Below are positions 1-64,000 of a stretch of DNA of 64,000 nt, in pieces. The stretch is from Candidatus Krumholzibacteriia bacterium (GTDB lineage: Bacteria > Krumholzibacteriota > Krumholzibacteriia > JAJRXK01). Made by a program: the position numbers and the translations under genes. Location: assembly GCA_041484665.1 (NCBI GenBank), contig JBGPIA010000002.1, positions 544,001 to 608,000 of the forward strand, given 5' to 3'. Every line of letters starts with the position of its first letter. The first letter of the stretch is position 1. The notes below the pieces were generated by a model. It worked only from the letters and a program-made list of their open reading frames with translations, was not told the DNA's origin and searched no databases.

Positions 1-2
1 TG

Positions 3-671
3 GTGGGCAACGTCCCCAAGCAGGAGGTGCTCGCGCGCGTGCGCGCGGCGTTTCCCCCCATCGCCGGATCGGGCAGCGACCCCCACCCGGTCACGGTCGC
101 CGCAGCGCTGCACGAGCTGGGGCCGCTCCCGCTCACATCGGCGTCGCAGCGCGAAGAACTGCAGATCGGTGGCGAGCAGGCCTGGGTGCGCATGGGCCGC
201 GTGGTCGAGGTCGATCCGTCCGACCGCTGGGCGCTGCAGGTCGCGGCGATGATCGCCTCGGGGAGGATGGCCCAGGACCTGCGCGAGACGCGCGGGCTGG
301 CCTACTCGCTGGGGATCTCGCTCGATCCGTTGGGAAGCCGTGCAGCGATCGTCGCGCGCATGGGCACACGGCAGCAGAACCTCGCCGAGGCCGAGGCCGG
401 CGTGCGCTCGTACCTGACGTCCGGGCAATTGGCAGTGACCGCTGATGAGATCGCGACCGCGGTGAACAGCCACCTTGGCCGCATGCGCATGCGCCGTGTG
501 ACGCGGATCGGCCAGGCGTTCACGCTCAGCGAAGATGTGGCGCTGGGCGAAGGACTGGACGGGGCGCGGCAGGAGGCGAACGGTCTGCGCGCAGTGACCG
601 CGCAGGACGTCGAGCGGGTGGCAAAGCGCTACCTCGGGCAGGGACCGCTCATAACAGTGATCGCACGCTGA
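3..671 (+). CDS. M16 (insulinase/pitrilysin) family peptidase, C-terminal part (5' truncated by window)
   Basis: M16 C-domain motifs 'SGRMAQDLRETRGLAYS' and 'LRAVTAQDVERVAKRYL'. The catalytic HxxEH is not in the window. Confidence 0.85.
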   Translation: MGNVPKQEVLARVRAAFPPIAGSGSDPHPVTVAAALHELGPLPLTSASQREELQIGGEQAWVRMGRVVEVDPSDRWALQVAAMIASGRMAQDLRETRGLAYSLGISLDPLGSRAAIVARMGTRQQNLAEAEAGVRSYLTSGQLAVTADEIATAVNSHLGRMRMRRVTRIGQAFTLSEDVALGEGLDGARQEANGLRAVTAQDVERVAKRYLGQGPLITVIAR

Positions 672-695
672 AGGCCGACGTGACCCACCCGCGCT

Positions 696-2054
696 CTACT
701 TCCGCTCCACGAGCGTGACCTTCACCGTTTTGCGCTCTTGCCCGCGCAAGAAGACCACCTCCACCTCGTCGCCCGGGGCGTAGCGCTTCATGGCATCGGA
801 GTAGTCCGTCAGAGTGTCGACGGGCGTGCCGCCGAACTCCACGAGAATGTCGCCAGCCTCCAGTCCGGCCTGCTCGGCGGGGCTTCCCGGCAAGACTCCC
901 GCGAGTAGCACGCCCCCGGATTCGCGCTGGAAATCGGGAATCGACCCGAAGCTGACGCGCCGGCGACTCGCTCCCGTTGCGCCTTTGGTCTGCGCCTCTG
1001 CGGCCGCGTGCGCCGCGGCCTTTGCCGCGCCCTCGGGCACGAAGCTCAGCGGACGGTCACGGTCGGCGAGGTAGCGCGCCAGCTCGGTGGTGAACTCCGC
1101 GATCTTCGCAAGTCCCTCCACATCGATCTTGTCCGGCGTATCGCTGGGCCGGTGGTAGTCCGGGTTGGCGCCGGTGAACAGCTGCACGGCCGGAACGCCC
1201 TTGGCCAGAAACGACAGGTCGTCGCTGCCCATCGAGCTGCGCAAGATGAGCTGCAGGTCGAACCGGAAGCCGACGTTGACGCCTTTGACGACATTCTCCA
1301 GCTCGGCGGCGGTGCCCACTCCGAACACCGTGAGTCGGTCGTGGGTCAGTCGGCCGACGGTGTCGAGGTTGATCATCGCGATCGCCTCGTTGAGCGGCCG
1401 CACGGGGTGCTCGGCGTAGTACTGGCTGCCCAGGCGCCCCTGCTCCTCGCCACCGAACAGCACGAGCACGATGTCGTGCAGGTGATTGGTCGAGCCTTGC
1501 CGCGCTACCTCCAGCAGCGCGGCGGCGCCGGAGGCGTTGTCGTCCGCGCCGGGATACAGCTCCCCCGCGTTGGGGTCGCCAGGCTGGCCGATGCCCAGAT
1601 GATCGTAGTGCGCTCCGACCAGTACGTGCGCCTTGTCCGCGTAGTGCCCCGCTCCGCGCGAGATCGCGACCAGGTTGATCACGGTGTCTCCCGCCACCGA
1701 AACGAACGTCTGGCGGTAACCATCCGTACCCGCGGGCGCGGGCGCCGACGTCCGCAGCCGTGTCTCCAGGTGCGCGATCGCCCTGCGCAGCCCGCTGCTC
1801 CCCGCTCCCCTCCCCTCCATCGCCGGCGATGCCAGCGTCTGCACTTCCACCCGCAGGATCTGGACGGAGAGCGGGGCGGCTGGCGGAGCCGGCAGAACCT
1901 GCGCAGGCGGTAAAGCCTGTGGATCAGGGGCGGCGCTCGCGGCCGCGTTGCAGAGCGCTACCGACAGCGCCGCGCCCAGCGCCGGGCGTCGCCACGCGCG
2001 ATGGCGCCGGGACCGGTGCCGCGTACGCACGGGAGTGCAGGTCGAGTGGTGCAC
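696..2054 (-). CDS. M28 family peptidase with C-terminal PDZ domain, secreted
   Basis: Zinc-site motifs GAHYDHLG, GADDNASG, GEEQG, NLDTVGR and DYHRPSD; PDZ signature 'GSPAEQAGLEAGDILV'. GTG start at 2054 follows GGAGGA. Confidence 0.9.
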   Translation of the reverse strand: MHHSTCTPVRTRHRSRRHRAWRRPALGAALSVALCNAAASAAPDPQALPPAQVLPAPPAAPLSVQILRVEVQTLASPAMEGRGAGSSGLRRAIAHLETRLRTSAPAPAGTDGYRQTFVSVAGDTVINLVAISRGAGHYADKAHVLVGAHYDHLGIGQPGDPNAGELYPGADDNASGAAALLEVARQGSTNHLHDIVLVLFGGEEQGRLGSQYYAEHPVRPLNEAIAMINLDTVGRLTHDRLTVFGVGTAAELENVVKGVNVGFRFDLQLILRSSMGSDDLSFLAKGVPAVQLFTGANPDYHRPSDTPDKIDVEGLAKIAEFTTELARYLADRDRPLSFVPEGAAKAAAHAAAEAQTKGATGASRRRVSFGSIPDFQRESGGVLLAGVLPGSPAEQAGLEAGDILVEFGGTPVDTLTDYSDAMKRYAPGDEVEVVFLRGQERKTVKVTLVERK

Positions 2055-2095
2055 GAGATCCTCCGTTGTCCGGTGTGACGTTCGCACGCTCCGCG

Positions 2096-4363
2096 CTAGC
2101 GTCCGCCGGGCGGCGCGCCAGCCGACCTGGACGCGACGTTCAGCCGCAGCGGCGATGCGAGCACGGTCCACACGCCCTTGTCGGTGTTCTGCTCGCCGTT
2201 GAACACCAGGTAGCTGTACTTGCCATAGTGCGGGAGCTTGCGGCCGAGCGTGGCGACGACGTCGGGACCCGCTGGCAGGACGACGGTCCAGGCGAGCCGA
2301 GCATCCTGGGGGTCGCGCACCGTGGCCACCACGCTGGCCCCCGCAGCGCGGCCCTGCTGCCGCAACCTCCCCAGCGCGTCGCCGTACAGCCGCGCGCCCA
2401 GCTCGAGCGCGCGATCAGCCAACGCGCCCGGCCCCAGCAGGTAGAGCGCGCGGCCGGACCGCCCCGCGTCGGTGACCTCCTGCTCGTCCACAACCTTCAT
2501 GTTCTGGTTCGCCGACCATTCCTTGCCCAGCGCGCGCAGGGCGGCGGCCAGCGGCGCGGGCGCCCGGCTGCCGATGATCGCCAAGGTCGAGTCCGCCCCC
2601 AGCGTCTGGCTCAGCGCCGGCGGGATCTCCTCGCGATAGAGACGCCGGAACACGTCGTACTCGGGATCGACTGTCACCTGCGTGGCGGCTCTCGCCAGCC
2701 GCAGCTCGACGGATGCTCCGGTCAGGGTGGCGACCAGCGTCGTCTCGGCCGCCGCCCCCACGCGGGCGGTCCCGGCTGCGCCCCCCGCGAGCGTGAAGCG
2801 CACCGGCACCTGCAGGTCGTAGAACGGCTCCACCTGGCGCAGCCGCACGATGCACTCGTCGGCCCCCTGCGAGCCCAGCTCGGCAGAGAGCTGCGCGGCC
2901 CCCGGCCGGCCGATCCACGCCTCGAACCAGTCCGCCAGCTTCTGCCCGCTCGCTCGCTCGAAGCTCGCCACGAGGTCGTCCCAGCTCGCCGCGCGGAATC
3001 TGAAGTCGGTGTACAAGCGCCGCAGCCCCGCATCGAACGCCGCGTCGCCCAGTTTGCGGCGGAGCATATGGAAGACCATCATCGTCTTGCCGTAGCCGAT
3101 GGCCTGGGTGCTGAAGCTCTCCCGCTCGCGGAACTCGCGCAGCGGGAAGTCGCGGCCGCCGCCAACCGCGTAGTCGAGATACCCCTGCAGTTGCGTCAGC
3201 CGGTACTCGCGCGCGGGCGCCGGGCCTTCGCGCTCCTTGTAGAGATAATCGGCCTGGTAGGTCGTCAGGCCCTCGCACCAGTTGCCCTGCTGGTAGTCCA
3301 CGAACACGCCATTGCCCCACCAGTTGTGCAGGATCTCGTGTCCGAAGCTGGTGTGAACGATGAACGGCAGCCGGATCACCTTGTCGCCGAGCAGCGTGAA
3401 CGACGGCATGCCGTAGCCGCTCTGCCACCAGTTCTCCACCAGCGCGAACTTGGCGAAGGGGTACGTCCCGATCCGTCCCTGGTAGAGATCGAGGTACTCA
3501 GCGGCCGCCTTCAAATAGCTCTGGCAGAGGTCCGCGGGGGTGTCGGCATAGGTAAAGGTATACAGCGTGACCGGGCCGTGGGGATCCTGACGCACGATGT
3601 AGGGCCCGGCCACCAGGTAGACCTCCACCATGGGGGCAGGCTCGTTCCACACGCTGTACGTCAGCGCCTCACCGTCTTTGCCATGGCCGGTGCGCCGCCC
3701 CTGGCTGACCGTCTCCCAACCCGGCGGCGCGCGCGTGGTCAGCGTGAACGTGAACGGGTCCTCGCCGCTCCAGGGGACCCAGAAGCTCTTCGCCTCCAGG
3801 TACACGCCGCGCTCGGTGATCAGGCCGCGCGTGGTCTCGAAGCCGGGCGCATACGCGACCTTGGGTGCCTTGAGGCTATCGAGGATCGCACCCGCATAGC
3901 GCAGGGTCAGTACGGGGTGCTTTGACCACCCGTCCGGCGGCGCCGCGACCTCGAGCTCGTGCGCGAGATCGTACTCGGCGAGCTGTTCGTAGTCGGGCTT
4001 GGCCCAGAAATGGCGCGGATCGAAGCCGTCGCGCACCGCAACGCTCACCGGCTTTCCGTCCAGGTCTGCGCGCGTCAGGCACAGGCTGCGGTGCAGCAGC
4101 ACGCGCAGCGGCGCCCGGCGGTCGCGCGGGGGCGACATGAGGACGGTGTCGATCACCGACAACGAGGACGTCGACGGATCCAGACGCGCGTCGATGGCGT
4201 GGTGCAGGATGGGCCATCCGGGTCCAGCCGCCCGGGCCACGGGCGGCCGGGTGCCGCATAGAACGATGCCTGCAGCGATCAGCAGCGCGCACGCGCGCGT
4301 CGATGGGGGCTTGCGCGCGCGCCAAAGACCGTTGCCTGCGGAAGGCCGTTGCCTCGGATGCAT
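2096..4363 (-). CDS. M1 family (gluzincin) aminopeptidase, secreted
   Basis: HEILHNWWGN followed by WCEG (HExxH-x18-E pattern); GYGMP in place of GAMEN; N-terminal signal-like segment. Confidence 0.88.
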   Translation of the reverse strand: MHPRQRPSAGNGLWRARKPPSTRACALLIAAGIVLCGTRPPVARAAGPGWPILHHAIDARLDPSTSSLSVIDTVLMSPPRDRRAPLRVLLHRSLCLTRADLDGKPVSVAVRDGFDPRHFWAKPDYEQLAEYDLAHELEVAAPPDGWSKHPVLTLRYAGAILDSLKAPKVAYAPGFETTRGLITERGVYLEAKSFWVPWSGEDPFTFTLTTRAPPGWETVSQGRRTGHGKDGEALTYSVWNEPAPMVEVYLVAGPYIVRQDPHGPVTLYTFTYADTPADLCQSYLKAAAEYLDLYQGRIGTYPFAKFALVENWWQSGYGMPSFTLLGDKVIRLPFIVHTSFGHEILHNWWGNGVFVDYQQGNWCEGLTTYQADYLYKEREGPAPAREYRLTQLQGYLDYAVGGGRDFPLREFRERESFSTQAIGYGKTMMVFHMLRRKLGDAAFDAGLRRLYTDFRFRAASWDDLVASFERASGQKLADWFEAWIGRPGAAQLSAELGSQGADECIVRLRQVEPFYDLQVPVRFTLAGGAAGTARVGAAAETTLVATLTGASVELRLARAATQVTVDPEYDVFRRLYREEIPPALSQTLGADSTLAIIGSRAPAPLAAALRALGKEWSANQNMKVVDEQEVTDAGRSGRALYLLGPGALADRALELGARLYGDALGRLRQQGRAAGASVVATVRDPQDARLAWTVVLPAGPDVVATLGRKLPHYGKYSYLVFNGEQNTDKGVWTVLASPLRLNVASRSAGAPPGGR

Positions 4364-4516
4364 TCCCCACCTCCCGGGTCGTCACCGAGACGATGCCCCC
4401 GGCGGCGGCGGCTGTCCAGCCCGACGCGCCGGCGGCCGTGCGGCCCAGCGCACGCACCGTGAGCCCGGGGCGTGGGGGCCGGCGCCGGTCGTCGCCGCGA
4501 ACCAGGCGCGACCGGC

Positions 4517-5527
4517 TCAGTGGGAGGCGGGTTTGGGATCGACGCGGACGATCTGCTCTTCCTCGTAATGGGCCTTGGGCCCGTCCGCGGTGTTCATCGG
4601 CAGCTCGTAGGCGCGCTTGGCGTGCTCGTAGATCAGGTCACCGGTGTCCGGGTCGATGACCCGCACCACGTTCCCCGTGAGCACGATGTTGCTGCGCGTC
4701 GCCTGCTGGTCCTTCAGGCGGTCGATGGCGCGCGCGGGCTTGCCGACGAGCTTGGCCACGGCGGCCGCGGTGGTATCGTAGTCGTACTCCACCTTGTAGC
4801 CACGCCGGCCGTTGAGCTCGGTCCAGCCTCCGAAACGCATCACGCCCCTGACCAGCAGCTGGGCCGATCCCACCGTTATGGCCTCCGTCACCACCCACTG
4901 GTCACCGGTCGCCACGCGCGCGCCGATCAGGTCGGCGAGCGGCTTGTTCCACTGGGCGATCTCCATGCGCTCCATCGAGTCGGCGCTGTAGGATTTCGCC
5001 AGGCGGTTGTACATCTCGGGCGGGAGGTTCTTCTCGTACTTGCGCTCTAGCTCGCGGAAACCCTCGATGCGCTCCGCGACCCCCGTGGCGTTCAGGTGGA
5101 CCTTGAGCGTGTGCCCGAGGTTCTGCTTCATCGCGGGGTTGGTCATCTCTTCGCCGTTGAGCGACATCTCGCCCTCGAAGGGCGTCTGCTGCACGATCCA
5201 GCCGAGGTCGGGCTGGCGCTGGTAACGCAGCTCGATCCGCACCGTGGTCTGCTGCTCGCGGCGGTCGCCGGGCACCGTGGGATCGGGAGAGACACGCCGG
5301 TCGCTGAGGTCCCGGATCCAGACCGAGGCGTCCTTGGGCGCGAAGCGGAAGCGCACCGACTCGGGCTCCGCGGCCTGCGGCGCGGGCGTGGACGCGGCGG
5401 CGGTCGCAGGCTCGGCCCCCAAAGCTGCGGCGCCGCGAACAGCGGCGCCGAGGATCGCGCACGCCACGATGGCGTACGGGGGGCTGCCGCAGGCAATCAT
5501 CGACCGTCTGAATCCCCATCCATGCAT
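4517..5527 (-). CDS. Hypothetical secreted, beta-rich protein
   Basis: Good codon usage and a hydrophobic signal-like segment 'AIVACAILGAAVRGAAALGAE'. Start is uncertain (ATG 5527 after AGGGAGAG). Confidence 0.7.
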   Translation of the reverse strand: MHGWGFRRSMIACGSPPYAIVACAILGAAVRGAAALGAEPATAAASTPAPQAAEPESVRFRFAPKDASVWIRDLSDRRVSPDPTVPGDRREQQTTVRIELRYQRQPDLGWIVQQTPFEGEMSLNGEEMTNPAMKQNLGHTLKVHLNATGVAERIEGFRELERKYEKNLPPEMYNRLAKSYSADSMERMEIAQWNKPLADLIGARVATGDQWVVTEAITVGSAQLLVRGVMRFGGWTELNGRRGYKVEYDYDTTAAAVAKLVGKPARAIDRLKDQQATRSNIVLTGNVVRVIDPDTGDLIYEHAKRAYELPMNTADGPKAHYEEEQIVRVDPKPASH

Positions 5528-5767
5528 CGAGCTCTCCCTGGACGAGTCCCGCATCGCGGTGCTCCGGATTCCGCCCACCAGGGCGGGTGCGCGCGCCGCT
5601 TTGCGGGCGGCGGGGATGGCGGGCACGAGCTCCATGATAGTCGAAAGCTGGGACGGGCGCCGACCTGTGGCGCGACTCGGCGGGCGCGCCAACGCCGGCA
5701 GCGCGCGGGTGGGCGCGTGCGCGGCGGCCGCGTCCGGGCCATCGCGTGGGCGCCCACCGGCGAAGCG

Positions 5768-6481
5768 TCAGCGCGCCAGCGGCACGAGCACCTGGCTCAG
5801 CGCGCGGCGCTGATCCGGGAGCACGCATCCGCCCAACAGCGCGTCGGCGGACCAGCGTCCGAACACCAGGTCGGTGAGCCGCCCCCCCACCTGCTGGCAC
5901 GGCAGGTCGACCAACCGCGGTGGGCCCAACGGCACCTCGGCGGTCGCGTCGTCGCCCAGCCCCCACTCCGCGTGCGCCAGGAGCACCGGCTCCGCCACCG
6001 TCATCGCCTCCTGGCAGGAAAGCTCCGCCGCGGACCAGACGATCTCGCAGGCCAGGGCGCCGGCAGCGTCGAGCAGCGTGCACTCGCCCGTGGCCCGCGT
6101 GAGGTGCGTGGCGAAGCGCAGCAGGGTCTCCATGCGCTCGAGCCCCACCGCTGGGACGCGCGCCTGCGCCGGCAGCAGCCCTCCACGCGGGCCAAGATCG
6201 CCCCGGCGCACGGGGATGAACCAGACCGGCAGCAGCACCAGACGGCCGACGTCGGGCAACGGGAGGCGGGGCCGCGCGATCACGCGCGGGACCTCCACCA
6301 TCGACGGGGCGCGTCCCGTTGCCTGCGCGTCCACCGGCACGGTGCTCGTCCGATGGCACGCGTCGCACACGAAGATCCGCCGCCCGGCAGCCGTTGGTAG
6401 CGCGGCTCCGCAAGCGGGGCAGGTCAACGACAACAGATCCACGGCGCTCCTCTCCACGAGCCCAGGCGATCCGATGGACAC
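5768..6481 (-). CDS. Zinc-ribbon protein, YdjG-like paralog 3 (no obvious TM segment)
   Basis: N-terminal CPACG...CDAC; 'LLPVWF' motif; last gene of a four-gene operon. Confidence 0.7.
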   Translation of the reverse strand: MSIGSPGLVERSAVDLLSLTCPACGAALPTAAGRRIFVCDACHRTSTVPVDAQATGRAPSMVEVPRVIARPRLPLPDVGRLVLLPVWFIPVRRGDLGPRGGLLPAQARVPAVGLERMETLLRFATHLTRATGECTLLDAAGALACEIVWSAAELSCQEAMTVAEPVLLAHAEWGLGDDATAEVPLGPPRLVDLPCQQVGGRLTDLVFGRWSADALLGGCVLPDQRRALSQVLVPLAR

Positions 6482-6500
6482 GGCCTCACGCGGCGCGCAT

Positions 6501-7520
6501 CTACGGTGCCAGCTCGCCGACCTGGGCCGATCCGGCGCCCAGCTCCTCGCTCAGCCACCCGCCCAGCCCGACGCGACCACGTGTGCTACCGCGCGCGCGC
6601 AGCCGCAGCAGCACCCACGCCAGGAACCCCGACACCGCCAGTGCAGGATGCACCCCCATCAGGAAGCCGGCCAACGCCGCGGCCAGCAGCCACGCTGCGG
6701 TGCGGTCGGGGGTGCGCAGCGGCCGTGTGCCCGCGAGCAGACGCCCGCGCAGCGCGTCGATGCACGCCACGTGCAGCACGCCCGCGCTGCGGTAGCTGAC
6801 CCGGTAGATGGGGTAGTAGATGAGCGACGCCTGCGCCCGCAGCAGGTCCAGTCGCTGGCGGACGTCCAGCGCTCCGCGCGGGACCACGCGGGCGCAATGG
6901 TAGAGGCGCAGCGCCCGTTTGGCCGCGCTGAGCGGATGGACCACGGCGCATGCGATCTCGTCCCCACGCAACCGGTCGAGGTCGAGCGGTCGCAGCTGCA
7001 GGGTCGCGACGCGATCGGCAATGCCCGCCAGCCCGAAGTCGCGCGCGTCGCACGCGGGGCTCGACCAGGTCACGTCGCGCGCGACGACCTCCTCGACCCG
7101 GTCCTCGGGCGGCAGCTCCGACTTGGCTGGAGCCTGCTCCGCTGCGAGGCCCGGCGCGTGCGGCGGGCGCTCGCGGCGGACGCGGTAGCGCTGCCAGCCG
7201 ACCAACTTTCCCTGCAGCTCCCAGAACGGGAGATAGAACAGCTGCACGCTCTCGATCGCATAGCCGTGGACACCGCGCGCCGACAACAGCGCCGCCACAG
7301 CGCTCGCCGCCCGGCGCCGTCCGATGCGCCCCGCGGGGACGTGGGCCGCCACGCCCGAATCGCTGCGGCGCAGGCACTCGTAGCCGCAATACGAGCAGCG
7401 CAGCCGCGCCGGATCGCCGTCCACGGTTGCGAGCCCCCCGCCGCAACGCGGGCAGCCCAGGCCTAGCGCACGGACGGCCCTGGCCGCCTGACCGCCGCCC
7501 TCCGCCTGCGGCGCGCTCAC
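6501..7520 (-). CDS. Zinc-ribbon membrane protein, YdjG-like paralog 2
   Basis: CPRCG...CSYCG; 'FYLPFW'; 'IYYPIYRVSY...IDALRGRLLAG'; C-terminal TM segments. GTG start overlaps the upstream TGA, with RBS AAGGAG. Confidence 0.78.
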   Translation of the reverse strand: MSAPQAEGGGQAARAVRALGLGCPRCGGGLATVDGDPARLRCSYCGYECLRRSDSGVAAHVPAGRIGRRRAASAVAALLSARGVHGYAIESVQLFYLPFWELQGKLVGWQRYRVRRERPPHAPGLAAEQAPAKSELPPEDRVEEVVARDVTWSSPACDARDFGLAGIADRVATLQLRPLDLDRLRGDEIACAVVHPLSAAKRALRLYHCARVVPRGALDVRQRLDLLRAQASLIYYPIYRVSYRSAGVLHVACIDALRGRLLAGTRPLRTPDRTAAWLLAAALAGFLMGVHPALAVSGFLAWVLLRLRARGSTRGRVGLGGWLSEELGAGSAQVGELAP

Positions 7521-8272
7521 AGGCTCCTTCGGCCGGCACGCGAGGCCAGGAGCCCCGCACCGAGCAAGCACCCGCCGGCCGCCGCACGCCAGGCCGGATC
7601 GTGCACCGCCACTCCGGCGAGCAGCGAGAGCGTCAGGAAGGCCGCGAGGAACTGCACGCGTCGACCGTCCACCGGCGGCTGGAGGGCCGCGTCGGGCAGC
7701 GGCTCCAGCAGCACGCGCTCGGCCCCCGCCAGGTAGAACCCGCGCACCGTGGCCCCGGAGGTCTCCACGGTGAGTGGCGCCACCGACAGCCACACCAACC
7801 GCGCAGCCTCGATGGGCGCCTCGGGCTCCTCGAACGCGGCGCGCGCGGCCGCCAGAGCGTGCGGCAGATCGACGCCAGGTTGCGGCAGCGGCTCCAGACC
7901 GGCTGCGCGCGGATCGCCGCGCTGGACCAGCGGCGCCGCCGGCAGCCGCAGCAGGCGAGCGCCGGGCAGCGCATCCGCGGGCGCGGGCAGCACGTGCTCC
8001 TCACCCGCCCGCGAGACGATCTGCCACATGGCCACGCTGCGCGGCGGTTCGACATGGATGCGGAATCGGCGCGCGCCGGCCAGCAGCAGCGCGCGACGCG
8101 CCTGGTCCTGCGCGGCGACGGGCGATGCGATCAGGGGGACGACGAGCTCCTCGACCCCCGGGCTGCCCGAGACCTCGGCCAGCCCCTGGCAGTAGTCGCA
8201 GGTGAAGCGCGTGAGCGAAGCGGCGATGCGATGGGGCGCGCCGCAGCGCGGACAGCAGACCAGCACCGCCAC
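7517..8272 (-). CDS. Zinc-ribbon membrane protein, YdjG-like paralog 1
   Basis: CPRCG...CDYC at the N-terminus and two C-terminal hydrophobic helices. Starts 6 nt after the SPFH stop. Confidence 0.75.
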   Translation of the reverse strand: MAVLVCCPRCGAPHRIAASLTRFTCDYCQGLAEVSGSPGVEELVVPLIASPVAAQDQARRALLLAGARRFRIHVEPPRSVAMWQIVSRAGEEHVLPAPADALPGARLLRLPAAPLVQRGDPRAAGLEPLPQPGVDLPHALAAARAAFEEPEAPIEAARLVWLSVAPLTVETSGATVRGFYLAGAERVLLEPLPDAALQPPVDGRRVQFLAAFLTLSLLAGVAVHDPAWRAAAGGCLLGAGLLASRAGRRSL

Positions 8273-8278
8273 GGAGGA

Positions 8279-9421
8279 TCAACCTCCCGGCGTGCTCGCC
8301 GGTCCGGAGGGTCCCCGCCCCGGGGAGGGCGGCTTGTGCTCCGCAGGCCCGGCCGCGTGCGGCCCGGCCGGCGCGGCACAGGCGGGACAGAACCGCGCTC
8401 CCGGCGGAAGGACCGCCGCACAGTCGACGCAGCGCGCCGGCGCTGTGGTGCTTGCGGCCGCGGCTGCCGACGCGTCGAGGCGGCCGCCGCAGGCGCTGCA
8501 GTAGCGCCCTGCGAGCACTCTCGCTCCACACGCTCCGCATCCCACAAGTCCGGTCGCGCCCACGCCCTGGGCGACCATGCCGGGCACCAGCAGTCCCAGC
8601 CCCAGCCCCACGCTCGCGTCCAGCGCCGCGCCGGTCGTGCCGCCGCCGGGCGAGCCCGCCCCGGCGCCGCCGGGCAGTTTCCCGATCGCGCGTGCGAGCT
8701 GGTACTGCATGTAGGTGGGCATGTCCTTCACCAGGGCGAGGCTGCCCTGGGAGTCGACCATCGCCTGGACCTCCTCGGGGGGGGTGATCGAGGTGACGTA
8801 GAGATCGCTGAGATGCAGGCCGTGCTTCTCGAAGTCGCCGGCGAGCCGGCCCAGCAGCGCGTGCCCCAGCTCGTCGTAGATCGCTGGCAGGTCCAGCACG
8901 CTGGTCAGCGTCTCGCCGATGTAGTCATTGAGTCGGGCCACGATCACGTCGCGCAGGAACTCCGTGGCATCGCTCGTGGCATAGGTGCCGCGCGTGCCCA
9001 CCATCGCGTGGATGAAGCGCTCGGCGTCGGCCACGGCGAACGTGATCTGCCCGTGAGCGCGCAGCCGCACGTGCCCGAGCTGCTGGTCCTTGAAAATGAC
9101 CGGCTCCCGCGTGCCCCACTTGAGGTTGGTGAACGTCTTGCGATTGACGAAGTAGACTTCGCAACGGAACGGGCTCTTGAACCCCCAGGGCAGGCTGAGG
9201 GCGGCCGTCAACAGCGGGAGGTTCTTCGAGTTCAGGGTGGCGCGCCCGGCCCGGAATCGGTCGTGGGCCTTGCCGCCACAGAAGAAGATCGCCTCCTGGC
9301 TCTCCCGGACGATGAGCTGGGCGCCGAGCTTGATGTCGGCCGAGCCCTCCGGCGGCAGGCGGTGGACCATCTCCTCGCCTGTCTCGTCGAACCACTCCAG
9401 GATCTCAAGGAATGCCGACAT
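8279..9421 (-). CDS. SPFH/Band-7 domain protein (YdjI-like) with C-terminal double zinc ribbon
   Basis: 'GAQLIVRESQEAIFF', 'SPFRCEVYFVN', 'KWGTREPV..D', 'VTSITPPEEVQAMVD'; four CxxC at the C-terminus. ATG 9421 follows GGAGGAG. Confidence 0.9.
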   Translation of the reverse strand: MSAFLEILEWFDETGEEMVHRLPPEGSADIKLGAQLIVRESQEAIFFCGGKAHDRFRAGRATLNSKNLPLLTAALSLPWGFKSPFRCEVYFVNRKTFTNLKWGTREPVIFKDQQLGHVRLRAHGQITFAVADAERFIHAMVGTRGTYATSDATEFLRDVIVARLNDYIGETLTSVLDLPAIYDELGHALLGRLAGDFEKHGLHLSDLYVTSITPPEEVQAMVDSQGSLALVKDMPTYMQYQLARAIGKLPGGAGAGSPGGGTTGAALDASVGLGLGLLVPGMVAQGVGATGLVGCGACGARVLAGRYCSACGGRLDASAAAAASTTAPARCVDCAAVLPPGARFCPACAAPAGPHAAGPAEHKPPSPGRGPSGPASTPGG

Positions 9422-9510
9422 CGCTCCTCCCAGGGGCGTGCTGCTTCGCATCGTGTCCGCGGAGGGTGGACGAGGGCGGATCACGGCGCAGGGTATCCGG
9501 CGACGGAGGC

Positions 9511-9526
9511 TGCAAGCCATGTGCCG
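9511..9526 (-). promoter_or_regulatory. sigma54 (-24/-12) promoter of the SPFH/zinc-ribbon operon
   Basis: Minus strand CGGCACATGGCTTGCA = GG-N10-GC with GGCAC and TTGCA; intergenic, ~90 nt upstream of the ATG. Confidence 0.75.
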
Positions 9527-9622
9527 CGGCCGGGCGCGCGCTGGAGGGCCCGGGCAGGCCGAGCTGGGCAACCGGAGGCGGGCCTTACCGGGAGCAGGCC
9601 GCTGGTCGCCGGCGGCAGGCGC

Positions 9623-10948
9623 TCACGGCGCGCCGAGCAGGACGATCGCGGAAGCGGAGAATGGCCAGACCCGCCAGGAGCGCAGGTCCGGGTTCTCGAT
9701 CGAGTTGAAACGGATCTCCTGGGTCACGGCCGCGGAGTCGTCGGGAGCGGCGGTGAGCAGGAAGCCCCAAAAGCACGCGGTGAAGTCGAGCGTCAGGCTG
9801 CCGGCACCGCCCGGGACACCCAGGAATCCGACGTTCTTCTGCCCCGCGGCCGCCAGCAGATTGCAGTGGTGCACGGTCGCCACGGCGGCGTCGCGCAGCA
9901 CCAGGCTGGTCGAGCCACTGGTGTCGAGATTGCAGGAGTCGATGTCCGCGCTGGCGGTCGCCGCCGCGGGAACCAGCGAGACGGCGGAGGCGCCGCTGCG
10001 CTTGATCGTGCACTCGCGCAACGTAAGCTGGGCGTCGCCCACGAAGACGCCAGGTCCGAAGGACTGATCGACCAGCGCGCGGCGTACCGTGACCGATGAG
10101 CCGTCGTTGAACTGCAGCCCCGTCCCGCACTGCACGATGCGGCAGCCGTAGACGCTCAGCGTGCCGTTGCCCCGGTGCTCCACGCCCAGGTCACCGCGCT
10201 CCACGCGGACGTAGGCCAGGGTGCCTGCACCACCCGGCACGAACTGGATTCCCTTGTGCAGGGTCTGCCCCACGGCGGGGGGGGTGGCGCCCTTGAACAC
10301 GATCTGTTGTGCCACCAGCGGTCCGCCCACCGCCACAAGTGTCCCCGCCACCCGCAGGCCGACCTTCTGGAGGGTGACCCCCACGAAGTACCTGCGCAGC
10401 AGCACCACCACACCCGGCTCGACGGTCAGCGTTTGCCCCGCCGGCACCACGACGTCGGAGGTGAACACGTAGGGGCTGTGCGCCGCACTCCATGCGCCGC
10501 CCGCGGCGAGCGTTCCGCCCACCGCAGTGCCGATGGTGATCGAGGCGTTGCTCGTGGCGCTGAGCGCGCCGTCGGAGGCCGTCACGACGATGACGTCGAC
10601 CCCGCTGCCGCCGCTGCCCGCCGTCCACGTCGTGGCCGCCCCGCTGGTCGTCGACAGCGTCCCGCCCGTGCTGGTGGTCAGGCTCCAGACGTAGGTCACG
10701 GTGTCGCCATCGGGATCCAGCGAAAGCGCGGTGAGGGCGACCTGCTCACCGGCGATCATCGCGAGCTGGGCGTAAACGGTGACCGTGGGCACGGCCGGGG
10801 CGCGGTTGGCGGGCGGGTTCGGCGGCTGCGTGGGACCGGAGTCGCCACCACCGCAACCGGCCAGGGCGCAGACGAGCGCAAGCCGGAGCACGGCGGCTGC
10901 GGCGGCGCCAGCGCTGCCCGCCACGCCGATCCTAGGATGTGCACGCAT
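9623..10948 (-). CDS. Lipoprotein with Ig/PKD-like domain and right-handed parallel beta-helix repeats
   Basis: Lipobox LAGC; 'DPDGDTVTYVWS' Ig-like motif; 'SPYVFTSDVVVPAGQTLTVEPGVVV' beta-helix start. Confidence 0.75.
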   Translation of the reverse strand: MRAHPRIGVAGSAGAAAAAVLRLALVCALAGCGGGDSGPTQPPNPPANRAPAVPTVTVYAQLAMIAGEQVALTALSLDPDGDTVTYVWSLTTSTGGTLSTTSGAATTWTAGSGGSGVDVIVVTASDGALSATSNASITIGTAVGGTLAAGGAWSAAHSPYVFTSDVVVPAGQTLTVEPGVVVLLRRYFVGVTLQKVGLRVAGTLVAVGGPLVAQQIVFKGATPPAVGQTLHKGIQFVPGGAGTLAYVRVERGDLGVEHRGNGTLSVYGCRIVQCGTGLQFNDGSSVTVRRALVDQSFGPGVFVGDAQLTLRECTIKRSGASAVSLVPAAATASADIDSCNLDTSGSTSLVLRDAAVATVHHCNLLAAAGQKNVGFLGVPGGAGSLTLDFTACFWGFLLTAAPDDSAAVTQEIRFNSIENPDLRSWRVWPFSASAIVLLGAP

Positions 10949-11030
10949 CGTCAACCTGCCCGGTGGGTGGGAACACGCCGCGGCGTGGCGCCCGGCTCCG
11001 GGCGAAGCTACGCAGTGCCCGGGTGGAAGG

Positions 11031-12236
11031 TCAAGCTGGGGCGAGCAGATGGCGGGCGTGGCGCAGCAGTCGGGGGCTGGCGCGCAGCAGGCGCAGGAAG
11101 AAGCTCCCGGCATCCATGTCGTCGATCCGCCGCTCGTGGAAGGCCTCCCGGCAGGCGGCGACGAGCTGCCCTTTCTCCTGGTCGTCGAGCCGGTCGAACA
11201 CGCGGCGGATCCGCGCCATCACCGCTAGACGCGGGTGCTGGCGGAAGTACTCCTGCCCAGCGCGTGCGAGCCGGCGAGCGGAGAGATCTCCCTGCGCGAG
11301 CGCGGTTGCCAGCGTCTCGGCCGCCAGGCGGGCGCTCGCCATGGCCTCGGCGATTCCGGCGGCGCTGAGCGGATCGGCGGCGCGCAGCGCATCGCCGGCC
11401 GACAGCACGCCCTGGGTGGCCGTCGCAGCGTCGCGCAGCAGGACAGGGATACCGCCTGTGATGTAACCACTTATTTTTCCAACGTTTTGGAATCGAAGTC
11501 TGCGAAACTCCTTCAGAAAGGCCGTGGCGGTGCGGCCGGCCGCCGAGGGCCGGGTCGCGATGATCCCCACCCCGACGTTTGCCTCACTCGGCGCCCGCGG
11601 GAACACCCACGCGTATCCCCCAGGCGCGATCCCGTCGCCGATCCAGAACTCCAGCGTGCCGACCTCGATGTCCACGCCGGTCATCCTGTACTGCGCGCTG
11701 GAGAGAACCTCGGCGACTGAGAGCCGGGTGTCGATCCCCGCCAGCCGGCCGACGGCGCCGGCGATGCCATCGGCGGCCAGCACGGCGGCGCAGGTCACCC
11801 GCGCGACGCCCGCGGGGGTGCGTAGGACGACGCCGCGCAGCGTCCCATCGCGGTCGCGCTCGAGGGCGGCGACCTCGTGCTGCAGCCGTCCATCGGCGCC
11901 TGCGGCGACGGCCAGCTCGAAGACGCGTCGCATGAGGCGGTCGCGGTGCAGCACGTAGCCCACACCCGGCCACAGCAGCCGAGCTCGCTCGCCGCCCGGG
12001 CCCACCAGCAGTCCGGCGTCCACGGGCGCCGCGATCAGATCGGGCGTGAGCAACCCGAACGGGGCGATGCTCCGCGCGCTGACCGCCTCCGCGCAGTAGT
12101 TCAGCGCCCCGGGATCGGCCTTGCGTTCGGCCAGCAGTACGCGCAGGCCGCGCTGGGCGAGGACGCGGGCGGCGGTCGCCCCCGCCAACCCACCTCCAGC
12201 CACGACGACGTCGAATATCTCAGGGATCTCAGGCAC
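11031..12236 (-). CDS. Geranylgeranyl reductase family FAD-dependent oxidoreductase
   Basis: DVVVAGGGLAG FAD motif, 'AADG', 'APGGYAWVFP', 'AGDA....DPLSAAGI'. Confidence 0.85.
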   Translation of the reverse strand: MPEIPEIFDVVVAGGGLAGATAARVLAQRGLRVLLAERKADPGALNYCAEAVSARSIAPFGLLTPDLIAAPVDAGLLVGPGGERARLLWPGVGYVLHRDRLMRRVFELAVAAGADGRLQHEVAALERDRDGTLRGVVLRTPAGVARVTCAAVLAADGIAGAVGRLAGIDTRLSVAEVLSSAQYRMTGVDIEVGTLEFWIGDGIAPGGYAWVFPRAPSEANVGVGIIATRPSAAGRTATAFLKEFRRLRFQNVGKISGYITGGIPVLLRDAATATQGVLSAGDALRAADPLSAAGIAEAMASARLAAETLATALAQGDLSARRLARAGQEYFRQHPRLAVMARIRRVFDRLDDQEKGQLVAACREAFHERRIDDMDAGSFFLRLLRASPRLLRHARHLLAPA

Positions 12237-12465
12237 GGCCGCGCTCGCGGGGTGCCGCGGGCGGCGCCGGAGACCCGCCCCCCGCCGTCGGCTGCGGATG
12301 CAGCACGAGCGCCGAGGCCGGGCACACCGCCAGGCAGCTGCGGTCGTCGCCGCAGCGATGCGCCGTCCAAACCAGACGGTCACCCTCCATGAGCAGGGCC
12401 AGGGTGGGGCAGACGGCGATGCAGGCGTCGCAGACGCGGCAGAGCCGGTGAAGCACCTCGATCAT
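12229..12465 (-). CDS. Dicluster-type [4Fe-4S] ferredoxin
   Basis: CRVCDACIAVCP and CGDDRSCLAVCP motifs. Its stop overlaps the reductase start. Confidence 0.8.
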   Translation of the reverse strand: MIEVLHRLCRVCDACIAVCPTLALLMEGDRLVWTAHRCGDDRSCLAVCPASALVLHPQPTAGGGSPAPPAAPRERGRA

Positions 12466-12520
12466 GCGCCACGCTCCGGCCAGGAGGTTCCCCTCGCGGC
12501 GCCCGCGGCCGCGGTCACGG

Positions 12521-13768
12521 TCAGGCGTCCCACCGCGGGGGCAGGCGTAGGATCTCCACGACGGTTCCCGCCTCGAAGTGCTCGAGGAGATCCGGCAGCA
12601 GCGCAAGCGCGCCGCTGCGGGCCAGCGATACGAAGTCCCCCGAGCCATGATGCTCGGTGGGCCGGGCCAGTGGCAGTCCCGGTGCAGGCGGCGCGTGAAG
12701 GGATACGGGGAACAGCCAGGGACGTGTTCCCTTGCGGCGCATGGGGCGCTCCAGTGCCGCGTAGGCGGGCGGCGGAGCCAGCGTGATCTCCCCCATCCGC
12801 CGGCGCAGGCCGGCCGAGTACACCGCCACCAGCGTCGCGAACACCGCCACGGGGTTGCCCGGCAGCGCGAAGACGACGCCTCCGGCGTGCACGCCGAAGG
12901 CGGCGGGATGCCCCGGACGCAGGTGCAGCGCGCCGAAGCGCAGCTCGACGCCGCAGGCCGCGAGCGCAGCTCTCACGTAGTCCTTCTGGCCTGCACTCAC
13001 GCCTCCGCTGACGACGACCAGCTCGAAGCGCCGCAGCGCGTCCCGCAGCGCGTCGGTCACCGCGCCCGCCTGGTCGCGCACGACACCCAGGTCGGCGCAG
13101 GGGACGCCGAAGTCGGCGAGCACCGCCCGCACGCAGGCATTGTTCGACTCGCGGATCTGCCCCGGTCCCGGCACTGCTCCAACCGGGACCAGCTCGTCCC
13201 CCGTGGAGAGCACCGCCGCCCGCGGCGGCTCCACCACGCGCACCACGGCGTGGCCGGTCGAAGCCAGCGCCTGCACGTGGTGGCTGTAGAGGCGCGTCCC
13301 CGCGCGCAGCACAACCTCTCCAACGTCGAGGTCCTCGCCGCGCGCGGCGACGGCGGTCCCGGGGTCCACGGCAGCATGGATCTCTGCCCAATCGTCGCGG
13401 AAACCGCTGGTGTCCTCGACGCGCACCACCGCGTCTGCACCGTCGGGCAGCGCCGCGCCCGTCATGGCACGCACGGCCTCCCGCGCGTCGAGAACGCGGG
13501 CCAGCGGCACGCCGGCCGCCGCCTCGCCAACGATCCGCAGACGCACCGGCGTCGCCGGAGTTGCGCCGCGTACGTCCGCCGCACGCACGGCGTAACCGTC
13601 CATGGTCACCCGCGGGTACGGAGGCAGCGGGATGTCGCTGGTCACGTCTGCGGCGAGCACCAGGCCCAGCGCGTCCGCGAGCGGCCGGTTTCCCACCGGG
13701 CCGGCCGGCCAGGCGTCCCACAGGACCCTGCGGGCCTGCTCCAGCTTCAGCGCCGTCATGGGCCGCAT
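12521..13768 (-). CDS. moeA: Molybdopterin molybdotransferase MoeA (gephyrin-like)
   Basis: 'MDGYAVRAAD', 'TGAALPDGADAVVRVED', 'STGDEL', 'SGGVSAG', 'LPGNPV'. Confidence 0.95.
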   Translation of the reverse strand: MRPMTALKLEQARRVLWDAWPAGPVGNRPLADALGLVLAADVTSDIPLPPYPRVTMDGYAVRAADVRGATPATPVRLRIVGEAAAGVPLARVLDAREAVRAMTGAALPDGADAVVRVEDTSGFRDDWAEIHAAVDPGTAVAARGEDLDVGEVVLRAGTRLYSHHVQALASTGHAVVRVVEPPRAAVLSTGDELVPVGAVPGPGQIRESNNACVRAVLADFGVPCADLGVVRDQAGAVTDALRDALRRFELVVVSGGVSAGQKDYVRAALAACGVELRFGALHLRPGHPAAFGVHAGGVVFALPGNPVAVFATLVAVYSAGLRRRMGEITLAPPPAYAALERPMRRKGTRPWLFPVSLHAPPAPGLPLARPTEHHGSGDFVSLARSGALALLPDLLEHFEAGTVVEILRLPPRWDA

Positions 13769-13995
13769 CGTACCACAGCGACCCAACAGAACGCCGCTGC
13801 GGCCGCGCGGAGCGGGCGCTGCGTGGCACGCCCGGCGAGGGGCGGGCTGCGGCGCGGCCACGGCCGCCCGGCCTGCGGCGCGTCGCTGGGCACGCCCGAA
13901 GGCGGGGCTCAAGGATCGCACGGGGATGGACGAAACCTTACGGGAAGCCGTGGGGAAGGACCCGCACACCCTCTTCGGGGGACCAGCACACGCCG

Positions 13996-14652
13996 ATGAT
14001 GCTCCGCAGCCCCAACGACCGGGCCCTCGATCACGACAGCCTCGAAACCCCGCCGGCCTCGCCGCAACGGCAGGTCGCGGCGCTGCGCCCACTGGCCAAT
14101 GGCGCCGGCGTGCTCGTCGCCCGCAGTCTTTCCCGCCTGCTGGACCGTCCCCTGCGCGTCACCAGCTGCCGGGTGGTGGTGGCCGAGCCGTTGGGAATGC
14201 TGCGCGACGTCGAGCCCGACTCCACCGGCCCGTTCGGGGTGCGCGTGCCGCTGCGTGGTGACGTCCCGGGCTGGATCGCGGTCCAGATCCCGCGCGCCCG
14301 CCTCGGCGAGGTCCAGGAGGACCTGGTGCGCGGCCTGGCGCTCCCAGCACCCCTGCGCGATCAAATCCTCGACTCGGCCCTCCTCGAGATGGGCGCCATC
14401 GCGGCCGGCTCGTTCACAACGGTGATGAGCGGAGTTCTACAACTCGATGTGAATCCGATGGTTCCGCAGCTCGGACTGGAGCGCCCCGCCAGCCCCGCGG
14501 CCGGAGCTGGCGCGGGCAATCAGGCCCCAGCCGAGGTGCTGCTCGTCCACGTGCAGCTTGCCGACCTGCAAGGTGGCCCGCTGTGCAACCTGCTGCTCGT
14601 GCCCGATGTCCCCGGCCTGCGCCGGATGGTCGCGATCCTGGAGGAGGGTTGA
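13996..14652 (+). CDS. CheC-like protein with degenerate phosphatase motifs
   Basis: CheC-like pattern 'AALRPLANGAG..ARSLSRLL' and 'DSALLEMGAIAAGSF', C-terminal 'LLLVPD..GLRRMV'. Directly upstream of a CheY-like gene. Confidence 0.72.
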   Translation: MMLRSPNDRALDHDSLETPPASPQRQVAALRPLANGAGVLVARSLSRLLDRPLRVTSCRVVVAEPLGMLRDVEPDSTGPFGVRVPLRGDVPGWIAVQIPRARLGEVQEDLVRGLALPAPLRDQILDSALLEMGAIAAGSFTTVMSGVLQLDVNPMVPQLGLERPASPAAGAGAGNQAPAEVLLVHVQLADLQGGPLCNLLLVPDVPGLRRMVAILEEG

Positions 14653-14654
14653 GC

Positions 14655-15020
14655 GTGGCCCGGGTGCTGATCGTCGACGACTCGACCTTCTCAAGGCTGC
14701 GCCTGCGCGCGATGCTCGAGTCGGTCGGCGCCGAGGTGATCGGCGAGGCCGAGAGCGGTGACGCAGGCGTGGCGCTCTGCGCCCAGCTCGGCCCTGACCT
14801 CGTGACCATGGACTGCGATCTGCCCGGATTGTCGGGGATCGAGGCCACCCGCCGCATCGTCGCTTCCGACCCTCAGGCGCGCGTGCTCATGATCAGCGCG
14901 CTGGCGCACCGCCAAGTCGTCCTGGATGCGATGCGGGCCGGGGCGCGCGACTTCCTCACCAAGCCGGTCGACCCCGCGCAGCTGCGCGCCTCGCTCGAAC
15001 GCGTCCTGGGGGACGTGTAG
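14655..15020 (+). CDS. CheY-like single-domain response regulator
   Basis: IVDD, phospho-acceptor VTMD, ISA and TKP are all present. Confidence 0.92.
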   Translation: MARVLIVDDSTFSRLRLRAMLESVGAEVIGEAESGDAGVALCAQLGPDLVTMDCDLPGLSGIEATRRIVASDPQARVLMISALAHRQVVLDAMRAGARDFLTKPVDPAQLRASLERVLGDV

Positions 15021-15038
15021 CGAACGCGTGGCAGACGC

Positions 15039-15878
15039 TCAGGCGTGCGCTGCCGCAAGCAGGGGCCGCAGGAAGGCGATCGCACGCGCCACGACGTCTT
15101 CGGGCTCGCTCGCGGTGCCGATGGCATCGAGCAGAGCGCTCCCCACCACGGCGCCGTCGGCGAAGCGCGCGACGCCGGCCACGTCCTCCGGACGCGCGAT
15201 ACCAAAGCCCACGGCGACGGGGACATCGCTCACCGCGCGCAGTCGCTGCACGGTTTGCTGCGCCGCGGGATCCAATCGCCCGCGGGCGCCGGTGACGCCC
15301 AGCGTCGACACGCAGTAGACGAAGCCGGTACTGGCGGCCGCCGCCGCTTCGACGCGGGCGCGGTCGCTGGTCGCTGCGATCAGGAAGCACGTCTCGATGC
15401 GCGCGGCGCGCGCGATCGCCAGCCACTCCCCCGCCTCCTCCGGCACCAGATCGGTCACGAGTGCCGCGGACACGCCCGCGGCGCGCAGGGCTGGCGGCAG
15501 GCCAAGCAGCCCGTGGGCGAGCAGCGGATTGAGGTAGCTGAACAGGATGCGGGGGCAGCCGGGAGCGCGCCCGTGCAGGGAGGCCAGCACCGCGCGCAGC
15601 GTGACGCCCTGGCGCAGTGCGGCGTCGATGGTGCGCTGGATGGTCGGACCGTCGGCTACCGGATCGCTGAACGGGACGCCCAACTCAATGGCGTCCACCC
15701 CGAGCTCCTCGAGCGCCGCCATCAGCGCCAGGCTCGCCGGGAGCGTCGGATACCCCATCGTGAGGTACGGAATCAGGGCGCACCGGCCACGCGCGCGAGC
15801 GGCGAGCAGGGCCTCCCGCGCCGAGCGAACCGCTGGGTCGCTATGCGCGTCCCGCGGCGGGTCCGTCGCATCGGGCAT
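15039..15878 (-). CDS. trpA: Tryptophan synthase alpha chain
   Basis: 'IELGVPFSDPVADGPTIQ', 'GVTG', 'VGFGI', 'ADGAVVGSA'. Confidence 0.95.
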   Translation of the reverse strand: MPDATDPPRDAHSDPAVRSAREALLAARARGRCALIPYLTMGYPTLPASLALMAALEELGVDAIELGVPFSDPVADGPTIQRTIDAALRQGVTLRAVLASLHGRAPGCPRILFSYLNPLLAHGLLGLPPALRAAGVSAALVTDLVPEEAGEWLAIARAARIETCFLIAATSDRARVEAAAAASTGFVYCVSTLGVTGARGRLDPAAQQTVQRLRAVSDVPVAVGFGIARPEDVAGVARFADGAVVGSALLDAIGTASEPEDVVARAIAFLRPLLAAAHA

Positions 15879-15906
15879 GGAATCCGTAGGTGGCTGGGGG
15901 GAGCGG

Positions 15907-16755
15907 TCAGCCGGCCAGCGCGCGCGCCCGGCGGAAGCTGTCGCGCGCCTGTTCCTTCATCGCCAAGCCATCGTAGGCCATCCCGAGCTGGTAGTGCACG
16001 CGCCCGTCGTCCTCCAGCTGGCGCGCGGCCTTGGTCAGCTCGTCGGCCGCCTCCCGGTAGTGGCCGAGCTTGTTGAGCGCCATCCCCAGGTAGAGGCGCG
16101 CCCGGGCATGCTCCGGGTCGTGGCGCAGCGCCTCGCGGAACGACGACACGGCGTCTTGCGTCATCCCCCGCCGGAAGCGGCACTGCCCGAGGAGGTAGTG
16201 CGCCTGCGCGTGCGCGGGATCGTGGTGGAGCGCCTCCGCGAGCAGCCCCTCGGCCGCCAGCAGGTTGCCCTGGCGCAGGCGCACCACGGCGAGGTTGAAG
16301 CTGGGCTCGAAACCGGGGGCCAGCTCGGCGCAGCGTTGGAGGGCCTTGACGGCCTCTTCGTAGCGGCCCAGCTCGCCGTACAGCGCGCCCAGATTGAGAT
16401 GCGCCGCGGGCTCGCGCGGCGCGAGCTGGATCGCGCGCCGGAACGCGGCAATCGCCTCGGTCGCGCGACCCTGCAGGTCCAGGACCACGCCCAGATTCGT
16501 GTGGACGCGCGCCTCCTCGAAGCGCTCGCGCAGGACGCGCCGCAGCAACCCCTCGGCCTCGTCGAGGCGCCGCTGCTTCATGCGGATGAGCGCCAGACGG
16601 TAGGCCGCATCGGCATCCGCCGGGGCCGCTTCGAGCTGCGACGACAACGCCGCTGCGGTGTCCTCCAGCTCGGCGCGCTGCTCCGGCGCACGCGCCTGCC
16701 GCAGCGTCGCCATCTGCGCGGCCGTTTCCTTCGTCCGTGTTGCCATCGGTTGCAT
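15907..16755 (-). CDS. Cytoplasmic TPR repeat protein
   Basis: About seven consecutive TPR-like repeats and no signal peptide. Start could be 16746 or 16713. Confidence 0.85.
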   Translation of the reverse strand: MQPMATRTKETAAQMATLRQARAPEQRAELEDTAAALSSQLEAAPADADAAYRLALIRMKQRRLDEAEGLLRRVLRERFEEARVHTNLGVVLDLQGRATEAIAAFRRAIQLAPREPAAHLNLGALYGELGRYEEAVKALQRCAELAPGFEPSFNLAVVRLRQGNLLAAEGLLAEALHHDPAHAQAHYLLGQCRFRRGMTQDAVSSFREALRHDPEHARARLYLGMALNKLGHYREAADELTKAARQLEDDGRVHYQLGMAYDGLAMKEQARDSFRRARALAG

Positions 16756-16879
16756 GTGTTACGCCGCCACGTGGGGCGGAAGGAGTGGCGGCGGCGCGAA
16801 CGTATGCGCTGGCGTGACGGCTGTCAACGCACAGACACACGGAATGCAGCGCGCCGGGCGCACGCCGCGCGCGCAGGGG

Positions 16880-18544
16880 TCAGTGGGCGACCTTGAGGTT
16901 GAGGACGATGCGGATCGTCTTGCCGTCGGCCAGCGCGTCGGCGTCGAGCGTGATCGGCACCTCGATGATCTTGGCGTTCGCGAGGCGGCTGGCGAAGCCG
17001 AACTGTGACGTCTCCGACGCCCTCTCCGCGGCGGCCTTCGATGCCGCGGCGTCGCTGCTCAGCTTGCGGGGATCGGTGATGAGCTCCAAGTGGACCTCGG
17101 GAGGGGGCGGCTGCGACCCCGCCACGCCGGCCGCCATGGCCGGCGCGGCCGCCGCCGCCGGTGCCACCGGTGCCGTCGGCGCTCCCTGGGGACGCACCGG
17201 CGGCGGAGCTGCTGCGGGACGTGCGGTCGCGGCATCGGCCGCCCCGGCCACGTCCTTGCCGTCCAGGCTCACCATCCGCCCGTAGCTGCTGCCGTAGGTG
17301 AGGGGATCGTCGCCGTGCGCAGGGCCCGTCTGCGCCCCCTCGACGGTCGGGGGGGCGGAAGTCTCGCGGGGCCTCTGGCCATCCATGGGCGAGAGCACAT
17401 TGTCGACCAGGTCGGAGACGAGCTTCTGCTCGGGTCCCTCCGCCTGCGGCGTCGCAGCCGGCCTGCGCGGCGTGCCCGTGTGGAGCGCGGGCGCGGCGGG
17501 CGGGCGCTGGCTGGGTGGCGCGGCTGCCGGCCGTGGCCCGGAGGGAGCCGAGGGTGGGCTGCTCCGTGGCCCTGCGGCAGCGCCTTGGACCGTAGCGCGC
17601 GGACCCGAGGGAGGCGAGTGCACCGGGCCGCGCAGTCCGGGCCCGGCCGCCGGCGCCGCGCTGCGCGGTCCCGCGGGTACCGCCGCAGCGGGCACCGGTC
17701 CCAGAGGCCCGGACGGGGAAGCCGAGGCCCGCAGTGGAGACGCCGCGCCGGCGGTCCCGGGGCGGACCGCGCCCAGGATCGCGTCCAGCACGGCTCCGTC
17801 GCTCTGGGCGGGCTCGTGCGCCCCCGCGCGCGGGGCGACCGCCACGGGCTCGTGCACCTCCGGAGGCGCGTCGAGCTGCTGCAAGCGCGCGGCGATGTCG
17901 GCGCCGAAGAGGGAGGTTTCCTCCTCGCGCTCGGGCGGCCTGGACTGCGTCGCCCCCTCCTCCCCCGTGGTCAGGCGGCGGTAGATCATCTTGCTGATGC
18001 GATGCAGCGTCTCGTAGACCCCCTCGCCGGTGAGGGCGGACGCCTCGAAGCTCGGGACTGCGCGCGGGTTGAGCTGCCCTTCCATCTCCTCGACCGGATC
18101 GCAGTTGGGTAGATCGCGCTTGTTCCACTGCATCACGAGCGGCAGCGTCTCCAGGTCGAGACCGATCTCCTCGAGATTCTCGCGGAGGTTCTGCAGGCTG
18201 TCGCGGTTGTCCTGCATGCGACCCTGTTCGCTGTCGGCGACGAACACCACTCCATCGACGCCCTTGAGGACCATCTTGCGGGTGGCGTTGTAGTAGACCT
18301 GCCCGGGGACGGTGTAGAGCATGAAGCGGGTCTTGAATCCGTCGATCAGGCCCAGCTCCAGGGGCAGGAAGTCGAAGAAGATCGTGCGGTCGGTCTGCGT
18401 GCGCAGGGAGATCATCTTGCCCGAGTACTCGAGCGGGATCTTGGAGTAGATCCACTCCAGATTGGTGGTCTTCCCGCTGAGCGCCGGACCGTAGTAGACG
18501 ATCTTGGCGTTGATCTCCTTGCCGCTGTAGTTGTAGACGACCAT
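16880..18544 (-). CDS. mglA: MglA-family small GTPase with long Pro/Ala-rich linker and small C-terminal domain
   Basis: 'KEINAKIVYYGPALSGKTTN', 'DRTIFFDFLP', 'LYTVPGQVYYNATRK', 'DGVVFVADS', 'NKRD'. Residues ~195-520 are low complexity. Confidence 0.9.
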   Translation of the reverse strand: MVVYNYSGKEINAKIVYYGPALSGKTTNLEWIYSKIPLEYSGKMISLRTQTDRTIFFDFLPLELGLIDGFKTRFMLYTVPGQVYYNATRKMVLKGVDGVVFVADSEQGRMQDNRDSLQNLRENLEEIGLDLETLPLVMQWNKRDLPNCDPVEEMEGQLNPRAVPSFEASALTGEGVYETLHRISKMIYRRLTTGEEGATQSRPPEREEETSLFGADIAARLQQLDAPPEVHEPVAVAPRAGAHEPAQSDGAVLDAILGAVRPGTAGAASPLRASASPSGPLGPVPAAAVPAGPRSAAPAAGPGLRGPVHSPPSGPRATVQGAAAGPRSSPPSAPSGPRPAAAPPSQRPPAAPALHTGTPRRPAATPQAEGPEQKLVSDLVDNVLSPMDGQRPRETSAPPTVEGAQTGPAHGDDPLTYGSSYGRMVSLDGKDVAGAADAATARPAAAPPPVRPQGAPTAPVAPAAAAAPAMAAGVAGSQPPPPEVHLELITDPRKLSSDAAASKAAAERASETSQFGFASRLANAKIIEVPITLDADALADGKTIRIVLNLKVAH

Positions 18545-18602
18545 CGGGCCTCACTCAGCAGAAGAACGTCTGGTTCGGGGAGTCCTGTCGGTGCAGCGAA
18601 AC

Positions 18603-18617
18603 GCAATCTCCATGCCA
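18603..18617 (-). promoter_or_regulatory. sigma54 promoter of the mglA-like gene
   Basis: Minus strand TGGCATGGAGATTGC, near consensus, ~60 nt upstream of the ATG. Confidence 0.75.
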
Positions 18618-18772
18618 CCCGCGGCGTTGCGCCACGCGGCCCCCCTAGCTGGGGTTCACCCCCCATCTCCGGTCCCGGCGAGAGCCGGCGGCTCTCCGTA
18701 GCCGACCCTTCCCGGCCGGTCGGCGCCCCCCGAGGCGTGCCCGCGCAGCCCCACGCCCACCCCACCCCAATC

Positions 18773-18788
18773 GGGCACCTGGCTTGCA
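18773..18788 (+). promoter_or_regulatory. sigma54 promoter of the orphan gene 18871-19401
   Basis: GGGCACCTGGCTTGCA = GG-N10-GC with GGCAC and TTGCA, ~80 nt upstream of the ATG. Confidence 0.72.
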
Positions 18789-18870
18789 AGGGCTGGTCAG
18801 GCTTGCCGGGGCCAGCCGCGCGCTGCGGCGTCCGCGGCGGGGCGTCCGGCCCCATCCACCGGGGGGATCC

Positions 18871-19401
18871 ATGGTCAGCAACACCGACAAGATCCTGACC
18901 GAGATGTTCGCGCGGCTGCTGAACATCAAGGTCAGCCCTCCGGTCGTGAAGAAGCTCACCTATGTGATCGACGGCGTGATCACCAAGGTCCAGGGCTCCC
19001 TGGACCTCGAGACGGTCCAAGGCCAGAACACATTCCGAGCACTCATCTGCTCGATGGTCGTCCACGGCTGGGGCCTGGGCATGCACCCCGACAACAACCC
19101 CGCCCAGAACCAGGACGGGCGCGACGTGGAGGTCCAGGTCTGCAAGGACATCCTCGTGCCCGTGAGCAGCCTGCAGTCCCTGCGCTACATCAAGAAGGAC
19201 AAGTACGGACGGGTGAAGAAGGCTCTCTTCGAGCCCGACCAGAACGCGCGCATCCGCAGCCACATCGACAGCATCCTGTCGGAGATCAGCCGTACGAAGT
19301 GGGGCGAGGGCGAGGAGCCCCGGGGCGAGAAGCGCACCGAGAGCGGGGACGGCGAGAGTGTCGAGGGCGGCGAGGGCGGCGAGACGGGCGAGGAGTCCTA
19401 G
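18871..19401 (+). CDS. Hypothetical protein of unrecognised family with acidic Gly/Glu tail
   Basis: Strong GC3 codon bias and Lys/Ile/Asn-rich composition, unlike the shadow ORFs. ATG follows GGGGGGA. Confidence 0.8.
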   Translation: MVSNTDKILTEMFARLLNIKVSPPVVKKLTYVIDGVITKVQGSLDLETVQGQNTFRALICSMVVHGWGLGMHPDNNPAQNQDGRDVEVQVCKDILVPVSSLQSLRYIKKDKYGRVKKALFEPDQNARIRSHIDSILSEISRTKWGEGEEPRGEKRTESGDGESVEGGEGGETGEES

Positions 19402-20246
19402 CGGCGCGGTCCGGCCTCCAGCAGCGGGGCCAGTCGCTTGCGCAGCACGATCCGCCGGCCACCCTCCTCGTACCGGACCTCATCCACGAGCGACTCCATC
19501 AGGAACAGCCCACGTCCGCCGCCACGCATCCGATTCTCGGGGGCGAGCGGCGACGGCACTGCGTCGCGAGCGAAGCCCTCTCCCTGGTCTTCCACCTGCA
19601 GCGTGAACCCTTCGGCGTCGAGCTCCAGGCGCAGATGGACGACCTTGGCCGGATCCCAGCCGTTGCCATGCCCCATCGCGTTGGTCACGGCTTCGTCGAT
19701 CACCAGCGGCAGATCGCCGCGCACCATCTGCAAGGGATAGCTCAGACTGTCGAAGCGCTCGCACAAGAGCTGGATGACCCCCGGCAGAAGCTCCCTGCGC
19801 GTGGGAAGCGTGAGCTCGTGGAGCTCACGCCGCCCGTGCACGACACTGCCGGGGAAGAGCGCCGAGAGGTAGGCGAGATCGCGGAATGCGCTGAGCGCTC
19901 CCAGCACAGGCCAGGGTGGGCGCAGCACGGTGCACGCCCCTTCCCAGACCAACTCGCGCTCCTCCTCGGCCGAAACCGAGCGTGTGGCGATCGCCACGCG
20001 GGCCTGTGGGCTGGCGTCCAGCACGCGTGCGTGCCAGCCGCAGTGCAGCTGCGCCCGCGTGGCCGCCGCAATCATCACCCGCGCTGGGGACGGGTCATCG
20101 CCCGCGAGCGCGGCGCCCAGCGCCTCCAGATCGGAGTGCTCGCGCCACTGCACGCCGGCAAAGCCTTGGGCCTGGCGCAGCTCGTCGGCTAGACCGCGGT
20201 CCAGCGCGACGAGGTGCACGACGCATGGCGCCCGATTGCTGCGCAT
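19398..20246 (-). CDS. RsbW/SpoIIAB-like anti-sigma-factor kinase (HATPase_c_2) with degenerate receiver-like N-terminus
   Basis: 'DEAVTNAMGHGN', 'VEDQGEGF', 'GGRGLFLMESLVDEVRY'. Confidence 0.82.
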   Translation of the reverse strand: MRSNRAPCVVHLVALDRGLADELRQAQGFAGVQWREHSDLEALGAALAGDDPSPARVMIAAATRAQLHCGWHARVLDASPQARVAIATRSVSAEEERELVWEGACTVLRPPWPVLGALSAFRDLAYLSALFPGSVVHGRRELHELTLPTRRELLPGVIQLLCERFDSLSYPLQMVRGDLPLVIDEAVTNAMGHGNGWDPAKVVHLRLELDAEGFTLQVEDQGEGFARDAVPSPLAPENRMRGGGRGLFLMESLVDEVRYEEGGRRIVLRKRLAPLLEAGPRR

Positions 20247-20276
20247 CGCACGGCCTCGTCCGCTGGCAGCCGGATC

Positions 20277-21104
20277 TCAGAAGATCGGCTGACCGTTGGC
20301 AAGGATCTCGTTGAGGGCCTCGCGGAAGTGGTTGGTGCTGTTGGCCACCTCGGGCGTGACCTTCTCCTTGTAGAGCTCCCAGGATTTCTTGATATCGTGT
20401 CCCAGGGCTTGCACCAGCGTGCCGCCGGCCAGCGCCTTATCGCGCTTCTCACGGTTGTAGGCCAGGATGTCGCTCACCAACGCCCGGGCCAGGCGGCGCG
20501 CCTTCTCCTGCTCCTGCCGCACGCGCGGGTCGACCGGCTCCTGGGGCTGCGCCTGGGGTGCCGGGCGGTCGAGGTCGACTTCGACGAAGCGGGCTGCGAC
20601 TGGCTCGGCGGCGCGCGCAGGCCCACCCGGTGCGGAAGCCGGCGGGGCTGCGGGACGCGCGGCGCCGATCATGGGACCGCTGGAACGCTCGATCTCCAGG
20701 TCCAGGTCGGGCATCGTCTGCGTCGAGGCCGAGGGCGCCGCGGGGCCGCGTGACGGCGCGGCCGCGGGGGCCGACCCGGAGGCCGGCCGCGCCGAACGGG
20801 TGCCCAGATCGATGTCGCGGTAACCGTACCCAGGGGGCGCCGCCGACGCGACGCTCGCGGCCGCGGGCCGCGCAGGCGCGCTCGTGGACGCCTGCGGCCG
20901 CACCGGTACCTGCGCCGTCTCGGCCGCCGCGGCGCGCGGACGCACCTCGGCCGGCCCCGGCGCGGGCTGCGCGTCACGCCGCTGCGTGCCGTCAACCGCG
21001 AAGATCGAAGCGCACTGCACGCAGCGGACGCGGATCCGCTGCTGCGGCACGCGGGCGGGATCGAGGCGATAGCGGGTCTTGCATTCTGCACACTGGACGA
21101 TCAT
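20277..21104 (-). CDS. MJ0042-type zinc-finger protein with Pro/Ala linker and C-terminal RomX-like helical domain
   Basis: N-terminal 'MIVQCAECKTRY..D.....RIRVRCVQCASIF'; C-terminal 'KARRLARALVSDILAYN...SWELYKEKV...NHFREALNEIL'. RBS AGGAGAGG. Confidence 0.8.
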   Translation of the reverse strand: MIVQCAECKTRYRLDPARVPQQRIRVRCVQCASIFAVDGTQRRDAQPAPGPAEVRPRAAAAETAQVPVRPQASTSAPARPAAASVASAAPPGYGYRDIDLGTRSARPASGSAPAAAPSRGPAAPSASTQTMPDLDLEIERSSGPMIGAARPAAPPASAPGGPARAAEPVAARFVEVDLDRPAPQAQPQEPVDPRVRQEQEKARRLARALVSDILAYNREKRDKALAGGTLVQALGHDIKKSWELYKEKVTPEVANSTNHFREALNEILANGQPIF

Positions 21105-21193
21105 TGCCTCTCCTGGTTGCATCGGGCAGAAGGTTCCCGGCCGCCAGCCTTGCCGCCGCCTGCCAGCGGCGGGCGGGGCCGGGGCGGACGAGC

Positions 21194-21209
21194 TGCAAGG
21201 ATCAAGCCA
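21194..21209 (-). promoter_or_regulatory. sigma54 promoter of the zinc-finger/RomX-like and RsbW-like genes
   Basis: Minus strand TGGCTTGATCCTTGCA = GG-N10-GC, ~90 nt upstream of the ATG. Confidence 0.68.
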
Positions 21210-21260
21210 AGGCCGCCCTCGTGAGGACGTCTGGGGAGCGCTCCGCCCGCCGCCAGGCGG

Positions 21261-22157
21261 TCACAGCGAGGCCAGCTCTCCGCTGACGCGCTCGCGCGTC
21301 TGCTCATTCCAGCCGCTGAGCACCAACAGCGCCTCTTCGTAGCTCTCGGCCGTCCGCGTGACCAGCTCGTCCATCTCGGCCAGCGGCAGGCCGGTCATCT
21401 CCCAGGCCTGGGGCAGGATCGGCGGAATCCTGGTGTTGCCGTCCTCGCCCAGCCGCAGCCCGCAGGCGATGCTGTTCGCGACGTGCACGGCGGCCACGAA
21501 GTCGCCGTGGCCGTCGGCGCAGCGCGGGTCGTGGTGCCAGGCGACCGCCTCCAGGTAGCGGCCCGGCAGGTTCCAGTGCTTGCAGAGCATGCGCCCGATG
21601 CGCGCGTGGTTGACCCCCAGGAGCTTGTTCTCGACCTCGATCATCTGCAGTCCACTCGCCTTCACCTCGCCCAGGATCTGGTCCATCTCCTGGGGGAAGT
21701 GCTCGAGCAAGACGATCTTCCCGATGTCGTGGATGAGGCCGCCGACGAAGTACTCCTCTTCCCCTTCGAGACCGCGCAGGCGGGCGATCGACTGGGCGGC
21801 AGATGCGGCGCCCAGGCTGTGCTTCCAGAACTCATTGACGTCGAAGGACGCCAGATGCCGCCCTTCCTTGAACAGGTCCATGACCGAAGTGGCGAGGATG
21901 AGATCGCGCAGGGAGCGCATGCCCACCAGGCTCACCGCCCGCGTGACGGTCTCGATCTTCTCCTGGAAGCCGTAGTGCACCGAGTTCACCAGGCGCAGCA
22001 GCTTGACCGTGATGACCTGGTCCTGGGAGATCACCGCCGCGATTTCGGCGGCGGAGGTCTTCGGGTTGCGCATCAGATCGCTGACGCGCTTGTAGATGAT
22101 GGGCAAGGTCGGCAGGTCGTTCACCTGGCGCAGGACCTTCTGGATGCGGTCTCTCAC
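21261..22157 (-). CDS. HDOD domain protein
   Basis: 'LPTLP', 'KLLRLVNS..YG', 'FWKHS', 'GLIHDIGK', 'HARIG..L..HWNLP', 'WHHDP'. Confidence 0.93.
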   Translation of the reverse strand: MRDRIQKVLRQVNDLPTLPIIYKRVSDLMRNPKTSAAEIAAVISQDQVITVKLLRLVNSVHYGFQEKIETVTRAVSLVGMRSLRDLILATSVMDLFKEGRHLASFDVNEFWKHSLGAASAAQSIARLRGLEGEEEYFVGGLIHDIGKIVLLEHFPQEMDQILGEVKASGLQMIEVENKLLGVNHARIGRMLCKHWNLPGRYLEAVAWHHDPRCADGHGDFVAAVHVANSIACGLRLGEDGNTRIPPILPQAWEMTGLPLAEMDELVTRTAESYEEALLVLSGWNEQTRERVSGELASL

Positions 22158-22594
22158 GAGATCTCCTTCTCCGCCCCGATCAACCCCTGCCGGCGCAGCA
22201 CGGCCCGCAGCAGCGCCTCCATCACCGGGTTGCCCCGCGTGTCGCCGAAGCGCTCGGCCTGCGCCAGGATCAGCCGGCGCGTCTGCGCGAGTTCGCGCGG
22301 GGCGAGCGGGGCGCCGGACTCGCTCACGACGCCGCGCTCCGCAGCGGTGCCCGGCGCGGTGGCGGCGTCGGTCGACGTCGCCCCGCCGGTCGCCGTGGCA
22401 GCGCCGGTTGCGGTGCGGTGTGCCGCTGCGTCACCGCGCAGGACGAGCACGACGACGCCACGCCCGGCCAGCACCTCCAGATGATTGCGGGTGAGGGCCG
22501 TGCCCTCGGCCAGCAAGACCTGCCCGCCCGGCAACGTCACGGGCTCCGCCAGGACGTCTGCGGGCCGCGCCAGATGCAGGGGAACTTTCTTCAT
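22154..22594 (-). CDS. Small hypothetical protein coupled to the HDOD gene
   Basis: 'VLAEPV...GQVLLAEGTALT...LEVL..RGV' resembles the N-terminal module often found on HD-GYP proteins. TGA/GTG overlap with the HDOD gene. Confidence 0.7.
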   Translation of the reverse strand: MKKVPLHLARPADVLAEPVTLPGGQVLLAEGTALTRNHLEVLAGRGVVVLVLRGDAAAHRTATGAATATGGATSTDAATAPGTAAERGVVSESGAPLAPRELAQTRRLILAQAERFGDTRGNPVMEALLRAVLRRQGLIGAEKEIS

Positions 22595-22723
22595 GGGACC
22601 TACCTCGAAGGAAAGGACTTCGACGGCAATCCGTGCCGACTCGACCGGGGTTGCGGCCCGCGGCAGCGCGATCACCGGAATCGCCCGGCATCGGCCGGGC
22701 CGCTCGCACGGAGCGTGCCGGGC

Positions 22724-24799
22724 CTACCCCGCTGCGCTCCAGAATGGGGAGGCACCGACCAGGGCTTGCAGCCAGGCCGCCAGCGTCGCGTGCTCGGGCC
22801 GCCGCAGGGCGGGGTCGCGCTCCAGGACGGAATCGACCAGCTCCCGGGCCCGGGCCACCAGGTCGGCGTGCTCCAGCGGGCGCAGGAAGCGCAGCGGCGT
22901 CTCGCCGTGCTGGCGGACTCCTTGCAGGTCGCCCATGCCCCGGGACTGCAAATCGAGCTCGGCGAGCGCAAACCCATCGTGGATCGCGCCCAGCTGGGCT
23001 AGGCGCCGGCGCGCCGACGGGCCCGCCTCCTCGCCGCAAACCAGCACGCACTCCCCGGGGCGGGCGCCGCGGCCAACACGCCCGCGCAGCTGGTGGAGCT
23101 GTGCCAAGCCGAAGCGCTCGGCATGGTGCACGACCATGAGGGTGGCCATGGCGACGTCGAGCCCCACCTCGACGACGGTCGTTGCCACCAGCACGTCGAG
23201 CTCTCCGCGCGCGAATGCCGCGCTCACGGCCTCCTTCTGCCGGGCTGGCAGCTGTCCGTGGAGCAGCCCGACGCGCATCCCGCGCAGGGGACCGCGCACC
23301 AGTTCCGCGTGCGACGCCAGCACGCTGGCGACGTCGCTGCTCTCCGTCGCACGGATGACGGGGAAGACCAGGTAGCACTGCTCGCCGCGCGCGGCTCGCT
23401 CGGCGACCTGCGTATAGATGCCGGGTAGCTCGGTGGGCGACGCCACCTGGGTGCGCACCGGAGCGCGCCCCGGCGGCAGCTCGTCCAGCACGGAGAGATC
23501 GAGGTCGCCGTACAGCGTCAGCGCGAGGCTGCGTGGGATCGGAGTGGCGGACATCACCAGCAGGTGCGCCCCCCAACCACCCAGCTGGGCGCGATGCAGC
23601 ACGCCGAAGCGGTGCTGCTCGTCGATCACGGCCAGCCCCAGGCGGGCGAAGCGCACCTCGTCCTGCAGCAGCGCGTGCGTCCCGAACACGATCGAGAGCG
23701 ATCCGTCGCGCAGCCCTGCCCGCAGTGCCGGGCGCTGCGCTCCGGGGGTCGATGATGTCAACAGCGCTCCGCGGATGCCCAGTGCCTGCAGCGCCGGCAG
23801 GTGGCGCTGGGCGTGCTGGTGCGCGAGCACCGCGGTGGGCGCCATGAAGGCCGCCTGCGCCCCCGACTCGGCAAGCCAAAGCATCGCGATGAGGGCAACC
23901 AGGGTCTTGCCGCTGCCCACGTCGCCCTGCAGCATGCGGTGCATCGCCACCGGCGAAGCCAGGTCGCGGCGGATCTCCGCGAGCGCGCGGCGCTGCGCGC
24001 GGGTGAGCGCGTACGGCAGCCCCTCGACGAAGCGCCGCGACAGATCCGACAGCGGAGGCAGCACCACGGTGGCCGGCCTGCGCAGCAGCCCGCGCCGCCG
24101 GATGCCCAGCGACAACTGGAGAGCCACCGCCTCCTCGAACGCCAGGCGGCGCTGCGCCGCGACCGCCTCCTCCTCACGATCGGGCCGGTGCAGGGCCAGC
24201 AGTGCAGTGCGCCGTGAGGGCAACCCGGCCTCGCGCAGCCAGTCCTGCGGCAGAGGATCTGTGACCAGTGGCAGCGCCAGCGGCAGCACCGCAAAGACCA
24301 ACTTGCGCAGCGTGCCCTGGCGCAGGCCCGCGGTCAGCGGGTAGACCGGCAACAACCGCCCCGCCGGCTCCTGCAGCGCCTCCTCCTCCCCCTCCAGCTG
24401 GGGGTTGAGCATCTGCAGGCGTCCGGCGAAACGACCGACCTCCCCGCTCACCACCACGACGTCGCCGACGTGGAGCCGCCGGGCCATCCAGGCGGCGTTG
24501 AACCACGTGAGCAGCAGAGTGCCGCCGCCATCGCCGACGACGGCCAGCACGCGCGTGGGCCCCGGCCGGCGGCGGCTCAGCTGCACGTCGAGCACGGTCC
24601 CGCGCGCGAGACAGCGCTGGCCCTCCCGCACCGCGGCGATCGGCGCGAGCGCGCCGCGCTGCAGATAGTGAATGGGAACCAGGCAGAGCAGCTCCTCGAC
24701 GGTATCGACACCGAGGCGGCGCAACTGCTGGGCGCGCACCGGCCCGACGCCCTTGAGGAAGCGTACGGGAGTGGCCAGGGTCAGAGCTTGGGGTTGCAT
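22724..24799 (-). CDS. recG: ATP-dependent DNA helicase RecG
   Basis: 'LKGVGP', 'QGDVGSGKT', 'IDEQHRFG', 'SATPIPRSL', 'QLHQLRGRVGRG'. Confidence 0.97.
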   Translation of the reverse strand: MQPQALTLATPVRFLKGVGPVRAQQLRRLGVDTVEELLCLVPIHYLQRGALAPIAAVREGQRCLARGTVLDVQLSRRRPGPTRVLAVVGDGGGTLLLTWFNAAWMARRLHVGDVVVVSGEVGRFAGRLQMLNPQLEGEEEALQEPAGRLLPVYPLTAGLRQGTLRKLVFAVLPLALPLVTDPLPQDWLREAGLPSRRTALLALHRPDREEEAVAAQRRLAFEEAVALQLSLGIRRRGLLRRPATVVLPPLSDLSRRFVEGLPYALTRAQRRALAEIRRDLASPVAMHRMLQGDVGSGKTLVALIAMLWLAESGAQAAFMAPTAVLAHQHAQRHLPALQALGIRGALLTSSTPGAQRPALRAGLRDGSLSIVFGTHALLQDEVRFARLGLAVIDEQHRFGVLHRAQLGGWGAHLLVMSATPIPRSLALTLYGDLDLSVLDELPPGRAPVRTQVASPTELPGIYTQVAERAARGEQCYLVFPVIRATESSDVASVLASHAELVRGPLRGMRVGLLHGQLPARQKEAVSAAFARGELDVLVATTVVEVGLDVAMATLMVVHHAERFGLAQLHQLRGRVGRGARPGECVLVCGEEAGPSARRRLAQLGAIHDGFALAELDLQSRGMGDLQGVRQHGETPLRFLRPLEHADLVARARELVDSVLERDPALRRPEHATLAAWLQALVGASPFWSAAG

Positions 24800-24887
24800 G
24801 GCAGTGGCGCCGCGCCGCGCGCCGTCCGTGTGGCGCTGGGCTTGGCGCCGAAGCACGCACCGCCCGGCGGGCGCTCCGCGCCCGGCG

Positions 24888-26405
24888 CTACTGGACGCGC
24901 TTGAAAATGTAGAAGCCGTTGCGGCCCGGCAGCGGCGCGGTTATCGCTCCCACTTCCAGCCGGGAGACGGCGGCCTTGAAATCGTCGTGCATGGCCGCGG
25001 GGTCGACGAATCCCACGTCGATGCCAGTCATGCTGGCGATCTTGCTCTGCGCTTGCGCCAGCCGGTAGAAGTCGTCCCCGGCGCGGGCGCGCTGCGCGAT
25101 CTGCTCGGCCTGCTCGCGCGTCTCGACCATCATCTGGAGCAGATGCACCTCTCCCTTGGCGCGTGCCTGCGACTGCTGCGCCATGCGCGTCTGCAGCTCG
25201 ACCAGCACCTTGCTGATGCGCTCCTTCTCGGCGACGTCGTCGATGCGCTGCAGGTAGTCGTGGTAGTGCTGCTGGGCCTCGTCGTAGTGGTACTGCGCAG
25301 CGGCGATGCGCGCCAGGTGCAGGTGTGGCCCGGCCAGCTTGCTGTCCAGGCGCGCCGCCAGACCGAGCTGCTCGCGCGCGTCGGTCACCGCCCCGCGATT
25401 GATCAGCAGGATGCCCAGGTTGAGGTGCGCGTTGGCCACCGCCGGCGCCATGGCGATCGACTTGCGCAGCGCCTGCTCGGCGTCGGCGGGGCGATCGAGC
25501 TGGACTAACGCGTTGGCGAGGTTGAAGTAGAGATCACCATTGTCGGGGTCCAGCTCGATGGCCTTGCGGAAGGCGGTCTCGGCCTCGGCCGTCTTGCCGG
25601 CGATGAACTGGATGTTGCCCAGCCCCACCCACGCCCGCGCGTTGGGGGTCGCTGCGTTGGAGGCGCGGTACTCCGCGGCCGCCTCGTCCCCCTTGCCCTC
25701 GGCGAACGCCGCCTCGCCCAGCCAGGCGTGCACGGTCGAGGCGTCGGCACCATTGTCGAGGGCGGCGCGCAGGTGGGTACGCGCTTCGTCCCGCTCACCC
25801 GCCCCAACCAGGATGCGACCCAGGTCGAGCCGGTAGGCCGGGTTCTTCGGGTCGAGCTGCACGAGCTGCCGCAGCAGCCCCACGGCCTTCGTCCAGTCTT
25901 GCCGCCCCAGGCAGAGCGAGGCCAGCGATTCCAGGATCGGGCGGTTGTCGGGGAAACGGCGGACGCCCTCCTCCAGCGTGGCCACCCCGGTCTCCGCGGC
26001 GCCGGAGGCCAGCTCCGCCTGGCCCAGCAGTAGGGTCGCGTCGGGTTCGTCCGGTGCCAGGGCACGCGCTGTGCGCGCGGCCTCGAGCGCGCCGGGCGCT
26101 TGCCCAAGCTGCAACCGAACGAAGGCGATGCGCACCCATAGCTGTGACTCTTCCCCATGCAGCTGGGCCTGCGCGAGGTACTGGGCGTTGGCCTGCTCCA
26201 GCTTGCCCAGCGACAGGAGGCTGTCCCCCGCTGCCATCCAGGGGATGGAGCCATCTTTGTTGCCCGGTCGGGCCAGCGGCTGCCCGCAGGCGATGGAGCA
26301 CGCCAGGCAGAGGAACGCCCCTGTCCACACCCCTGCCAGCACCCCCGCCAGCGACGTGGTGCGGCGCCCGTTCGCGAGCCCGGTGGTACGGTTCTTGCGG
26401 CTCAA
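24888..26405 (-). CDS. Secreted TPR-repeat protein with C-terminal parvulin (PpiC)-like domain
   Basis: Signal-like hydrophobic stretch, ~10 TPRs, C-terminal 'GDDFYRLAQAQS...DVGFV...FKAAV..LEVG.ITAP....GFYIFKR'. Start is approximate. Confidence 0.78.
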   Translation of the reverse strand: MSRKNRTTGLANGRRTTSLAGVLAGVWTGAFLCLACSIACGQPLARPGNKDGSIPWMAAGDSLLSLGKLEQANAQYLAQAQLHGEESQLWVRIAFVRLQLGQAPGALEAARTARALAPDEPDATLLLGQAELASGAAETGVATLEEGVRRFPDNRPILESLASLCLGRQDWTKAVGLLRQLVQLDPKNPAYRLDLGRILVGAGERDEARTHLRAALDNGADASTVHAWLGEAAFAEGKGDEAAAEYRASNAATPNARAWVGLGNIQFIAGKTAEAETAFRKAIELDPDNGDLYFNLANALVQLDRPADAEQALRKSIAMAPAVANAHLNLGILLINRGAVTDAREQLGLAARLDSKLAGPHLHLARIAAAQYHYDEAQQHYHDYLQRIDDVAEKERISKVLVELQTRMAQQSQARAKGEVHLLQMMVETREQAEQIAQRARAGDDFYRLAQAQSKIASMTGIDVGFVDPAAMHDDFKAAVSRLEVGAITAPLPGRNGFYIFKRVQ

Positions 26406-26526
26406 TGCGGCACCTGAGCGCTGTGGCAGCGCCCTCCGGGGCGCACGTGGCGCGCGCACATCATGGTCCACCGGGGATCGGGCCCGGCCCCCCGGATGGC
26501 GAGTCTTGCAGTGATCGTGGGGAGCC

Positions 26527-26937
26527 ATGGAAGCGTCGGATGGAAAGGCCCACATCCTCGTGATCGAGGACGAGCCGATGATCCAGAGCCTGCTGAAGAT
26601 ACAGCTGGAGAAGCTCGGATACCGCGTCTCCGTGGCCAACGAAGGCCAGAGTGGATTCAAGATCGCCCAGGAAAGCCCTCCGGACCTCATGCTGCTGGAC
26701 CTCATGATGCCGGAGCTGGACGGCTTCCAAGTGCTTAAGCGCGTGAAGGCCATCTCCCGACTGGCGCGCATCCCGGTGGTCATCCTCACCGCCAGCCACG
26801 ACGACCACCATCGCCGCAAGAGCCTCTCGCACCTGGCCGACGCCTTTCTCACCAAGCCCTACCGTCCCGAGGAGCTCGCGGCGACGATCCAGCAGTTGCT
26901 CGGCACGCGCCAGGGCTCGCCGACGCGGCAGTCATAG
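26527..26937 (+). CDS. Single-domain response regulator
   Basis: IEDE, LLDLMMP.LDG, ILTA, TKP. Confidence 0.92.
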   Translation: MEASDGKAHILVIEDEPMIQSLLKIQLEKLGYRVSVANEGQSGFKIAQESPPDLMLLDLMMPELDGFQVLKRVKAISRLARIPVVILTASHDDHHRRKSLSHLADAFLTKPYRPEELAATIQQLLGTRQGSPTRQS

Positions 26938-27050
26938 TCTAGGGTTCCAGCCGCGGCGCGTCCAACAGCGCGCCGTTGCGGGGGCCGCCGTAGCCGCCGA
27001 ACCGGCGTGGCCGGCGCCTCCCCTTCGGTCTGCACTCGTGGACCGCGGCG

Positions 27051-28370
27051 GTGCCGCAGGACGAGGTCCCCGTGCTCAGGACACGGCAGAGGCTCGGGAA
27101 GTACCGCATCGATCGGCGGCTGGGCGAGGGCGGCTTCGGGCACGTGTACCGCGCCTACGACACCGTCGAGGGGATCAAGGTCGCGCTCAAGGTTCCCCAT
27201 GCCTACCAGGCGACGCCCAGGATCCTGGAGGACTTCCGTCGCGAGGTGCGCCTCAGCGCCTCCCTCGACCATCCCAACATCCTGCCCATCAAGTACGCCG
27301 GGTTCGTCGAGGATCACTTCGTCATCGTCTACCCGGCCGGCGAGCGCACGCTCGCCGATCGCCTGCGCAGCCGCCTCTCGCTCAAGGCGGCGCTCGGCTA
27401 CGGCGGGCAGATGCTGGAGGCGCTGGCCCACGCGCACGCCCGCCATGTGATCCACTGCGACGTCAAGCCGGAGAACTTCATCCTGTTCGGCGGAGACCGG
27501 CTGCGCCTGACCGACTTCGGAATCGCCAAGCTCGCCCGCGGCACGCTCACGGCGTCGGGTAGCGGCACGGTGGGCTACCTCTCGCCGGAGCAGGCGCTCG
27601 GCAAGCCGTCGTTCCGCTCCGACGTCTTCTCGGCCGGGCTGCTCCTGTACCGGATGCTGTCCAGCGAACTGCCGGAATGGCCGTTCGCGTGGCCGCCTCC
27701 GGGCTACGCGCGCCTGCGGCCCCGCGTGCATCCAGACCTGCTGGCGTTCCTGCGCCGCGCCATGGAGGTGGACCAGCGCAAGCGCTTCGCCGACGCCACG
27801 CAGATGCTCGCCGCCTTCCGCCGCGTGCAGCGCCACGCTCTCAAGCCCGCCGTGCCGCGCCGCCGGCGCGCTCAGCCCGCGGCGAGCGCGCACTGGAAGG
27901 TGATCCGCGTGCAGCAGTTCCTTCGCCTCTACGCCCGCCGGCTGGAGATCCGCGGCCGGTGCGGGCGCTGCGCCGGGCCGCTGGGCGAGCGCATGCAGGC
28001 GTGCCCGTGGTGTGGAGCGGAGCAGCGCTCCTATCGCGGCCCGTCGCGCTATCCGCGCCGCTGCCCGCGCTGCCGCCGCGGTGTGAAGCTGGACTGGAGG
28101 TTCTGCTCGTGGTGCTACGGCTCGGCCATCGGGCCGGTCGCCGCGCAGGCGTACCGAGACGCGCGCTATGTCGCGCGTTGCGGCAACCGGGCCTGCCGCC
28201 GCCGGGTCCAGATGCCGTTCATGCGTTACTGCCCCTGGTGCCATCGCAAGCCACGCCGTGCCTGGCCCATCGAGGGCAGCACGCACCGCTGCCCGCGCTG
28301 CCGCTGGGGTGTCCTCCCCGACTTCTGGGCCTTCTGCCCCTGGTGCGCCCGGGCGCTGCGGGAGGCATGA
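27051..28370 (+). CDS. Hanks-type Ser/Thr protein kinase with C-terminal multi-zinc-ribbon region
   Basis: GEGGFG, ALK, HCDVKPEN, DFG, GTVGYLSPE; eight Cys-pair knuckles at the C-terminus; no TM segment. Confidence 0.93.
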   Translation: MPQDEVPVLRTRQRLGKYRIDRRLGEGGFGHVYRAYDTVEGIKVALKVPHAYQATPRILEDFRREVRLSASLDHPNILPIKYAGFVEDHFVIVYPAGERTLADRLRSRLSLKAALGYGGQMLEALAHAHARHVIHCDVKPENFILFGGDRLRLTDFGIAKLARGTLTASGSGTVGYLSPEQALGKPSFRSDVFSAGLLLYRMLSSELPEWPFAWPPPGYARLRPRVHPDLLAFLRRAMEVDQRKRFADATQMLAAFRRVQRHALKPAVPRRRRAQPAASAHWKVIRVQQFLRLYARRLEIRGRCGRCAGPLGERMQACPWCGAEQRSYRGPSRYPRRCPRCRRGVKLDWRFCSWCYGSAIGPVAAQAYRDARYVARCGNRACRRRVQMPFMRYCPWCHRKPRRAWPIEGSTHRCPRCRWGVLPDFWAFCPWCARALREA

Positions 28371-28376
28371 GGCCCC

Positions 28377-29201
28377 ATGGCGCTCCCGTTGCTCGAGCCG
28401 CTGTTGTGCTGCGAGCAGGACCTCCTGCAGCTGCACGCCGGTGCGCTCGCCCAGGGAGCCGTCGCGCTGTATACGGCGAAGTCGCCGCTGCGCACCGACG
28501 CCAGCGAGGACGCCTGCGCCGCCATCCCGCTCGACTCGCAGCGTGCCGTGCTCGCCGTGGCCGATGGCGTGGGCGGGCTCCCCTGCGCCGCGGAGGCCGC
28601 GCGCCTGGCGCTCACCGCGCTCGCGCACGCCGTGGTGCGCGCGGTAAAGGAGCACGGCGCGCTGCGCGAGGCGATCCTCGAGGGCTTCGACGGGGCGAAC
28701 CGTGCCGTGACCGCTCTGGGGGTCGGAGCCGCCACGACGCTGGCCGTTGCCGAGATCCGCGGGCGCGTCGCGCGCAGCTACCACGTGGGGGACAGCGGAG
28801 TACTGGTCACCGGGGCGCGGGGCAAGCTCAAGCTGCAGACGCTCTCCCACTCCCCGGTCGGCTACGCGGTGGAGTCGGGGCTGCTCGACGCCCGCGCGGC
28901 GATGCAGCACGAGGATCGCCACTTGATCTCCAACATGGTCGGCTCGGCCTCGATGCGCGTCGAGATGGGGCCGCTGCTGGAGCTCGCCCCGCGCGACACG
29001 CTGCTCATCGCCAGCGACGGGTTGCTGGACAATCTGCACCTCCATGAGATCGTCGAGCGCATGCGCAAGGGGACGTTGGACGAGGCCGCGCAGGCGCTGG
29101 CGGAGGCGTGCCAGCGGCGGATGCTGCAGGCGACCGACGGAGAGCCCAGCAAGCCCGACGACGTGACGATCGTGCTCTACCGGCCGCGTCCGGCGTCGTA
29201 A
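28377..29201 (+). CDS. PP2C/PPM-family Ser/Thr phosphatase
   Basis: SEDA, VADGVGG, HVGDS, ASDGL, DDVT motifs. Confidence 0.9.
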   Translation: MALPLLEPLLCCEQDLLQLHAGALAQGAVALYTAKSPLRTDASEDACAAIPLDSQRAVLAVADGVGGLPCAAEAARLALTALAHAVVRAVKEHGALREAILEGFDGANRAVTALGVGAATTLAVAEIRGRVARSYHVGDSGVLVTGARGKLKLQTLSHSPVGYAVESGLLDARAAMQHEDRHLISNMVGSASMRVEMGPLLELAPRDTLLIASDGLLDNLHLHEIVERMRKGTLDEAAQALAEACQRRMLQATDGEPSKPDDVTIVLYRPRPAS

Positions 29202-29259
29202 GGCGTGCGCTACGCGCCACCCGGGGCGGCGCTTGGGCCCCAGGCCGGCCCTCCCGCGC

Positions 29260-30402
29260 TCAGATGCTGCCGCGCACCTGCGGCTGACGCATGCGCCAGA
29301 GCACCCCGTCATAGTCGAAGTGCATGAGAGATTGATAGATTCCCCAGAAGAAGATCCAGCGCGCAGCCGGCGTCCCCGCCAACACGATGGGAGGGTGGTG
29401 CGCAAAGACGTACTGCCCGTAATAACGCAACCACACGTAGCCCCCGCCCGTGACCGCCAGCAGCACTGCGTAGAAGAGCCACGGTCGCCGCAGCAGCCGC
29501 GCCATCGCCGTGACCTGGGTCGTCGCGCCGGCGTAGCGACGGCGCTGGAAGGCCCACACGAAGACCATGTACTCCACGGCGTGGCTGAATGCGTACGCCA
29601 AGTAGACCTTCAGGGGATTGCACACCAGGAAGCTCGCGGCCAAGAGGGTCATCGCCGCCGCCATCGACAGGCGCGCCGGGTGGCGCAGGCCGAAGGTGCG
29701 GCGCTCGTGGCGCAGGAACACCAGCAGCGATGCGGCGACGCAGGCGATGGAGGGCAAGAGCAACAGCGGCCGCAGGCGCGCGAGCGTGTCCACCAGCGGA
29801 AGCAGGTAGGCGTCCACCGCCCGGGCGTGCTCCACCAGCAGGTCTCGGTGCGCGGGCCCGAGGTAGACGAAATACAGCGGCATCCAGCCCAGGATGAGCC
29901 ACCGGTCGACCCAGCCTGGGACCCCCGGCCCAGCGCCGCGCGCCTTCGCGTTGTACAGGCGCAGGATGCCGTACTTCTGCATGTAGACATGCCACAGGTT
30001 CCACAGCGCCGCCGCAAACGCGACGGCACCGATCGCGGCGCGCCCGCCCGGCGTGCGCCAGAGCGGCGGGCTGGCCAAGAGCGCCGCTACCATGAGCACC
30101 GGCGCCACGATGAAGCGCAACCGGCGTTGCACGAAGACCTGCCGGTCGAGGTAGACGTAGGGCAGGCTGAAGTGCCGGTGGGCGAAGGTCACGGTCATGA
30201 TGGCTGCGTACAGCAGCACGTAATCGCCCGGCTGCTGCCCCCCGCCCAGGAGCAACGGCAGCAGCACCCACAGCCAGCTGAAGTGGTACGCCACGACGTC
30301 GATCAGGGGCGTCACGTGCCAGAGCGCCGCACCGCGCTCGGCGCGCGGCAGCCGCAGCAGACGCGACAGCGCGCCCGGCACCGTGGCCAGGGCCTCAGCC
30401 AT
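29260..30402 (-). CDS. Polytopic membrane protein with conserved-looking His motifs, function unknown
   Basis: About nine or ten TM helices; [36 protein letters not shown] overlaps the carB stop. Confidence 0.75.
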
Positions 30403-33400
30403 GATCGGCGGCGACGCGCAGCTGCACGCCCAGTACGGGACCGGCGAGCGGCTGTGCGCGGCGCTCGTGGAGCTCCTGCAGGCAGAGGACGTCCCCGCCG
30501 CGGTCCCCCAGCTCGCGCAGAGCGGCCACCGCGGCCAGGCCCGCCTCGAGGGTGGTGAGGAAAGGAATCCCAGCGGCGACGCAGGCACGGCGAATCGCCT
30601 CGTCGTCGCGGCGGGCCCGCGGGCCGAGCGGGGTGCTCAACACCAGCTGCAGCTGCCGGGCGAGGATGCGCTCGACCACGTTGGGCGAGCCGCCGCCGGC
30701 CCGCGCCAGAACCTCGAGCGAAAACCCGTGCTCGCGCAGGAACTGCGCCGTGCCCTCGGTGGCGAAGAGCGAGAAGCCCAGCGCGCGCAGGCGTGTGGCC
30801 ACGGGCACGAGCCCCATGCGGTCCTGCTCCCGCACCGAGAGGCAAGCTGCCCCCGATCGTGGCAGCGGCTCGCCGATGCCAGCGTAGGCCTTCGCGAAGG
30901 CGGGACCGAAGCGGAACGCCGCGCCCATGGACTCCCCGGTGCTGCGCATCTCGGGGCCGGGGTAGACGTCGGAACCCGGGAATTTGTGGTAGGGGAAGGC
31001 GCAGGCCTTCACGCTCACGTGGCGCGGCGGCGGCTCCTCCGTCACCTCCAGCTCCGCCAGGGTCTTGCCCGCCATGAGCAGCGCCGCCAGCCCGGCCACC
31101 GGCCGGCCGGTGGCGCGGCTGACGAAGGGGATCGTGCGGCTGCTGCGCGGATTCGCCTCCAAGACGTAGACGCGATCCTCCTGGACGGCGAATTGCACGT
31201 TCATCGGACCCACCACGCGCAGCGTGAGCGCCAACCGCCGCGCGGCATCGGCCATCGCCTCGAGCACATGCTTCTGCACGCCCAGCGGGGGCAGGATGCA
31301 GGCGCTGTCGCCGCTGTGGATGCCGGCGTGCTCGATGTGCTGCATCACGCCGCAGATCACGGCCTGCCGGCCATCGCACAGGAGGTCCACATCGAACTCC
31401 AGCGCCTCCTCCAGAAAGCGGTCGATGAGCAGCGGACGGCCCGGGCCGAACTCAACGCGGGAGGCGACGCCCTGCGGCCCCTCGCCGGTCATGCCCGCCA
31501 GCGCTGCGCGCAGGTCATCCTCGTTGTCGCAGATGGTCATCGCGCGTCCCCCCAGCACGTAGCTGGGGCGCACCAGCACCGGGTAACCGATGCGCGCCGC
31601 ATGCTGCAGCGCCTGCACCGGATCCGTTGCCATCGCGCCCTCGGGCAGGCGCAGCCCGAGCTTTACGACCAGCTCGTAGAATTTCTCGCGGTCCTCGGCG
31701 ATGTCGATGGACGCGGCCGGAGTCCCCCAGATGGGAACGCCTTCCCGTTCCAGCGCCCGCGCCAGCGAGAGCGGAGTCTGTCCCCCGAGCGTGACGATCA
31801 CACCGTCGGGCCGCTCGCGGTGGAGGATCTCCATCACGTCCTCGAAGGTGAGCGGCTCGAAATACAGGCGGTCGGCGACGTCGTAATCGGTGCTGACGGT
31901 CTCGGGGTTGCAGTTGACCATGATGGTCTCGATCCCCTGCTGCTTGAGAGCCAAGGCGGCCTCCACGCAGCAGGTGTCGAACTCGATCCCCTGGCCGATG
32001 CGGTTGGGTCCGCTACCGAGGATGACGACCTTGCGCCGGTCCGTGCGCGGCGCCTCGTCCTCGTCCTCGTAGCAGGAGTACAGGTACGGCGTGTGGGCCT
32101 CGAACTCGGCCGCACAGGTGTCGACGGCCTTGTAGACCGGCCGCACGCCCTGGGCGCGGCGGTGTTCGGCCAGCGTCCGCTCGTCGACTCCACACAGCGC
32201 GGCGAGCTGCCGGTCGGAGAAGCCCAGCCGCTTGGCCTCGCGCAACTCTGCGCGCGACGGCAGCCCGCCACGAGTGGCGCAGCGCCGGCGCAGCTCCTCT
32301 TCGGCCTCCACCATCGCGCGGATGCCGTTCAGGAACCACGGATCGATCGCCGTCAGCGCGTAGAGCTCCTCGGTCGTGAGACCGGCACGGTAGCCGTCGC
32401 GCAGGACGCGGATGCGGTCGGGGCGCGCCTGGCGCAGCGCCTCCCGCACCGCGGCGGGATCGCGCAGCTGCGGGTCAAGACCCAGCCCGCTGCCGCCGTC
32501 CTCCAGCGCGCGCAGCCCCTTGCCCAGCGCCTCGGCGAAGGTGCGGCCGATGGCCATCGTCTCGCCCACGCTCTTCATCTGCGTCGTGAGCGTGTCGTCG
32601 GCGCCCGGGAACTTCTCGAAGGCGAAGCGCGGCACCTTCACCACCACATAATCCAGCGCCGGCTCGAAGCTGGCAGGAGTCACCTGCGTGATGTCATTGC
32701 GCAGCTCGTCGAGCGTGTAACCCACGGCGAGGCGGGCAGCGATTTTGGCGATGGGGAAGCCGGTGGCTTTGCTGGCCAGGGCGCTGCTGCGGCTGACGCG
32801 CGGGTTCACTTCGATCACGCGCCGCTTACCGTCGCGCGGGTCCACGGCGAACTGGATGTTGCAGCCACCGGTCTCGATTCCCAAGGCGCGGATGGCCTTC
32901 AGCGCGTCGTCGCGCATGGCCTGGTACTCGACGTCGCTGAGGGTCTGCACCGGAGCGACAGTGATGCTGTCGCCGGTGTGGATGCCCATGGGGTCGAGGT
33001 TCTCGATCCCGCACACGATCACGGCGTTGTCCGCCCGGTCGCGCATCACCTCCAGCTCGAACTCCTTCCAGCCCAGCAGCGACTCCTCCACCAGCACCTG
33101 CCCGGCGGGGCTCTGGTCCAGCGCCCAGCGCACCGCGCGGTCGAGCTCCTCGAAGCTGCGCGCCACGGCGCCGCCGGAGCCGCCCAGCGTGAACGACGGG
33201 CGCAGCACCAGCGGGAAACCGATCGCGCGGGCCACCGCGCGCGCCTGCTCGGCGCTGCGCGCGAAGCCCCCGCGCGGGGTGGCGATCCCGATGCCCCGCA
33301 TCGTCTGCTCGAAGAGCTGGCGATCCTCCGCCATGCGGATCGTCTCGACGCGCGCGCCCAGCAGCTCGACCGAGTAGCGCTCCAGCACCCCGCTCTCGGC

Positions 33401-33706
33401 CAGGCGCACGGCCAGGTTGAGCGCCGTTTGCCCGCCCATGGTGGCCAAGAGCGCCTGCGGCCGCTCGCGCTCGATCACGCGCTCGACGGTGGCGGGCAGC
33501 AGGGGCTCGACGTAGGTGCGGTCCGCCAGGCGTGGGTCGGTCATCACGCTGGCCGGGTTGTTGTTGACCAACACCACGCGGTAGCCCTCGGCCTTGAGCG
33601 CGCGCACGGCCTGGGTCCCCGAGTAGTCGAACTCGCAGGCCTGTCCGATCACGATCGGCCCGGAGCCCAGCAGCAGGATGGTGTGGAGATCGTCCCGGCG
33701 CGGCAT
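30395..33706 (-). CDS. carB: Carbamoyl-phosphate synthase large chain
   Basis: '[20 protein letters not shown]', duplicated ATP-grasp domains, '[14 protein letters not shown]', C-terminal MGS-like domain. Confidence 0.98.
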
Positions 33707-33709
33707 GGA

Positions 33710-34867
33710 TCAGCGCTCCCAGGGGCGTGGGTGCGCCAGCCGGGCCAGGAACTCGTCCATCAGCGGTACGGCATCGTGGGGGCCGGGCGCGGCTTCCGGG
33801 TGGTACTGGACCGCATACGCGCGCAGCTCATCGCTGGCGATTCCCTCGACGGTGCCGTCGAACAGGCTGCGGTGCGTCACGCGCATCGAGGTGCCCGACA
33901 GCGAGGCGGCGTCGACGGAGAATCCGTGATTCTGGCTCGTGATGGACACCTGACCGGTGCGCTCGTCGCGCACGGGGTGGTTGGCTCCATGATGCCCGAA
34001 GGGGAGCTTGTAGGTGCGAGCGCCCGCGGCCAGCGCCAGGATCTGGTGTCCGAGGCAGATGCCGAAGATGGGGAGTCTGCCGAGCAGCGCGCGCGTGGCC
34101 GCGACCGCCGAGCTGCAGGCCGCCGGATCGCCGGGCCCGTTGGACAGCAACACCCCATCGGGGCGCGTATCGAGCACCTGCTCGGCGCTGGCGGAGGCCG
34201 GAAGCAGCGTGACCCTGCAGCCGGCGGCGACGAAGTGGGCCAGGATGCTGCGCTTGGCGCCAAAGTGCAGCGCGGCCAGGCATAAGCGCGGCGGGCCGGC
34301 GGTGGGCTCGAGGACCTCCGGTGCGCTGAGGGTGACGCGGGTGGTGAGCTCGCTGCCTTCCATCAGCGGGATCGCGCGCGCGCGCTCCATCAGCGCGGCG
34401 CCGAATCCCTGCTCGTCCGCCGGCGAGGCGGCGACTGCGGGCGGCAGCAGCGCCAGCACGCCGCGCAGCGCGCCGCGCGTGCGCAGCCGTCGGGTGATCA
34501 TGCGCGTGTCTACCCCTTCCACGGCCAGCACCCCCGCCTCCTCCAGCACCTGCTCCAGCCGCGCAGAGCGCCGCGCACCGCTGCGGGATCGACAGAGCTC
34601 GCGCACCACCAGGCCCGCCACCTGGACGCGCGATGACTCACCGTCGCCGTCGGGCATGCCGTAGTTGCCGGCGTGGGGGTAGGTCAAGAGCACGATCTGA
34701 CCGCAGTAGCTGGGATCGGTGAGGATCTCGGGGTATCCGGTCATCCCGGTGTGGAAGACGACCTCGCCCACGCCCTCGCCGCGCAGGCAGCCGAAGGCGG
34801 CGCCGCGGGCGATCGTGCCGTCCTCCAGAGCCAGCAGCGCGGGCGGTCCCGACGGCAGCAGGGTCAC
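33710..34867 (-). CDS. carA: Carbamoyl-phosphate synthase small chain
   Basis: 'GEVVFHTGMTGYPEILTDPSY', 'SNGPGDP', 'GICLGHQ', 'QYHPE'. GTG follows GGGAGG. Confidence 0.97.
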   Translation of the reverse strand: MTLLPSGPPALLALEDGTIARGAAFGCLRGEGVGEVVFHTGMTGYPEILTDPSYCGQIVLLTYPHAGNYGMPDGDGESSRVQVAGLVVRELCRSRSGARRSARLEQVLEEAGVLAVEGVDTRMITRRLRTRGALRGVLALLPPAVAASPADEQGFGAALMERARAIPLMEGSELTTRVTLSAPEVLEPTAGPPRLCLAALHFGAKRSILAHFVAAGCRVTLLPASASAEQVLDTRPDGVLLSNGPGDPAACSSAVAATRALLGRLPIFGICLGHQILALAAGARTYKLPFGHHGANHPVRDERTGQVSITSQNHGFSVDAASLSGTSMRVTHRSLFDGTVEGIASDELRAYAVQYHPEAAPGPHDAVPLMDEFLARLAHPRPWER

Positions 34868-34922
34868 GGGCGCCTCCCGGCACGCCCCGACGCGCGGCCG
34901 CGCGCCCGAGAGTCTGCGCACG

Positions 34923-34950
34923 AAAACGCCCGCCCCACACGGGACGGGCG
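34923..34950 (-). terminator. Intrinsic terminator inside the carAB 5' leader
   Basis: Minus strand CGCCCGTCCC-GTGT-GGGGCGGGCG (10-bp stem with one G-U pair) followed by TTTT. Confidence 0.6.
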
Positions 34951-35069
34951 CAGCGCGCAGGCCTGCTTCTTCCGGGGGACAAGCTGCGGGCCAGCCAATC
35001 CTGCCTCCTGCAACCGGGCCGCGACGGCAGAGAGGAGTGGCCCCAGGGCCCCCTCACAAGATCGGCGTG

Positions 35070-35098
35070 ACATTACCCACGGCGCGCGCCGCTGTCAA
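35070..35098 (-). promoter_or_regulatory. sigma70-type promoter upstream of carA
   Basis: Minus strand TTGACA-N17-TAATGT. Confidence 0.7.
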
Positions 35099-35178
35099 GG
35101 CGCAGCCGCGCAGTCCGCAAGCCGCGGCTCCGCCCGCCACGGTCACGTCGTGTCGGCAGCCTCCAGTCGCCACCGCGC

Positions 35179-35583
35179 TCACGCGCGCCGGATGTCGGGC
35201 GGTCGCCCCATCAGCCGTAGCGTGACCACGCGCACCAACCGGATGAGTGGATAGAGCAGGCGGACCAGTCCCGGCACGCGAACCACCACCCGCGCCAGCC
35301 GGTCCAGCGGGCGCAGCGGCGATGTCATCGCATCCAGCATCACGATGGCGGCGGCGCCGTGGTAGAGACGGCCGTCCACCTCCAGGATCATGCCGCGGTC
35401 GATGTCGTAGCCGCGGGCCGCGTACTGCTCGACCAGCCCCGGCTGCTGCCGAGCATCCAGCAGCGTGAGCCCGTAGCGGTCGCGCAGCCGCACCCAGGCC
35501 CCATAGCGGCTGCAGAAGGGGCAATCGCCGTCGTACAGCAGGAGGGCTCGCGACGCCTGGGACGCCGGCGTTGGGCTGGTCAT
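35179..35583 (-). CDS. DCC1-like (DUF393) thiol-disulfide oxidoreductase
   Basis: 'LLYDGDCPFC' DxxCxxC motif, 'GRLYHGAAA'. Confidence 0.88.
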   Translation of the reverse strand: MTSPTPASQASRALLLYDGDCPFCSRYGAWVRLRDRYGLTLLDARQQPGLVEQYAARGYDIDRGMILEVDGRLYHGAAAIVMLDAMTSPLRPLDRLARVVVRVPGLVRLLYPLIRLVRVVTLRLMGRPPDIRRA

Positions 35584-35928
35584 GCGCGTCCTTTGCTGCT
35601 GCCTCGGACTTGCGGCCGGCGCGGCGGAGAAGCCCCAAGCCCGCGCCAGGCCCCAGCTCGTGGCGGGTGTGAAGTGAATAGAAAGGCGAAGACCGTCGTG
35701 GCGGCAAGCCGCGCCCGGGCACGCTTGGACCGCCGCGGGCGCAGCCGCCGACCACGCGCGTAACCCGGTGCCAGCCCCAAGCGTACGATGGCGGGGCTGT
35801 GACCGATCGCGTGCGCCAGCCCGGACAGTTGGCGCTAGGTGACCGCGCCATGGCTTGTTAGCGTTGCCCGTCGCATCCCTCTGGTCCGCGTGACGCCACG
35901 CGCGGGCGCTGCCAGGAGATCCTCCACC

Positions 35929-38900
35929 ATGACGTATCGCGCACCGACCCTGCTCGCCCTGTTGCTCCCGGCGATGCTCGCCGCGGCTCTCCCCGCTCGG
36001 CGCATGGCGCTCGCGGCCGCGCCCTCCCCGACCTCTGGCGATACGCGCCTGATGCGCTTCCCGGACCTCTCCCGCGACCGGGTCGTCTTCACCTACGCGG
36101 GGGACCTGTGGACCATCCCGCGCGAGGGTGGCGAGGCGCGCAGGCTCACGGCGCACCCCGGCGACGAGCTGTTCCCGAAGTTCTCGCCGGACGGGCGTTG
36201 GATCGCCTTCAGCGGCGAGTACGACGGCAACGTCGACGTGTACGTCATCCCCGCCGAGGGCGGAGAGCCTCGGCGGCTGACCTGGCATCCCGCCGCCGAC
36301 CTCGTGCTCGACTGGAAGCCCGACGGCAAGCAGATCCTATTCCGCTCCACGCGCATCAGCTTCACGGAGCGGGTCCAGCGCCTATTCGAAGTCGGCATCG
36401 ACGGCGGTCTGGAACGGCCGTTGCCGCTGCCCTCGGGCGGGCTGGCCAGCTACTCGCCCGACGGCGGCAAACTCGCCTACAACCCCTCCTCCGCCGAATT
36501 CCGCACCTGGAAGCGTTACCGGGGCGGCTTCACCACGGCCATTGGCATCTACGACCTCCGCCAGAACAGCTACGAGGAGATCCCGCGCGACAACTCCAAC
36601 GACATGTTTCCGATGTGGTCGGGCAACGCGATCTACTTCGACTCCGACCGCGACGGGATCATGAATCTGTACCGCTACGACCTGGGCGACCGCAGCATCC
36701 GCCAGTTGACCCACGCCAGGGAGTACGACGTGAAGTGGCCGTCGCTGGGCGACGGTGCCATCGTCTACGAGGAGGGCGGCTGGCTGAACCTCCTCGATCT
36801 GGCCAGCGAGCAGAGCAAGCGTCTGCCGGTCCACGTCGACAGCGATAAGGTGATGGCGCGCCCCGAGCTGCGCAGTGTGTCGAGCTTCATCACCGCCGCC
36901 AGCCTCTCCCCCGGCGGAAAGCGCGTACTGATCGGCGCGCGCGGAGACGTGTTCACGGTGCCCGTGGAGCATGGCAGCGTGCGCAACCTGACCCAGAGCC
37001 CTGGGGTGCACGAGCTCAATCCCACCTGGTCACCCGACGGCGAGCAGATCGCCTATCTCTCCGACCGCAGCGGCGAGTACGAGCTGTACGTGCGCCCGCA
37101 GAAGGGCGGCGACGAGACGCGCATCACGCTCGACGGCGGCGTCTACCGCTACGGGCCCCTCTGGTCGCCCGATAGCAAGAAGCTCTTGTTCTGGGACAAG
37201 ACGCTGCGCCTGTGGTACGTGGACCTCGACCGGCGGACGCCGATCGAGATCGACCGCGAAGACTACCAGGACTTCGATGGTGGCGCCTGGTCCCCCGACA
37301 GCCGCTGGATCGCCTACACCAAGACCACCGCCGGCCAGACCCACGCGCTCTATCTCTACTCGCTGGAGAAGCGCGAGGTGACGCAGGTCAGCAGCGGCTT
37401 CTACGACGACCGCGCTCCGGCGTTCGCGCCCGACGGCAAGGTGCTCTACTTCATCTCGAGTCGGTACTTCCACCCGGCCGGCGACCGCTTCGACTGGCAC
37501 TTCGGCTACTTCGATACCGACGGGATCTTCGCGATCACGCTGCTGAAGGACGGGCCCAGCCCGTTCGGCCCGCGCAGCGACGAGGAGGGCCAGAAGGACG
37601 ACGAGGACGGCGGCAAGGACGGCAAGGGCGGGAAGGACACGAAGGACGCCAAGCAGGATGCCACGAAAGACACCAAGATAAAGGACGCCAAGGGAGGCGG
37701 CAGCGACGACGACCAGGGCGGCAAGAAAGAAGCTGTCGAGCCGGTCAAGGTCGACCTGGCAGGGCTGGGCGAGCGCATCGTGCCGGTGCCCGTCCCGCCC
37801 GGAAACTACTCGCTGCTGGGGCCATGCAAGGGAAAGCTGTTCTACCGCTCCACGCCGGTGCAGGCCCAGCAGCTTGGCCTGGACGAGCCCGACGATTCGC
37901 CCAGCACGCTGCACGTCTTCGATCTGAAGAAGCGCGAGGACAAGGTCGTCCTCGCCAGCATCACCCGATACGCTCTGGACAAGGAAGGCAGCAAGGTCCT
38001 CTACGTGGCCGGCCAGAAGTACGGAGTCGTGGACGCCGCCGATGGACAGAGTGTCGGCAAGGGCGCCGTCGACGTCTCCGGCCTGCAGACCTGGGTCGAT
38101 CCGCAGCAGGAGTGGAAGCAGCTGTTCCACGAGGCCTTGCGCATCGAGCGGGACTTCTACTGGGATCCGGCCATGAAGGGCTTGGACTGGAAGAAGATCG
38201 GCGACCGCTACGAGCAGCTGCTGCCCTACGTCGCACACCGCGGCGATCTCAACTATCTGATCGGTGAGCTGATCGGCGAGCTTTCGACCTCGCACACCTA
38301 CGTCAGTGGTGGCGATCTGCCAAAGCCCAAGCGCGTCAACGTCGGGCTGCTCGGCGTGGACTTCGAGGAGAGCGCGGGCTACTACCGCTTCGCGAAGATC
38401 TACAGCGGACAGAGCTGGAGCCCCCGCGCGCGGGCGCCGTTGGGCGAGCCGGGCCTGAAGGTTGCTGCGGGCAACTACCTGATCGCGGTCAACGGCCAGA
38501 GCGTGCGCGCTCCGGCGAACCCGTACTCGTTCTTCCAGGGCCTCGCCGACCAGGTGGTCACGCTCAAGCTCAACGACAAGCCCTCCACCGACGGGGCATG
38601 GGAGATTGTCGTTCAGACGCTGGGCAGCGAGACCCGCATGCGCTACCTCGACTGGGTCGAGGCCAACCGGCGCAAGGTGGCACAGGCCACCGGTGGCCGT
38701 GCCGGATACATGCACGTGCCCAACACGTTTACCGAGGGGCTGATCATGTTCGACCAGTACCTGTCGGCGCAGTTCGACAAGGACGGGCTGGTGATCGACG
38801 AGCGCTACAATTCCGGCGGCGCGATCCCCGATTTCTACACCGAGAAGCTCGGGCGGCGGCTGCTCGCGTTGCTGGCGCCCCGTGAGGGCAAGGACCAGCC

Positions 38901-39300
38901 CTGGCCGCCCACGGCCGTGTTCGGGCCAAAGGTGATGCTGGCCAATGAGTACGCGGGCTCCGGGGGCGACTGCTTCCCGTGGTTCTTCCAGAAGCAGAAG
39001 ATCGGCCCGGTGGTCGGCGCGCGCACCTGGGGCGGGCTGGTGGGCATCAGCCGCAACATCCCCATGATGGATGGCGGAGTCGTCACCGCGCCCGAGACCG
39101 CGTTCTGGACGCCCGACGGCGGTGGCCAGTGGATCGTGGAGAACAAGGGGGTCGATCCCGACTATCCGGTGCCCCAGCGGCCCGATCTGGTTGTGAGCGG
39201 TCACGACCCGCAGCTGGAGAAGGCGATCGAGCTGGTCAACCAGGGGCTCGCGCAGACTCCCAAGCGGCCGCAGCGCCCGGCGTACCCCAAGCAGCGGTAG
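35929..39300 (+). CDS. Tricorn protease homolog (S41B), secreted
   Basis: PD40 propeller repeats, PDZ-like domain, 'SHTYV', 'DERYNSGG', catalytic 'AGSGGD', 'RTWGG'; signal peptide. Confidence 0.95.
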   Translation: MTYRAPTLLALLLPAMLAAALPARRMALAAAPSPTSGDTRLMRFPDLSRDRVVFTYAGDLWTIPREGGEARRLTAHPGDELFPKFSPDGRWIAFSGEYDGNVDVYVIPAEGGEPRRLTWHPAADLVLDWKPDGKQILFRSTRISFTERVQRLFEVGIDGGLERPLPLPSGGLASYSPDGGKLAYNPSSAEFRTWKRYRGGFTTAIGIYDLRQNSYEEIPRDNSNDMFPMWSGNAIYFDSDRDGIMNLYRYDLGDRSIRQLTHAREYDVKWPSLGDGAIVYEEGGWLNLLDLASEQSKRLPVHVDSDKVMARPELRSVSSFITAASLSPGGKRVLIGARGDVFTVPVEHGSVRNLTQSPGVHELNPTWSPDGEQIAYLSDRSGEYELYVRPQKGGDETRITLDGGVYRYGPLWSPDSKKLLFWDKTLRLWYVDLDRRTPIEIDREDYQDFDGGAWSPDSRWIAYTKTTAGQTHALYLYSLEKREVTQVSSGFYDDRAPAFAPDGKVLYFISSRYFHPAGDRFDWHFGYFDTDGIFAITLLKDGPSPFGPRSDEEGQKDDEDGGKDGKGGKDTKDAKQDATKDTKIKDAKGGGSDDDQGGKKEAVEPVKVDLAGLGERIVPVPVPPGNYSLLGPCKGKLFYRSTPVQAQQLGLDEPDDSPSTLHVFDLKKREDKVVLASITRYALDKEGSKVLYVAGQKYGVVDAADGQSVGKGAVDVSGLQTWVDPQQEWKQLFHEALRIERDFYWDPAMKGLDWKKIGDRYEQLLPYVAHRGDLNYLIGELIGELSTSHTYVSGGDLPKPKRVNVGLLGVDFEESAGYYRFAKIYSGQSWSPRARAPLGEPGLKVAAGNYLIAVNGQSVRAPANPYSFFQGLADQVVTLKLNDKPSTDGAWEIVVQTLGSETRMRYLDWVEANRRKVAQATGGRAGYMHVPNTFTEGLIMFDQYLSAQFDKDGLVIDERYNSGGAIPDFYTEKLGRRLLALLAPREGKDQPWPPTAVFGPKVMLANEYAGSGGDCFPWFFQKQKIGPVVGARTWGGLVGISRNIPMMDGGVVTAPETAFWTPDGGGQWIVENKGVDPDYPVPQRPDLVVSGHDPQLEKAIELVNQGLAQTPKRPQRPAYPKQR

Positions 39301-39385
39301 CTCGGCCCGGCGCGCCGCCGCGGCGCTACGTTGCGGCGCAGCGCCGCCACGGCCTACAGGGGCGACGCCGGACGGACCTTCGCGC

Positions 39386-42300
39386 TCAGGCGCGCTGCTC
39401 GCGCACCAGACGCCCGGGCGCCGGCGCCGCCAGGATCTGCCGCAGCATCGCCGGCTCCACGGGCTTGGTCAGATGGCTCTCGAAGCCGGCCGCGACGATC
39501 TGCTCGGCAGTCCCCTCGTCGCCGAAGCCGGTGAGCGCCAGCAGGCGCGCGCCGGCGGTGCTCGTCTCGCGGCGCAGCTCGCGCGCCACCGCGTAGCCGT
39601 CCAGGCCGGGCAGGCCGATGTCGCAGATGACGATATCGGGAGAGAAGGCCCGCGCTGCGTCCAGGCCCGAGTGCCCGTCGTAGGCAACGCGCACCGCGTG
39701 ACCGTACAGCTCCAGCAGCTCGCGTAGCCCATCGGCGGAGTCGCGGTGGTCGTCGATCACCAGCACGCGCCGCGGGGGCGCCTGCCCGACCTCCGCCAAC
39801 CGCCCCGCGGGCAGCGCAGCCTCCGCACGCAGGGGGAAGTGCAGCGTCACCGCGCAGCCACGTCCGCGCCCCTCGCTGCGCAGCTGCACGCCACCGCCAT
39901 GGGCCTCCACCAGCCCCTTCACGATGGAGAGTCCCAGCCCCAGGCCCCCGGTGCGGCGCTGCTGCGCCTCGCTGGTCTGCACGAAGGCCTCGAAGACGCG
40001 GGCCAGCTGCTCGGGCTCGATGCCGCATCCGGTATCCGCCACCGTCACGAATGCCTGGAGCGCCGGCTCGTCGGTGAACACGCGCAGGGCGATGCGTCCG
40101 CCGGGATCGGTGAAGTTGATGGAGTTGGACACGAGGTTGTCGAGCACCTGGGCAAACCGCAGCGGATCGATGTCGGCCCACACGGGCGACTTCGGCACCT
40201 CGCACTCCAGCAGCAGGCCCGCCGATTCCACGCGCGGTTGGGCGAGCTCGTACGCCTCCCTCACCAGATGGCAGAGGTCGCAGCGCTCCAGACGCAGGGT
40301 GAGCTTGCCGCTGGCGATGCGGGAAACCTCCAGGAGATCGTCGATGATGCGCGCCAGACGCGCCACCTGGCGTCCGAGGATGGCGCGCATCCGCTCCTGC
40401 GTGGCGCTGTCGCCCGGGCGCAGCGACTGGATCTCGAGGGCGTTGCTGATCGACCCCAAAGGGTTGCGCAGCTCGTGCCCGAGCGTGTGGATGTAGATGT
40501 CCTTCGCCTCGCTGGCGGCGGTCGCCTCCGCGTTGGCCCGGCGCTCGGCCTCGTACAGACGGGCGTTGTCCATGGCGATGGCCGCTTGCGCTGCCAGGGC
40601 GGTGACGATCTCCTCCTCGCGCTGCGTGAAGACCCCCGCGCGTGGGTGCCCCAGCAGCAGCACTCCGGACACCGCGCCTGAACGCGACACGATGGGAGCG
40701 GCCAGGTAGCTCACCATCGGCTCGACGTGGTCGTCGCGGGCGCCAGCGCCGGTGTGGGCGCCACCGTCCCTGCGCTCGGGAGCGCCACCGTCGCCCCCGG
40801 GAGCGGCACCGCGGTAGCGCGGATCCTCGCGCAGGTCGGCGCGCCGCACGATTTCCTGCCCCACCAGCGTCGCGCGCAGCAGTGACGTCCCCATCACCTG
40901 GGCCAGCAGGCCCTTTGCGGCGCCGTCGCCCGGCGGCGAGAGGGTGTGCTCCGGAACCGCCCCGACGCTCCCCGGAGGCGAGCTGCACGCGAACGCCACG
41001 CAACCGGCACCGGTGAGGTCGCGCGCGGCGTCGGTCACCGCTTGCAGCAGTTTGTGGACATCGAGCTCGGCGGACATCTGGCGGCTGATGGTCTGGGTGC
41101 GGCGCAGCGCATCTTCGCTGCGGCGGCGCTCGGCGACCTCGCCGCGCAGCGTGCTCATGGACTCCTCGAGCTCGGTGGTGCGCTCGCGCACGGCGATCTC
41201 GAAATACTGGGCGCGCAGCGTGGCCATTTCGCCAATGCGCACGGCGAGCGTCAGCAGGAACGCAAGCAGCAGGCTGGCCCCCAGCGCCACGTCAGGCAGG
41301 GGCGTGTTGAGCGCCGCAGCCAGCTCCGGCCGCGGCGTTACGGCGATCGACCAGGGGATCGTCCCAGGCAGGTCGACGCGCGCGCGCTCCTGCCACGGGC
41401 TGGCATCCCGGCCGTCCGGCTCGTCGCTGCGGAAGACTTCGTTCCCCTGGCAGAGGACGACCAGCGCGTAGCCCGGCGCCACGTTCTCCGCGATGGGCGC
41501 GAATGCGCCCTGGGTGGAGAAGACACCGGACATATATGCGTTGATGCGTCCGCTCGAGACCACCGGCACCAGCACGCGGAACGCGAGCCCGCCGTCCTCG
41601 AACGGAAAGGGGCCGGCGATGATGGGCTCGAAGGTGCGGCGTGCCTCGCGCAGCGCCTGCAGGCGCAGGCTGTCGGACTCGGCGGTCGCCGCCAGCGCGC
41701 GCGGTGTGTCCTGCATCGCGGCCAGCACTCTCGACACGTAGGCCGGGTCGATCCACTCGATCGTCTCGAAGCCGCGGATCGGACCGAAGCTGAGCCGGGC
41801 GTCGGTCTGCCAATCCTCGCGCGAGTGCCAGCCTACCTTGTCGCCGTGGCGGCCCAGGCTCGTCAGGGCGTCGGCAATGAACTGCATGCGATCCTTGAGC
41901 TCACCGCCCACGCCCTGCGCCGTGGCGTGCACCAGCCCCCGCGCGTGGGCCACTTCCCGCGCCTGCAGCCCCTGCCAAACGAGGACGCCGGCCACCGCAG
42001 CGATCGCCCCCACCATGGCGGACTTCCACCACCCGCTGTGCCGCCCGGCGCGCCAGTCCGTCAGCAGGGAGAAGGCCACCATCCCGCCGCCCTGCACCAG
42101 GAAGCCGAACCCCACCAGCAGCGGGAGGCGCGTCTGCGCATCCCAGCCAAACGCGCGGGGCAGCCCCACGGCGTAGCCGAAGCACGTAACGGCCCCCACC
42201 ACCAGGATGGTCGAGCCCAGCAGCGCTCCCATGAAGCCGCGCTGGCGCACGGTGAAGAACGCGAGCCCCGACAGGGCGAACGTGACCGCCATCGTGACCG

Positions 42301-42727
42301 CAAGCCCCTCGGGCGGCGAGATCGACGCCGGCCTCTGCCCGAAGAGGATCGCGTCGACCCCCAGGCCGATTCCCATCAGGCACTGGCCCAGCAGCAGCAG
42401 CGAGTAGAGAGAGAGCAGCCCGGCCAGGATGGCGGTCAGAAGCCGCACGCCGCGGTGCAGCGCCAGCAGACATCCGCCGGCGAGCACGAATCCCACCGCC
42501 GTCTTGGCCGGCAGCAGCGCCAGCTCGGGCGGCAGCCGCAGCCATGCCAGAGCATCGAGCTCCCAGCCGGTCAGCAGAGCGATCCCGAGCAATCCGGACG
42601 TCGCCCCGGCGACGGCGGGGAGGGCGGCAATGGCGCCCGGTTGGGAGGTGCGGCGTGCGATGGCGGACATCATGGGGGGAGGACCGCGGGTGTCCTCCAG
42701 ACGTTGCGGAACCTCGGTGCGAGGCAC
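39386..42727 (-). CDS. Hybrid sensor histidine kinase (multi-TM, CHASE-like, GAF, HisKA, HATPase, REC)
   Basis: 'GHELRNPL', 'NLVSNSINFT', 'DTGCGI', 'GLGLGL', GAF 'AQAAIAMDNARLY', REC 'CDIGLPGLDG'. Start may be 42673. Confidence 0.92.
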   Translation of the reverse strand: MPRTEVPQRLEDTRGPPPMMSAIARRTSQPGAIAALPAVAGATSGLLGIALLTGWELDALAWLRLPPELALLPAKTAVGFVLAGGCLLALHRGVRLLTAILAGLLSLYSLLLLGQCLMGIGLGVDAILFGQRPASISPPEGLAVTMAVTFALSGLAFFTVRQRGFMGALLGSTILVVGAVTCFGYAVGLPRAFGWDAQTRLPLLVGFGFLVQGGGMVAFSLLTDWRAGRHSGWWKSAMVGAIAAVAGVLVWQGLQAREVAHARGLVHATAQGVGGELKDRMQFIADALTSLGRHGDKVGWHSREDWQTDARLSFGPIRGFETIEWIDPAYVSRVLAAMQDTPRALAATAESDSLRLQALREARRTFEPIIAGPFPFEDGGLAFRVLVPVVSSGRINAYMSGVFSTQGAFAPIAENVAPGYALVVLCQGNEVFRSDEPDGRDASPWQERARVDLPGTIPWSIAVTPRPELAAALNTPLPDVALGASLLLAFLLTLAVRIGEMATLRAQYFEIAVRERTTELEESMSTLRGEVAERRRSEDALRRTQTISRQMSAELDVHKLLQAVTDAARDLTGAGCVAFACSSPPGSVGAVPEHTLSPPGDGAAKGLLAQVMGTSLLRATLVGQEIVRRADLREDPRYRGAAPGGDGGAPERRDGGAHTGAGARDDHVEPMVSYLAAPIVSRSGAVSGVLLLGHPRAGVFTQREEEIVTALAAQAAIAMDNARLYEAERRANAEATAASEAKDIYIHTLGHELRNPLGSISNALEIQSLRPGDSATQERMRAILGRQVARLARIIDDLLEVSRIASGKLTLRLERCDLCHLVREAYELAQPRVESAGLLLECEVPKSPVWADIDPLRFAQVLDNLVSNSINFTDPGGRIALRVFTDEPALQAFVTVADTGCGIEPEQLARVFEAFVQTSEAQQRRTGGLGLGLSIVKGLVEAHGGGVQLRSEGRGRGCAVTLHFPLRAEAALPAGRLAEVGQAPPRRVLVIDDHRDSADGLRELLELYGHAVRVAYDGHSGLDAARAFSPDIVICDIGLPGLDGYAVARELRRETSTAGARLLALTGFGDEGTAEQIVAAGFESHLTKPVEPAMLRQILAAPAPGRLVREQRA

Positions 42728-42800
42728 AGCGCGGCGGCGGCGTCAGGAGCGAGACCGCTGCGCGGACTCGATCCCTGGCGGGGCGTCCAGGCGCGGCGCC

Positions 42801-42830
42801 ATCGTACGGGCACGCGGGAGCCACGGTCAA
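42801..42830 (-). promoter_or_regulatory. Possible sigma70-type promoter of the hybrid kinase
   Basis: Minus strand TTGACC-N18-TACGAT. Confidence 0.4.
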
Positions 42831-42950
42831 CGGGGGCGGCGGGCCGGGAGCAGCCCGCCCGGCGCGCTTTGGCCGGGAGACGCCACCCGGGCCCGCACGT
42901 ACTTTGCTCCGGGAGTGTCCGATCGCGTACGATACCGGCGGGGGTACAGC

Positions 42951-43535
42951 GTGCGCATCGAGGACTGGAGCGTTTGCCTTCGGGCGGCCTGCAGCGTGAC
43001 CGGAGCTGCCATCGTGCTGATCCGGCCGGACGGGAGCCTGGCGTTCGCCAGCGCCGCGGCGCAGGCGCTGCTCGAAGCGGGCGGAGAGCACGGCCCCGCG
43101 CGGCTCCCGACCGAGCTGCGCGCCGCCTTGGCGCCGCCCGCGGCCGACGGAGGGTCGCGCCTGGCGCCGGTCGTGTCCGTCGCCGTGGTGATGGCGGAGG
43201 AGGGCGACTGCCAGCTCGTGCGGCTTGGGCCTGCACCCGCGCAGCCGGGCGGGCGCATCCCGCAGGGGGGACCCGGCGAGCAGGCCGGTCGAGCTGTAGA
43301 CGAACGCGAGCGGGCCCTGGTGCACGACCTGGGGGGGGCGTTGAATGCCATGGTGCTGCAGATCGATCTGCTACGGCACGGCCTGGAAGAAGCCGCGGCC
43401 CCAGGCGGCCACGCGCAGCGCTCGCCCACGCAGCTCGAGCGGCTGGACGCGCTGCAGCGGGAGCTCCAGCGCGCGTGCGGATTCCTGGAGGCGCTGCGGG
43501 CGCTGCCGCAGGCCGCGCGGGCGCGAGAAGGGTGA
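42951..43535 (+). CDS. PAS-like plus DHp (HisKA-like) protein lacking a catalytic ATPase domain
   Basis: 'IVLIRPDGSLAFASAAAQALL' PAS-like start; H-box 'LVHDLGGALNAM' followed by a second helix; stop 4 nt before the activator gene. Confidence 0.62.
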   Translation: MRIEDWSVCLRAACSVTGAAIVLIRPDGSLAFASAAAQALLEAGGEHGPARLPTELRAALAPPAADGGSRLAPVVSVAVVMAEEGDCQLVRLGPAPAQPGGRIPQGGPGEQAGRAVDERERALVHDLGGALNAMVLQIDLLRHGLEEAAAPGGHAQRSPTQLERLDALQRELQRACGFLEALRALPQAARAREG

Positions 43536-43539
43536 CGCG

Positions 43540-44940
43540 ATGGACGGCTCGATGCCGACAGCGCTCTTGGTCGACGACGAGCGCGCCAGCCTCGATGCCC
43601 TCGCCGAATGGGTGCGGCGCGAGGAGTTCACGGTGCGCACCGCCGAGACCCTGGCGCAGGCCAAGGCGGCGTTGGAGCGGGGACATCCCGACCTGCTGCT
43701 GGTCGACCTGCAGCTGCCCGACGGCAGCGGGCTCGAGCTGCTGGCCGAGGTGGGTGACGACGAGACCACCGAGATCGTGGTCGTCACCGGTCACGCGACG
43801 ATCGACTCCGCCGTCGATGCCATGCGCGGCGGCGCGATCGACTACCTGACCAAGCCCCTGGACCTGCGGCGCCTGAAACGCATCCTGGCCAACGTGCGTG
43901 CCACCCTCGAGCTGCGCCAGCAGGTCGGATCGTTGCGGGAGGAGCTGCGCAGCCTTGGCCGGTTTGGGCACATCGTGGGCCTTTCGCCTGCGATGCAGCA
44001 CGTGTACGACCTCATCGAAAAGGTCGCACCGACACAGGCCTCGGTCGTGGTGCTGGGCGAGACGGGCACGGGCAAGGAGCTGGTCGCCCAGACCATCCAC
44101 CAGCTCAGCCGCCGGTCCAAGGAGGCCTTCGTCCCCATCAACTGCGGCGCGGTGCCGCCGCAGCTCATCGAGTCGGAGCTGTTCGGACACGAGCGCGGCA
44201 GCTTTACGGGCGCCGAGCGTACGCACCGCGGCATCTTCGAGCGCGCGCATCGCGGAACGCTGTTCCTCGACGAGGTCACCGAGATGCCGCCTGATCTGCA
44301 GGTGAAGTTGCTGCGGGCCCTGGAGACCGGACGGATCGTCCGAGTCGGCGGCGACGCGCCGTTCCCCACCGACGTACGGGTGATCGCGGCCTCCAACCGC
44401 AACCCCGAGCGAGCGGTGGCCGACGGCAGGCTGCGCTCGGACCTGCTCTATCGCTTGATGGTCTTCCCCATCGAGCTCCCGCCCCTGCACGAGCGGGGCA
44501 ACGACGTGGAGCTGCTGGCGGAGCACTTCCTGGATCGGCTCAACCGCGGCGCGGCGGTGGCGAAGACCCTGAACCCGCGAGCGCTCGCGGCGCTGCGGCA
44601 GCACTCGTGGCCGGGCAACGTCCGCGAGCTGAAGAACGTCGTCGAGCGGGCCTTCATCATGGCCGCGGACGAGATCGACCTCCCGTGCCTGCCGTTCCGT
44701 CAGCCGGTCGCGCTGCGCTCCGAGGGCGACACGCTGCGCATCCCGGTGGGCAGCAGCATCGCCGAGGCGGAGAAGCGTCTGATCCTGGCCACCCTCGATC
44801 AGTGCGCAGGGGACAAGGAGAAGGCTGCCGCGATCCTCGGGGTCAGTCTCAAGACCCTCTACAACCGGCTGCATGGCTATGGAGAGGACGGGGCGTACGT
44901 GCGGCGCGCCGGCCGCGCCACCCGCATGGGAGAGGCCTGA
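43540..44940 (+). CDS. sigma54-dependent NtrC-family response regulator (REC-AAA+-Fis HTH)
   Basis: GETGTGKE, ESELFGHERGSFTGA, LFLDE, WPGNVREL, HTH 'AAAILGVSLKTLYNRL'. Confidence 0.96.
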   Translation: MDGSMPTALLVDDERASLDALAEWVRREEFTVRTAETLAQAKAALERGHPDLLLVDLQLPDGSGLELLAEVGDDETTEIVVVTGHATIDSAVDAMRGGAIDYLTKPLDLRRLKRILANVRATLELRQQVGSLREELRSLGRFGHIVGLSPAMQHVYDLIEKVAPTQASVVVLGETGTGKELVAQTIHQLSRRSKEAFVPINCGAVPPQLIESELFGHERGSFTGAERTHRGIFERAHRGTLFLDEVTEMPPDLQVKLLRALETGRIVRVGGDAPFPTDVRVIAASNRNPERAVADGRLRSDLLYRLMVFPIELPPLHERGNDVELLAEHFLDRLNRGAAVAKTLNPRALAALRQHSWPGNVRELKNVVERAFIMAADEIDLPCLPFRQPVALRSEGDTLRIPVGSSIAEAEKRLILATLDQCAGDKEKAAAILGVSLKTLYNRLHGYGEDGAYVRRAGRATRMGEA

Positions 44941-45218
44941 CGCTGCGCCGCCGGGCCGTGGCCGGCAGCCGCGCCACCGCGGCGGCGCGCATCTCAGCGA
45001 GAGATCGAGGGGAGGCTGCATATCAATGACGAGCCTCCCCCCATCGGCCGCAGGAGGTAGACGCCGTGGGGCGTGCGGACCAACGGTCGCGCACGGCACT
45101 CGCCACGGCTCTCCCGCGGAGCCCGGAATCTGCCAAGCACGGTCAGCGAGCTTCGCACGCAACCCCTCGCTGCCGGAGCGCGCTCGATGGCGCACCCGAT
45201 TCCGGGCGAATCGAATCC

Positions 45219-45326
45219 TCAGGGAATCTGACGCCTGATCCTCGCAGCGGCCTGCGCGCGGACGGGGAGGGCCATCGCAGCAAGTCCGCCCGCAAGCGTC
45301 GCCCCCAGCAACCGAGCAGGCGTCAT
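45219..45326 (-). CDS. 35-aa signal-peptide-like small ORF (small protein or remnant of a secreted-protein gene)
   Basis: RBS AAGGAGG; MTPARLLGATLAGGLAAMALPVRAQAAARIRRQIP*; downstream of a sigma54 motif. Confidence 0.4.
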   Translation of the reverse strand: MTPARLLGATLAGGLAAMALPVRAQAAARIRRQIP

Positions 45327-45459
45327 GCCGAGCAGCCCTCCTTGATCCGTCCGCGGCGCAGCGCGGGGTCGTCCGCCGAGGCGATGCCTCAAGCCGGGCG
45401 AGAGCCGACGCAAATCCAGGGACCGACGCAGGGGCCGGCCGCCATGGCCTTGTTCCACG

Positions 45460-45474
45460 GCAAGCGTGGTGCCA
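45460..45474 (-). promoter_or_regulatory. sigma54 promoter (leftward)
   Basis: Minus strand TGGCACCACGCTTGC, an exact match to TGGCAC-N5-TTGC. Confidence 0.75.
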
Positions 45475-45709
45475 AGTCGGAAGCCCCCCGCGTCGACGCA
45501 TCCCAAACGCAGCCACGGCTTGAAGATCGCGGGTCCCCGCGCGCGCGTGGCCTCGAACATCCGAGGCGGATGTTTGTAGAGTTTACGAACGTGAGTCGGA
45601 CATTCTTACAAGACGGCGCGCCGCAGATCGGCGGAGCACGCTGCCCCACCTCTCCCCCACGCGTACTGCGAGAACGAGATAGCCGGCGCGAGCGCTCGCC
45701 AGCCGCCGG

Positions 45710-45725
45710 CGGCACGTTCCCTGCT
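45710..45725 (+). promoter_or_regulatory. sigma54 promoter of the DUF1328 gene
   Basis: CGGCACGTTCCCTGCT = GG-N10-GC, 40 nt upstream of the GTG. Confidence 0.62.
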
Positions 45726-45764
45726 GTGACAAAAGATCTGCTGTCCCGGAGTGGAGGATTCGAC

Positions 45765-45944
45765 GTGCGTGCCTGGTCCTTGAGTGTCATCACCGTCGCT
45801 GCGATCGCTGCCGTGCTGGGCTTTGGCGGGTTTCCGGCCTTGGTAGCGATTCCGGCACGGGTCCTCTTCTTCAGCGCGGCCGTCGTGTTGTACTTCACGG
45901 CGTTCGCTGCGCTCATCCAGCGCGTCCAGCCGCGCGTGTATTGA
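45765..45944 (+). CDS. DUF1328 (UPF0391/YtjA-like) small membrane protein
   Basis: 'W......VAAIAAVLGFGG.....AIPARVLFF'. GTG follows GGAGGA. Confidence 0.72.
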   Translation: MRAWSLSVITVAAIAAVLGFGGFPALVAIPARVLFFSAAVVLYFTAFAALIQRVQPRVY

Positions 45945-46260
45945 AGGCTCCGGCGGCTCCACCCGATCTCAAGGGGGCCCGCAACGCGCGGGTGCTGCGG
46001 AACCGCGGCTTGGATGGGGATTCCTCCCGCCCTGGGCCTGCGCCAGTGGGTCCAGGGCTGGGAGAGCTGGCGGGCGGTCGTTCCCAGGCGCCGCGCCCGC
46101 GCTGGCGGGCACAGCGCTCGCGGGCGCCGGACCCGCAGAGCGCTTCGTCGGGCCACCCGGGCCCGGCCGGACTCCAGATGAGCTTGACGCGGTTGCCCGC
46201 GATGCCCCGCGTGCACAAACGCACCGGCGGCCAGATGCCGTGCGCGCGCGAGTCGGGCTC

Positions 46261-47025
46261 CTACAACCGCCGAACGAACAGCGAGATGGCCATCGCCACG
46301 CCGATCCCCACCACCACGCGTCGGACCGCCGTGCGGCCGACGCGCCGCGCGAGCGCCGCGCCGGTCAGCCCACCACCGATCGCGGCGACGGCCATCATGA
46401 GCCCTTCGGTCCAGAGCACGGCGCCGCAGACGGCGAAGTAGACGGCGGCGACGCCATTGATCAACAGCGCCAGGAAGTTCTTCAGACCATTCATCTGGTG
46501 GATGTCGGTGAGCCCGAGCAGCCCCAGCGCGGCCAGCATCAGGATCCCGATGCCCGCGCCAAAGTAGCCCCCATACACGCCGACCAGGAACTGGAAGCAG
46601 GCACCCGTGAGCCAGAACGCTGGGCTGCGCTCGTGGCCCGCGAAGCGGGTCACGACGCGCGCTACCGGCTCGTTGGCGGCCACCAACAGCGTGGCGACGA
46701 GGATCAGCCACGGCACGAGCGCGGAGAAGGTCGAAGGGCTGGTGCGCAGCAGCAGCACCGCGCCCGTGATGCCCCCCAGCAGCGAGGGCCCCATGAGCCA
46801 CAGCGCGTATCGACGGCTCCCGGCCACTTCGCGGCGGTAGCCCCACAACGCCGCGAGCGACCCCGGCCACAGCGCGATGGTGTTCGTAGCGTTGGCGAGC
46901 AGCGGGTCGCGGCCGGTCCAGACGAGCGCCGGAAAGGAGATCAGCGTCCCGCCGCCGGCGACGGAGTTGACCATCCCCGCGGCGAAGGCGGCGCCGACGA
47001 TCACGATGCCATGCAAGGGCGTCAT
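46261..47025 (-). CDS. TauE/SafE (TSUP) family transporter
   Basis: 'NSVAGGGTLISFPAL', 'ANATNT', 'YGGYFGAGIGI'. Confidence 0.92.
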   Translation of the reverse strand: MTPLHGIVIVGAAFAAGMVNSVAGGGTLISFPALVWTGRDPLLANATNTIALWPGSLAALWGYRREVAGSRRYALWLMGPSLLGGITGAVLLLRTSPSTFSALVPWLILVATLLVAANEPVARVVTRFAGHERSPAFWLTGACFQFLVGVYGGYFGAGIGILMLAALGLLGLTDIHQMNGLKNFLALLINGVAAVYFAVCGAVLWTEGLMMAVAAIGGGLTGAALARRVGRTAVRRVVVGIGVAMAISLFVRRL

Positions 47026-47227
47026 GGGCCGGCACTCGCGGGCGGCAGCTCCACGCGCCGCACCCTACTTCGGCCGCGTGCTTCTGGTCGGGTTCACGCC
47101 GGACGGTCCACACGCTCGCGGCGACGGCCTGCCAACCGCTCCGCCGCGTGGGGCGAAGCGCTCAGCGCGCGGCGGCAGCACCGCTTTGGCCCCCGCCGTC
47201 CGCGCGCCGCGTTGCGCTGCAAGAAAC

Positions 47228-48586
47228 CTACCTCCCACCGCGCCGCTGGCGCGCTTTCGGCCGCGCGGGCTTCGCTCGCGCTCCCGCGGGCGCCGGCCCG
47301 TCGCGGTCGAGGATCGCCTGGAGCATCGGGTGCCGGCCACGCTCGCTCGCACGGCGCGGCCTGCCCGCGCTCTGCTGCGCGCGGGGCCGCTGACCGCCGC
47401 GCCCGCCGCGCGCGCCCGCCAGCCGATCGCGCAGCGGGACCTCCAGGCGCCCTTCCGGCCTCTGCGTGTAATCGAACCCTGGCTGCGTGACACGCGGCAG
47501 GCGCCGCCCGAGCGCGCCCTCGATCGAGCGCAGGTCCGGCTCCTCGTCCGGAGACACGAAGGTGATGGCGTCCCCGGTCGCCTCCGCACGGGCGGTGCGG
47601 CCGACGCGATGGATGTACGCATCGGGGTCGGCCGGGACGTCGAAGTTGACCACGTGCCCGAGCTCCTCGATATCGATCCCGCGGGCGACGATGTCGGTAG
47701 CCACCAGTACCCGGTGGCGTCCAGCCTTGAAGCCGGCGAGCGCCGCCGTGCGCTGGCTCTGGCTCCGGTTGCCGTGGATGCGCGCGGTCTCGACGCCGTG
47801 TCGCTCGAGGTACTCGGCCAGCCGGTTGGCGCGGTGCTTGGTGCGGGTGAACACGATGGCGTCGGCAATCACGTCGCGCTCGAGGAGGTCCAGCAGCAGC
47901 GCCGACTTCAGCTCGCGGGGCACCGGGTAGACCGCGTGCGTGATACCGACGGCGGGGGTGGACTTCCGCTCGATGTTGATCGTCACGGGATCCTTGAGCA
48001 TCTCCCGCGCGAGGCCCAGGATCTCGCGGGGCATGGTCGCGCAGAAGAAGAGCGTCTGCCGCTTCGCGGGGAGCTGACGCAGGATGCGCCGGATGTCCGG
48101 CAGGAAGCCCATGTCGAGCATCCGGTCGGCCTCGTCGAGGACCAGCACCTCCAGTCCGGAGAGGCGCGCGTAGGGACGGCGCAGATGGTCGAGCAGCCGT
48201 CCGGGTGTGGCGACCAGCACGTCCACGCCGCTGCGGAAGGCGTGCTCCTGCGGCGCCATTCCCACTCCGCCGAACACGCTCGCCCCCGTGATCGGCGTGT
48301 GGACCGCCAGCTCCTCCAGATGTGCGTGGATCTGTGCGGCCAGCTCGCGCGTGGGGGTCAGGACCAAGGCGCGCGTCACTCCACGCGGCTTGCGCATCAG
48401 CCGATGCAGGATCGGCAGCACGAATGCGGCCGTCTTCCCGCTGCCGGTCATCGCGCTGGCCAGGATGTCGCGACCTTCCGCGGCGGGCGGGATCGCCTGC
48501 TCCTGGATCGGGGTCGGCCGGGAAAAGCCCAGCTCCTTGACGCCCCGCAGAAGGTCCGCGTGGAGTGGAAAACGTGAGAACGGCAT
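47228..48586 (-). CDS. DEAD-box RNA helicase (RhlE-like)
   Basis: PTPIQ, TGSGKT, PTRELA, TPGRL, DEADRMLDMGF, ARGID, HRVGRTAR. Confidence 0.95.
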   Translation of the reverse strand: MPFSRFPLHADLLRGVKELGFSRPTPIQEQAIPPAAEGRDILASAMTGSGKTAAFVLPILHRLMRKPRGVTRALVLTPTRELAAQIHAHLEELAVHTPITGASVFGGVGMAPQEHAFRSGVDVLVATPGRLLDHLRRPYARLSGLEVLVLDEADRMLDMGFLPDIRRILRQLPAKRQTLFFCATMPREILGLAREMLKDPVTINIERKSTPAVGITHAVYPVPRELKSALLLDLLERDVIADAIVFTRTKHRANRLAEYLERHGVETARIHGNRSQSQRTAALAGFKAGRHRVLVATDIVARGIDIEELGHVVNFDVPADPDAYIHRVGRTARAEATGDAITFVSPDEEPDLRSIEGALGRRLPRVTQPGFDYTQRPEGRLEVPLRDRLAGARGGRGGQRPRAQQSAGRPRRASERGRHPMLQAILDRDGPAPAGARAKPARPKARQRRGGR

Positions 48587-48655
48587 GCCGTCGTCCTTTC
48601 TGGCCAGGACCTGCATGGCGCGCGCCGGCGCGCCGGAAGACCGACGGATCCCGCG

Positions 48656-50350
48656 CTACGCGCGCGCCGGGTGCAGATCCGCAGCCGAGGGCGAAGGCGC
48701 GGCCGCGGCCGGCGGCTCCGGCGGCAAGAGCGGCTGCAGCCAGCGCCGCGGCCGCTGCGTACGCGCCGCGAACCCCAGAGGCGCCAACAGCGCGAGACGC
48801 TCCTCGATGGGCGCCGCGCGCACGGCGTCCCCCGCCTCACGCGCCGCGTACAGCGCCTGCAGCTCCAGGCTCGGATCGAGGTTCCACGCGCCGCCGTCGC
48901 GGTGCTTCTCCCAGACCTCCACCGCCTCGCGCGCCCGCCCGGCAGCGCGCAGAAGCGAGATGCGCAGCTCGACGGCGCCGGCCAGCCCCGGCCAGCGCTC
49001 CAGCAGCACTTCGACGCGGCCCAGCGCGAGCTGCACCTGCCCTCCCGCCGCCAACAGGCGTGCCGACTCGAGCTCCAGCGCCGGCTGCTCGTGGGCGGCA
49101 CCCTGCTCGCTACCCAGCGCGCGCAGGGCGTCGTCCAACTCGCCCCTGCCCGCCAGCACTCGTGCTCGCGCCAGGGCCGCCGCGGGTCCGCCCGGCCCCT
49201 CCGGCAGGCGGGCCAAGAAGCGACGCGCTCGCTCGCGGTCACCATGCTCCAGCGCGAGCGCCACGCCGTCCAGCACCACGTCTTCGTGGACGTCGTGTTC
49301 CAGCAGCTTGGCGAACAGCTCCAGCGCCCCCGCAACGTCGCCCGCGAGCCCGCGCGCGCACGCCTGCAGGTGGCGCGCCGCGGGTGGCGCGTCGGCCTGT
49401 GTGGCCTGGTGGCGGAGCAGGGCCGCGCAGCTCGCGCCGTCGCCCAACAGGAACGAGCACACCGCCAGCCCGTAGTCGGTGAACGGCGACGGCAGGCCCT
49501 CCTGCTTCGCGCGACCGAATGCCACGCGCGCCCAGGCGATCTCCCCGCGCAGCAGGTGCACTGCCCCCAGCAGCGCCCAGGCATCAGCGAAGCGCGGGTT
49601 AACGTCGACGGCCACCTCCAGCTCAGCGCGCGCGGCATCGAACTGGCGCTGCGCGAACAGCACCAGCGCGTGCTTCAGGCGCAGATCTGCGTACTCTGGG
49701 AAGCGCTCCACCAGCGCCGCGAACGCCTCGCGGCTCTCGCGGAACCGCCCGGCGGCGTAGAGCTCCTCCGCCTGCTCGACTCCGCTGGGCTCCTGCGGCG
49801 CCTCGAACAGCAGGCTCCACAGCCGCTCGAAGCAGGGGGGCTGTGGGCCGCAACCCAGCGCGCTGGAGAGCGCCTGCGCTTGCTCGTGCGCCAGGTGCAG
49901 CGCCCGCTCCAGCTCCTCGTTCGCGAGCTCCGCGTCGCCACGTTCCCGCAACACGAGCGACAGCAGCACGTGCGCCCTCAGGAAACCGGGATTCAGCCGC
50001 AACGCGCTCTGGGCCGCGTGGCAGGCCAGGTCGAGCTCGTGCAGCCGCAAGTGGGCGGCCGCCTTGTGGAAGTGCACGTCGGGGTAGCCTGGTTGCTCGG
50101 CAACGGCGGCGTCGAGCAGCCCGAGCGCGTCGCGGTAACGCCCTTGTGCCAGCCGCTGCTCTCCCAGCCGCGCCCAGGCGCCCGCGCGGTAGAAGCGCGC
50201 GAGCGCCGTGTAGGGATCGGTCTGGTCGTGGAGCTCCGCCAGCGCCACGTCGAAGGCGGCGACGGCGTCCTCCCACGAGCCGGCGTTGTAGAGGTGGATC
50301 GCGCGCTCGTAGGAGCGCTTGGCATGCTTGCCGAACAGGCGGAGGACCAT
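48656..50350 (-). CDS. TPR repeat protein immediately downstream of ftsZ
   Basis: Multiple TPR-like repeats (PGYPDVH, PEYADL, PRFADAW); 15-nt gap from ftsZ. Confidence 0.82.
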   Translation of the reverse strand: MVLRLFGKHAKRSYERAIHLYNAGSWEDAVAAFDVALAELHDQTDPYTALARFYRAGAWARLGEQRLAQGRYRDALGLLDAAVAEQPGYPDVHFHKAAAHLRLHELDLACHAAQSALRLNPGFLRAHVLLSLVLRERGDAELANEELERALHLAHEQAQALSSALGCGPQPPCFERLWSLLFEAPQEPSGVEQAEELYAAGRFRESREAFAALVERFPEYADLRLKHALVLFAQRQFDAARAELEVAVDVNPRFADAWALLGAVHLLRGEIAWARVAFGRAKQEGLPSPFTDYGLAVCSFLLGDGASCAALLRHQATQADAPPAARHLQACARGLAGDVAGALELFAKLLEHDVHEDVVLDGVALALEHGDRERARRFLARLPEGPGGPAAALARARVLAGRGELDDALRALGSEQGAAHEQPALELESARLLAAGGQVQLALGRVEVLLERWPGLAGAVELRISLLRAAGRAREAVEVWEKHRDGGAWNLDPSLELQALYAAREAGDAVRAAPIEERLALLAPLGFAARTQRPRRWLQPLLPPEPPAAAAPSPSAADLHPARA

Positions 50351-50365
50351 CGCACCCGTCCCGCG

Positions 50366-51760
50366 TCAGTCGAGCGTGCGCCGGATGAACGTGGGGATGT
50401 CGAGGTCGTCCTGCGGCACCGGCCGGCGCGGCGCGGCCGTCGGCACGCCCAGTCCGGTGTCGCTCAGCAGGCGCGCCAGCGGATCGGCGGCCGGCTGCTC
50501 GTCCGCCGGCAGCACGCGCTCCAGCCGGTCGGCGTGCGCCGCGCGGTCCCCACGCTCCACACGATCCAAGTGCTCGGTGCGGTCGGTGCGGTCGGCAAAG
50601 TCGGTGCGCTCAGCGCGCTCGCCGCGGTCCGCCCGCTCCCCCGAGGCGACGCGCTCGGACACCAGCGCGTCGCCCAACGCCCGGATGGGCTCCACCCTGG
50701 ACGCCGCCCGTTGCCGCAGCATCCCCGCTTCGGCCACCATCGCTGCGGCCGGGCGGGCGGCGAGATCGGCGGGGCGGATGACGCGCGCGGTCTCCTCGCG
50801 GGAGGTGCCGAAGCCCGTGGCGATGACGGTCACGCGCAGCTCGTCGCCCGCCCGCGGATCGACCACCGCGCCGAAGATGATGTTGGCATCGGCGCCCACC
50901 GCCTCCTGCACGATGGAGACGGCCTCGCTCACCTCGTGCAGAGTCATGTCTTGGTTGCCGGTGATGTTCACAAGCACGCCCTTGGCGCCGCGCACGTCCA
51001 CGTCCTCCAGGAGCGGGCTGGCGATCGCGGCGTGGGCGGCTTGGGTCGCCCGCTTCTCGCCCTTGGCGGTTCCGGCGCCCATGATGGCGTCGCCCATCCC
51101 TGCCATGATGCTGCGCACATCGGCGAAGTCGAGATTGACCAGCCCAGGGACGGTGATCAGGTCGCTGATGCCCTTGGTGGCATGGTAGAGCACCGTGTCG
51201 GCGACGCGGAACGCGTCCAGCAGTGGCGTGTTCGCCGGGACGACCTTCAGCAGCCGGTCGTTGGGGATGGCGATGAGCGTGTCGACTTCGCTCTTGAGCT
51301 GCTGGAGCCCGTCGGCGGCCTGCGCGCCGCGGCGCCGGCCCTCGAAGATGAACGGCGTGGTCACGATGCCCACGACCAACGAGCCCAGCTCGCGCGCGAT
51401 GCGCGCGACGGTCGGTGCGGCGCCGGTGCCCGTGCCGCCGCCCATGCCCGCCGTCACGAAAACCATATCAGCGCCCGCCAACGCCTCCGCCACGGCGGCG
51501 TGGTCCTCCTCCACTGCCTTGGCGCCCACGCGCGGATCGCCCCCCGAGCCCAGCCCGCGCGTGACCTTCCCACCGATCTGCACCTTGGTCGTCGCAACGC
51601 TCTCGCGCAGGGCCTGGGCGTCGGTGTTGATGGCCACGAACTCGACTCCCGGTAGCCCCGAGGAGACCATGCCGTTCACTGCGTTGCCCCCGGCCCCACC
51701 GACGCCCACCACGCGAATCTGGGCCTGCACGGTGAATTCCTCTTCGAACTGGAACATCAT
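50366..51760 (-). CDS. ftsZ: Cell division protein FtsZ
   Basis: GGAGGNAV, GMGGGTGTG, NLDFADV, C-terminal 'DLDIPTFIRR'. Confidence 0.98.
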   Translation of the reverse strand: MMFQFEEEFTVQAQIRVVGVGGAGGNAVNGMVSSGLPGVEFVAINTDAQALRESVATTKVQIGGKVTRGLGSGGDPRVGAKAVEEDHAAVAEALAGADMVFVTAGMGGGTGTGAAPTVARIARELGSLVVGIVTTPFIFEGRRRGAQAADGLQQLKSEVDTLIAIPNDRLLKVVPANTPLLDAFRVADTVLYHATKGISDLITVPGLVNLDFADVRSIMAGMGDAIMGAGTAKGEKRATQAAHAAIASPLLEDVDVRGAKGVLVNITGNQDMTLHEVSEAVSIVQEAVGADANIIFGAVVDPRAGDELRVTVIATGFGTSREETARVIRPADLAARPAAAMVAEAGMLRQRAASRVEPIRALGDALVSERVASGERADRGERAERTDFADRTDRTEHLDRVERGDRAAHADRLERVLPADEQPAADPLARLLSDTGLGVPTAAPRRPVPQDDLDIPTFIRRTLD

Positions 51761-51846
51761 CCCCTTGCCCTCCCGGTCGGAGCTTGAAGTGTGCCGGCCA
51801 CCGCGTGGTGGCCGGTTGGGGCCGCCGGCTCGCGGGGTCGCCGGCA

Positions 51847-53049
51847 TCACGTGATCCTCTCGAACCAGCGCTTCACGTTGCGCACCAGTCCGCCGCCGAC
51901 CGCCTCATGCGCCTTGCCCGGCGCCGCCCGGTCGCAGTCGACGGTGAACTTGACGAGCCCCACGGCCGTGGCCCAGCTGTCGGGTTCGTCTCCCTGGTCG
52001 TCGCGGGCCACGCGCCGCTCGACGGCGCGCAGCGAGAACACCTGCTCGACCAGCTCGGCCGTAGCAGCCAGCCGCGCGCCGCCTCCGGTCAGGATCACTC
52101 CCGACTGAAGCGTGGGGCGCATCACGCCCCACTGCAGGCCTTGGCCGACCATCTCCAGGATCTCCTGCTGCCGCGCCTCGCAGATCGCCGCGATCTCCGC
52201 GCGCAGCTCCGGGGGCGGCGCGTCGCCGCGCACCGGGCCGGTGATGGCTCGGCAGCGCAGCGCGACGCCAAAGGCTCGCTTCGAGCGCTCGGCAACGTCG
52301 AGATCGACGCTGAGGCCATAGGCCAGATCCCGCGTGACGAAATTGCCGCCGAGGGGTACCACGCCACTCTGGCGCAGGCGACCCCTCTTGAACAACGCAT
52401 AGTGCGTCACCTCGCCGCCGATGTCGATGAGAAGACAGCCGTTTTCCCGCTCCGCATCGGTCACAACGGCCCAACTGGTGGCGCACGCTCCGAAGACCAG
52501 CAGGTCCGGCTTGGTGCCGGCCATCTGGAGCGCGCGATCCAGCGATCCGACCGCCGCCTGCGAGCCGGTCACCACGTGGGCGTCCAGCTCCAGTCGCGAG
52601 CCGATCATCCCCAGCGGGTTGGTCAGGCCGCGCTGCGCGTCGAGGGTGTACTCCACGGGCAGGCAGTGCAGGATCACTTGATCGAAGGGGATCCCCATGG
52701 ACTGCGCCCGCATCTGTGCCACTTCGAGGTGGCGGGCGCGTACCTTGCCGCCATTCTCCAACGGGATGCAACTGTGCGCGGAGAGACTGCGCACGTGGTC
52801 TCCGTTGACCGACACCGCGAGGAAATCGGGCGGGATCTCCGCCTCGCGGCGGGCGCGCTCCAGCACGCGGGCAATGGCATCCGCCGCCGCGGGCAGGTCG
52901 GAGATGTTGCTGCGGGTGAGCCCTTGTGCCGGGAGGGAGGCGTGGCCGAGAACGGTCACGCCTCCTCTCCCGTCCGGCTCGGCTACCACAGCTCGAAACC
53001 GTGTGCTTCCCAAATCGATGGCTGCCAGGACCGGAATGTCCTCCACCAT
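51847..53049 (-). CDS. ftsA: Cell division protein FtsA
   Basis: 'IDLGS', 'NPLGMIGSRLELDAHVVT', 'IDIGGEVT', 'LTGGGA', amphipathic C-terminus 'VKRWFERIT'. Confidence 0.95.
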   Translation of the reverse strand: MVEDIPVLAAIDLGSTRFRAVVAEPDGRGGVTVLGHASLPAQGLTRSNISDLPAAADAIARVLERARREAEIPPDFLAVSVNGDHVRSLSAHSCIPLENGGKVRARHLEVAQMRAQSMGIPFDQVILHCLPVEYTLDAQRGLTNPLGMIGSRLELDAHVVTGSQAAVGSLDRALQMAGTKPDLLVFGACATSWAVVTDAERENGCLLIDIGGEVTHYALFKRGRLRQSGVVPLGGNFVTRDLAYGLSVDLDVAERSKRAFGVALRCRAITGPVRGDAPPPELRAEIAAICEARQQEILEMVGQGLQWGVMRPTLQSGVILTGGGARLAATAELVEQVFSLRAVERRVARDDQGDEPDSWATAVGLVKFTVDCDRAAPGKAHEAVGGGLVRNVKRWFERIT

Positions 53050-53051
53050 GC

Positions 53052-54137
53052 TCAACCTCCGGCGCGGATGCTCGGGTGACCGTCCTGCGCGATCGGACGA
53101 CCCTGCGCGGCCGCCCGCCGCGCATCGGAGACGGCGCGTCGTCCGGCGGGCGCGTGGCCGGCGGTCTTGCGCGCTGCCGGCGAGACCGCTGCGCCGTCGG
53201 CGCCCGCGTCCGCGCCAGTGCTGTCGGGCGGCGCTTGCAGGACGATCTGGCGCTCGAACCGCAAGTCGATCCGATCGCCGGGACCTGGCCGCAGATGCTC
53301 GGCCGCCGCCCCGAAGGCGCGCAGGCGCTTCTCGAAGCCCTCTCGCCCGAGCACCAGCAGGGCTCCTCCGCCGGTCACCAGCTCCACCCCCCCCTGGGCG
53401 TCGAGATCGACGCGGCGCAGCCCCTCCGGCCAGATCCACGGCACCCGGTCCAGGGCCGCGCAGAGACGCCGCACCGCCTCCGACGCTTCCCTGGTCAGCG
53501 GTCCATCCGGTGCCACGCGTGGGGCGGCGAGCTCCGGAAGGGACCCCAGTTGCAAGCCATCGCGCGGCGGGAGCCACGCGCCCGCGGCATCCACGGACCC
53601 CTGCCCCGCGGCGAGCACGAAGATGGGCTGAGCCTCCTCGAGTGCGACGTGCAGGCGATCGGGCAGGCGCCGCCCGATCTTCACGCCGGCGATCCACGGG
53701 TCGCGGCGCAGGGCTTCCTCCAGAGCGTCCACGTCCACGGCCAGCAGCGGCATGCCAAACGCCCGGCCCAGCTCCCGGCGCAGCACCGCGGAGTCGGTCA
53801 CCTGGGCGCCGACCACCTCGACCTCCCGCACGCGCAACCCGCTTCCCGTGAGCCAGCCCAGCCCGGCCAGCGCCACCACCGCGGTGGCCGACGCCAGCAC
53901 GAGCCCGCCGGGGGGGCGCGCCGAGCTCCAGTCTGGTCCCCGGCCCTTCACCGCACGCCGGGCGCGCCCACCCCCTGACACCGTCGTGCCGTCCCCCATC
54001 GACGCGGTCGACCAGGGCGGCAACGCGCGCGCGGGCGCTGTGAGGTGCCCGCTGTCTCCGCGCAGCGACCGCACCCACGCGGCGCCAGCGCGGGCAAAGA
54101 TCCCCTGGTGGCGGCGGGTCGCTCGCCTGGCGTTCAC
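53052..54137 (-). CDS. ftsQ: Cell division protein FtsQ/DivIB
   Basis: Single TM, POTRA 'DPWIAGVKIGRRLPDRLHVALEE', 'IDLRFERQIV'; position in the dcw cluster. Confidence 0.88.
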   Translation of the reverse strand: MNARRATRRHQGIFARAGAAWVRSLRGDSGHLTAPARALPPWSTASMGDGTTVSGGGRARRAVKGRGPDWSSARPPGGLVLASATAVVALAGLGWLTGSGLRVREVEVVGAQVTDSAVLRRELGRAFGMPLLAVDVDALEEALRRDPWIAGVKIGRRLPDRLHVALEEAQPIFVLAAGQGSVDAAGAWLPPRDGLQLGSLPELAAPRVAPDGPLTREASEAVRRLCAALDRVPWIWPEGLRRVDLDAQGGVELVTGGGALLVLGREGFEKRLRAFGAAAEHLRPGPGDRIDLRFERQIVLQAPPDSTGADAGADGAAVSPAARKTAGHAPAGRRAVSDARRAAAQGRPIAQDGHPSIRAGG

Positions 54138-55573
54138 GATCCGCTCCCCGCGCGCTCCTCCAGCGCGGCCACCAGCCGGTCCGCCAGGCGCGTGATGTCC
54201 CCGGCGCCCTGCGTCAGCCAGAGATCGCCGGGCCGCGCCTCCTGTTTCGCCCACTGCAGCGCCTCGTCAAGGTCGCGCAGCGAGTGGACGTCCACGCCGT
54301 GCACCTGCCGCAGCCGGGCGCTGATCAACTCGCTGCTCACCCCCACGATCTCCGGCTCGCTAGCCGCGTAGACCGGCAGCAGCCCGACACGGTCGGCGGC
54401 CGCGAGCACGTCGGCGAACTCCTCGTGGTGATCGCGCGTGCGCGTGTAGCGGTGGGGCTGGAAGATGACCACCAGCCGGCGCGGGAACGCCTCGCGCAGC
54501 GCCTGCAGCGTCACCCGCAGCTCCGTGGGGTGGTGGCCGTAGTCGTCGACCACCATCACCCCGCCCGCCTCGCCCTTGATCTCCAGGCGGCGCCCGACGC
54601 CGGCGAAGCCGGCCAGGGCAAGGGCGATGGCGTCGTAGGCGAGGCCGACCTCCAGGCCGCAGGCCACCGCAGCGGCGGCGTTGAGGGCGTTGTGGCGCCC
54701 GAACAGCGGGATGTGGCAGGGCCCCAGCTCCCGGCCGCCGTGCCACATGCGCAGCTCCATCCCGCGGGCGTCGGCGCGCTCCACGGCCACGCGCAGGTCG
54801 CAGGCCTCGTGGGTACCGTACGTGAACGCCGGCCAGCGCAGGCGCGGCAGCAGGCGCGTGAGCTGTGCGTCGTCGGCGCAGGCGATCACCTTGCCATAGA
54901 AGGGCACGCGATTCATGAAATCCACGAACGCCGTGCGGATCGCGTCCATGTCCTTGTAGTGATCGAGGTGCTCGCGATCGACGTTGGTGACGATGGCGAT
55001 GGTGGGTGTCAGGCGCAGGAACGTGCCGTCGCTCTCGTCCGCCTCCGCCACCAGGTAGTGGCCCTGGCCCAGCACCGCGGCCGTGCCCAGGGCCAGCAGG
55101 CGTCCGCCCACGATCACGGTGGGATCCAGGCCACCGCCGCGAAGCGCCGTGGCCACCAGGCTGGTGGTGGTCGTCTTCCCGTGCGCGCCGGCGATGGCGA
55201 TGCCGTGCTTGAGGCGCATGAGCTCGGCCAGCATCTCGGCACGGCGGATCACCGGGATTCCGCGACGCTGGGCCTCGAGCAGCTCGGGGTTGTCCTTGGT
55301 CACGGCCGAGCTGTAGACGACCACGTCCGCCTCGCCCACATTGCCGGCGGCATGGCCCTCGCGGATCGAGGCACCCAGCTCCCGCAGCCGGCGCGACATC
55401 ACGTTTTCCTTGAGGTCGCTGCCGCTCACCTCGAAGCCCAGGTGGAGCAGAACCTCTGCGATGCCGCTCATACCGATCCCGCCCACGCCCACGAAGTGCA
55501 CGCGACGGGTGTGCCGGAACGCGCCCGCGCGCTCCCCCGGCTTGACGAACAGTCCGCGGTCGGTCCAGGTCAT
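54134..55573 (-). CDS. murC: UDP-N-acetylmuramate--L-alanine ligase
   Basis: 'HFVGVGGIGMSGIA', 'GAHGKTTTT', 'EADESD', 'DDYGHHPTE'. Confidence 0.98.
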   Translation of the reverse strand: MTWTDRGLFVKPGERAGAFRHTRRVHFVGVGGIGMSGIAEVLLHLGFEVSGSDLKENVMSRRLRELGASIREGHAAGNVGEADVVVYSSAVTKDNPELLEAQRRGIPVIRRAEMLAELMRLKHGIAIAGAHGKTTTTSLVATALRGGGLDPTVIVGGRLLALGTAAVLGQGHYLVAEADESDGTFLRLTPTIAIVTNVDREHLDHYKDMDAIRTAFVDFMNRVPFYGKVIACADDAQLTRLLPRLRWPAFTYGTHEACDLRVAVERADARGMELRMWHGGRELGPCHIPLFGRHNALNAAAAVACGLEVGLAYDAIALALAGFAGVGRRLEIKGEAGGVMVVDDYGHHPTELRVTLQALREAFPRRLVVIFQPHRYTRTRDHHEEFADVLAAADRVGLLPVYAASEPEIVGVSSELISARLRQVHGVDVHSLRDLDEALQWAKQEARPGDLWLTQGAGDITRLADRLVAALEERAGSGS

Positions 55574-56739
55574 CGCGTCCTCTGCGTCGTGTTGCGGGTG
55601 GCGCGCTCGGCCAACGCCGCCGCCAGTTGCTGTGCGCCATCCTGCTCGCCGGCAAGCTGTCGTGCGCGGTGAGCCATCTGCTCCAGCACTGCCGGGTCGC
55701 CCTCCAACTGCTGCAGCAGCTCCGCCAGGGCCGTCCCATCCATCTGCGCGTCGGGCACGACGCGCGCCGCTCCGGCGGCAGCCACGGCCTGCGCGTTGCG
55801 GGTCTGGTGATCGTCGGTGGCGTGGGGGAACGGCACGAGGATCGCCGGCTTGCCCAGGGCCGCCAGCTCGGCCAGCGTCAGCGCCCCCGCGCGGCACACC
55901 ACGAGGTCGGCGATGCGGTAGGCCTGGTCCATGCGGTCGATGTACGCAAGCACGCAGGCACGTGACGGCGCGCCGGGCGGTGCTCCGGCGGCGCCGGACT
56001 GCGCGGCGCCGACGGCCCGGCGGACGGCGTCGGCCTCCTCCCCGCCCGTTTGCGCCAGCAATTGCCAGCGCGTCGCCTGCGCGATGCGCGGCCATCCTTC
56101 GCGCACAGCACGATTGAGACTGCGGGCGCCGCGGCTCCCGCCGAACACGAGCACCGTGGGCACGCCGGGATGCAGCCCGAAGGCCGTGTAGTCCTGTGCG
56201 GTCGAAGGCTGTCCCGCGCTGCGCAGGATGCTCGAGCGCACCGGGTTGGGCAGGCGCTCCACGGCGTGCGCACGAGCGAACGCGCCGCGCGCCTCTTCGA
56301 AGGCGACGTAGATGCGCTCGGCGAAGCGCGCCAGCACGCGATTGGTGGAGCCGGGGACCGCGTTCTGCTCCTGGATCCACACCGGGCGGCGCAATGCCGC
56401 CGCGGCAACGGCCGGAGCCGCGCTGGCATACCCGCCAGTCGCCAGCACGACGTCCGGCCGCGTCCGCAGAATCAACACGATCGATCCCACCAGCCCAGCG
56501 GCGAAGGTGACGCAGAAGCGCACCGCGCCCAACACGCCACCGCCGCGCAGGCCCGCTGCGGGCAGGCGCGTGAGCGGGAAGCCGGCCGCTGGCACCAGCC
56601 GCCCCTCGATGCCGCGCCGGCCCCCCACGAAGTGGATGCGTGCCTGCGGGCAGCGCGCCGACAGCGCCTCGGCCACGGCCAGCGCCGGGTAGACGTGCCC
56701 GCCCGTCCCACCGGCTGCGAACAGGAAGCTGCCGATCAC
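55570..56739 (-). CDS. murG: Lipid II GlcNAc transferase
   Basis: 'GGTGGHVYPA', 'GGYAS', 'EQN', 'GGSRGA', 'RAGALT', 'DHQTRNA'. Confidence 0.97.
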   Translation of the reverse strand: MIGSFLFAAGGTGGHVYPALAVAEALSARCPQARIHFVGGRRGIEGRLVPAAGFPLTRLPAAGLRGGGVLGAVRFCVTFAAGLVGSIVLILRTRPDVVLATGGYASAAPAVAAAALRRPVWIQEQNAVPGSTNRVLARFAERIYVAFEEARGAFARAHAVERLPNPVRSSILRSAGQPSTAQDYTAFGLHPGVPTVLVFGGSRGARSLNRAVREGWPRIAQATRWQLLAQTGGEEADAVRRAVGAAQSGAAGAPPGAPSRACVLAYIDRMDQAYRIADLVVCRAGALTLAELAALGKPAILVPFPHATDDHQTRNAQAVAAAGAARVVPDAQMDGTALAELLQQLEGDPAVLEQMAHRARQLAGEQDGAQQLAAALAERATRNTTQRTR

Positions 56740-57887
56740 GCTCGCCACCCCCGCCAGCGGTCGGTCGGCGCGCTGCGTTGCCGCACGCTGCGGCCGACGT
56801 TGAGCAGCACGCCGACGCCCGCCAGGTTGGAGACCATGGCGGAGCCGCCATAGCTCAAGAACGGCAGCGGTAGTCCCGTCACCGGGATCAGCGCGACCGC
56901 CACGGCGAGGTTCAAGGTCGCATAGCAGAGGATCATGCACGTCAGCGAGAGGGCCACCAGATAGCCCAGCCCGTCGGGCGCGCGCAGCGCGATCTTCATG
57001 GCGCGCGCCGTCCACAGCCCCAGCACCAGCACGAGGCCACAGGTGCCCACAAAGCCCAGCTCTTCGCCCAGGATGGCGAAGATGAAGTCGGTGTGGCCGG
57101 CGGGCAGAAACAGGTACTTCATGGTGCTCATGCCCGGGCCCACCCCCAGCAGCCCGCCGCTGCCCAGCGCGGTGAGGCCCTGGATCGACTGGTAGGCCAA
57201 CTCACCCTGACCGGTGCCCGTCAGCAGCAGCGAGAGCCAGACCTCCACGCGGTCGTGGAGCTTGTCCACGTGCAGGTAGCCGAGCCAGCACAACAGCGCG
57301 CCGCCCGCGGCCAGCGTGAACACGTAACTTCGCTTCACGCCGGCCAGCCAGAACACCGCCAGCGTCATGATCGACAGCGCCATGGCGCTGCCGAAGTTCG
57401 GCTGCAGCGCGAGCAACATCAGGACGACCGCCGGCACGGCGAGCAGCTTCACGAATCCCCAACGCAGCTGGGTCGTGCTCTCCGGATGGTGGTCGATCCA
57501 CCAGGGCAGGCTCAGCGCCAGACTGAGCTTCACCAGCTCGACGGGCTGGACGACGACACCGAACAGCGAGATCCAGCGCGGGATGCCGTGGGCCTGCTTG
57601 ACGGAGGCGCTGCCCACCACGGTCACCGCCAACAGCGCGAGCGCCACGGGCAGCGTGTAGAGCGCGATGCGGCACGAGGTGCGGTAGGGCACGCAGGCCG
57701 CCACGAGCATAAGCACGATTCCCAGTACGGCGCGCAGCGTGTGCCGCGCGGCGATGCTGAACTCGGCCCCACCTGCCAGCGTCGCCCGGTAGGTGCTCGA
57801 GCAGTAGACCATCACCACGCCCACGCCGACCAGCAGCAGGGTGATGAACAGCAACCGGCGGTCGGGGAAGCCCCCCATGCGGATCAT
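56736..57887 (-). CDS. ftsW: SEDS peptidoglycan polymerase FtsW
   Basis: 'RWI...QPVELVK', 'QPNFG', 'HTDFIFAILGEELG', 'LPFLSYGGS'. Confidence 0.96.
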   Translation of the reverse strand: MIRMGGFPDRRLLFITLLLVGVGVVMVYCSSTYRATLAGGAEFSIAARHTLRAVLGIVLMLVAACVPYRTSCRIALYTLPVALALLAVTVVGSASVKQAHGIPRWISLFGVVVQPVELVKLSLALSLPWWIDHHPESTTQLRWGFVKLLAVPAVVLMLLALQPNFGSAMALSIMTLAVFWLAGVKRSYVFTLAAGGALLCWLGYLHVDKLHDRVEVWLSLLLTGTGQGELAYQSIQGLTALGSGGLLGVGPGMSTMKYLFLPAGHTDFIFAILGEELGFVGTCGLVLVLGLWTARAMKIALRAPDGLGYLVALSLTCMILCYATLNLAVAVALIPVTGLPLPFLSYGGSAMVSNLAGVGVLLNVGRSVRQRSAPTDRWRGWRA

Positions 57888-59344
57888 GCCGCCCCTCCCG
57901 CGCGCTCGCGCACCCAGGCGGCGAACACGTCGCCGCGGTGCTCGTAGTTGCGGAACTCGTCGAAGCTGGCGCAAGCCGGCGACAACAGCACGACATCCCC
58001 GGCTCGCGCGATCTCCGCCGCGCGGGCGAGCGCCGCCAGCATTCCGGCGTGCTGCTCGATCGCCACGCTGCCGGACAGCGCGCGCGCGATCGCCGGTCCC
58101 TCCTCGCCGTAGCACAGCGCCAGTTTGACCGGGGCCATGAGGCCGCGCAGCGGCCGGTAGTCCTCCCCCTTGCCCCGACCGCCCAGCAGCAGCACGACTG
58201 GGTCGGTCAGGCCCGCGAGGGCGGCGCAGGCGGCGTGCACGTTGGTCGCCTTGCTGTCGTCGACGTAACGCACGCCGGCGATCGTGCCAGCCAGCTGCGC
58301 GCGATGCGGCAACCCGCGGAACCGCCGCAGCGCGGCGGCCTCGGCCTCCACGGGTAGCGCGAAGGGCGTGCACGCGGCGAGGGCAGCCAGCACGTTGAGC
58401 AGGTTGTGGCCGCCCAGCAGCGGGAGCTCGGCGGCGGGCAGCACGGGCGTCGTACGCCCGCCCGCCTGCAACGCCGCGCGGCCTTCCACCAGACTGGCGC
58501 CTTCCTGCCCGGCTGGCAGCGGTCGCGCGGCGAAGCGCAGCGGCCGCGCGGGGCAGCCGCGGCTCCATTCCTCCCCGCGCGGGTCGCCGGCGGGGAAGAC
58601 GAAGCAGTCGTCGGCGCGCACGTTGCGCAGCATGTTGCGCTTGGCTGCCGCATAGGTGTCGACATCGGGATAGCGGTCGAGATGATCCGGCGCGACGTTC
58701 AGCAGCACGGAGACCTTCGGCCGCAGGTGGACGATGCGCTCGAGCTGGAAACTGCTGGCTTCCAGCACTACCACGTGGTCACGGGTGGCCTGCGCGACCA
58801 CGGCGCACGCGGCCAGCCCGATGTTGCCCGCCAAGAGCGACGGGCGTCCCGCACCCTGCAGCAGCGCGTGGATCAGGCTCACGGTGGTGCTCTTGCCGTT
58901 GGTGCCGGTGACCAGCACGATGGGCGCCGTGATGCGCCGCGCTGCCAGCTCCAGCTCGGCGAGCACGGGCAGTCCCCGCTCGTGCGCCGCGACGACCAGC
59001 GGGTGCGTCGGCGGAACGCCCGGGCTGAGGATCACGGCGTCGGCTACAGCCAGCGGCGCGACCGCACCTGCCGCGATGCGCCGCGGGGCCGTCGCCGGCG
59101 CGTGGGGGTCGGCGTCGGGGGCCAGCCCCACCGACCATTGGCGCGCCCGCCGCTGCAACGCCCGCGCGTCGGGCGGCAGCCGCTCCAGCGCCTGGTCGTC
59201 GAACAGAAGCACCTCGGCACCCTCAGCCAGCAGCAGCTCGGCAGCGGCCACGCCGCTGCGGCCCAACCCAATGACGGCGACCGCGAGCCCTTTCCAGCTC
59301 CGGTCCGCGCTGAGCGGGTCGCCGTGCATCGTCGCCTCCCTCAT
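57884..59344 (-). CDS. murD: UDP-MurNAc-L-Ala--D-glutamate ligase
   Basis: 'GLGRSG', 'TGTNGKSTT', 'GNIG', 'EASSFQL', 'DSKATN', 'SPACASFDEF'. Confidence 0.97.
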   Translation of the reverse strand: MREATMHGDPLSADRSWKGLAVAVIGLGRSGVAAAELLLAEGAEVLLFDDQALERLPPDARALQRRARQWSVGLAPDADPHAPATAPRRIAAGAVAPLAVADAVILSPGVPPTHPLVVAAHERGLPVLAELELAARRITAPIVLVTGTNGKSTTVSLIHALLQGAGRPSLLAGNIGLAACAVVAQATRDHVVVLEASSFQLERIVHLRPKVSVLLNVAPDHLDRYPDVDTYAAAKRNMLRNVRADDCFVFPAGDPRGEEWSRGCPARPLRFAARPLPAGQEGASLVEGRAALQAGGRTTPVLPAAELPLLGGHNLLNVLAALAACTPFALPVEAEAAALRRFRGLPHRAQLAGTIAGVRYVDDSKATNVHAACAALAGLTDPVVLLLGGRGKGEDYRPLRGLMAPVKLALCYGEEGPAIARALSGSVAIEQHAGMLAALARAAEIARAGDVVLLSPACASFDEFRNYEHRGDVFAAWVRERAGGAA

Positions 59345-60426
59345 CGCAGCTTCAGCGTCGAGACGCTCAGGAGCGCGAGCAGGATGCCCACGACCCAGAA
59401 ACGGATGACGACCTTGGTCTCCGACCAGCCGATCAACTCGAAGTGGTGGTGCAGCGGCGCCATCTTGAAGATGCGTTTGCCGCGCAGCCGGAAGCTCAGC
59501 ACCTGCAGGAACCAGGACAGCGCCTCCGCCACGAACACGCCGCCGATGACGACCAGCAGCAGCTCCTGCTTGATCAGGAGCGCCACGGAGGCCAGCGCGC
59601 CGCCCAGGGCCATCGATCCCGTGTCGCCCATGAACAGCTCGGCCGGGTGGGCGTTGAACCAGAGGAAACCCAGCGCGGCTCCCAGCAGCGCCAGACAATA
59701 CACCGTGAGCTCTCCGGCGCCGCGCAGGTGCAGGATGTTCAGATAGTTGGCGAAGATGGAGTTGCCGCTGGCGTAGGCGAATCCGGCCAGCGCAAGGAAC
59801 GCGACGGCGACCAGGCCGATGGCCAGCCCGTCGAGACCATCGGCCAGGTTGACCGCATTGCCGGTCCCGGCGAACACGAGGATGGCGAAGGGGATATAGA
59901 GCGAGCCGAAGTCGAGGTAGACATTTTTGAGGAACGGGATCGAGGTGCGCGTAGCGATCCCGGCGTACTCGGGCTCGTGGATCATCCACCAGCCCAGCCA
60001 CAGACCGAAGGCGGCCTGCAGCAGCAGCTTCCAGCGGCCGCGCAGGCCCGTCTTCTTCTTGCGCGAGAGCTTGAGGTAGTCGTCCACCCAGCCGAGAAAG
60101 CCCATGTACACCGTCGCGAGCATCGCCACCAGCACCAGACGGTTGCCGAGATTGCCCCACAGCAGCATCGGCAGCAGCACGGCAGCCAGGATCAGCAGCC
60201 CGCCCATGGTGGGCGTGCCAGCCTTGGCCTGGTGGTGCTTGGGGCCCTCCGCGCGAATGGTCTCGCCGATCTGCAGCTCCCGCAGACGGCGAATGGTCCA
60301 CCCGCCGAAGAAGAAGCAGATGAGCAGCGCGGTGATGGTTGCGTACGCCGCGCGAAACGTGATGTAGCGAAAGACATTGAAGGGATGCCACAGCACCACC
60401 AGTTGGTCGACGAGGCTGTAGAACAC
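59341..60426 (-). CDS. mraY: Phospho-MurNAc-pentapeptide transferase
   Basis: 'KAGTPTMGG', 'DDYLK', 'NAVNLADGLDGLA', 'FMGDTGS', 'MAPLHHHFE'. Confidence 0.98.
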   Translation of the reverse strand: MFYSLVDQLVVLWHPFNVFRYITFRAAYATITALLICFFFGGWTIRRLRELQIGETIRAEGPKHHQAKAGTPTMGGLLILAAVLLPMLLWGNLGNRLVLVAMLATVYMGFLGWVDDYLKLSRKKKTGLRGRWKLLLQAAFGLWLGWWMIHEPEYAGIATRTSIPFLKNVYLDFGSLYIPFAILVFAGTGNAVNLADGLDGLAIGLVAVAFLALAGFAYASGNSIFANYLNILHLRGAGELTVYCLALLGAALGFLWFNAHPAELFMGDTGSMALGGALASVALLIKQELLLVVIGGVFVAEALSWFLQVLSFRLRGKRIFKMAPLHHHFELIGWSETKVVIRFWVVGILLALLSVSTLKLR

Positions 60427-60430
60427 GGTC

Positions 60431-61864
60431 CTACCCCTTCTCCCCTGCCAGCGTATCGAGCAGCGCAGCGATCGCGGTCTCCAACCCCACGCTGCGGCTG
60501 CCCTTGAAGAGCAGCACGTCCCCGTGGGCGCTGGTGGCAGCGACCAGCCGCCCCACGGACACGAGATCCTCCTGCGCCTTCCCGCTGCCCAGGCCCGGCG
60601 GCGTGTACAGGTCGTCCTCCCCGCAGGCGAGCGTCATCTCCGGGCCCACCGGCACGATGCGATCGATGCCCAGCGACCGGGCCTCCCGAATGACCTGCTG
60701 GTGCAGCGCGAGGGACTGCGGGCCCAGCTCGGCCATCGAGCCCAGCACGGCCACGCGCCGTCCGCGCGCCGGCATCGCGGCGAGGCTGCGCAGCGCCGCA
60801 CGCATGCTCGCCGGATTGGCGTTGTAGCAGTCGTCCAGGATCGTACGTCCGGCCGCGTGCAGCAGCGTCGAGCGGTGGGGCGACAGCGGCGTGGCGCAGA
60901 CGCGCTGCAGTGCTTCCTTCGGTGGCACGCCCAGCTCGCCGGCCAGAGCACACGCCGCGGCGGCGTTGGCTCCATTGGCCTCGCCAAACATCCTCAAGAC
61001 GCCGCGGTAGCCGTTGATGGAGATGCGTAGACCGTCCGCGCGCTGCTCGCACTCCTCCAGCCGTACGTGGGCGCCCGGATTGCGCCCGAATACGACGACG
61101 CGGCTCGCGCGGCAGCGCCGCCGCAGCGCCTCGATGCTCGGGTCGTCGCCATTGAGCACCGCCGCGCCGTTCTGGGGCAGCGCTTCGACCAGCTCCCCCT
61201 TCGCCGCGAGCACGCCCTCCACACCGCCGAAGCTCTCCAGGTGCGCCGCGCCCACGTTGGTGATGCAGCCGATATGCGGGCGCGCCATGGCGGCGAGCCG
61301 GCCGATCTCCCCCGGGCGGGTGGCGCCCATCTCCAGCACGAGGATCTCCTCGTCGCCATGCTGCTGGAGCACCGCCAGAGGCAGCCCCCAGCCGCTGTTG
61401 AGATTCCCCGGATTGGCGCCCACCCGGCGCGCGCCCCCCAGCGCCGCCCGCAGCATGTCCTTGGTCGTGGTCTTGCCGTTGCTGCCGGTGATGCCCACCA
61501 CGGTGGGATGGAAGCGGGCGAGGTAGCCCCCCGCCAGGGCCGCCAGCGCCCCTCTTCCATCGGCCACCAGGAACACGGGCGCGCGCGCTCCCTCCACCGC
61601 GGGGAAGGAACCCTCCACCAGCGCGCCCGCGGCACCGGCCGCAACTGCGGGACCGACGAACCGGCCACCGTGCATGTGCTCACCTTGCACGCCCACGAAG
61701 AGATCACCCGCCGACACGTTGCGGCTGTCGATGCTGGCGCCGCTGAACACGACCTGGGCAAGCTCGTCGGGGCGCTGCCACGGCGAGCCGTCGGCGCGCG
61801 TCACGCGATGCCGCTGGCTCGCCTCCGCAAGCCAATGCACGACCTCCAGCCCGCTCAGGCTCAT
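60431..61864 (-). CDS. murF: UDP-MurNAc-tripeptide--D-Ala-D-Ala ligase
   Basis: 'IDSR', 'TGSNGKTTTK', 'EMG', 'DDCYNANPASM', 'FKGSR'. Confidence 0.96.
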   Translation of the reverse strand: MSLSGLEVVHWLAEASQRHRVTRADGSPWQRPDELAQVVFSGASIDSRNVSAGDLFVGVQGEHMHGGRFVGPAVAAGAAGALVEGSFPAVEGARAPVFLVADGRGALAALAGGYLARFHPTVVGITGSNGKTTTKDMLRAALGGARRVGANPGNLNSGWGLPLAVLQQHGDEEILVLEMGATRPGEIGRLAAMARPHIGCITNVGAAHLESFGGVEGVLAAKGELVEALPQNGAAVLNGDDPSIEALRRRCRASRVVVFGRNPGAHVRLEECEQRADGLRISINGYRGVLRMFGEANGANAAAACALAGELGVPPKEALQRVCATPLSPHRSTLLHAAGRTILDDCYNANPASMRAALRSLAAMPARGRRVAVLGSMAELGPQSLALHQQVIREARSLGIDRIVPVGPEMTLACGEDDLYTPPGLGSGKAQEDLVSVGRLVAATSAHGDVLLFKGSRSVGLETAIAALLDTLAGEKG

Positions 61865-63420
61865 GCCGCCCCTCCCTGCCGGTCGCGTCGCACCGCGGCG
61901 GCTGCGCCGCCCGCGGCGCGCCCGCGCAGGCTCGCCCAGCCTGCGCGGGCCGCGGCGCGATCGTCCCAGGGCAGCTTCTGGCTTCCAACGATCTGGTACG
62001 TCTCGTGCCCCTTGCCGGCGACCAGCACCACGTCCTGGGGGGAGGCCTCGGCCAGCGCGGCGGCGATCGCCTCGCCGCGGTCGGGGATGGTGCGCGCGCG
62101 GTCGAGGGCTCCGGCAGCGATGAAGCCGCGCTCGGCGTCCTGGAAGATGCGCTGCGGATCCTCGGTGCGCGGGTTGTCCAGGGTGAGGATCGCGAGGTCG
62201 GCAGCGGCAGCCGCCGCTTCGGCCATCAGGGGCCGCTTGCCGCGATCGCGGTCGCCGCCGCATCCGAAGACCAGCAGCAAACGACCGCGCGTGAGAGCGC
62301 GCGCGGCGGCCAGCGCCTTCGCCATGCCATCGGGCGTGTGCGCATAGTCCACCAGAACGAGCGGTCCGCCCTCCAGCGCGACGGGCTCCATGCGCCCCGC
62401 GACGACGCGGGCGGCCTCCAGTCCGGCCGCGATCGCCTCGGGGGACAGTCCGAGGGCGTGCGCGATCCCGGCGCACAGCAGCAGGTTCTCCGCGTTGTAG
62501 GGCCCCAGCAGCCTGCAGCGCGCCTCCACCTCGCGTCCGGCGAGGTCCAGGCGCAGCTGCGTGCCCTCCCGGTCGTAGCGCGCGTGGAGGAGACGCACCG
62601 TCGCCCCGCCGCGGCGCCCCACTGTCACAGCATCCTTGGGCCAGGCCGCACCGCCCAGGATGGGATCGTCGCCGTTGACCACCACGCGGCCGGGAGGCTT
62701 GCGCCGGCGTGGCCCCGCGAGCCGATCGAGCAGCCTGAGCTTGGCCGCCAAGTAGGCGTCAGGACTGGCGTGGTAGTCGAGGTGCTCGCGCGTGACGTTG
62801 CTGAACGCGGCCACATCCACCTCGCAGCGGCCCAGTCGCTCCTGATCGAGCGCGTGGCTGCTGGCCTCGAACGCACAAGCGGAGAGCCCTACGTCGCGCA
62901 TCTCCGCCAGCAACGCGAAGAAGGCCACGGCGTCGGGGGTCGTGAGCGCGGCCCGCAGCGACTGAGCGCCAGTCTCGTAGGCGATCGTGCCAATGAGCCC
63001 GCAACGCCGGCCAGCGCTCTCGAGCACGTCGCGCACCAGATGCGTGGTGGTCGTCTTTCCGTTGGTCCCCGTGACCGCGACCAGCGTCAGCGCGGAATCG
63101 GGCTGGCCGTGGAAGGCGCGCGCCAGATCGCCCAGCGCGCGCCGCGGCTCGTGCACCGCGTAGCACGCGGCGGCAGGCGCCTGCGGCAGCGCGACGCGCT
63201 CGCCTTCCTGCACGATCACCGCGGCCGCACCCCGGGCCAGCGCGTCGGGCACGAAGGCGTGCCCGTTGGCGATCGTGCCGCGGATCGCCACGAAGCACTC
63301 CCCGGGCTGGACCTGTCGGCTGTCGCTGGTGATGCCGGTCAGCTCGGCGTCCGCCGGCCCCGCCGCGTGCCGGCACTCGATGCCCGTCAGCAGGGTAGAC
63401 AGCGCGCGCTGCGTCCTCAC
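61861..63420 (-). CDS. murE: UDP-MurNAc-dipeptide--meso-diaminopimelate ligase
   Basis: 'TGTNGKTTT', 'TTPD', 'EASSH', 'DYAHTPD', 'GCGGDRD', DAP-type 'DNPR', 'GKGHE'. Confidence 0.97.
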   Translation of the reverse strand: MRTQRALSTLLTGIECRHAAGPADAELTGITSDSRQVQPGECFVAIRGTIANGHAFVPDALARGAAAVIVQEGERVALPQAPAAACYAVHEPRRALGDLARAFHGQPDSALTLVAVTGTNGKTTTTHLVRDVLESAGRRCGLIGTIAYETGAQSLRAALTTPDAVAFFALLAEMRDVGLSACAFEASSHALDQERLGRCEVDVAAFSNVTREHLDYHASPDAYLAAKLRLLDRLAGPRRRKPPGRVVVNGDDPILGGAAWPKDAVTVGRRGGATVRLLHARYDREGTQLRLDLAGREVEARCRLLGPYNAENLLLCAGIAHALGLSPEAIAAGLEAARVVAGRMEPVALEGGPLVLVDYAHTPDGMAKALAAARALTRGRLLLVFGCGGDRDRGKRPLMAEAAAAAADLAILTLDNPRTEDPQRIFQDAERGFIAAGALDRARTIPDRGEAIAAALAEASPQDVVLVAGKGHETYQIVGSQKLPWDDRAAARAGWASLRGRAAGGAAAAVRRDRQGGAA

Positions 63421-64000
63421 GGCTGGCCCTCCCTCCGCCAGGCCACCTGGACCAGCGCGCCTTGGGCGAGGCGCGCACCCGGCCTCGGAAGCTGGCTGAT
63501 CGCGCGCAGCATGCTGCCCTGCGGCAGCGGCTCGACGCGCAGCCCCTGCGCTTGGGCCAGCGCCAGCACCTCCGGCGCGCTGTGGCCACGCAGGTCGGGC
63601 ACGATTCGCTCGGCGACCGCAGGCGCCGGCTGCGGCCTGGATGGCTCGGCGGGCGGGACCCCCTCGGCATCCAGCCATTCGGTGCTCGCGAACACCTTGG
63701 AGATCACGCGGGCGTAGCACGGGGCGGCGGTCGTCCCGCCCCACCGCAGGGGCACGCGTGGGCGGTGCACCACGATGGCGCACAGCATGCGCGGGTCGTC
63801 GACCGGCGTGAAGCCCACGAAGCTCGCCGTGTAGGCGCCATCGAGGTAGCCGTGAGGACCGCTCATCTGGGCAGTGCCGGTCTTGCCGCCGATGGACAAC
63901 CCCTCGACGCGCGCGGTGTGTCCGGTGCCGTAGTCGTCCTCGACCACGCCATGGCAGAGGGCGCGCAGCGTGGCGATTACCTCGGGGGAAACGATGCGCT
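63417..64000 (-). CDS. ftsI: Class B penicillin-binding protein (FtsI/PBP3), C-terminal part with PASTA domain; truncated by window
   Basis: KTGTAQ motif, 'ASFVGF.P', PASTA 'VPDLRG...SQLPRPG'; directly upstream of murE. Confidence 0.9.
   Translation of the reverse strand, partial: RIVSPEVIATLRALCHGVVEDDYGTGHTARVEGLSIGGKTGTAQMSGPHGYLDGAYTASFVGFTPVDDPRMLCAIVVHRPRVPLRWGGTTAAPCYARVISKVFASTEWLDAEGVPPAEPSRPQPAPAVAERIVPDLRGHSAPEVLALAQAQGLRVEPLPQGSMLRAISQLPRPGARLAQGALVQVAWRREGQP

Follow-up and report, generated by a model that had tools for sequence, protein, structure and literature searches.

A second MglA paralogue and a zinc-ribbon RomX protein in Krumholzibacteriota: a candidate regulatory layer for type IVa pili

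Do the genes clustered around an MglA-family GTPase in an uncultured bacterium form one cell-polarity switch, or do only some of them act together? An earlier note on the 64,000-nucleotide stretch of DNA analyzed here (the window) had favored the first answer for nine genes at positions 13996-22594. The source genome is 93.65% complete and its relatives are Krumholzibacteriota. Its genes were taken from a custom gene caller and some start positions are inexact. All genes that had been named were recovered by coordinates and profiles; the list had omitted trpA, which lies inside the span.

Gene content and conservation of the locus

The arrangement of mglA2, the orphan gene, znR-romX and the TPR gene is conserved across the phylum, which is the part of the proposed neighborhood that held; a single nine-gene switch is not supported. 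Several families have transporter and glycosyltransferase genes separating mglA2 from the orphan gene. Gene order is widely conserved in this phylum, including recG, valS and ftsZ near the locus, so synteny by itself proves little.

The CheC-like gene (13996-14652, plus strand; weak matches to NF041093, E 4e-6, and T. maritima CheC, E 3e-5) and the CheY-like gene (14655-15020, plus strand) are a local insertion outside the conserved system. The CheC-like gene occurs in 0/59 relative loci and was not found in 5 flagellated relatives when the window protein was used as query. Aligned with T. maritima CheC, the protein has a residue replaced in both phosphatase sites (site 1 P for E, site 2 A for N), leaving not one complete copy of the active-site motif, ExxN. 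CheW and MCP were not found in the genome either, and the CheY-type inputs that had been proposed are not supported. The housekeeping gene trpA (tryptophan synthase alpha; 15039-15878, minus strand; PF00290 Trp_syntA E 7e-68), between the CheY-like and TPR genes, was present in 13/59 loci. The HDOD gene (21261-22157, minus strand; E 6e-64) and its coupled partner (22154-22594, minus strand; 146 aa) lie further upstream than the promoter of znR-romX and belong to none of the sigma-54 units. HDOD occurred in 4/59 loci, plus 4 family f2 loci in the set used for an orphan+TPR tree; in family f1 it is confined to genomes with FlhA. Because two TPR paralogues are intermingled in the family f6 portion of that tree, only its f2 part was used.

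The TPR gene (15907-16755, minus strand; TPR Pfams) adjoins mglA2 in 39/40 loci. The earlier note had set it beside the TPR effector SgmX. As described in PMC7519303, SgmX (1,060 aa) and Bd2492 have N- and C-terminal TPR clusters and a long non-TPR middle, whereas the window protein has 282 aa and is TPR throughout. A split SgmX-like layout was observed in a 530-aa TPR protein encoded directly upstream of pilB. Furthermore, a separate sigma-70-type motif (TTGACA-17-TACGTT, 16799-16827, minus strand) precedes the TPR gene; 53/74 loci score at least 9/12 for it (1.1 expected), and the gene persists after deletion of MglA2. The TPR protein is thus probably a conserved neighbor and not a dedicated MglA2 effector. 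The TPR gene, the orphan, the HDOD pair, the CheC/CheY pair and trpA are best described as neighbors instead of dedicated parts, and several are likely bystanders.

MglA2 and ZnR-RomX

The GTPase of the window (MglA2; 16880-18544, minus strand; PDB MglA E 3e-74) is, judged by sequence, an old paralogue distinct from the canonical MglA1. The 44 intact MglA2 proteins form one clade with 100/100 support, separate from MglA1. Group-1 MglA proteins are defined in PMC4316618 by an arginine finger in G2 and TVPGQ in G3. Both are kept in the GTPase domain (aa 1-190; 17975-18544, minus strand) as R53, within TDRT, and TVPGQ82 (numbering as in M. xanthus MglA), next to an intact P-loop (G1, GPALSGKTT) and NKxD motif (G4, NKRD). 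The protein is not the plain small GTPase it was first taken for: small single-domain MglA proteins have fewer than 240 aa and are coupled to mglB, whereas MglA2 has 554 aa. According to the same source (PMC4316618), 39/488 MglA-clade sequences exceed 240 aa. The window itself is devoid of mglB, as noted earlier; a canonical mglB-mglA operon with the only Roadblock gene of the genome is located 107 kb away (G000:C2:668044-669275).

The tail of about 365 aa is Pro/Ala-rich and disordered, with four conserved, ordered short motifs (16883-17410, minus strand): VD.VL (aa 379), YG[RH]xV[DE]L (aa 421), [FL]IxDP (aa 488) and a C-terminal strand-helix-strand element (aa 523-552). An HMM of the C-terminal motif matched 44/53 MglA rows, including pseudo-GTPases, and no other protein in the source genome. 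There was no match to the motif among PDB sequences or to the last 126 aa in Pfam, and a low-sensitivity word search gave 3 matches only. In an AF2 model of a shorter orthologue the last 30 aa had a pLDDT of 82-85 without intrachain strand pairing. In family f2 the P-loop threonine, switch I and Q82 are gone from the G domain; these GTPase-dead proteins retain part of the tail, including the C-terminal motif.

ZnR-RomX (20277-21104, minus strand), which consists of an MJ0042-type zinc ribbon, a Pro/Ala linker and a C-terminal RomX domain, is the only RomX of the genome and, with MglA2, the core of the system. The RomX likeness suggested earlier is borne out by a profile match to PDB 8ZNA (E 4e-13; 4.3e-13 over 71 residues). 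The helix-1 residues R11, R14 and D19 of RomX, needed for MglA-GTP binding or exchange activity (bioRxiv 2024.02.20.581209), are kept in the window protein as R204, R207 and D212. R76, the basic helix-3 residue of RomX that binds the RomR receiver, has no counterpart; the helix ends with NEILANGQPIF. The gene is single-copy in each of 58/61 genomes.

The zinc ribbon has the CxxC..CxxC pattern of the MJ0042 type (TIGR02098, 29.7 bits; cut-off 20.9) and resembles PDB 2NB9 (E 1e-3) and, weakly, GltJ/AgmX 7ZOK (E 0.08). The ligands vary within this domain family. No other MJ0042-type ribbon occurs among the called genes of the genome, and the gliding role that had been considered has no support. 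The GltJ zinc ribbon binds the C-terminal helix of MglB (PMC11135422), and the MglB of the source genome retains an acidic C-terminal extension. That RomX acts as an exchange factor, as the earlier note had it, is disputed, since PMC13408092 describes it as an effector of MglA-GTP.

Promoter motifs, pilus genes and competing readings

A first scan, with a sigma-54 consensus, gave 23 matches in the window (24.6 expected), which is at chance, so conservation tests were used instead. The 2717 upstream regions of the source genome were ranked with a matrix trained on relatives. Three units of the locus carry a motif that is conserved upstream of orthologues: mglA2 (18602-18617, minus strand) in 45/51 loci (3.1 expected; rank 4/2717), znR-romX(-rsbW) (21194-21209, minus strand) in 42/56 (3.1 expected; rank 1/2717) and the orphan (18773-18788, plus strand) in 37/59 (3.5 expected; rank 55/2717). 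Control genes gave 1/48 (recG), 3/23 (valS), 1/22 (L28), 2/21 (ftsZ) and 0/22 (mglA1). The element has the GG-N10-GC (-24/-12) form and rpoN is present in the genome. The sigma-54 motifs reported before thus stood for these three units; the CheC/CheY and HDOD pairs have no site, and no canonical site is conserved before mglB. pilM and pilB ranked 7 and 10 of 2717 for the same motif. With 37 strong sites genome-wide, some of them at flagellar and unrelated genes, sigma-54 regulates broadly in this genome, and having the motif in common says little about a common pathway.

The proposed link to type IV pili was strengthened by co-occurrence. Among 130 scored genomes, 99 have both MglA2 and PilM, 28 neither, 3 MglA2 only (88-93% complete) and none PilM only. 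G036 (64% complete, locus unassembled) was left out of the count; 20 additional MglA2-less f2 genomes were checked at the locus (4) or by genome search alone (16). The only pilus-type gene in four inspected MglA2-less genomes was PilT-like (38-43%), in another operon. Because MglA2 is lost together with type IV pilus genes, it likely helps to control pili. A flagellar role was rejected since MglA2 does not track FlhA, which is found in each of the 8 first-set genomes that lack MglA2 and is missing from families f7 (0/3) and f8 (0/5), both of which retain MglA2.

The co-loss represents about two independent events, one in a clade of f2, which a rough tree supports at 0.85, and one in an f6 sub-lineage. 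The same lineages have no intact mglA1/mglB, which leaves family f6 as the only case specific to MglA2. There, the pilus operon is complete and MglA2 is intact in six genomes of the first set and in G172; a Roadblock protein was found in 0/11 f6 genomes, nor was MglA1 found. Pili and MglA2 thus persist in this family with MglB undetectable.

The reading we prefer, held with about as much confidence as doubt, is that MglA2 and ZnR-RomX together add a level of control over type IVa pili beside the ordinary mglB-mglA system, each gene behind its conserved sigma-54 motif. Under sigma-54, mglA2 and znR-romX would be expressed together with pilB and pilM; the motifs are seen, and transcription would follow from them. 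MglA2 would cycle between GTP and GDP, as its motifs indicate, and its tail motifs may hold it at the pole or the pilus machine, with pairing to another chain predicted for the last motif. By homology, MglA-GTP would be the ligand of the RomX domain, which would act as its effector, and the zinc ribbon would draw in MglB in the manner of the GltJ ribbon. ZnR-RomX could in this way serve as a RomR-free adaptor with a GTP-stabilizing and a GAP-recruiting arm. Its main partner may be the canonical MglA1.

Among the alternatives, the most serious, which we still consider unlikely, holds that MglA2 acts without MglB or RomX as a SofG-like or tail-driven organizer of pilus ATPases, and that ZnR-RomX serves only MglA1/MglB and merely shares locus and sigma factor. 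The f6 genomes with a pilus operon and intact MglA2 fit this, as does the f2 G domain that died while the C-terminal motif was kept. The RomX domain adds to it: in f6 the YN pair is lost in 11/11 genomes and D19 in 6/11, even alongside intact MglA2. As this decay of helix 1 and YN goes with the loss of MglA1/MglB, RomX may not serve MglA2. However, ZnR-RomX is retained in 11/11 f6 genomes, and its decay is more advanced in those that have lost MglA2 as well; with no intact MglA left, the RomX domain scores E 1e-19 to 1e-25 (one 6e-7), compared with mostly 1e-30 or better elsewhere. The SofG parallel is an analogy drawn from PMC4316618.

A bolder form of the preferred reading, which we also judge unlikely, is a RomR-free two-GTPase pilus polarity circuit. 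Here ZnR-RomX, as one soluble adaptor, would supply an MglA-GTP-stabilizing and an MglB-recruiting arm, MglA2 would be a polar landmark self-assembled by way of its C-terminal motif and replacing the RomR scaffold, and the pseudo-receiver kinase coupled to RomX would feed the state back to transcription; one family would dispense with MglA1/MglB and another with the MglA2 GTPase.

It is rather improbable that the locus is a conserved neighborhood of separately acting sigma-54 genes, with MglA2 controlling something different from pili and the co-loss a by-product of two lifestyle changes. The orphan, TPR and ZnR-RomX genes all outlast the deletion of MglA2, the insertions split mglA2 from the orphan, and the losses number only about two. 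Against this stand the 0/130 genomes with PilM without MglA2 and the action of characterized group-1 MglA proteins on pili or motility (PMC4316618, PMC7519303); a RomX homologue beside MglA would also be an unlikely accident.

We are still more doubtful of a wiring in which the Mgl state reaches an anti-anti-sigma switch through binding of RomX to the pseudo-receiver on the RsbW-like kinase, comparable to its binding of the RomR receiver in Myxococcus. The kinase gene (19398-20246, minus strand; HATPase_c_2 E 9e-22) is directly downstream of znR-romX, and its product, beyond the RsbW likeness reported before, begins with a degenerate receiver (best profile match 4DAD, E 1.7e-5). The ATPase part keeps the N, G1 and G2 boxes (DEAVTNA, DQGEG and GRG in aligned rows) and scores below the RsbW/SpoIIAB equivalog cut-offs. 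In favor of such wiring, the receiver part was not detected in five f6 genomes without MglA2, and a gene that is presumably STAS-like carries a sigma-54 motif (rank 24). No RomR-like protein (receiver and disordered linker) was seen among the 49 of 63 receiver proteins listed for the source genome (N-terminal receiver, <620 aa). On the other side, this variable member has its ATPase part in 39/59 loci and is absent from 20/59 (a few are contig edges), many with fully conserved RomX; the receiver loss is one event and the residue corresponding to R76 is missing. No cognate STAS protein or sigma factor was found among the recurrent neighbors. A complex prediction of pseudo-receiver, MglA2, RomX and GTP scored 0.01, too low to weigh for or against the wiring.

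Hardly credible is the original reading of all nine genes as one co-regulated switch with a TPR effector, partner-switching and CheY-type inputs: physical clustering in the source genome and a different single-domain receiver that follows mglA2 in families f3, f4, f6 and f7 speak for it, but it is largely refuted by the non-conservation of the CheC-like and HDOD genes, with trpA inside the span, the TPR gene independent of MglA2 under its sigma-70-type motif, the SgmX-shaped protein encoded just before pilB instead, and no CheW or MCP found.

Known systems and the orphan gene

The locus shares with the M. xanthus polarity module (MglA, MglB, RomR-RomX, SgmX) a group-1 MglA with arginine finger and TVPGQ, the RomX residues R11/R14/D19, a separate canonical mglB-mglA operon, the type IVa pilus link and an SgmX-shaped TPR gene next to pilB. 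It differs in its second MglA with a 365-aa motif-bearing tail, in the fusion of RomX to a zinc ribbon and its position beside MglA2, in showing no RomR-like protein among the receiver proteins inspected, in conserved sigma-54 motifs and in lineages without detectable MglB or with GTPase-dead MglA2. Like SofG of M. xanthus and Bdellovibrio MglA, as presented in PMC4316618 and PMC7519303, mglA2 is tied to pili without a coupled mglB; unlike them, it has a long C-terminal tail with four conserved motifs and ZnR-RomX alongside. GltJ/AgmX, and ZitP for the ribbon, share with ZnR-RomX the MJ0042-type ribbon, a flexible linker and a predicted MglA-GTP-binding part (PMC11135422), whereas ZnR-RomX is soluble, has RomX and not a GYF or membrane part as second domain, and is the only such protein among the called genes. 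Deltaproteobacterial response regulators carry the RomX fold in tandem with zinc-finger and receiver domains (bioRxiv 2024.02.20.581209). ZnR-RomX likewise joins RomX to a zinc finger, but has no receiver in its chain; a pseudo-receiver is on the next gene and an MglA paralogue adjoins.

The function of RomX, exchange factor or effector, is contested (PMC13408092, bioRxiv 2024.02.20.581209), and the positioning of MglA switches beyond myxobacteria is largely unexplored. The phylum offers natural experiments: a RomX joined to a zinc ribbon that likely recruits the GAP, with no RomR detectable; one family that retains pili and MglA2 while MglB is undetectable; and another whose GTPase has died but whose tail persists in part. 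Small and soluble, the proteins lend themselves to assays in vitro or in mutants of M. xanthus.

Two further products of the analysis for this uncultured phylum are a sigma-54 regulon and a signature gene present in single copy. The latter, as its sequence distribution indicates, is the orphan (18871-19401, plus strand), which encodes a 146-aa conserved domain with an acidic tail. It has no match in Pfam, NCBIfam or PDB sequences, and its AF2 model (pLDDT 78) gave no Foldseek match at E<=0.001. A sigma region-2 fold (best VIA Z 6.5, three N-terminal helices, many region-2 matches) was too weak to accept, and kinship with fungal DUF6532, the top ESM Atlas matches, was not accepted. Only 34 clusters among 1.84 billion contain it. 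The orphan was found in 59/59 loci and 191/201 genomes of the phylum, and it is kept with undiminished conservation where MglA2 is deleted.

A paralogous MglA with a motif-bearing tail

The window covers G000:C2:544001-608000 of the source genome, and its MglA-family gene encodes a protein of 554 residues that consists of a G domain and a tail. The G domain aligns without gaps to a solved MglA (E 3e-74), and the G1, R53, TVPGQ and NKRD elements that define group 1 MglA in PMC4316618 are retained. The earlier note had found no MglB in the window, and this holds; in the genome, a canonical mglB-mglA pair was found 107 kb away. Since the MglA of that pair (MglA1) is 58% identical to the window protein in the G domain, the latter is a paralogue, here called MglA2. 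Two MglA genes occur in most of the 61 genomes of the first set. A tree built from 74 G domains placed all 44 intact MglA2 sequences in a single clade (100/100) separate from MglA1; eight copies from family f2 of the relatives and two decayed MglA1 sequences lay on long branches.

In the tail lie four short motifs whose order is fixed, and Ala makes up 22% and Pro 17% of its linker. A profile built from the last motif matched 44 of 53 MglA rows; the missed rows were mostly truncated ones and ones from family f6, in which the motif has diverged. Among the called proteins of the source genome the profile matched MglA2 only. In an AlphaFold2 model of a 339-residue orthologue a disordered linker follows the G domain. 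The final 30 residues (pLDDT 82-85) show no strand pairing within the chain; the last motif may pair with another chain. The f2 copies (L046, L047, L049-L052, L054, L056) are pseudo-GTPases in which GKT is replaced by GKR or GKS-A and switch I and Q82 are lost. Both the C-terminal motif and an almost perfect sigma-54 site are retained, and in 48 of another 68 f2 genomes the protein is still well conserved.

Promoter motifs and co-loss with type IV pili

Three transcription units had been proposed to carry sigma-54 motifs. Although the consensus count within the window is at chance level, the motifs are strongly conserved upstream of the orthologues. With sites called at a score of at least 8/10, mglA2 is preceded by one at 45 of 51 loci (3.1 expected), the gene for the zinc-ribbon protein with a C-terminal RomX domain (znR-romX) at 42 of 56 (3.1 expected), and the orphan gene (18871-19401) at 37 of 59 (3.5 expected), compared to 1/48 for recG, 3/23 for valS, 1/22 for L28, 2/21 for ftsZ and 0/22 for mglA1. 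Family f2 has lost the znR-romX site. The TPR gene has a conserved sigma-70-type motif instead (53 of 74 loci, 1.1 expected).

The source genome contains rpoN. A matrix trained on relatives only and scored over 2,717 upstream regions ranked znR-romX 1st, mglA2 4th, pilM 7th, pilB 10th and the orphan 55th. Throughout the source genome it detected 37 strong sites versus 5 in shuffles, and it also picked up flagellar and unrelated genes. The predicted regulon is broad: besides pilB, pilM and flagellar genes it takes in a STAS-like gene at C3:196596 and the gene that lies upstream of rpoN.

Of the MglB and type IV pilus genes suggested for a genome-wide search, the source genome has the mglB-mglA pair, pilB and pilM. 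In eight genomes of the first set mglA2 is deleted from the locus while the TPR gene, the orphan and a decayed ZnR-RomX are retained; these genomes lack PilM and canonical PilT, and all have FlhA. Another 70 genomes were scored for PilM and only then for MglA2. Leaving out G036, 99 of the 130 scored genomes had both MglA2 and PilM, 28 had neither, three had MglA2 only (G004, G112 and G124; 88-93% complete) and none had PilM only. The co-loss represents about two independent losses, in lineages that also lack an intact mglBA operon.

ZnR-RomX and the proposed mechanism

The RomX-likeness noticed in the zinc-finger protein was borne out by its last 80 residues, which match RomX (8ZNA, E 4e-13), and the protein is the sole RomX in each of 58 of the 61 genomes. 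R204, R207 and D212, tied to MglA in bioRxiv 2024.02.20.581209, are retained; the basic residue for binding of the RomR receiver is not. That preprint already describes tandem arrangements of the RomX fold with receiver and zinc-finger domains, and its supplementary hit table may already include zinc-ribbon/RomX fusions. No RomR-like protein was present among the 49 listed of the 63 receiver proteins of the source genome. The RomX region was matched by 1,126 proteins, with a zinc ribbon in nearly all of the 120 matches listed. Because ESM Atlas clusters of zinc-ribbon proteins with ZnR-RomX-like features are mostly from Gemmatimonadota, the fusion may extend beyond the phylum. The zinc ribbon resembles 2NB9 (E 1e-3), which we take to be ZitP, and GltJ (E 0.08). 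According to two papers, RomX is an effector of MglA-GTP and not an exchange factor (PMC13408092), and MglB is recruited by the GltJ zinc ribbon (PMC11135422).

We propose that sigma-54 would co-express mglA2 and znR-romX with pilB and pilM, that MglA2 may be a switch, anchored by its tail, that acts on the pilus machine, and that ZnR-RomX could serve as an adaptor without RomR, binding MglA-GTP and recruiting MglB in trans. To this mechanism as a whole we give an even chance. That MglA2 acts independently of MglB and RomX is rather doubtful; family f6 is among what speaks for it. None of 11 genomes there (loci L038, L039, L041-L044, L195 and L168-L171) gave a Roadblock/MglB match or a canonical MglA1, and six f6 genomes and G172 retain MglA2 and PilM. 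All four f6 genomes inspected, from a sub-lineage with intact MglA2, have the full pilus operon. RomX helix 1 has decayed in f6, so RomX appears tied to MglA1/MglB no less than to MglA2.

Neighbourhood, TPR protein and orphan

All genes previously named between 13996 and 22594 were found, but trpA (15039-15878), inside this span, had been left out. Conservation of the neighbourhood in relatives is partial: the orphan is present at 59 of 59 loci, the zinc ribbon and the RomX domain at 56 each, the RsbW ATPase at 39, trpA at 13, HDOD at 4 and the CheC-like gene at none, several misses being contig ends. The TPR gene adjoins mglA2 at 39 of the first 40 loci. Transporter and glycosyltransferase genes separate mglA2 from the orphan in some families, and the orphan is independent of MglA2. 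A locus of unrelated neighbours is improbable. Less probable still is a RomX-to-kinase link controlling transcription. The RsbW-like gene lies beside znR-romX; the N-terminus of its product is a degenerate receiver, which the five f6 genomes lacking MglA2 do not have. In family f1, HDOD and RsbW genes are confined to the four relatives with FlhA; HDOD is also found at four f2 loci. With the named genes present but so unevenly conserved, a full switch of all nine is very hard to credit.

The CheC-like query found no counterpart in five flagellated relatives, and one residue is missing from each phosphatase site by what we take to be the definition of these sites. A large flagellar gene cluster (G000:C2:59638-112341) includes HDOD proteins and a single receiver. 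Neither CheW nor an MCP turned up in the source genome (93.65% complete), which apparently has flagella without a chemotaxis system.

PMC7519303 describes SgmX as two TPR clusters flanking a long middle. The 282-residue TPR protein of the window lacks this layout. In contrast, a 530-residue protein encoded directly upstream of pilB (G000:C2:418551-420143; L166:18052-19644), also found in four f6 genomes, has SgmX-like N- and C-terminal TPR clusters and is, judged by domain layout, the better SgmX candidate.

The orphan is a single-copy signature of the phylum, present in 191 of 201 genomes and 124 of 125 good ones (34 clusters in 1.84 billion), and is usable as a marker gene. It gave no family or fold match; the likeness of its N-terminal helices to sigma region 2 is weak. 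Except for the orphan and the tail motifs, all parts belong to known families. We found no paper on MglA in Krumholzibacteriota, a single passing mention of their type IV pili (PMC10581226), and no description of the MglA2/ZnR-RomX arrangement in literature outside subscription papers.

In families f4, f6 and f7 the interval from mglA2 to the TPR gene encodes an uncharacterised beta-rich protein, apparently secreted, and a single-domain receiver (L025:11118-11777 and 17 other loci); the receiver is also present in f3. The ZnR gene of G008 has no detectable RomX domain (L012:10926-11783) and mglA2 of G029 runs through into the next gene (L039:9521-11795); either may be a frameshift or assembly error. 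An SPFH/Band-7 gene with a double zinc ribbon (window positions 6501-9421) and two Cys-motif neighbours are kept in family f1.
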